In this document: piece after piece, positions 1-20,845 of the stretch
Numbering within the stretch: the first letter of the stretch is position 1
Layout: the number at the start of each line of letters is the position of its first letter
DNA from: an uncultured virus (IMG/VR IMGVR_UViG_3300030060_005500)
Lineage: Duplodnaviria; Heunggongvirae; Uroviricota; Caudoviricetes
IMG/VR virus record: IMGVR_UViG_3300030060_005500
Direction: 5' to 3' (one strand)
Length of the DNA stretch: 20,845 bases
Translations under genes and position numbers: made by a program
The notes under the pieces: generated by a model
Told to the model about the DNA's origin: nothing
Databases searched by the model: none
The model's input: the letters and a program-made list of their open reading frames with translations, nothing else

Positions 1-78
1 CATGGCAAATTGTAAGTTGAGTTGAATTATCTGCGTGTAGGATACGCAGCCCCCATAAGATAAAAACTATCTACACAC

Positions 79-414
79 TCAAAGCTTCTCTTCCTTAAAC
101 ATGATACCAGGAGAGACTTCTTCGTAACCTTCTTTCAAAGGGTCAGGTTTACGATTACGTTTGGGCATCTCCACAGGTAGCAAGCGATGTTGCATATGTC
201 TGGTACCGGATGCGGAACCTGAGTCATCCCATTTTACAGAATAATAATAGTCGACTCTGCCATTGGCTTGAGTACGTTTGTCAACAGATTCGACGATACC
301 GTAACGTGGTTTGTAAGACTTATTCAGCATACGTTCCTGTGGTATGCTCGGCGTCTTCTTGAGTACACGATCACCTATCTGGTAACGTTGACCAACTTTC
401 TTGTAATTAGGCAT
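79..414 (-). CDS. Hypothetical early protein (111 aa), probable SH3/KOW/Tudor-like beta-barrel
   Basis: Start moved from 603 to ATG at 414, which overlaps the upstream stop (ATGCCTAA) and follows AAGGAGG. The pattern YQIGDRV...GIVESVD...YYYSVKWDD is typical of small SH3-like barrels (fold is inferred). Confidence 0.7.
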   Translation of the reverse strand: MPNYKKVGQRYQIGDRVLKKTPSIPQERMLNKSYKPRYGIVESVDKRTQANGRVDYYYSVKWDDSGSASGTRHMQHRLLPVEMPKRNRKPDPLKEGYEEVSPGIMFKEEKL

Positions 415-709
415 CAGGTTTCTTTTCCTCCTTTGGTTCTGTTTTAGGTTTAGATTGTTCTTTGCTGTGCAAAGTGTATTGTTTTGACAGGCCAGTGCCG
501 GATACAGACGTAAGACCCTGTACTGTCTGTTTGTGTAGGTTGTAGTTGATATTGCTCTGCAGCTTGCCAAGTTTGCCTTGAGCTGTAATAGATTCAATAC
601 CATGACTCATAGAAAGATTGACTTTGACATCACCCAGTCCGAATGGAAGTTTGATGATGGGTACTCTTTTCTTGAATCGAAAACCTTTAGTAGGTCTGTC
701 TTTAGCCAT
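407..709 (-). CDS. DUF4236-like protein (100 aa)
   Basis: Start at ATG 709 (GAGG SD, ATGGCTAA overlap with the upstream stop). GFRFKKRV...VKVNLSMSHGI...TSVSGTGLS resembles the DUF4236 pattern GFRFRK..(V/L)N.SKSG...PGTGLS, recalled from memory. Confidence 0.6.
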   Translation of the reverse strand: MAKDRPTKGFRFKKRVPIIKLPFGLGDVKVNLSMSHGIESITAQGKLGKLQSNINYNLHKQTVQGLTSVSGTGLSKQYTLHSKEQSKPKTEPKEEKKPDA

Positions 710-953
710 TGGGTTCCTCTGGTTTGTGGTCATCAGGTAGGAGGTTGTCTGTAAGAGATGATAGGTCTACGCCGTCGGGTAAGTTGTCCATCTGGAACAA
801 CTCCCCCGTCTTCTCGTCATAGTATCCTCCTACAAACCCCATTCCTTTCTGATCCGCAAACTCTTTCATCTTGGCAACCAGCTGCATCCTCTTGAGCCTG
901 TTGTGATCAATGGCATCGGGTATGCGTGGCTTGTTGTCTTTGCCTTTAGTCAT
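702..953 (-). CDS. Hypothetical early protein (83 aa)
   Basis: ORF track; GAGGT SD upstream; 8-nt start/stop overlaps at both ends. Confidence 0.8.
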   Translation of the reverse strand: MTKGKDNKPRIPDAIDHNRLKRMQLVAKMKEFADQKGMGFVGGYYDEKTGELFQMDNLPDGVDLSSLTDNLLPDDHKPEEPNG

Positions 954-1116
954 TGGGTTTACCTCTGGGTTGTTGTAAGCGTTTGAATTTGAATTCGTTG
1001 GTGATACCAGGTGCTAGTACAATGCTGACGACCACAGCATCATCTTTGATAAACACACTGGCATGACTTGGATTTGAGAAATCGTATTGCTGATGTTCAG
1101 ACTTTGTATCCTTCAT
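946..1116 (-). CDS. Small hypothetical protein (56 aa, MKDTKSEHQQYDFSNPSHASVFIKDDAVVVSIVLAPGITNEFKFKRLQQPRGKPND), not in the ORF track
   Basis: Translated by hand. It fills the gap exactly and its stop overlaps the next start (ATGACTAA). Confidence 0.7.
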   Translation of the reverse strand: MKDTKSEHQQYDFSNPSHASVFIKDDAVVVSIVLAPGITNEFKFKRLQQPRGKPND

Positions 1117-1177
1117 TAATTATAAAAAACAATAGGAGAATAGTACAGAAAAAATTCAGTGATTTCTACCTATGTTT

Positions 1178-1402
1178 TCATATGGAAGTAAAAGATTTCC
1201 TTTCGTAATAATCAGTCATTTTCTCCTTGAAATCCTTTACTGAGACACACGAAGAAACCAACACGAAATCCATGGTGATCCATGAATTACCTCTGAGTTT
1301 TTGATACTCAAGAGTGTAAGGTTTCTTACTGGGTACATGCATTACTCTGTCGGGTGTGTTATTTTCCCGAGGGTAATACCAAGGTCGAATAGTAGGTGCC
1401 AT
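1178..1402 (-). CDS. Hypothetical early protein (74 aa, MAPTIRPWYYPRE...)
   Basis: Start moved to ATG 1402 after an A/C/U-rich leader (TTCAAACTACATACATTTTT). The upstream extension coincides with a stem-loop. Confidence 0.65.
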   Translation of the reverse strand: MAPTIRPWYYPRENNTPDRVMHVPSKKPYTLEYQKLRGNSWITMDFVLVSSCVSVKDFKEKMTDYYERKSFTSI

Positions 1403-1427
1403 AAAAATGTATGTAGTTTGAATAAGA

Positions 1428-1473
1428 AACTGGGACTTACAGATGATGTTTGGGGTCATCAGCATGCCCAGCT
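1428..1473 (-). ncRNA. Intergenic structured RNA element (stem-loop, possible pseudoknot)
   Basis: Minus strand: AGCTGGG/CCCAGTT outer stem and TGATG/CATCA inner stem, starting 5 nt after the stop of 1479..1910. Confidence 0.45.
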
Positions 1474-1478
1474 AGTAG

Positions 1479-1910
1479 TTACCAAGAGCAGTAGTACAGT
1501 ATTCTCATGCCTTTCTTGAGTTCTTCTTCAGCTTTGTCGCAGAACTCGATGTCGTTTTCTCTGTAGTATTCATCTGAGGGATCACCCCAGAAAAAACCAG
1601 AGGCATCTCCATAGCCTCCATTGAGAGTCTGGTTCTTGATATCCAATCGTAATCTTTGGATGTCTTCAGCCTTCAGTTCTACGATTTCATCATTGAATGG
1701 ATCTTGCATGTATGACTGAGCCTGATAGCCTTCTCCTGTATGTGGATCAGGCTTGGCAGCATCACCATACTGACGTTTTCTCCATAGACGTTCCATCCAG
1801 CCCTGTAGGTTTGGATGTTTACGCCAGTAGTAAAGTTCTTTGTCTTTTTCCCAATCAATTGTGTTGGTGGTACCAGCTGATCGAGAAAAAGCATACTGGT
1901 CTAGTCCCAT
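1479..1910 (-). CDS. Conserved phage protein of unknown function (MGLDQY...YWRKHPNLQGWM...GFFWG...Y.CSW family)
   Basis: Motifs match a widespread phage family I recall being loosely annotated 'phosphoglycerate kinase'; at 143 aa it cannot be a true PGK. Confidence 0.85.
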   Translation of the reverse strand: MGLDQYAFSRSAGTTNTIDWEKDKELYYWRKHPNLQGWMERLWRKRQYGDAAKPDPHTGEGYQAQSYMQDPFNDEIVELKAEDIQRLRLDIKNQTLNGGYGDASGFFWGDPSDEYYRENDIEFCDKAEEELKKGMRILYYCSW

Positions 1911-1933
1911 AGTTTTAGTAATGAATTGAATAA

Positions 1934-1997
1934 TGACCTGGCATCATCAGGGCAGGGCGGTCAGTTCCTACCGACTCCCCGAAGGGAGTTTCGCCAG
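1934..1997 (-). ncRNA. Type II hammerhead ribozyme with loop I/3'-tail pseudoknot
   Basis: Minus strand: CUGGC-GAAA-CUCCC(UUCG)GGGAG-UC^GGUAGG(AACUGACCGC)CCUGCC-CUGAUGA-U-GCCAG-GUCA. All core nucleotides are present, with a GUC triplet (cut between 1973 and 1972), three stems, and UGACC in loop I complementary to the 3' GGUCA. Confidence 0.93.
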
Positions 1998-2435
1998 TTA
2001 CTTCTTGGCAGCCTCTAACTCAGCTTGCTCGAAAGCTTCTTCTTGTTCGATTTCAGCTCTTAACTCTTCAAGCTCAGTTTCAGATAGCTTTGGTGGTGCA
2101 ACTTGTGCAGGCTTAGTAGATACACGCTCGGTGTATGCATAGTTGAGAGAAATCTCAGGATGCTTGAGCGTTTTGTTCACACCATCTTGGGTGTAATGAG
2201 ATCTAATACCGGTAAGATCAATGTCACCATGGACAACTACACGGGTACCAGTTAGGTCTTCACCATTCTGGGTAGCTTTGAGCATACCGTTGTTGTCGGT
2301 GTACTTGATACGAATGCTGTTCTTCTTGCTATCCTCTGCGGCAACAGTGACAGCAAGGAAGGTATCGTACTTGTCTTTGACACCATCGACGACTTTGACA
2401 TTGATGATGTTGCCAGTAAAAGTAGCTTTCTGCAT
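1998..2435 (-). CDS. SSB-like OB-fold protein (145 aa)
   Basis: Start moved to ATG 2435. MQKATFTGNI, FLAVTVA and GTRVVVHGDI parallel the SSB strands (MNKVILVGNL, NFSLA, GSLVYVEGRL); acidic C-terminal region. Confidence 0.6.
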   Translation of the reverse strand: MQKATFTGNIINVKVVDGVKDKYDTFLAVTVAAEDSKKNSIRIKYTDNNGMLKATQNGEDLTGTRVVVHGDIDLTGIRSHYTQDGVNKTLKHPEISLNYAYTERVSTKPAQVAPPKLSETELEELRAEIEQEEAFEQAELEAAKK

Positions 2436-2480
2436 TTGATTTACAGTTGAGTAGGTGGTGCCCATCTCCACAGGGGGCAA

Positions 2481-2534
2481 GGTCGAAGGAGGGAATCGAA
2501 CCCTCCACTGGTGAACCAGTTCCAACATCTCGAC
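2481..2534 (-). ncRNA. Minimal tRNA-like structure (no D-stem, no canonical anticodon loop, no encoded CCA)
   Basis: Minus strand: GUCGAG-AUGUUGGA-ACUGG(UUCA)CCAGU-GGAGGG(UUCGAUU)CCCUCC-UUCGAC-C. Acceptor 6 bp plus T-stem 6 bp gives 12 bp; canonical T-loop; GG in a D-loop-like linker. Confidence 0.75.
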
Positions 2535-2537
2535 TAT

Positions 2538-2618
2538 CTATCTCCCATATGCTCCAACGTTCTTAAGGAATATATAGAGCAGGATGGTGATACAGATGAT
2601 GACGATGAGTGTAGTCAT
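2538..2618 (-). CDS. Single-TM micropeptide (26 aa, MTTLIVIICITILLYIFLKNVGAYGR), not in the ORF track
   Basis: ATGA overlap with the upstream stop; about 15 hydrophobic residues followed by K/R; stop lies 3 nt before the tRNA-like element. Confidence 0.65.
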   Translation of the reverse strand: MTTLIVIICITILLYIFLKNVGAYGR

Positions 2619-2803
2619 GCTATGAAGTCAGGATCACTGAGTACAGTTAAACCGCATTGCATAACTTTGGCAAGATCCTTGTCACACTCTGGCATATCTT
2701 GAATCTGGAAAGACCAGAACAGGAAGTTATCTGAGTTGTGACCTAACTGTTGTACCTCAGATAATATCTGGGTGAGTTCAGGAGTTAGTACAGCAAGAGA
2801 CAT
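2615..2803 (-). CDS. Hypothetical early protein (62 aa)
   Basis: ORF track; GAGGT SD in CAACCCAGAGGTAACT-ATG. Confidence 0.75.
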   Translation of the reverse strand: MSLAVLTPELTQILSEVQQLGHNSDNFLFWSFQIQDMPECDKDLAKVMQCGLTVLSDPDFIA

Positions 2804-2827
2804 AGTTACCTCTGGGTTGAATTGAAT

Positions 2828-2886
2828 TAAGTTATGAGGGGAATCCCTCAGTCTGCCTCAGAGAAGCAGAGGGAGAGAATCACTTA
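2828..2886 (-). ncRNA. Structured leader or processing element with alternative folds
   Basis: Hairpins UCUGC/GCAGA and UGAGGG(AUUC)CCCUCA closed by UAAGU/ACUUA; alternative long helix UCUCUC-CC-UCUGC/GCAGA-CU-GAGGGA. Confidence 0.4.
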
Positions 2887-2893
2887 CCCAAGT

Positions 2894-2909
2894 ATTTAAA
2901 TCCCATACA
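2894..2909 (-). promoter_or_regulatory. Repeated motif TGTATGGGATTTAAAT, copy A (candidate early promoter or operator)
   Basis: Exact 16-nt match to 3177-3192; intergenic, upstream of a leftward gene. Confidence 0.5.
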
Positions 2910-2933
2910 GCTAGGAGCGTAGTCAGGGAGTTG

Positions 2934-3143
2934 TTAGAAAGGAATATATTCAGTAGATTTATGGACTAATAACTGACAGTCACGTAATTGAGACCAGCAT
3001 CCACTACCAAGATATATACTTCTACTTCTAAGCTTGAAGCGTAAATAATAGAAGGCATATGCAAAAGGCATTAGCAGATGATTGGTGCGACATACAACAC
3101 TGTCATAATCACCAGAAGAAACTACGAGAAATAATTCAGACAT
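2934..3143 (-). CDS. Hypothetical early protein (69 aa)
   Basis: ORF track; AT-rich leader; lies between two copies of the repeated motif. Confidence 0.6.
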   Translation of the reverse strand: MSELFLVVSSGDYDSVVCRTNHLLMPFAYAFYYLRFKLRSRSIYLGSGCWSQLRDCQLLVHKSTEYIPF

Positions 3144-3176
3144 AATTAATAAATAAGTAGTATCGAGTACTCAAAA

Positions 3177-3192
3177 ATTTAAATCCCATACA
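3177..3192 (-). promoter_or_regulatory. Repeated motif TGTATGGGATTTAAAT, copy B
   Basis: Exact 16-nt match to 2894-2909, 33 nt upstream of ATG 3143. Confidence 0.5.
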
Positions 3193-3231
3193 CATCTGCG
3201 AGTGGGCAAATGGTGTACAGGATCTATTTAA

Positions 3232-3306
3232 CGAGCGAACGAAGTGAGCGAGTAGCGGTCCGTTGTTATATACAACAGCAGCGAGCGTTAGCGAGCGGGG
3301 TGCACG
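3232..3306 (+). repeat. GAGCG repeat cluster 1 (pas/ssi-like)
   Basis: CGAGCGAACGAAGTGAGCGAGTAGCGG and AGCGAGCGTTAGCGAGCGGGGTGCACG, all on the + strand. Confidence 0.6.
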
Positions 3307-3446
3307 TCAAGCACTTCTGCTGCTCGATGCATCTTCTGAGATACATACTTACGACTAGTGTCCAGCCAGGCGTTGCCGGCTGAACGTGCAGTAGTGTACA
3401 TAGGCTTGAAGTCAGCCTTGAGACCTTTAATAGTGTTGGAAAACAT
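3288..3446 (-). CDS. Small hypothetical protein (52 aa, MFSNTIKGLKADFKPMYTTARSAGNAWLDTSRKYVSQKMHRAAEVLDVHPAR), not in the ORF track
   Basis: Translated by hand. The leader ACATTTATTGCC-ATG resembles ACAATTTGCC-ATG at position 3, and codon style matches the neighbouring genes. Preferred over the track ORF 3266..3451. Confidence 0.6.
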   Translation of the reverse strand: MFSNTIKGLKADFKPMYTTARSAGNAWLDTSRKYVSQKMHRAAEVLDVHPAR

Positions 3447-3623
3447 GGCAATAAATGTTAACGATGTAATGATTTGGTTAAGCTCGAAGACGTAACCTGA
3501 GTAGTAGCAACGTTTGTTACAGGTGATTACAGTTCTATCTCGGCTCTACTGAGCGGAGGATCTTGACCTAATTTCGTGCGGGAATCAAGGGAAACTCGAC
3601 GAAAACTCGGCGAAAGATCAAAT

Positions 3624-3651
3624 AATGTAACTAATTGTAAACAAATGTTAC
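3624..3651 (-). promoter_or_regulatory. HLR1-type (RpaB) direct repeat
   Basis: Minus strand GTAACATT-TG-TTTACAAT-TA-GTTACATT. The last two octamers match (G/T)TTACA(T/A)(T/A)-N2-(G/T)TTACA(T/A)(T/A) exactly, and a third half-site is in 10-bp phase. Confidence 0.55.
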
Positions 3652-3672
3652 TATCATTAACTCTATTCTTCT

Positions 3673-3681
3673 AATCCCATA
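3673..3681 (-). promoter_or_regulatory. Partial copy C of the repeated motif (TATGGGATT)
   Basis: 9-nt core shared with copies A and B, upstream of the first leftward gene. Confidence 0.35.
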
Positions 3682-3705
3682 GATATATGCCGAAGTTAAG
3701 TACCT

Positions 3706-3745
3706 AGCGAGCGACCAACGGAAGCGAGCGGAGGAGGGGTGCACG
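3706..3745 (+). repeat. GAGCG repeat cluster 2 (pas/ssi-like)
   Basis: AGCGAGCG-ACCAACGGA-AGCGAGCG-GAGGA-GGGGTGCACG, an imperfect direct repeat of 3280-3306. Confidence 0.6.
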
Positions 3746-3928
3746 GTACTTCTTTTTTTTCTATACGGTATGTGCAACGGGCGGGTGGGTGGAGAAGAGT
3801 CGAGTAATTTTGTACCCTATTTGGAGCTATAAGGAGCCGATTTTGTAGTAAAAAACCCTAATTAGCCCAAAAAATCACCCAAAAGTGCCGACCTTCAGGT
3901 GATTAAAGTTTCGATTATTAGATATTAG

Positions 3929-4141
3929 TTATTTTTCTTTGCTTTTCTTAAATTTACCGGCCGCTTTTGCCGCTTTACTGAATGCTTCCCCATCTGGAAC
4001 TTGAAATGCCAGTTCTTTCTTAGCATTTGTAACAAAATCACGTACTTCCAGGGAGTCTTTACCCTGTGCTGCCATGTCTAAAGCTTTGTTTTTAATAGCT
4101 TCTAGTCCATCAACTTTATTTTGGCGGGATTCAACATCCAT
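3929..4141 (-). CDS. Hypothetical helical protein (70 aa) with basic tail
   Basis: ORF track; divergent from the late operon; possible TG-A-TAGCAT -10 on the minus strand near 4175-4183. Confidence 0.75.
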   Translation of the reverse strand: MDVESRQNKVDGLEAIKNKALDMAAQGKDSLEVRDFVTNAKKELAFQVPDGEAFSKAAKAAGKFKKSKEK

Positions 4142-4240
4142 TATTGGTATTTTCTAAGTAATTTCCCTGATTTAATGCTATCACGAGTAGATTTGTTACT
4201 CATAGAATGGACAGAAGAGAAATGTGACGGCTAAGTGTAG

Positions 4241-4822
4241 ATGTCTTCCTCATATCAGGCACAATATTATTCACAACAGCCAGATAATAACAATCTGGGG
4301 GTTTTAGCAACTGGAACCCTAGCAGGAGGTGGTCTTGCTACTCTTGCAGCTTTAACTTTGATGAGAAGAGGTAAAAATCTCTCTGCAACAACGGATCTTA
4401 GTCAGAAAGGTGCGTCTGCTATATCAAATGTAGCTGGAAAGAAATATACTGTAAAAAAGTCAGGTCCAGTGCCACCTAGCACACCTGCAGAAAATGTATT
4501 TACTAATATTCCTGAAGGACAAACTCAACCTGTGGTAAGACCAAGTGATACTGTTCTATCTCCAGGTAGATCTCTTCTGTCAGGACCGGCTTTATCTCAA
4601 GCTGGTAAACCTGCTGAACTTCCAAAACCTGTTAAAGGATCTATACAAGAAAGAGAAGCTCAAGATAATTTAAGAAGATATATAAGTACGGTACAAGCAG
4701 GGATATTAGCTAAAGATGAAACGTATTATGCAGCACTTAAACAAGCTAAAGACTTAGGTATAGGAGTTACTTTAGATCCGTCTATGAAACGTACAAATAA
4801 AGACAATAAAAGAAGATCATGA
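4241..4822 (+). CDS. Hypothetical protein with N-terminal Gly-rich hydrophobic segment (putative virion/ejection protein)
   Basis: LGVLATGTLAGGGLATLAALTLMRR; first gene of the + strand module. Confidence 0.7.
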   Translation: MSSSYQAQYYSQQPDNNNLGVLATGTLAGGGLATLAALTLMRRGKNLSATTDLSQKGASAISNVAGKKYTVKKSGPVPPSTPAENVFTNIPEGQTQPVVRPSDTVLSPGRSLLSGPALSQAGKPAELPKPVKGSIQEREAQDNLRRYISTVQAGILAKDETYYAALKQAKDLGIGVTLDPSMKRTNKDNKRRS

Positions 4823-6828
4823 GTATTCAACAAGTATTAGCTGTTATTAATCAGAAAAATAAAGCTAGTTTCCCTAATCAGGAGGCTCAACGGGTCTTTG
4901 CTAAGTTACAAAAGAACCACAATGTTCGTATGGATCAGGTTAGCCAAGCTAACTCCTTAGCTGATCAATATGTACAGAGTTTAGTTTCTAAAGGTAAAAT
5001 GATAGCTCCACCTGTAGATGAAGCAGCTAATATTGCTTCTTCTCAGGTCGCTGGGAAGGTCGTTGTTGATCAGGCTGAGTTAACGGCAACTGGGCAAGAA
5101 TTTGTGAAAGGGAAACAAAACCTTCAGAACGCTGGGATTTCTTCTGGGGGCTCATCTACAAATAATTTGAGTAATACCAATATAGCAACTAATGAGACTA
5201 GGGCTCAAGGATTTTTACAAAATGAAAGAGATGAAATTGCATCTCAATTAGCAGAACAGGGTTTATCCGTAACTCCTACAAGAATAGAATTAGAGTTAGC
5301 TAGAAGAACAGGTCCGCAATCTTCTGAGTATGGACGTCCTGAGCTTACGGCTGTTAAACATAACATGGATTTAGGATCAACCTATGATACTAAATTCTTT
5401 AATCAAACTCCTTCTTCAGTAACTATTGGAGGGGAGACAGTTCCTGTAAATCCTATATCTAAACCCGTTGTTAAAAAAACTCCTTATACTCAAACAGAAT
5501 ATGTTGATGATCAGCTCATAACCAGTCTAAAAGTTCCTTATGTTTCAAAGGCCACAGCTATTAATTTACAAGATAGAGTTAATAATCAATTGCAATACAG
5601 GGGAAGTATAAAAGTTCAAGCACAGAATGAATTTTTAGCGGAGTTGAAACCACTACAGGCAATGCAAGCGGAGTTAGTACAAAAAGCTGATATAAATAAA
5701 AAGAAAGTAGAACTTTTAAATAAAAGGACAGACATTAATCCTGCACAAAAACAAAGAATTTCTGGTCAGTTAGCTCAAGAATATCAAACATTAAAAAATC
5801 AATATGCCTATACAAATCAGGAGGTATCGAGAATAACTAACAGAAGAGATAGTAGATTTGCCGGTGTTACCGCAAGCACACAAAATATAATTGATGAGCA
5901 GAGATTACCTTTAACGACAGCTGCAGGCGTATCTAAGGGAACCCGCTTCCATGCAGAACTGGTAGATGATCCTAAAGGAAAAAGAGTAAATCCATCAGGA
6001 GGAGATGATTTACTTACAGATATGGCAGATGATCTTGTTGATGATGCGGATTCGTTAGATCTAAGAGGTGCAACACCTGATCCTGCTGCGTACAAGATGG
6101 GAACTGTGGAACTACGCTCAGAAAGACGTATGATAGACACGGATAAGAAAACAGGAGGAGGAAGAAATACCGCTTATTACACAGGTGGTGGGTCCGTGGA
6201 TGAAAGAGTCGGGTCAATACCAACAGGAGGTTTAATTCAAGAATCACCTCAAAGAGTAAGACGGACACAGGGTAGATATAGAGATTATGATCCTGGTACT
6301 GATGAACTTAATCAGGGAGGAGGAGCACCACAGGGATCTTACCAGAGTGATAGTGAATTAACCGGAAATGTATTAGATGTTTATGGAGTAAGAGCGAGAA
6401 ATATGGAACTAAAAGATTTAGGGAAGACGGATACCAAAGGAAGAGCTATAAAGGAAGAGACCGGAACGGATTTATTAAAGGATGATCGTAGCGAAAGACC
6501 TACAAGAGTTCCTAAGTATGCACGAGCTAGTAAGACACCTTATGTTGTGCCAGCCACTCCAGAAGGTAAACAAAGTTTTGCGATAAGCAGTAAAGAAAGA
6601 GAGATTAGAACAGATCAATCTAAACCTCTTCAGCAAAGAGCTGTAGACGCACAAACTTTTGTTAGAGAACAGATTAAACAGATTACAGGAGCATCTGCAG
6701 TAGGTCCGTTTACACCTTTAGCTCAGAAACCTTTAGGAACTTATAAGGCACCTACAAAAGATTCAGAGTACTTAAGACCTGCCGGAAGTCCGTTTAGATC
6801 TCCGTTCAGTATTAAACAAAGAGGCTAA
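4819..6828 (+). CDS. Large hypothetical protein (669 aa), coiled-coil/disordered, putative internal virion protein
   Basis: Long ORF with ATGA overlap; Q/S/T/D-rich with a central helical region; no catalytic motif recognised. Confidence 0.75.
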   Translation: MSIQQVLAVINQKNKASFPNQEAQRVFAKLQKNHNVRMDQVSQANSLADQYVQSLVSKGKMIAPPVDEAANIASSQVAGKVVVDQAELTATGQEFVKGKQNLQNAGISSGGSSTNNLSNTNIATNETRAQGFLQNERDEIASQLAEQGLSVTPTRIELELARRTGPQSSEYGRPELTAVKHNMDLGSTYDTKFFNQTPSSVTIGGETVPVNPISKPVVKKTPYTQTEYVDDQLITSLKVPYVSKATAINLQDRVNNQLQYRGSIKVQAQNEFLAELKPLQAMQAELVQKADINKKKVELLNKRTDINPAQKQRISGQLAQEYQTLKNQYAYTNQEVSRITNRRDSRFAGVTASTQNIIDEQRLPLTTAAGVSKGTRFHAELVDDPKGKRVNPSGGDDLLTDMADDLVDDADSLDLRGATPDPAAYKMGTVELRSERRMIDTDKKTGGGRNTAYYTGGGSVDERVGSIPTGGLIQESPQRVRRTQGRYRDYDPGTDELNQGGGAPQGSYQSDSELTGNVLDVYGVRARNMELKDLGKTDTKGRAIKEETGTDLLKDDRSERPTRVPKYARASKTPYVVPATPEGKQSFAISSKEREIRTDQSKPLQQRAVDAQTFVREQIKQITGASAVGPFTPLAQKPLGTYKAPTKDSEYLRPAGSPFRSPFSIKQRG

Positions 6829-6830
6829 AT

Positions 6831-7043
6831 ATGGCTGAAAAGAAAAAGAAAAAGTTCATACAAAATGCTATAAAGCGACCTGGTGCTTTCACAGCCAAAG
6901 CTAAGAAGAAAGGTATTACCAGTGCCCAGCTACAAGAGAATGTTTTAGCTAATCCAGAAAAATATGATGAACGTACTGTGAAACAAGCACGTCTCCGTAA
7001 AACATTGGTAGGATTAAATAAGAAAAAGAAATCTAAAAAATAA
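6831..7043 (+). CDS. Small lysine-rich phage protein (IQ.AIK.PGA...ARL..TL family)
   Basis: FIQNAIKRPGAF...KQARLRKTL pattern recalled from small basic phage proteins; GAGG SD. Confidence 0.8.
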   Translation: MAEKKKKKFIQNAIKRPGAFTAKAKKKGITSAQLQENVLANPEKYDERTVKQARLRKTLVGLNKKKKSKK

Positions 7044-7711
7044 TGGTAAGAGACGCTCGTTTAGATCTTGGTAGATATATAACCAACCCTTTCAATCGAA
7101 GAGGGGATATAACCAAGCGTTTGGATTTTGATGATTTATTTACCACTAAGTCTGCAACAGGAGAATATCCTTTTAACCCTTCTAGATTTGAAAGTAAAGA
7201 TTTAACTAAACATGCAATGTCACGCAAGTTGACTCAGAATCCAGGTTTGAACTTTACACCTAACACACCGTTTTTTGATGACAACGACGAGGTTACTTCT
7301 GACTACCAGCTCTTCGAAGGATTAGGCAGATTTAATCGAGCTATGGATTATGATTTTGATGAAGGCAGACCACTTACATATCAACGTCCACAGGATCAAC
7401 CTGACTACAATCCAAACTGGATGAAGGCGTATGGAATAAGTCCAACCGTAGATCCTGGTAAAGCATCTAAAAATCCAATGCCTAGATTACGTAATCCTGA
7501 TCCTAAGGGTTACATTATGGGACAAGCTAAAGGAAGAGCAGAGAATGAAGCTGAAGGTAATAAATCTGTAGCTCAGTTGTTAGCAGAACAGAAATCTTTA
7601 CCGGAACCTAAAAAAGAAAAGATAGAAAAGAAAGAAGAGGCACAAGGAGAGAAGACTGAAGAAATAGAAAAGAAAGAAACGCCGAACCAAGAATCACCCC
7701 AAGTAAAATAA
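7043..7711 (+). CDS. Hypothetical protein (222 aa)
   Basis: TAATG overlap with the upstream gene; E/K-rich tail. Confidence 0.8.
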   Translation: MVRDARLDLGRYITNPFNRRGDITKRLDFDDLFTTKSATGEYPFNPSRFESKDLTKHAMSRKLTQNPGLNFTPNTPFFDDNDEVTSDYQLFEGLGRFNRAMDYDFDEGRPLTYQRPQDQPDYNPNWMKAYGISPTVDPGKASKNPMPRLRNPDPKGYIMGQAKGRAENEAEGNKSVAQLLAEQKSLPEPKKEKIEKKEEAQGEKTEEIEKKETPNQESPQVK

Positions 7712-7729
7712 ATACATCAAGGTAATAAC

Positions 7730-8422
7730 ATGGTAGCTGGTTTACTAAAAGGATCTCAGATAGCTGGAAAGTTTAAAGACTTTATGCCTTTATTAAAATC
7801 ATCTGCTACAGGTGGTTTGTTTTCTGGTGGCCTTACTGCTTTGTTCACTGGTAATCCTATCGCTGGTTTAGCGGTTGGTGCAGCAGATACATTAGGAAGT
7901 GCAGTGTTAGCTACAGGTATAGGAGCTTTAGGCACACGTAAAGTGTTAGGAAAAAATATTAATTTTGCGGGAGGAAAGAAATATACCTTTAGTGAGTCTG
8001 ATGATTTAGATCCTCTTAAAAAACAATTAGCTAATTTAGGACAGGTAGGAACTGCTACACGAACAGGAAAGGCTGGTCAGTTAAATCCAGAGGTAATGAA
8101 AAATCTTGCTGCTTATGCGAAGTCAAAAGAATATTATTCTCCTTCAGGACCACAATTAGCTGGTATGTATGCTGGATCAATAGCTGCTCCGTTTGCAATA
8201 GAACCTTTATTTTATCCAAAAGATCAGGGTGATATTGTTCAACAACAGTTATTCCAAAGATATGGCACTAGCCAATTAATGACTAATCCTCAAGCTGCTA
8301 TAAATAATTTGACATACCTTTCTAGAGATATAAAAGGAGATGAGGTTAGAGATGGACAGAATATGAATTTATCCCCTGGCACTTTATACCAAATGGCGGG
8401 TAATCCGATGAGAGGTATGTGA
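7730..8422 (+). CDS. Gly-rich hydrophobic protein, putative ejection protein (230 aa)
   Basis: TGGLFSGGLTALFTGNPIAGLAVGAADTLGSAVLATGIGALG glycine-zipper-like segment. Confidence 0.7.
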   Translation: MVAGLLKGSQIAGKFKDFMPLLKSSATGGLFSGGLTALFTGNPIAGLAVGAADTLGSAVLATGIGALGTRKVLGKNINFAGGKKYTFSESDDLDPLKKQLANLGQVGTATRTGKAGQLNPEVMKNLAAYAKSKEYYSPSGPQLAGMYAGSIAAPFAIEPLFYPKDQGDIVQQQLFQRYGTSQLMTNPQAAINNLTYLSRDIKGDEVRDGQNMNLSPGTLYQMAGNPMRGM

Positions 8423-9417
8423 TGAATCCTCTTCAGTTTTTACGTAATTTTAGATCCGATTTTATAAAAGGTGTTGATGCACAGGATTTAATAAATATAT
8501 CTAAAGATAAATATCGCTACACAGTATTCGATCCTGAAGTAGCTAAAGCTGCTCAGAAAGGATATGAAGGCACGTCCGCAGCGGATTTTGTTTCTAAAGC
8601 TTCCGGACAATCTTATGCAGTAGGTGATCCAGTAAAAGTTGGAAAAGCAAAGAATGTAGCTGAATATTTAGGACGCTATTCTGCACAGTTAGCAACTGAT
8701 GTATTATCAGATGGAACTAGACAGTTTTATTGGAGATATAATCATCCTCTTGCTATTGGACAAAAAGTTATAGAAACTAATGTTCCAGGATTAAGAAGTT
8801 TAAAAAGTCCATTAGATAAAGCAATTTTAGGAGGAGCTATCGGAGCACCTGTTGCTGCTTCACTAGGAATTTTTGATGTTACTAATCCTGACGAGCTATT
8901 TAGACCTAAAGGTTACGCACAGTCTTACGCAGAAAAAGGATCACAGGATAGAAGAAAAACTGCAGAACCAGGTATGGAGTTGTTTGAAAGATTCTTTTTA
9001 GGAAGAAGAGGTAGACCTTTAAAATATGAAACAGCCAAACAAGATATACCTAGTCTTACTCCACAAAGGTATGCCAAAGCACTGCGTAGTCAGTATCAGG
9101 ATCGTGGTGTATTAGGCATGGGTTTACTTAAAGGAACCACTGAAAACATAGAAGGATATCCTGAAATACGTGTTGTTGGTTTCCCAGTTGGGCTACAAGC
9201 TGTGGGTGCCTTAGCAGGAGGTATAGCGGGCAGTAAAACTGCAGGTAAGTTAGGTTTAGTAAATCCTCTTGCAAGTAGAAAGAGTATTGTTAAAGCAGCA
9301 GGTGTTACTTTAGCAGGATCACTTGGTGGTGCAGCCACAGGTAAAACTTTGAATATGGCAATAGCCGGTGCTAATAGACCTAAGTATTTAACTACCTCAG
9401 ATTATATGCAAGGCTGA
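8419..9417 (+). CDS. Glycine-zipper protein, putative ejection protein (332 aa)
   Basis: GxxxG segments ILGGAIGAPVAASLG, AVGALAGGIAG and LAGSLGGAATG. Confidence 0.7.
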   Translation: MMNPLQFLRNFRSDFIKGVDAQDLINISKDKYRYTVFDPEVAKAAQKGYEGTSAADFVSKASGQSYAVGDPVKVGKAKNVAEYLGRYSAQLATDVLSDGTRQFYWRYNHPLAIGQKVIETNVPGLRSLKSPLDKAILGGAIGAPVAASLGIFDVTNPDELFRPKGYAQSYAEKGSQDRRKTAEPGMELFERFFLGRRGRPLKYETAKQDIPSLTPQRYAKALRSQYQDRGVLGMGLLKGTTENIEGYPEIRVVGFPVGLQAVGALAGGIAGSKTAGKLGLVNPLASRKSIVKAAGVTLAGSLGGAATGKTLNMAIAGANRPKYLTTSDYMQG

Positions 9418-9466
9418 TGATAGTACTGATAAAATTAAAAGATAAGAACAGAGAGAAGATCTAGTA

Positions 9467-10129
9467 ATGGCTAAAGAGAAAGCATCGGTACCTTTTGACT
9501 TTGCAGGATTGATGGCAACCATGGGGGATCGTACCCAACAAGGTTTATATGGAATGTTCCCCCAGACGGCCGCTCGATACTCAGGTGCACCGGCGATAGC
9601 TTCTCGTTCTTTAAACGTTTCACCTTTTGCCGTTTCTCCCACACAATTAGCTAAGGGAGCACAAGGTGTCGCACTGATGGGCACAAGAAGATTACCTCTA
9701 GTAGCTGGAGGTTTACAATTCTTAGGTGGAGATCCAATAGGAGGAGTAGGAACAGCAGCTGGAGGTTTTGGTGGAGCTTTAGCAGGAGCTAAGGCAGGAG
9801 CATTTCTTGGACCAAAGGGAGCAATAATAGGAGGTCTCATAGGTGGTACTTTAGGTAGTAATATTGGACAGGGTCTCACTAGGTCTGTAACAGGTATTGA
9901 TGTAAACAACCCATTAACAGGACCAGATATAAGTCTTGCAGGTATTCCATTAACTCCATATGCTAAGACTAAGAAAGGTGTTAAAAGAGCAGCTGAATTA
10001 GAAGCAATGAGATATAAAGAACTCTTACCTATAATGGAGAAAGCTAGACAACAACAGTTCCAAAGAGATTTAATTGGAAGTCAAGTTCAGATGGCTGGAC
10101 AACTTCTCGGTAATATTTATCCTAGGTAG
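9467..10129 (+). CDS. Glycine-zipper protein, putative ejection protein (220 aa)
   Basis: GGVGTAAGGFGGALAGAKAGAFLGPKGAIIGGLIGGTLG. Confidence 0.7.
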   Translation: MAKEKASVPFDFAGLMATMGDRTQQGLYGMFPQTAARYSGAPAIASRSLNVSPFAVSPTQLAKGAQGVALMGTRRLPLVAGGLQFLGGDPIGGVGTAAGGFGGALAGAKAGAFLGPKGAIIGGLIGGTLGSNIGQGLTRSVTGIDVNNPLTGPDISLAGIPLTPYAKTKKGVKRAAELEAMRYKELLPIMEKARQQQFQRDLIGSQVQMAGQLLGNIYPR

Positions 10130-10134
10130 TCAAA

Positions 10135-10779
10135 ATGGTTTTTCCGAATTATTCATCAGCTCCATTCGTACCAGGCTCTGAGATGGGTAACATGATGGCT
10201 TTTATGCAGCCTGAGATGCTTATTGCTAATAATGCTAATAGAAAAAAATTGATTGAACAAAGATCAAAGCAAAGAAATTCAACTGAACCTGTAAATAAAG
10301 CTGTAGATAAAACTAAGGATCAATATTCTCCAAGTCTTTTTGATCGGGTTATAGGAGGTTTTAAAATGGGAGCCCAAGGTTATGGGAATGTGTTTCAAGG
10401 TAGACCCGTATACACCGGTGTAGATGAAATAAGAGAGGATATGGAAAAAGGTATTGTAAGAGATAGTGAGGGAGAGATACTTTATGAGGGCGGGGAAAAA
10501 GTAGTACCAAAAGATGATGAGGATAAGTATTTAAAACAAAATCAACAGCTATTAGAAGATATAGCAAGGTTAGGTGAACAAGCTAGGGGTCGAGATTTTG
10601 TAAGAGAGGGAATAAGAACTTTTGCAAATGCCCCTCTGATCGGTGCACAAGCTCAGTTGGCAGCTGCTGAAGGAATTAATAGATTAACTATAGGAAACAT
10701 GGGAGCTATGGCTGCTCAAAACAGAGTGCTAGAAGCAAATCCACCAAAACAAAAGATAGCTGGTAGATATTTCAGGTAG
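10135..10779 (+). CDS. Hypothetical protein (214 aa), putative internal virion protein
   Basis: ORF track; tight spacing; A/Q-rich helical C-terminus. Confidence 0.7.
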   Translation: MVFPNYSSAPFVPGSEMGNMMAFMQPEMLIANNANRKKLIEQRSKQRNSTEPVNKAVDKTKDQYSPSLFDRVIGGFKMGAQGYGNVFQGRPVYTGVDEIREDMEKGIVRDSEGEILYEGGEKVVPKDDEDKYLKQNQQLLEDIARLGEQARGRDFVREGIRTFANAPLIGAQAQLAAAEGINRLTIGNMGAMAAQNRVLEANPPKQKIAGRYFR

Positions 10780-10816
10780 TAGAATGGAATCATGTTTGAA
10801 AGGAGGATAACATAAT

Positions 10817-11254
10817 ATGGCTATTCCTTATTTAGGCATGGCCGCGATTGGCGGAGGCTTTGGTTTACTTGGTAATATTTTTGGTGCTCGTTCTGCAGCA
10901 TCTGCAGCACAGGCTCAGATGGACGCTTCTGCTCATCAGCTAAAGACTAATGTAATGATGAACAGAGAAGCTAGGAAAGGAAACCTAGCTAAATTCATCG
11001 GACAGAATGTAGCAGATTATGGATATGGAGCAGATTTAGATTTTGAAAGACAGAAAAAAGCCTCTGTTTTTGATAAGACAAGAGGTAGAGATTTAGACAG
11101 AGGGGCAAATATAGCAGATTTCAGAGCACAATTAGGATTAAAAGAAGATCCTTTATATCGAGAACAGCGACAGAGGGAGAAAAGATTTGAACTTGATAAA
11201 ATTACAAAAGAAAGACAGGCCGCTATGGAAGGCATGTTCGGTAGGATAGCTTAG
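10817..11254 (+). CDS. Putative DNA pilot/ejection protein (145 aa)
   Basis: N-terminal MAAIGGGFGLLGNIFGARSAASAAQAQ then a charged helix, the architecture of P22 gp7, T7 gp14 and microvirus H-like proteins; AGGAGG SD. Confidence 0.65.
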   Translation: MAIPYLGMAAIGGGFGLLGNIFGARSAASAAQAQMDASAHQLKTNVMMNREARKGNLAKFIGQNVADYGYGADLDFERQKKASVFDKTRGRDLDRGANIADFRAQLGLKEDPLYREQRQREKRFELDKITKERQAAMEGMFGRIA

Positions 11255-11262
11255 GAGGAATC

Positions 11263-12225
11263 ATGGGAAGTAAAACAGTATACAATGCTCCGAAAATAGA
11301 AAAAGACGATAGTTTTGAAAAGTATTTAGAGTATCAAAAAGATCGTGAAGCTAAATTAGATGAACGTGCTGCAGCAGAAAAAGCGGATGCGGATGCTCGT
11401 GACTTAAGGAGAAGACAGACTGGAGCAAAAGGTCTAGGAGATTTATATACACGTACTAAGGGTCAGTTAGAATCTGGTTTAATTGGTTTTCAAGGAGCAC
11501 AGGATAAGTTACAGAGTTATATAGATAAATACGATTTATCCTCTGGATTTAAAGACACAGAGTTCGATCCTGGTTATGCAGATTCTGCTAAAGGAGCATC
11601 ACAGTATATAAGTAACCTACAGAATATTTATCAGGGAGAAGGTGGACTATTAGATAAAAAGCGTAAGTCCGGTATAAACCTTGCTTATCAGGATCTACTA
11701 GGCCGACAAGCGACAGAGGATGAAGTGTCTGGGGCTATGTCTAATTTACAACTGCAAGCCTACGGAGGAGCTGGCATACAGGGATTGAGAGATTCTCTTA
11801 AATCCTCACAGGAATATACTAAGAAATTTAATGATAATTACTTAGATAATTACTATGACACCATGTATGGTAAACAGACTGTAGATGAGGAAGGAAATAG
11901 AACTAAGAAGCGTAAGTTTACTTTCGATGCATCCTTACTTCCTGGATATAGAGGAGATTTAGCAGACAGAACTAAGGTAGATATTACCACTGGTGAGGAT
12001 TTTGCTAATTACTTTAAAGAGGGCAGATCTATTAAGGAATTAGAGGCTGGAGAACAGAATATTAAAGACACCAGAAAATTCTTATTTAGTGCTGGTTTGA
12101 CTGACCTTCAAGGTGATATTGATAAAGAGACCCAAAAGATTAAAAACCAAGGTGCTAAAGATATTGCGAAGATACAACAAGAAGGTTCAATTTACGGCCA
12201 GTTGTTAGGTGGATTTAATTTTTAA
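11263..12225 (+). CDS. Hypothetical helical virion-associated protein (320 aa)
   Basis: AGGAGG SD; coiled-coil N-terminus; AYQDLLGRQAT helical-hairpin motif. Confidence 0.75.
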   Translation: MGSKTVYNAPKIEKDDSFEKYLEYQKDREAKLDERAAAEKADADARDLRRRQTGAKGLGDLYTRTKGQLESGLIGFQGAQDKLQSYIDKYDLSSGFKDTEFDPGYADSAKGASQYISNLQNIYQGEGGLLDKKRKSGINLAYQDLLGRQATEDEVSGAMSNLQLQAYGGAGIQGLRDSLKSSQEYTKKFNDNYLDNYYDTMYGKQTVDEEGNRTKKRKFTFDASLLPGYRGDLADRTKVDITTGEDFANYFKEGRSIKELEAGEQNIKDTRKFLFSAGLTDLQGDIDKETQKIKNQGAKDIAKIQQEGSIYGQLLGGFNF

Positions 12226-12272
12226 AAGAATACCTGTTGTTATAATAAATTGAGACACAAATTCTTAATACC

Positions 12273-12431
12273 ATGGAAGAGAATACAGACAATTATTTTG
12301 ACATTACAAGATTTCAAGATTTACTTGAAAAGTTAGAATCTTCTAAAAAGAGACAGCAAAGACAGAAGTCTGTAGAAGGTCGTAGAGATATCTTCGCAGG
12401 TGGTCTTGCTAACATGATGAGCAACTTCTAA
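12273..12431 (+). CDS. Small protein (52 aa, MEENTDNYFDITRFQDLLEKLESSKKRQQRQKSVEGRRDIFAGGLANMMSNF), not in the ORF track
   Basis: Translated by hand; fills the gap and follows TG-T-TATAAT at 12238-12246. Confidence 0.8.
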   Translation: MEENTDNYFDITRFQDLLEKLESSKKRQQRQKSVEGRRDIFAGGLANMMSNF

Positions 12432-12459
12432 TTTGATATTATTAGCATAGGTTACTAAA

Positions 12460-12699
12460 ATGGCTGTCGACAAAACTTACGAATCAGATGATTACTTTGA
12501 TCTGGATAAGTACAGACAAGCAGCTGGCGTAGCCTACGAATTTTCCAAAAAGAAAGTGGAGGACGCTGGTGAACAAGAACGGAAAACGATCGGCAAAGGT
12601 GGTGAAGAGACCAGAGAAACCGCTGCCCAGCAACAACAGTTCCGAGAAAGAGACGAAGAAAGAGACCGTAAACAGGCACAATCAGCGTATAGATATTGA
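12460..12699 (+). CDS. Small charged helical protein (79 aa)
   Basis: ORF track; DDYFDL motif shared with the preceding ORF. Confidence 0.75.
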   Translation: MAVDKTYESDDYFDLDKYRQAAGVAYEFSKKKVEDAGEQERKTIGKGGEETRETAAQQQQFRERDEERDRKQAQSAYRY

Positions 12700-13186
12700 T
12701 CTATTTGATAATTGGGTAGATAACTTAGACTCCGCTACACAGGAGTCTTTTTGCTCTTTTGTGTCCGATAATAATTCGATAATAGAATCTTATCTTTATT
12801 CAAGATTTCTTGGATATGAGGGAACTGTCGCTCCATGTGAATTATGGATAAAAAGCAATTATAAGAAACCAGATCATCGCAAAAAGTTGTTATATGAAAT
12901 TGACGAAATGCAAGAGGATATAAGAAAGCTTAGAGAGGAGATTGAGAATGGCACTGTTAAAAGAGATGCGGGAGTAGGAAGAATTGCACAGATGCAAAAG
13001 GAATTAAGAAGCACCATATCGGAAATAGAAAACTTTACTAACATGAGAGATCGTAAAGGTTTGCTTATGGCTGGAGCAGATCGTGCAATAAGAGAATTAA
13101 TGTTTATCTTCAAAGATGATCCTATAGAAACACCCTTGGAAGAAGCAACAATGAGTGTCTGGGCAAGAATGCAGCTAGAGGAGTAG
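12569..13186 (+). CDS. Putative terminase small subunit (205 aa, GTG start)
   Basis: GGAGG 6 nt upstream of GTG 12569; helical domain plus coiled coil; shortly upstream of TerL. Function inferred from position only. Confidence 0.45.
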   Translation: MNKNGKRSAKVVKRPEKPLPSNNSSEKETKKETVNRHNQRIDIDLFDNWVDNLDSATQESFCSFVSDNNSIIESYLYSRFLGYEGTVAPCELWIKSNYKKPDHRKKLLYEIDEMQEDIRKLREEIENGTVKRDAGVGRIAQMQKELRSTISEIENFTNMRDRKGLLMAGADRAIRELMFIFKDDPIETPLEEATMSVWARMQLEE

Positions 13187-13230
13187 TGCAGTTAAAATAA
13201 GAAGAAATGAATAAATAAAATTGCTTCAGA

Positions 13231-13422
13231 ATGGCTAAGAAAAAAATGCCACCTCAGCTTCTTGAGTACTTTAAAAATAAGAACGAGAAAAAAGAAGACG
13301 GCTCTAAAATGAGTGACAAAGAGAAACGTACAGAAGCTTTGGAGAAAGCTAGAAAAGCTAAGAAAGCCGCTAAGACTTATAAGGATAAGAAGGGAGCAGA
13401 GAAGCCAAAAGATAAGAAGTAA
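13231..13422 (+). CDS. Small lysine-rich protein (63 aa)
   Basis: MAKKKMPPQLLEYFK...; TAAAAT at 13193-13198 upstream. Confidence 0.75.
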   Translation: MAKKKMPPQLLEYFKNKNEKKEDGSKMSDKEKRTEALEKARKAKKAAKTYKDKKGAEKPKDKK

Positions 13423-13455
13423 GTTAATATTTAGTAGTAGCTCATTTATTAATTA

Positions 13456-14982
13456 GTGCCTTCTTATACACATCTTGCTTATAGGCGTAACGCTAAAGCG
13501 GCGGCTCGTAAGCAGCAGATTAAGAAACCTAAAAATTTAGAATCCATACAGAAAGCTAGAGAAGATTTTGGATATTTCTGTGAATTTGTAGCCGATAAAG
13601 CACCAGCAGAACATCATAAGACGTGGCATAGACATTTCATAACTAACGAAAATAGTAGCTGTTTATTAAAGATTGCAGGCCCCAATATTGATCTGTTAGC
13701 TCCCAGAGGGTCAGCTAAATCGACTGTATTAGGACTTCTTACCGCTTGGGCTATTGGTATTCATACACAGGCTAAACAGCCCTTACAAGTCTTATATCTG
13801 TCTTACACCGTTGATATTGCCAGATCTAAGTCAGCAACAATCAAAAGAATCATCGAAAGTAAAAGATATCAGGAAGTTTTTCCAAAAGTAAGATTAATGA
13901 AAAACGTGACCAGTAATGAATACTGGTCGATAGATCATAGGTTTGCAGGAATAGATACTACCGGAGAAGAACAGTTTACATTATGTGCAGCTGGTCTGAA
14001 GGGTTCTGTTACATCTAAACGTTCTCATCTGGTTATGATTGATGACGCTATAAAATCATCAGCTGATATTGCTAATCCAGATATTAGGAATCAGATGAAA
14101 GAGAACTGGAATGCTGTCATAGCTCCCACTATGTTTGAAGGAGCTAGAGCTATTTGTTTAGGTACTAGGTTTAGGCATGATGATATCCATTCCACTACTT
14201 TTAATGAACAGAACAATTGGACGCAGATTGTTTTATCTGCGATATTAAATGATTCTAAAACAGGAGAGGAAGAATCTTACTGGCCTGAGATGTGGTCTCT
14301 TGAATATCTAAAAGAAAAGAAGAGACAGGCACCGATAGCTTTTTCTTTCCAATACATGAATCAGATAGTTAGACAGAATGAATTATCACTAGCTCCAGAG
14401 TTAATTGTTAAAGCGGAGATATCTACTGAGTTTGATACGTTAGGTATAGGAGTCGATTTATCAGCTGGAGTAAAAGAAAGAAATGATTACACTGTCATGG
14501 TGTTAGGCGGACGAATAGAAGATCGTATTCACATAATTGATTATCGGCGTATTAGGGTTATGGGTAACTTAGAAAAATTAGATGCCCTAAAAGAGCTTCT
14601 ATACGACTGGTCGATAATAGGTAAAGATGCTAATGAAAATTATTTTCCCACCTACTCTACATGTGATATCTGGTCAGAGGCTGTGCAATATCAAGCATCT
14701 TTGGAAGCTGACTTTAAACGAGTATGTCAAAACAATGAAGGTTTATATAATTTAATCTGGCATCCCGTGAAAGGATTCAGAGCAGATAAATTAGCACGTT
14801 TTAGAGGAATAATGGGTATGTTCGAAGATAGAAAGATAGTGTTTAATAGGTTTAGAAACTTTACCAGTATGTTTGAAGAACTTACCAACTTTGGTGTAAG
14901 TGGACATGATGATTGCGTTGATGCTTTAGTTTGGCTTGTAAACGGATTAGCTCGTAAAGGACAACTTCATTTAGACTTTTAA
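13456..14982 (+). CDS. terL: Terminase large subunit
   Basis: Walker A LLAPRGSAKST, Walker B LVMIDD, motif III LGTR, RNase H-like GIGVDLS and HDDCVDAL; GTG start. Confidence 0.95.
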   Translation: MPSYTHLAYRRNAKAAARKQQIKKPKNLESIQKAREDFGYFCEFVADKAPAEHHKTWHRHFITNENSSCLLKIAGPNIDLLAPRGSAKSTVLGLLTAWAIGIHTQAKQPLQVLYLSYTVDIARSKSATIKRIIESKRYQEVFPKVRLMKNVTSNEYWSIDHRFAGIDTTGEEQFTLCAAGLKGSVTSKRSHLVMIDDAIKSSADIANPDIRNQMKENWNAVIAPTMFEGARAICLGTRFRHDDIHSTTFNEQNNWTQIVLSAILNDSKTGEEESYWPEMWSLEYLKEKKRQAPIAFSFQYMNQIVRQNELSLAPELIVKAEISTEFDTLGIGVDLSAGVKERNDYTVMVLGGRIEDRIHIIDYRRIRVMGNLEKLDALKELLYDWSIIGKDANENYFPTYSTCDIWSEAVQYQASLEADFKRVCQNNEGLYNLIWHPVKGFRADKLARFRGIMGMFEDRKIVFNRFRNFTSMFEELTNFGVSGHDDCVDALVWLVNGLARKGQLHLDF

Positions 14983-15001
14983 TAGGAGGTATAATAAAAC
15001 T

Positions 15002-15295
15002 ATGGGACCTGAATATATCGCCATTATTTTCAGTGCAGTAATCTCCTCTCTTACAGGAGGTGGTTGGATAGCTAGTAAAGTATTAGACCGCCATCGTGAG
15101 AGATTGAAAGATGCTATACAAAGAGTAGAGAATCAGAGATTACGTATTAATGCCTTAGAAGAACATGTAAACCGTATGCCATTGGAGTATGTTTTGAAAG
15201 TGGATTTCGTAAGAGAATTGCAGGAAATGAACGATCATTTTAGAGCAATCCATAATAAGCTTGATAAACTGGTAGAAAAGCTTATAGACAAATGA
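15002..15295 (+). CDS. N-terminal TM plus coiled-coil protein (97 aa), possibly holin-like
   Basis: YIAIIFSAVISSLTGGGWIA TM segment; YVLKVDF...IHNKLDKL coiled coil; AGGAGG SD. Confidence 0.6.
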   Translation: MGPEYIAIIFSAVISSLTGGGWIASKVLDRHRERLKDAIQRVENQRLRINALEEHVNRMPLEYVLKVDFVRELQEMNDHFRAIHNKLDKLVEKLIDK

Positions 15296-15474
15296 GTTAT
15301 GTTTTAGAAGTAAGAGAAGCCTCAGACGGTGAGCTATCACTAAACTTACCTGAAGAAATACATAATGAACTAGGTTGGATTGACGGAGATTTGATTGAAT
15401 GGAATGTAAAAGGACCAGGTTTACTTTTGAATAGATTGAACGATCCTTTTAAATACGAAATAAACGAAGAGTAG
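15292..15474 (+). CDS. AbrB/MazE/SpoVT-like DNA-binding protein (60 aa)
   Basis: GELSLNLPEEIHNELGWIDGDLIEW matches the swapped-hairpin pattern G.l.i.lP..i...LGw..GD.l. Confidence 0.75.
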   Translation: MSYVLEVREASDGELSLNLPEEIHNELGWIDGDLIEWNVKGPGLLLNRLNDPFKYEINEE

Positions 15475-15500
15475 AATATTAAAAAAGTATGGTGTAAATC

Positions 15501-15986
15501 ATGGCTAATTTTGGTGGCGGGGCAGGACCGGGAAATAGTGCGTTCTTCCAAGAAGCCTTAAGTTCGACACGAGGAGTAACTCCTCAAGATATGAACCGTC
15601 TTATCGAAGCATATAAAAAAGAAGGTAGACCTTTACCAAATCTGAATCCTGCACAAGGAACTAATCCTGTACCTCTTGCAGTAGGTTTGGGAAGTATGGG
15701 ACAGGTAGGGAATATGGAAGGCATGAAATTGGCTCATGGTAGCCATAAACCTGCTTTTACAATTAACGGTATACCAAGATATGTAGGTGTAGAAATAGAT
15801 CCAGAGACTGGTGAAAAACTTCCAAGACACAATCCTGCTGAGCATAGAGGACCAGTAAATCCAAGTGGTGAAGAGATAAAGGAATTAAGACCAAAGGATG
15901 AAGAAATACCTTTGTACGGAATGCCTAGAACATTATCTAGCACTGCTTTTCCAATAGGGAATTATGGTAACAAGATGGTTAGTTAG
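15501..15986 (+). CDS. Hypothetical G/P-rich protein (161 aa)
   Basis: ORF track; TAGAAT at 15472-15477 upstream. Confidence 0.7.
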   Translation: MANFGGGAGPGNSAFFQEALSSTRGVTPQDMNRLIEAYKKEGRPLPNLNPAQGTNPVPLAVGLGSMGQVGNMEGMKLAHGSHKPAFTINGIPRYVGVEIDPETGEKLPRHNPAEHRGPVNPSGEEIKELRPKDEEIPLYGMPRTLSSTAFPIGNYGNKMVS

Positions 15987-15988
15987 AG

Positions 15989-16276
15989 ATGGCACAAGAT
16001 GATTCAAAATATACTAAACCTGCCCTTCGTGAACGAATAAAAAAACGTATCACGGCGGGCAGTAAGGGTGGAAAGCCCGGTCAGTGGAGTGCCAGAAAAG
16101 CTCAAATGGTTGCATCTGCTTACAAAAAAGCTGGTGGAGGCTACAGAGGAGGTAAGGGCAAAAAACAAAAAGACCTGAAGAAATGGGGTAAAGAGAAATG
16201 GATGACAAAGGACGAATACGAAAAAAGAAAAAAGGCAAAATCTGCCGCTAAAAAGTACAAAGATTCGAAAAAGTAA
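15989..16276 (+). CDS. DUF5872-like protein, N-terminal half
   Basis: YTKPALRERIK...GSKGGKPGQWSARKAQ...YKKAGGGY...LKKWGKEKW.TK. Confidence 0.75.
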   Translation: MAQDDSKYTKPALRERIKKRITAGSKGGKPGQWSARKAQMVASAYKKAGGGYRGGKGKKQKDLKKWGKEKWMTKDEYEKRKKAKSAAKKYKDSKK

Positions 16277-16277
16277 C

Positions 16278-16412
16278 ATGGAAATTCCTGCAAAGATAAA
16301 GGCCATGCCTAGTCAGTTAAGAAAGTCAGCTAAATTACATGCTGGACAGGCAGATGTCATGCAAGATTTTCTTGCTGATTTTGTTAAAGGGATGAAGAAG
16401 AAAGATGGCTGA
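16278..16412 (+). CDS. Small basic protein (44 aa, MEIPAKIKAMPSQLRKSAKLHAGQADVMQDFLADFVKGMKKKDG), not in the ORF track
   Basis: Translated by hand. Starts 1 nt after the upstream stop and overlaps the next start (ATGGCTGA). The LRKSAKLHAGQA motif is recalled from small phage proteins. Confidence 0.7.
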   Translation: MEIPAKIKAMPSQLRKSAKLHAGQADVMQDFLADFVKGMKKKDG

Positions 16413-16620
16413 TAAAGCTATTCGAAAAGGTTATACCAAGCGTTATTTACCACAAAGTGCTTGGGCGAAACTTTCTAAAAAAGAAAGAGAAGAAACCGAT
16501 CGTAAAAAAAGAGCTGGTAGTAGAAAAGGAAAACAGTTCGTAAAGAATACGAAAACGGCAGCAAAGGCTGGCAAAGCGGCTAGAGCTGCTAAGATGTATA
16601 AAGGTAAGCGTAAAAAATAG
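16405..16620 (+). CDS. DUF5872-like protein, C-terminal half
   Basis: KAIRKG.TKRYLP.SAWAKLS..E...TDRKKRAGSRKGKQFVKNT. Confidence 0.7.
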   Translation: MADKAIRKGYTKRYLPQSAWAKLSKKEREETDRKKRAGSRKGKQFVKNTKTAAKAGKAARAAKMYKGKRKK

Positions 16621-16622
16621 TA

Positions 16623-18965
16623 ATGGGTAACAACGATCCAAAAACTAGACTAAAAGAGATAGTAGACTCTTACCTCAATAAAGATGGTGGAGGAATGATA
16701 GACACTGGGATAGTGGCTTCACATCTTGCCCAGATGAAACTTTTCGGAATCAGACAAGGTGTAGAATTCTTCCCAGCTCAGGATAACTTTGGAAATCAAA
16801 GAAAAGATTTCGTAGATAGAGTGATTAAATATAACCAGCTTGATACTAGACTAGATTCTATATGGGATTATTTTCTTTGTGATGGACAAGGCATTTTTTA
16901 CATCAGACCCACTAAGACTAACTACAGACTATATTATTTTCGTAAGCATGAATATAGAAGCTATTACAATATTGACGGCCAGCTTGATGAAGTTGTAATT
17001 ATCTATAGCTATAAAGTAAGACAGGGCTCAGGTTATCAACAGGAGGTAATTAATCAAAGTATTAGTGGTCCTGATATGTTAGGGGCAGGAGGAGCTAAGA
17101 GATATATAAGATTATCTATTAAGAAGAAAATAATACAAGAGACCCATTCTGAAGGTGAAATATCCTTTGATTCCACCTATCAGGGATTAGCTGGTAAAAC
17201 TAAGACATTTACTAATACTCTAGGATTTATTCCTTGTGTAGAGATATTCAATAATGCAAAAGGATTCGCAGCTGAAGGCGTAGGTGAATTTGATGCGTTA
17301 GCTAATCATATCTGCACTCATGATGAAATGATACGCACTATGCGTAAGAACGTTCAGTTCTTTGGAAATCCTACATTATTATCCTCAAGACCTAAAACAG
17401 ATTTAATGGAGTCAGGAGAGTCTGTTGTTCAAAGGCCATCTATTGCAGCTAACTCTGGTTTTGCAGGAATGAACCCATTAAGCCAGTCTCGTTTTAAAGC
17501 TGATCCTCTAGCTCGTGGTGTTGATGGGCAGATACGAGTACCAAGAGTTATAGCTAATTTAGAACCGAATGATCGTGTAGGTTACATTGTTCCTGACGCT
17601 ATCACTGGTGATCAGAATTCTTTTTCTAGACAATATAGAGAAGAAATAAGAACAGCATTAGGTGGTGTTGACGAGTTGTCGATATCAGCTGGAGTAACAG
17701 CCACTGAATATAAATCTCTATTTGGTAGAGTTGCAGCCACTGCTAAGAAAAAGTCTGCTTCTATATATACATACGGTTTATGTCGTTGCTTAGAGTTAAT
17801 TATTTTCCAAGAAGAGCAACTCTTCCGTGAGACATTAGCTGCTGCTGTTGGGTTAGAAAAACCAGTTGATTTACCTGAGGATGCTTCTCCAGAAGAAATG
17901 GAATTATATGAAGGAGCTATGAAGTTTTATGAGGAGCAGATAAAGCAGTTACTCATGGCTTCTTTACAGGCTCAGCAGATACCGCCCGGAGTTAAAGGTT
18001 TAATCCCTGACGGGGATGTCAGCATCCAGTGGAGATGGCTTGGTCCTGTTTACGAAGATTCAACACAAGATACACTGAATAATTCTATTGTTGTAAGGAA
18101 TCTTCAAGAATTAGGCGTTGATAGCATAGAAGCATTGAAATACCTCTTTCCGTCTAAAACGGATGAGGAAAGGGCAGCCATGTTATCAGGGTTTCCTTTC
18201 AGAATGGTGAACGAACTGCAGGGTGCATACTCTCAGTTTGCAAAGTTAGTGGGGGGAATGATGCAGACCCCTCATCCGCAATCACCGGATTTACCGATGG
18301 CTGCAGATCCAAGATTGGATTTAACACCATATCTGTATCGAACATTAGAAGCATTACAAAAGGAGATGAGTTATGCAGGACGCTACCGTCCAATCGACCC
18401 CACAGATGAGCCAAGCACCAGCAGCGACAGTAGCTCCAAGCAGTTACGTGGCACAGGCTCCGCAGGCACCGGCACCAACTCAGGCACCGGCACCTCAGGC
18501 TTATCAAGTGGGTACGAGCTACCCACAAGCGGTACCTCAGGCAGCCCCCAGCTACCAATCAAGCCCTACTCAGTACGCCCCCCAATCCCAACCGGCGGCG
18601 GCACCGGAGGGCAATCCATGGGAATCGGCGTTCAACAAGGTAATGAACGTCCTGAGTACACCAGTTCAATCCCCGTTCCAGGGTCAACCCTCTCAGACGG
18701 AGACACAATACGCACCAGCGAATTACGGACAAGCCAACAGCGGCCTAACTACGCCAGCATCGGCTCCCCAGACCTTGTCAGCCAGCCAGGTATCCTCAGC
18801 CAACTCTTCCCAAACCTCCTCGAATCTCTCAGCGGCGGAGCTAGACGCAATCCAGACACAGATAGGAATGAGTCCAGAAAGCAGACAGGTGATGGACGCG
18901 TTCGGGGTAGAGGCACCAGCCGTTCTAAACCAGTACGCCCTAAACCTAGAAGGGATGCTAGATAG
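16623..18965 (+). CDS. Portal protein with a long C-terminal extension overprinted on the scaffold gene
   Basis: About 590-aa globular region between TerL and scaffold/MCP; LGFIPCVEIFN, GEFDAL and QFFGNPTL resemble portal motifs. Confidence 0.75.
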   Translation: MGNNDPKTRLKEIVDSYLNKDGGGMIDTGIVASHLAQMKLFGIRQGVEFFPAQDNFGNQRKDFVDRVIKYNQLDTRLDSIWDYFLCDGQGIFYIRPTKTNYRLYYFRKHEYRSYYNIDGQLDEVVIIYSYKVRQGSGYQQEVINQSISGPDMLGAGGAKRYIRLSIKKKIIQETHSEGEISFDSTYQGLAGKTKTFTNTLGFIPCVEIFNNAKGFAAEGVGEFDALANHICTHDEMIRTMRKNVQFFGNPTLLSSRPKTDLMESGESVVQRPSIAANSGFAGMNPLSQSRFKADPLARGVDGQIRVPRVIANLEPNDRVGYIVPDAITGDQNSFSRQYREEIRTALGGVDELSISAGVTATEYKSLFGRVAATAKKKSASIYTYGLCRCLELIIFQEEQLFRETLAAAVGLEKPVDLPEDASPEEMELYEGAMKFYEEQIKQLLMASLQAQQIPPGVKGLIPDGDVSIQWRWLGPVYEDSTQDTLNNSIVVRNLQELGVDSIEALKYLFPSKTDEERAAMLSGFPFRMVNELQGAYSQFAKLVGGMMQTPHPQSPDLPMAADPRLDLTPYLYRTLEALQKEMSYAGRYRPIDPTDEPSTSSDSSSKQLRGTGSAGTGTNSGTGTSGLSSGYELPTSGTSGSPQLPIKPYSVRPPIPTGGGTGGQSMGIGVQQGNERPEYTSSIPVPGSTLSDGDTIRTSELRTSQQRPNYASIGSPDLVSQPGILSQLFPNLLESLSGGARRNPDTDRNESRKQTGDGRVRGRGTSRSKPVRPKPRRDAR

Positions 18966-19380
18966 TGCTGTTCAATGGGGTAACCAAGCAAAAGGATTGA
19001 TAAAAGGATATGCAGATTTCGCAGTTCAGGAACATCAAGAGAATCTAGCTTATAACGAGATACTTACTAACCCAGATGTATTAAGTGACTATACACTTAA
19101 GTACTTTGGACCAGAGGGACCATGCCCTGTTTATGAGAATGAGCAGGAATTAGAGTCAAAAGGTTATCCAACAGCTCCAGTTGCTGAAGGTATAAATACT
19201 TCTGCAACACAGCCAGCGACTAACTTTCCAGCTCCTCCTGAGGCAGCTGCACCACAGCAGCCAGAAAACTTCTGGGGTACATTCACTGAGACAATGAGTC
19301 GTGACCCACAGAATGCATGGAGAATGCTTAACCAAGCACAACCAAATACCGTACAGAATAAATTATTCGTGATGGAATAG
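18373..19380 (+). CDS. Putative capsid scaffolding protein (335 aa)
   Basis: AAGGAG SD 7 nt before ATG; Q/A/P-rich disordered N-terminus and helical core; directly upstream of MCP. Confidence 0.7.
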   Translation: MQDATVQSTPQMSQAPAATVAPSSYVAQAPQAPAPTQAPAPQAYQVGTSYPQAVPQAAPSYQSSPTQYAPQSQPAAAPEGNPWESAFNKVMNVLSTPVQSPFQGQPSQTETQYAPANYGQANSGLTTPASAPQTLSASQVSSANSSQTSSNLSAAELDAIQTQIGMSPESRQVMDAFGVEAPAVLNQYALNLEGMLDSAVQWGNQAKGLIKGYADFAVQEHQENLAYNEILTNPDVLSDYTLKYFGPEGPCPVYENEQELESKGYPTAPVAEGINTSATQPATNFPAPPEAAAPQQPENFWGTFTETMSRDPQNAWRMLNQAQPNTVQNKLFVME

Positions 19381-19425
19381 AGCAAAGCTCTGTAGCAGTG
19401 CATACTTTTGTTTGTAAAAAATTAT

Positions 19426-19439
19426 GTACTGCTAAAATT
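19426..19439 (+). promoter_or_regulatory. Extended -10 promoter candidate for MCP (GTACTGCTAAAATT)
   Basis: TGn-TAAAAT; 13/14 identical to GTACTGATAAAATT at 9423-9436. Confidence 0.55.
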
Positions 19440-19519
19440 TAATTTATAGATAGGACTAAATACGTCTAATTCTTTTACCCGATAAAAACATTACTGCCGC
19501 CTTTGGAGGATAAAGCAAA

Positions 19520-20683
19520 GTGTTCATTGATAATGACTTTCCAAAAATATTAGGTGCGGAACTATATCGTCCCCACCCAGCTTATGTTGCGGAAATGGCT
19601 ACCGAACCTGTTGTTGTTCATGACTTCAGCAGACAGCCTGGTCAAACCGTTCAGCTTGATAGATACAAATTCTGGGGTACACCAGGTACGAAAGATTCTA
19701 GAGAGCGTATTTCTGATCAGACAATTGGTACCGCAAATAGCCGTAACATCACAAAAGAAAAGGTACTTGTAGTACTTAAAGAGTACACAGGTCCTGCAGA
19801 TCCAGGTGATGCTACACAGCCAAGCACATTCAAGATAGCTCGTGAAACATTAGTTACAGCACAACGTCTTCTTTTAGACACTGGTAACTTAAACATGTTT
19901 CACCAGAGTATCGGCTCTCTAACCCTTTTAGACGATTATAGAAGGTGGCGTGATAGAGTCTTCATCGACGAACTTGCAAAAGCAGAAGCTAACGGTTTAT
20001 CCTCCTCTACACAGGGTGGATATTATTTTGCCGGTAGCAAAACAAAAGATTCTTCTGGACGTATTTCATATACAGCAACAGAATATGGTAATCAAGTGCA
20101 GCAGTTCTCAGTTAAGACTGATCTTTTAACTGTTGTTAAAGACTTACGTAAGCGTAACGTTCCAACATATGCAGATGGTCTGTATCGTTGTTTAGTTGAT
20201 CCATCTTTCATGATGCATCTGCGTCGTGACAGTGACTTCAGAGAAATCGCTCGTTACTCTGGTGCTCCAGGACAGGGAATGTATATGGGTAACCCCATGA
20301 TTCCTAACAACGCTAGTTTCTTCCAAGGACCTCAGGCTGGTCAGGCTTACTTCCTAGCAGGAGAGCCAGTTATGCCAACTGGTGTTCAGTTTGAAGGTGT
20401 TAAGTTCTTCGAGACTACTAACTTCCCAACTAAGAACGTAACAGCATCTATTGATGGTGGTAGTAGCTATTCTTCATTAGAAGTAGCACAAGGATTCTTC
20501 TTTGGACCACAATCTCTCGGTGTTGGAATTGGAGGACCAAACGCACAGGTACTAATTAATAACAACGACGATTTTAGCCGCTTTATCATTCTGATTTGGC
20601 AACTATACGCTGGTTTTGAAATTCTTAATAAGGACTTCATCACAACTGCATTTAGTTTCTTAACAGATGACGGTAGTATCTAG
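19520..20683 (+). CDS. Major capsid protein (HK97 fold, N4-gp56-like)
   Basis: 387 aa; GGAGG SD with GTG start; PGQTVQLDRY E-loop-type motif; LRKRNVP...GLYRCLVDP...LRRD pattern; follows portal and scaffold. Confidence 0.9.
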   Translation: MFIDNDFPKILGAELYRPHPAYVAEMATEPVVVHDFSRQPGQTVQLDRYKFWGTPGTKDSRERISDQTIGTANSRNITKEKVLVVLKEYTGPADPGDATQPSTFKIARETLVTAQRLLLDTGNLNMFHQSIGSLTLLDDYRRWRDRVFIDELAKAEANGLSSSTQGGYYFAGSKTKDSSGRISYTATEYGNQVQQFSVKTDLLTVVKDLRKRNVPTYADGLYRCLVDPSFMMHLRRDSDFREIARYSGAPGQGMYMGNPMIPNNASFFQGPQAGQAYFLAGEPVMPTGVQFEGVKFFETTNFPTKNVTASIDGGSSYSSLEVAQGFFFGPQSLGVGIGGPNAQVLINNNDDFSRFIILIWQLYAGFEILNKDFITTAFSFLTDDGSI

Positions 20684-20720
20684 TAAATAAAATAAGTAAA
20701 TAAAAACTAAGGAGAAATAA

Positions 20721-20845
20721 ATGTCTTATTTATCAGCTAAGAAAATATACCCTGGTAACTTTACAGAGGCACTGAATGGTTGGTACAAGAATATTGATAC
20801 TAACGATGATTCCTCTAATGACAAGAGTGTAGGAGGTCCTACTTC
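20721..20845 (+). CDS. 5' part of the next structural gene (MSYLSAKKIYPGNFTEALNGWYKNID...), truncated by the window
   Basis: AAGGAG SD; frame open to the window end. Confidence 0.8.
   Translation, partial: MSYLSAKKIYPGNFTEALNGWYKNIDTNDDSSNDKSVGGPT

Follow-up and report, generated by a model that had tools for sequence, protein, structure and literature searches.

Type II hammerhead ribozymes of the kind represented by the Rfam family RF02276 (Hammerhead_II) and described from bacteria, prophages and metagenomes by Perreault et al. in 2011 (PMC3088659) combine a full catalytic core with a short stem II and a pseudoknot of at least 4 bp, and lie between genes on the sense strand of phage operons; in the same year, and in the same paper, the processing of polycistronic RNAs of phages and prophages was proposed as a role for such hammerheads. 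According to PMC6765202, in 2019 this role was still proposed and unproven, and the effect of cleavage is given there as unknown for bacterial and phage hammerheads; the twister, pistol and hatchet ribozymes described in that source occupy the same gene neighbourhoods with different folds. Cleavage has been reported both in vivo and in vitro for three predicted type II hammerheads of Desulfovibrio vulgaris (cyPhyRNA-seq, PMC8782182). An insertion within the core is described for the (+) hammerhead of CChMVd, a type III viroid ribozyme with loop-loop contacts and a natural extra A (A10); in the account given in section 5 of PMC3705267, citing De la Pena & Flores 2001, an A at this position is moderately slower, C or G is strongly harmful and A10U is 3-4 times faster.

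Here we analysed a stretch of 20,845 nucleotides from an uncultured marine tailed phage (henceforth referred to as the window), which contains a type II hammerhead resembling those of RF02276 and Perreault et al. (PMC3088659) in topology, full core, short stem II, pseudoknot of at least 4 bp and location between genes on the sense strand of a phage operon. It differs from them in having an extra U after A9, a 6-bp stem I with a 10-nt loop and an Rfam score 5 bits under the cut-off. As in the CChMVd hammerhead of PMC3705267, the insertion is at the identical core position, at which U is compatible with activity, but the window holds a type II phage ribozyme with a pseudoknot and a natural U. 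Like the D. vulgaris hammerheads of PMC8782182, for which cleavage was demonstrated, it is of type II and lies near phage-like genes. We estimate a probability of about 80% that the element is a genuine pseudoknotted hammerhead of type II, probably an active one, that would cleave co-transcriptionally within a leftward polycistronic transcript. It is one more phage hammerhead among thousands and belongs to a known family; what may be new is how U, A and C rank at the inserted position in nature, the association of the extra U with a longer stem II spacing, the abutment on a stop codon and the use of the surrounding block as a joint for recombination.

A complete type II hammerhead between two phage genes

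Read on the minus strand, positions 1997-1934 of the window form a complete type II hammerhead between two genes, and the sequence, RF02276, a second model (R1, see below) and the minimum free energy (MFE) fold agree on its extent, which includes the 3' pseudoknot strand. The element begins with the 5' strand of stem II (CUGGC, 1997-1993, with C11.1 at 1993), which directly abuts the UAA stop codon of the upstream gene (2000-1998). It continues with GAAA (G12, A13, A14 and A15.1, 1992-1989), aligned to the GAAA of both RF02276 and R1, and with stem III (1989-1974), in which A15.1 (1989) and U16.1 (1974) enclose CUCCC-UUCG-GGGAG (1988-1975), giving 6 pairs in the MFE fold and a UUCG tetraloop. 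U16.1 is followed by C17 (1973) of the GUC triplet and by arm I (1972-1951), which consists of the 6-bp stem GGUAGG (1972-1967)/CCUGCC (1956-1951) and the 10-nt loop AACUGACCGC (1966-1957), within which lies the 5' pseudoknot strand UGACC (1963-1959). The remaining core, CUGAUGA (C3 U4 G5 A6 U7 G8 A9, 1950-1944), is again aligned to RF02276 and R1 and is separated from G10.1 by the extra U (1943). The element closes with the 3' strand of stem II (GCCAG, 1942-1938) and GUCA (1937-1934), the 3' pseudoknot strand proper being GGUCA (1938-1934). The order of parts (stem II 5' strand, G12-A14, capped stem III, GUC, capped stem I, C3-A9, stem II 3' strand) is that of type II, with stems I and III closed by loops, stem II open, and 5, 6 and 6 pairs in the MFE fold. 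All of the core that a type II hammerhead requires is in place, namely C3-A9 at 1950-1944, G12 A13 A14 at 1992-1990, A15.1-U16.1 at 1989/1974 and H17 at 1973. From the GUC triplet and hammerhead numbering, the scissile bond is predicted between C17 (1973) and G1.1 (1972).

An earlier, sequence-only reading of this DNA had named the CUGAUGA and GAAA core, the GUC triplet, the three stems and the cUUCGg tetraloop, and we found every one of these items in the sequence; the coordinates given in that reading are right. Its assignment to the type II topology with a pseudoknot between loop I and the tail is borne out by the sequence, the model matches and the MFE fold, its cleavage site between 1973 and 1972 coincides with ours, and the next ATG, at 1910, does begin 23 nt beyond the element. 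It was also right that the element is in sense orientation to the operon, the minus strand being implied in that reading and left unstated. A genuine type II hammerhead with an extra U is hereby confirmed.

One part of the earlier description could not be kept as it stood. Stem II (5 bp) and the UGACC/GGUCA pseudoknot (5 bp), as it listed them, are both present as sequences, but G1938 is common to the two, so that they cannot both exist at full length at once. By comparison with the family in which GCC, an A and the pseudoknot follow one another, the favoured form is likely a 3-bp stem II, an A linker and the 5-bp UGACC/GGUCA pseudoknot. Most type II hammerheads, though not all, have at least 4 bp connecting loop I with the nucleotides immediately 3' of stem II; in the window, a 5-bp Watson-Crick match of loop I with GGUCA was equalled in 1336 of 100000 loop shuffles (1.3%).

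Model scores and predicted folds

At gathering thresholds no Rfam family matched anywhere in the window. A search with RF02276, proposed in the sequence-only reading, did return a full-length match (31.8 bits; E 0.0052 when the whole window is searched and 5.7e-5 when 231 nt are), which is about 5 bits under the gathering cut-off of 37 bits, a cut-off that is operational and not structural. The RF02276 alignment assigns the extra U and G10.1 to an insert state and pairs some of arm I wrongly, which accounts for the shortfall. A second model, R1, was built from 78 type II hammerheads with an extra U from other phages, with the copy of the nearest relative left out. R1 gave the element 52.0 bits (rough E 4e-14, model positions 1-71), and the runner-up in the window scored 10.8 bits; because the 20 invariant bases of R1 are those of the search pattern that selected its members, and the window also fits this pattern, part of this score arises by construction. 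The element has the marks of the extra-U subgroup (CUGAUGA-U-GC, the usual GCC/GGC stem II, an A linker, a pseudoknot and an arm I of about 22 nt), the window itself fitting the pattern by which the subgroup was collected. Could the resemblance to a hammerhead be due to chance? The Rfam score, being sub-threshold only, would be in keeping with this, but the idea is already refuted by the RF02276 E value for the window, by the distance between 52 bits and the next R1 score, by the pseudoknot and by the occurrence of the same element in five other records.

When 71 nt are folded, the three-way junction is the MFE structure (-25.5 kcal/mol, z -2.06). Against an active fold stands the result for a longer stretch of 141 nt, whose MFE structure has UGAUGAU of the core paired with GUCAUUA instead. 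The hammerhead is the only ribozyme detected in the window with Rfam, and no second ribozyme was found at 2800-2960.

The extra U recurs among phage hammerheads

We scanned IMG/VR with the pattern GCGAAAC..GTC..CTGATGA-x-GC and counted a hit as well-formed when stem II had at least 2 bp and stems III and I at least 4 each. With T as the inserted base, 80 of the 121 loci returned from 49 of the 64 parts of the collection were well-formed. With A or C, 121 loci from 57 of 64 parts yielded 15 well-formed ones (13 unique with A and 2 with C), and the canonical pattern without an insertion yielded 103 from 132 loci in 5 of 64 parts. Extrapolated to the whole of IMG/VR, there would be some 104 loci with U, 17 with A or C and 1300 without an insertion; among well-formed type II hammerheads, the extra-U form is about 7% as frequent as the canonical one. 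The ill-formed remainder was about equal per inserted base, as expected of a chance background. Judged by these natural frequencies, the extra U is a recurrent minority variant, strongly preferred over A or C, and not a defect. The claim of the earlier reading that an extra U sits between A9 and G10.1, at a position where insertions are tolerated, is in accord with U1943 and with its recurrence in IMG/VR; the implication that the U and the element are unusual was overrated, the former being a recurrent variant and the placement of the latter being the norm of the family. In a pattern scan of cellular genomes (5 of 64 parts), 5 of 120 loci were well-formed, and none was related to the window phage.

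The natural ranking, U far above A and A above C, agrees with the kinetics described for position 10 of CChMVd in PMC3705267. This parallel between base frequencies and kinetics predicts that extra-U forms would be fully active, and we read the U as a tolerated, perhaps favourable, spacer. These data bear on a reading in which the hammerhead has decayed, the U disrupting the metal site at A9/G10.1 and the element surviving as a structured spacer only. A score under the Rfam gathering cut-off is what such a reading would lead one to expect, and other core insertions do lower activity, examples in PMC3088659 being the extra base after A6 and the saltern variants. Set against this, the extra U is about 6 times commoner than extra A and extra C together, the stems and the pseudoknot are kept, the element is found in six records, one of which has compensating changes in stem I, and a U at this very position is reported to raise the CChMVd rate (PMC3705267). 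We regard a crippled ribozyme as very unlikely and favour an active one. The RF02276 model misses extra-U variants, which amount to about 7% of the canonical rate in IMG/VR.

The usual build of an extra-U hammerhead is a 3-bp stem II (GGC/GCC), an A and the pseudoknot. An arm I of 22 nt, as in the window, is the mode in both groups (53/79 extra-U and 68/121 canonical); the window reaches this length with a 6-bp stem I and a 10-nt loop compared with the usual 8 bp and 6 nt. The pseudoknot begins 4 nt after G10.1 in the window and in 26 of the 62 extra-U hammerheads with a pseudoknot of at least 4 bp. Offsets of 4 and 3 nt occurred in a ratio of 26:24 among extra-U and 11:56 among canonical hammerheads (Fisher p 5e-5, for sequences that are non-independent).

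Pairing between the core and the 3' tail was also more frequent in the extra-U group. At least 5 Watson-Crick pairs were found in 19 of 81 extra-U hammerheads, compared with a shuffle mean of 6.0 (maximum 12), and in 8 of 124 canonical ones, compared with 9.2; the 'anti-core' cases are concentrated in related sequences, and the window itself reaches only 4 pairs. The 3' tails of extra-U hammerheads (L053-L173) often contain GCAUC or CAUCAG, the complements of GAUGC or CUGAUG in the core. We considered and rejected the AUG AUG that the extra U creates in the core as a start for the downstream gene: of 78 unique hammerheads, 30 have this frame open, where about one third is expected by chance, clear Shine-Dalgarno and ATG starts lie further downstream, and in the window the frame stops after 10 codons. 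Arrays also occur (L075, L148, L157 and L253), in which several type II hammerheads follow each other a few hundred bases apart: L075 has 3 of them within 1.4 kb, and L253 has 10 matches to the pattern within 2.9 kb. Hammerheads of the L075 and L148 types have a 3-nt loop I and lack the pseudoknot.

Placement in the operon and predicted processing

The phage character of the window is evident from a terminase (13456-14982), a virion protein (16623-18965) and a major head protein (19520-20683), and the stretch is present in marine metagenome runs of several studies. The ribozyme lies inside a leftward string of genes running from 4141 to 79, and no terminator-like site was found on the minus strand in 1-4400. 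The upstream gene occupies 1998-2435 on the minus strand. Its open reading frame in the ORF list runs to 2528, but three relatives (G001, L552 and L553) have TAA at the position of the TAC 2452-2450 of the window, so the gene is likely to start at ATG 2435 and is probably shorter than the listed frame. The downstream gene (1479-1910, minus strand) encodes 143 aa of a phage protein family with relatives in 47 viral loci. Neither flanking protein gave a match in Pfam or PHROG; for the upstream one there is just a weak lead towards an SSB-like protein. Between the ribozyme and the ATG at 1910 lies an A/U-rich leader (1933-1911, minus strand), in which there is no match to a Shine-Dalgarno sequence.

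The position of the element directly behind a stop codon is typical of the family. Among hammerheads with a long upstream open reading frame, the last base of the upstream stop lay between -1 and 6 nt before G11.2 in 50 of 70 with the extra U and in 85 of 103 canonical ones, and the gap in the window is 3. Hammerheads that lack such a frame (8 of 78 extra-U and 18 of 121 canonical) were set aside, and the short flanks of the canonical set made its ORF test weaker. Downstream starts lie 6-86 nt after stem II in the family and 27 nt after it in the window. A start of the ribozyme within a few bases of the stop codon would fix the 3' untranslated region left by cleavage to the stem III hairpin, and this placement offers a practical way to test the purpose of hammerheads in bacteria and phages.

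On the favoured reading, the three helices would form once RNA polymerase has passed 1934, and UGACC of loop I would dock on the GGUCA tail, holding stems I and II parallel. G12 and G8 would then promote the attack of the 2'-OH of C17 on the next phosphate, with the cut falling between C1973 and G1972. For the upstream message this would mean a 3' end 25 nt past the stop codon, formed by the cUUCGg hairpin of stem III and carrying a 2',3'-cyclic phosphate. The downstream message would start at G1972 with a 5'-OH and the stem I hairpin, and a 62-nt leader without a Shine-Dalgarno match would lead to the AUG at 1910. A polycistronic mRNA would in this way be split in two, leaving cistrons that may decay and be translated independently. 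In four metatranscriptome runs, which yielded low-depth contigs of relatives, none bridges the ribozyme or ends at 1973/1972.

The ribozyme lies in a conserved block of a mosaic locus

Five further marine records carry the element in the same slot (G001, L550, L552, L553 and L554). The nearest is G001, which is 84% identical to the window over 1400-2600 and has an identical ribozyme (64/64); identity is also high just upstream (117/119) and in the leader (21/23), and it is 68% in the downstream gene. The identity of the ribozyme in G001 lies within a larger conserved block and is hence no specific evidence of selection on the RNA. A metagenome scan added the other four contigs, all marine and with the same gene order, and the ribozymes of L550, L552 and L554 are identical. 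L553 has a rebuilt stem I, GGCAGUGG/CCAUUGCC, which is fully paired (9 pairs in the MFE fold) and closed by the loop AUGACC; UGACC is thereby kept, and the remainder, including both pseudoknot strands, is unchanged. No phage record in GenBank gave a DNA match to 1400-2600.

The six records share an invariant block, about 110 nt long and with variable flanks, which starts with the final two codons of the upstream gene, ends at codon 5 of the downstream one and comprises CUGCC..AAGUAA, the hammerhead, the leader and ATGGGACTAGA. The records have two types of upstream tail and two downstream alleles, and all four combinations occur (in the window, in G001 and L554, in L550 and in L553), which indicates recombination within or beside the ribozyme block. 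It could accordingly be asked whether the block serves mainly as a homologous linker for allele recombination, or for translational control, with cleavage being incidental. The invariant block between variable flanks and the four combinations of tail and allele speak for this, as does an alternative hairpin that can hide the core. Any conserved functional element, however, would become a point of recombination, and the mosaic is no argument against catalysis; moreover, thousands of unrelated phages retain the full catalytic core in such slots. We hold a reading in which cleavage is only incidental to be very unlikely.

Among 47 viral records with a homologue of the 143-aa protein, 3 had an RF02276 match (G002, which is the same contig as G001, G022 and G032); those of G022 and G032 are outside this slot, and R1 adds one match, L050. 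In G022, a distant relative, the gene for the 143-aa homologue has two ribozymes upstream of it, a pistol (66.1 bits, L022:590-656) and a hammerhead of type II (51.5 bits, L050:1501-1574). An Rfam scan of 20 of the 47 loci revealed manA RNA (69-79 bits) in three relatives (L007, L014 and L022), and a scan of 20 further homologue loci returned nothing, with L043-L048 outside the scan. Two loci contain a well-formed canonical type II hammerhead with stems of 4, 9 and 8 pairs and a fold z of -4.06 (L036:1398-1464 and L041:1398-1464), which RF02276 reported neither at E <= 0.1 nor at gathering.

Other elements upstream of the ribozyme

A tRNA-like element is found on the minus strand at 2534-2482, with a perfect T arm (GGAGGG-UUCGAUU-CCCUCC), an acceptor-like stem of 6-7 bp and a short CUGG-UUCA-CCAG hairpin. 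The segment gave sub-threshold matches to mascRNA-like RNA (23.4 bits, and 26 in G001) and to tRNA-Sec (23.6 bits); ARAGORN called no tRNA at 2534-2482, and the Rfam tRNA models matched there below threshold only. It is kept in five records, in which two changes in the 3' strand of the acceptor are uncompensated. Because the stop codon of the relatives lies downstream of it, the element is probably intergenic; among its possible identities are a processing signal, a tRNA remnant and the core of an attachment site. A more far-reaching scheme, which we consider rather unlikely, would have this element, as a possible substrate of RNase P or RNase Z, and the hammerhead punctuate the upstream gene on both sides, so that one host enzyme and one ribozyme would excise a single-gene mRNA; the hammerhead block would double as a homologous joint for allele swaps, and the extra U would be a spacer that co-evolved with a 3-bp, and not a 2-bp, stem II.

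Further upstream, the minus strand at 2900-2804 forms a conserved structured leader before a 62-aa open reading frame, with alternative pairings among CCCUC, GAGGG and CCCUC and a UCUGC...GCAGA hairpin; it matched no Rfam family and has a fold z of -1.89. An exact 9-mer, TTCAATTCA, is common to this leader (2826-2818) and to the leader that follows the hammerhead (1930-1922). Between the two structured elements, at 2617-2537 on the minus strand, a 26-codon hydrophobic mini-ORF (MTTLIVIICITILLYIFLKNVGAYGR) overlaps the stop codon of the 62-aa frame by ATGA and is 99% identical in G001.

Follow-up and report, generated by a model that had tools for sequence, protein, structure and literature searches.

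Why would a small phage gene lie between a tRNA-like structure and a self-cleaving ribozyme, and might the arrangement serve to cut the message of that gene out of a longer transcript? The question is raised by a 20,845-nt stretch of DNA from an uncultured virus (IMG/VR record IMGVR_UViG_3300030060_005500; hereafter, the window), on the minus strand of which a micropeptide ORF, a tRNA mimic, a hairpin, an SSB-like gene, a hammerhead ribozyme, and a 143-aa ORF follow one another in that order. A sequence-only reading of the locus had proposed that host tRNA nucleases cut upstream of the SSB-like gene and that the ribozyme cuts downstream of it. On the evidence assembled here, we lean modestly towards an account of this kind: the transcript of the replication module would be punctuated by RNA signals, with host RNase P and RNase Z predicted to cut at the mimic and the ribozyme predicted to cut itself.

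Layout of the locus and its relatives

A second reading of the sequence gave the same coordinates for all of the elements, on the minus strand, as had been assigned to them originally. The hydrophobic micropeptide ORF (26 aa; 2618-2538) ends in a TAG codon (2540-2538) 3 nt ahead of the tRNA mimic, the three bases of the spacer being AUA (2537-2535). The mimic itself, a 54-nt tRNA-like minihelix (2534-2481) made up of an acceptor, a central hairpin, a T arm, and a discriminator, is followed by UUG (2480-2478) and a 5-bp hairpin (2479-2459), and then by the SSB-like gene (2435-1998), which encodes an OB-fold protein of 145 aa with an acidic helical tail. A type II hammerhead ribozyme (1997-1934) begins one base past the TAA of this gene, and the next ORF on the 3′ side of the hammerhead (143 aa, no function assigned) spans 1910-1479. 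DNA polymerase A and a methyltransferase are encoded downstream on the same strand. At the other end of the locus, again on the minus strand, the repeat GTATGGGATTTAAAT (2908-2894) and then a two-hairpin element (CUGCUUCUCUGAGGCAG, GAGGGAUUCCCCUC) together span 2908-2835, ahead of a 62-aa ORF (2803-2615), and mark a possible transcript start. When positions 1-4400 were scanned for sigma-70 promoters and terminators, promoter-like sites were fewer than in shuffled sequence, and neither kind of signal turned up at the RNA elements.

The TerL protein of the window is 79.5% identical to that of Synechococcus phage S-EIVl, which suggests a marine relative of this phage as the source of the window; the same TerL similarity is our one pointer to the host. 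We found neither a tRNA mimic nor a hammerhead in the S-EIVl genome, and searches of 50,697 phage records gave no match either for positions 1400-3000 (blastn) or for the SSB-like protein (tblastn). Conservation was assessed in the window and 43 related loci (44 sources), many of which are near-identical to one another, so that the covariation reported below represents about four lineages; the search for copies over whole contigs covered sources other than the long metagenome contigs L009, L010, L011, and L014. A homologue of the micropeptide lies 5′ of the SSB-like gene in 25 loci and, in L025, downstream of it instead (tblastn), and a homologue of the 143-aa ORF lies 3′ of the hammerhead in only 17 loci, other genes occupying that place in the remainder. 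The 29.7-kb sequence G001 has a single copy each of the tRNA mimic and of the hammerhead.

A type II hammerhead abuts the SSB-like gene

The catalytic core of the hammerhead is complete, comprising CUGANGA (here CUGAUGA, 1950-1944), GAAA (1992-1989), and a cleavable NUH triplet (GUC, 1975-1973), with cleavage predicted between the C of the triplet at 1973 and the G at 1972. Its topology is that of type II: loops close stem I (1972-1951) and stem III (1988-1975, with a UUCG loop), and stem II, of 5 bp (1997-1993 with 1942-1938), is open. A pseudoknot joins loop I to the 3′ tail (UGAC 1963-1960 with GUCA 1937-1934). In the window, an extra U at 1943, missing from some relatives, separates A9 from G10.1 and counts against the processing model; such insertions are tolerated in viroid hammerheads and may be so here.

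Run in E-value mode on 801 nt, Rfam matched the Hammerhead_II family (RF02276) at 1996-1932 on the minus strand (31.8 bits, E 2e-4); over the whole window it is the sole Rfam match with E ≤ 0.5 (E 0.0052). A gathering-mode scan of the window returned 0 matches, because 31.8 bits lies below the gathering cut-off of the family, which is 37 bits. The ribozyme departs from the published type II hammerheads (RF02276) in its score, in its 5-bp stem II, and in the extra U after A9; the hammerheads of the five relatives tested score 30.4-34.4 bits.

The stronger evidence is comparative. Wherever the hammerhead was found, it abuts the stop codon of the SSB-like gene (41 of the 44 sources; model R2), and L025 has none. 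Over the 17 helix pairs and 4 pseudoknot pairs, 97.7% of alignment cells are paired, as against 39-52% when the partner strand is slid, and three pairs change on both sides across the relatives. The 21 distinct hammerhead sequences vary within CUGANGA at N7 alone, which is U, C, or A. The pseudoknot is paired in 95.2% of cells, a figure that comes without support from covariation because three of its four pairs never vary. Nucleotide identity of the hammerhead is at least 78% where the SSB-like gene is only 57-60% identical, and the ribozyme stays with that gene at loci that have a different gene downstream. Folding of the single sequences is unremarkable, both for the hammerhead (z = -2.0) and for the mimic region (z = -1.4), so the case for the two elements is one of conservation and covariation. 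We note in passing that a further match to the hammerhead pattern, in viral contig L056, was dismissed as GC-rich coding sequence without CUGANGA.

A tRNA mimic lies upstream of the gene

The acceptor of the mimic pairs 2534-2529 with 2487-2482 (GUCGAG/UUCGAC, 6 bp), enclosing a linker with a conserved UUGG (2528-2520), a central hairpin of 4 bp with a 4-nt loop (2519-2508), and a T arm (2506-2488; GGAGGG-UUCGAUU-CCCUCC); the discriminator is C2481, and CCA is not encoded. Acceptor and T stem form a stack of 6 + 6 = 12 bp, and the T loop is canonical (UUCRANN type). A tRNA cloverleaf is not formed, the D arm and the 7-nt anticodon loop being absent, and ARAGORN called no tRNA, either in the window or among the array loci considered below. 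The best non-ribozyme Rfam match is to mascRNA-menRNA (RF01684), at 23.4 bits and E 0.033 against a cut-off of 42.5, and the score for tRNA-Sec (20.9 bits, E-value mode) is likewise far below its cut-off; the mimic is an analogue of mascRNA, not a member of its family. A scan for the acceptor/T-arm pattern gave one match in the window, compared with a mean of 0.14 and a maximum of 2 in 50 mononucleotide shuffles.

Counts for the mimic were taken from alignment A6, which was fitted to the structural model because MAFFT misaligned a short form of the mimic, and which accordingly leans towards the modelled structure. In this alignment, covariation is seen at acceptor pairs 1-3, and the paired fraction of cells is 96%, as against 49-69% with the partner slid; the variants among the relatives are GUCGAG/UUCGAC, GACGAG/CUCGUC, ACUGAG/CUCAGU, and GCUGAG/CUCAGC. 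The T loop reads UUCRAYU in all copies, and the short form (40 nt) has lost the central hairpin and retained the 6 + 6 bp stack. Acceptor pair 2 is a U-U mismatch in 4 sequence variants (9 loci), which counts against taking the element for a processing signal. An alternative 5′ acceptor strand available to the window type, GUUGGA, is disfavoured by its poor pairing in L020 and L024 and by the covariation of the outer strand.

The sequence-only reading had staked its case on both elements recurring around orthologues of the gene. This expectation is largely borne out by the conservation, with compensatory changes, of both flanking structures down to 37% protein identity: in addition to the hammerhead counts given above, the mimic occupies the same site 5′ of the SSB-like gene in 36 of the 44 sources (model R1). 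Among the exceptions, L025 lacks the hammerhead, and a single clade of seven loci (L030-L036) has kept the SSB-like gene and the hammerhead and carries, in place of the mimic, a hairpin element homologous to that at 2908-2835 in the window. The pairing of mimic and hammerhead is therefore common and not obligatory.

A tRNA-like element in a phage could also be what is left of an attP site, or of a tRNA gene that has decayed, without function now. Such fragments, when found near integrases, are usually attP, as in halovirus HF2 (PMC8707807, available portion of the article), and neither Rfam nor ARAGORN recognises a tRNA here. We nevertheless consider an origin of this kind highly improbable as a full account of the element, which has a 5′ acceptor strand that covaries, is conserved beside proteins only 37-42% identical, and occurs in 3-4 copies per genome in arrays. 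No integrase family was found among the ORFs scanned (the window and the first 15 kb of G001), and an exact-match search for the 25-nt T-arm/acceptor stretch found no copy in 185,579 species genomes, a set from which the true host may be absent.

A hairpin follows the mimic

The hairpin after the mimic has a 5-bp stem on the minus strand (2479-2475 with 2463-2459). The preceding UUG is invariant across 25 aligned upstream regions, and UU(G/A) directly after the discriminator, invariant at the site of the SSB-like gene, recurs in most other copies of the mimic. Changes in the hairpin stem are compensated (GCCC/GGGC, GCCU/AGGC), and several unrelated stems covary in their turn. Among 22 distinct module tails, 19 have a hairpin that begins 1-4 nt past the discriminator, and 16 fold at -6 kcal/mol or better, as do 289 of 3000 random 28-mers. 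The hairpin at 2479-2459 is a candidate for a protective 5′ end left by cleavage of the RNase Z type. The idea that a conserved ORF begins at the invariant UUG was also entertained and rejected, because the distance from UUG to the ATG is 52, 50, or 49 nt, differences that are not multiples of 3.

Mimic and hairpin form a reusable module

Mimic and hammerhead had originally been taken to bracket the SSB-like gene as an excision cassette. The anatomy of that proposal stands, with the correction that the mimic has other sites too: in three related viral contigs (G002-G004), 3-4 mimic-hairpin modules each are set between small ORFs with no hammerhead, and a conserved leader, CUUACUUCGACAUCAUG, comes after the hairpins. 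Mimic and hairpin together are thus a reusable intercistronic module, not specific to the SSB-like gene. A module always has a stop codon on its upstream side and a start codon 49-61 nt downstream. Counted from acceptor base 1, the stops of the upstream ORFs fall at -6 to +2, which in several modules puts the stop codon inside the acceptor strand. Cutting by RNase P there would strip the upstream ORF of its stop, an awkward consequence for a simple release model, and the base at -1 is often A, which counts against RNase P as the enzyme; bacterial RNase P prefers U at -1.

These positions would also suit a module that works in translation or RNA stability. On this reading, the hammerhead would be a real processing site, and mimic and hairpin would constitute a 5′-UTR cassette that is no nuclease signal; the cassette might recruit ribosomes or tRNA-binding factors to starts poor in Shine-Dalgarno sequences, or might couple termination upstream to initiation downstream. 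Consistent with such a role are the constant placement between stop and start, the leader conserved in the arrays, the lack of an obvious Shine-Dalgarno sequence in the window-type leader, and the frequent location of the stop within the acceptor strand, where terminating ribosomes must melt the structure. What the modules have retained, however, is exactly the set of features by which RNase P and RNase Z recognise a substrate (a stack of 12 bp, the T loop, the GG of the linker, the absence of CCA, and the U after the discriminator), the short form drops the central hairpin with the stack intact, and no anticodon-like or ribosome-binding feature is conserved. We regard this alternative as unlikely, though deserving of some weight.

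The modules might instead act mainly as DNA, serving as joints for recombination or as mobile regulatory cassettes by which small early genes are shuffled, with RNA structure of secondary importance; the PeSL cassettes of T4-type phages are comparable mobile regulatory cassettes. Genomes contain several copies of the module, and the neighbouring genes differ among loci on both sides of the cassette. In L023 and L024, a hammerhead 98.5-100% identical to that of the window stands beside a gene only 68-77% identical, and in L025, where the gene order is shuffled, the 5′ end of the SSB-like gene has been replaced, with the join exactly at a mimic. Also in favour of this reading, the 69-aa ORF at 3143-2934 lies between direct repeats of GTATGGGATTTAAAT and is missing from L018. 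An explanation at the level of DNA nevertheless strikes us as improbable: compensatory changes keep the pairing and the T-loop consensus is retained, both of which argue for selection on the folded RNA, and recombination and processing are not mutually exclusive roles.

Those roles are combined in a broader proposal that we put forward tentatively, and with rather more doubt than conviction. A marine S-EIVl-like lineage may punctuate both its early and its replication transcripts with portable mimic-hairpins, for which host RNase P and RNase Z would be enlisted, and with the hammerhead, the modules doubling as joints for the shuffling of genes between phages. Each cistron would in this way acquire defined, stabilised ends, and no phage-encoded nuclease would be called for.

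A model for RNA punctuation of the transcript

RNase P and RNase Z recognise a 12-bp acceptor/T stack and a T loop. In the punctuation model towards which we lean, the minus-strand transcript of the replication module would carry its punctuation marks as RNA, and the mimic would present just such a stack and loop to the two host enzymes. A cut after the discriminator would yield an mRNA that starts with one or two U and has the hairpin directly after. At the other end of the gene, the hammerhead would cleave itself after C1973, leaving the SSB-like mRNA with a 25-nt 3′ UTR that carries a UUCG-capped hairpin and a 2′,3′-cyclic phosphate, and the downstream cistrons, the 143-aa ORF first among them, would start with a 5′-OH and the stem I hairpin. 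The outcome would be a separately stabilised monocistronic mRNA, uncoupled from its neighbours, for a protein needed in stoichiometric amounts. We infer the cleavage events, the enzymes, and the effect on mRNA stability from the architecture of the RNA elements: the 12-bp stack, the T loop, the missing CCA, the UU(G/A), and the hairpin of the mimic would all fit such processing, as would the UUCG-capped hairpin at the 3′ end.

If the predicted cuts occur, a phage transcript would be segmented wholly by RNA-encoded signals, one of them acting through host tRNA enzymes and the other by itself. This would extend tRNA punctuation from organelles to bacteriophages, by way of mimics instead of real tRNAs, and would supply a function for a natural type II hammerhead, many of which have no known role. 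It would also amount to a compact, portable module of 40-54 nt that sets mRNA 5′ ends in cyanobacteria, with possible use in operon engineering.

Relation to known systems

tRNAs punctuate the polycistronic transcripts of mitochondria, and the 3′ end of MALAT1/mascRNA is formed by RNase P and RNase Z. These systems share with the locus described here the use of a tRNA or tRNA-like fold within a longer transcript as a cutting signal, a role that for the mimic is predicted. The mimic differs from both in its phage setting and as a minihelix of 40-54 nt without an anticodon arm, and from mascRNA also in the dedicated hairpin that follows it and in its repetition as a module. The early polycistronic mRNA of phage T7 is processed by RNase III, and there, too, intercistronic signals for a host nuclease give rise to discrete mRNAs stabilised by terminal hairpins; the signals of T7 are RNase III hairpins, whereas here they would be a tRNA mimic and a ribozyme.

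Hammerheads that lie beside genes in prophage transcripts, and that undergo cleavage in vitro, have been described (Perreault et al. 2011, PMC3088659). Going by the accessible part of that report, its type II hammerheads resemble that of the window in catalytic core, in permuted topology, and in the pseudoknot that links loop I with the 3′ tail, and the role proposed for them is likewise the cutting of long phage transcripts into single-gene mRNAs. In the cases presented there, two or three hammerheads bracket a gene, whereas here a single hammerhead lies on the 3′ side only, with the mimic 5′, and is, unlike those cases, fixed one base past the stop of one gene family (PMC3088659).

Besides the M3 and C4 RNAs of phages, recorded substrates of RNase P include tRNA-like viral structures as well as polycistronic mRNAs (PMC11143913, sections available to us). 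The M3 RNA of phi80, the C4 antisense precursor of P1/P7, and intercistronic sites in E. coli operon mRNAs are, as the window element would be, acceptor/T-arm mimics for RNase P that are not tRNAs. As those sections present them, however, each is either a lone regulatory RNA or a weak site; a conserved module recurring between cistrons is not among them, nor is any of them coupled to a ribozyme that cleaves itself (PMC11143913). The pairing had been put forward as new to the literature; this fails for gene-flanking hammerheads (PMC3088659, accessible part) and seems to be right for the mimic partner, in that the available portions of the literature on phage hammerheads, tRNA-like elements, and RNase P gave us no account of either the mimic module or the pairing. 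A catalogue of 10,006 candidate viral structured RNAs has been compiled (PMC10690425), and, as far as its accessible text goes, the mimic could be among the unnamed candidates.

The SSB-like protein

In the 145-aa protein, five strands form an OB barrel and a helix separates strand 3 from strand 4; the fold superposes on SSB structures to which the protein is 8-18% identical in sequence. Sequence searches gave no Pfam family at E ≤ 0.01, the Pfam SSB family included, no PHROG match, and nothing among PDB sequences better than E 0.22, a match that was itself unrelated. The protein shares the OB fold of bacterial SSB and PriB with no match to them at the level of sequence, and DNA binding is putative. 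Its acidic C-terminal helix, the tail, is variable from homologue to homologue.

The mimic matters for annotation too, since gene callers carry the reading frame of the SSB-like protein on through it and report proteins that are spuriously long. The window has an example in a 176-aa ORF, and extended forms of 156-205 aa are present in public sets.

Locus anatomy and phage affiliation

A check of the minus strand bore out every coordinate that the sequence-only reading had given for the SSB-like gene and its surroundings. A 26-aa micropeptide ORF ends in a TAG stop (2540-2538) and is followed by a three-base spacer (2537-2535), the tRNA-like element (2534-2481), a hairpin (2479-2459), the SSB-like ORF (2435-1998), a hammerhead that begins at C1997 directly after the TAA, and the next ORF, which starts at 1910. 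The mimic and hairpin happen to stay open in the SSB-like reading frame (1998-2528, minus strand), and ORF finders and public gene calls extend the protein for this reason: five calls for homologous proteins (P0001, P0004, P0022, P0024 and P0027) lengthen it by at least 31 residues, and P0001 continues through the micropeptide, whose stop codon is altered there. We regard these N-terminal extensions as an annotation artefact.

The 145-aa protein has no family-level sequence match. Its 40 homologues are all metagenomic, and none contains a Pfam domain; a scan of metagenome contigs by protein alignment gave 42 loci (37-100% identity), and the sole match from the viral collection is G001, a 29.7-kb IMG/VR contig. 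AlphaFold2, run with 18 aligned sequences, predicts an OB topology, in which three strands and a helix are followed by two long strands and a C-terminal helix, at a mean pLDDT of 79.

ORF scans against Pfam and PHROGs identify the window as a tailed-phage genome, with a large terminase (TerL, 13456-14982), a virion structural protein (16623-18965) and a major head protein (19520-20683) on the plus strand, and small unannotated ORFs from about 3150 down to 79 on the minus strand. G001 is also the nearest record (53% of sampled 31-mers common to the window), and its minus-strand genes run on into a replication module encoding a PcfJ-like protein, a DNA methyltransferase, a GP88-family protein and a family A DNA polymerase. 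The window TerL shares 79.5% identity with its counterpart in Synechococcus phage S-EIVl, which has a 79-kb genome and came from an arctic lake; the remaining phage matches are all below 24%. We thus class the window with marine S-EIVl-like phages and regard it as probably a cyanophage, the TerL similarity being the sole basis of the host assignment. The S-EIVl terminase CDS (KJ410740.1 54080-56620) measures 2541 nt as against 1527 nt in the window, and the match is split in two pieces, pointing to a large insertion in the S-EIVl protein, perhaps an intein or an extra domain, with no counterpart in the window.

A type II hammerhead follows the SSB-like gene

In E-value mode, Rfam's Hammerhead_II model (RF02276) aligned end to end at 1996-1932 (minus strand; 31.8 bits, E 2e-4), the sole match at E ≤ 0.5 across the whole window. 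This score falls short of the gathering threshold (37), so the default Rfam scan of the window came up empty. The core is complete in its defining nucleotides (CUGAUGA, GAAA and GUC), and the predicted cleavage site follows C1973. Having loops on stems I and III and an open stem II, the ribozyme is of type II. A pseudoknot can form between loop I (UGAC) and the GUCA immediately 3' of stem II; Perreault et al. 2011 (PMC3088659) describe such pairing between loop I and the 3' tail as a type II feature. The window copy carries an extra U between A9 and G10.1 that is absent from several relatives.

A covariance model (R2) found the hammerhead in 41 of 44 sources (the window and 43 related loci), two of the matches being clipped by contig ends. 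Two misses, L018 and L037, are loci where the gene runs off the contig, and in the third, L025, gene order differs; wherever R2 matched, the ribozyme starts 1-2 bases after the stop codon. Across 21 distinct hammerheads, standard pairs fill 97.7% of pair cells (39-52% with partners slid), three pairs are altered on both sides, and N7 is the sole variable position within CUGANGA (U, C or A). The pseudoknot is nearly invariant and therefore without covariation support. In loci where the first 330 nt of the gene show only 57-60% nucleotide identity to the window, the hammerhead keeps 78% or more. A homologue of the downstream 143-aa ORF occurs in only 17 loci, with other genes behind the ribozyme elsewhere; from this variability we infer that the hammerhead belongs to the 3' end of the SSB-like gene and not to its neighbour. 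In L023 and L024 the hammerhead is 98.5-100% identical to that of the window and the adjacent gene 68-77% (nucleotide), which suggests that recombination joined the two at or close to the boundary between gene and ribozyme.

A conserved tRNA mimic and hairpin precede it

ARAGORN calls no tRNA in the window, and the best Rfam matches of the mimic are weak (the tRNA-like mascRNA at 23.4 bits, E 0.033, then tRNA-Sec). In the predicted fold, the acceptor and T stems have 6 bp each, the T loop is the canonical UUCGAUU, the linker is 9 nt long and includes UUGG, and a central hairpin has 4 bp and a 4-nt loop; the discriminator is C and CCA is not encoded. An acceptor/T-arm scan found a single match in the window, whereas 50 mononucleotide shuffles averaged 0.14. 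A covariance model built from ten long-form sequences (R1) placed the mimic at the same site in 36 of the 44 sources: 27 matches are full 54-nt forms, two are clipped by contig ends, and seven are 40-nt forms that lack the central hairpin and keep the 6+6 bp stack together with an 8-nt linker that includes GG. The expectation that both elements accompany orthologues thus holds for most loci; it fails in L030-L036, which have gene and hammerhead without the mimic.

The acceptor stem covaries (GUCGAG/UUCGAC, GACGAG/CUCGUC, ACUGAG/CUCAGU and GCUGAG/CUCAGC), with pairs 1, 2 and 3 each altered on both sides and a U-U mismatch at pair 2 in four sequence variants (nine loci). Paired cells amount to 96%, versus 49-69% with partners slid, in an alignment whose fitting to the model favours structure. 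Covariation of the 5' acceptor strand argues against the mimic being an attP site or tRNA relic, as do its multiple copies, the failure of any scanned ORF to match an integrase family and the lack of an exact 25-mer match in species genomes; we give that origin very little credence.

The UUG right after the discriminator is invariant in 25 aligned upstream regions of the gene, and the hairpin begins there, with a compensated change in the window-type stem (GCCC/GGGC to GCCU/AGGC). Among 22 distinct module tails, a hairpin starts 1-4 nt past the discriminator in 19, and 16 reach -6 kcal/mol or better (289 of 3000 random 28-mers from the same loci do so); the three failing tails are those of the short-form clade, where the hairpin has only 3-4 bp. 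The upstream ORF ends between -6 and +2 relative to the first acceptor base, its UGA stop often lying inside the acceptor strand in the ACUGAG and GCUGAG variants.

Mimic modules recur between cistrons

Besides G001, a search of viral contigs for the T arm and tail pattern yielded three S-EIVl-like contigs of 35-57 kb (G002-G004), each with 3-4 R1 matches within about 1 kb; ARAGORN finds no tRNA in these array loci, and hammerheads are missing from all three. In the related loci L053 and L052 the mimic occupies most junctions between successive small ORFs (48-112 aa), followed by UU(G/A) and a hairpin whose stem covaries and whose loop is ACUGA, often with the leader CUUACUUCGACAUCAUG behind it. 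A class-2 mimic, with T loop UGCAAGC or UGCAACU (for example GGUAGA...CCAGG-UGCAAGC-CCUGG-UCUACC), stands at comparable junctions in L025, L050, L052 and L053, and arrays of 3-5 tRNA-like modules including class 2 lie among small ORFs of three S-EIVl-like viral contigs, at L053 1185-2384, L052 714-1636 and L050 890-1525. The S-EIVl genome has neither mimic nor hammerhead. Taken with the hammerhead-free arrays, this indicates that the mimic module is a general intercistronic device of this marine lineage and that the hammerhead is specific to the SSB-like gene. The ACUGA loop, present in many copies, matches the start of the ACUGAG acceptor strand, which would allow an alternative pairing with CUCAGU.

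RNA punctuation as the best reading

RNase P and RNase Z recognize the 12-bp stack, the T loop, the GG linker/D-loop contact, the absence of CCA and a U after the discriminator. The conserved parts of the mimic would be those that the two enzymes read, the GG linker possibly mimicking the D-loop contact. Ceballos-Chavez and Vioque reportedly described, in 2005, a cyanobacterial RNase Z whose choice of site depends on sequence. Cleavage behind C2481 would give an mRNA beginning with U and then the hairpin; ribozyme cleavage would leave 25 nt past the stop codon with a c(UUCG)g hairpin at the 3' end, and stem I, with a 5'-OH, would head the downstream RNA. Hammerheads are known to flank genes on prophage transcripts and to be active in vitro (PMC3088659), and a review (PMC11143913) lists phage M3 and C4 RNAs, viral tRNA-like structures and operon mRNAs as RNase P substrates.

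On sequence grounds, such punctuation is the best reading, at somewhat better than even probability. Against it, an RNase P cut would strip the upstream ORF of its stop where stop codons lie inside the acceptor strand, the base at -1 is often A, and one clade has no mimic. That the module instead acts in translation or stability without cleavage seems unlikely. RNA punctuation would fall under RNA-encoded segmentation of polycistronic transcripts, a known kind, and the hammerhead adds one more member to a known class, in a setting of a kind already known; no description of the mimic-plus-hairpin module, its arrays or its pairing with a hammerhead turned up in the paper abstracts surveyed or in passages of PMC10690425.

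Mosaic loci

In L030-L036 (seven loci, 46-49% protein identity) the mimic is replaced upstream by a different hairpin element, CCCUCUGC...GCAGACUGAGGG. A homologous, conserved two-hairpin element (CUGCUUCUCUGAGGCAG and GAGGGAUUCCCCUC), for which Rfam gives no match, lies in the window at about 2885-2835 (minus strand) ahead of a 62-aa ORF. L018 has a weak R1 match (20.6 bits) just before its two-hairpin element, via a degenerate T-arm-like hairpin. L025 (1-1312) reads mimic, 115-aa ORF, class-2 mimic, SSB-like gene and micropeptide ORF, the last thus downstream of the gene; the first ~10 codons of the gene are replaced exactly at the class-2 mimic, leaving no obvious ATG, and a UUCG hairpin and a T-rich terminator-like hairpin take the place of the hammerhead. 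Mosaic joints at the elements favour a module that is mainly a DNA-level recombination cassette; as its main role we find this quite improbable, and it is compatible with processing.

Two exact copies of GTATGGGATTTAAAT (3191-3177 and 2908-2894, minus strand) flank a 69-aa ORF (3143-2934). L018 has one copy and lacks the ~283 nt between copies, so the ORF resembles a cassette that recombination across the two repeats has inserted or removed; GTATGGGATTTAAAT might also act as a promoter. The window contains a third site with three mismatches, a tolerance at which 11 of 100 shuffles yield at least three matches.
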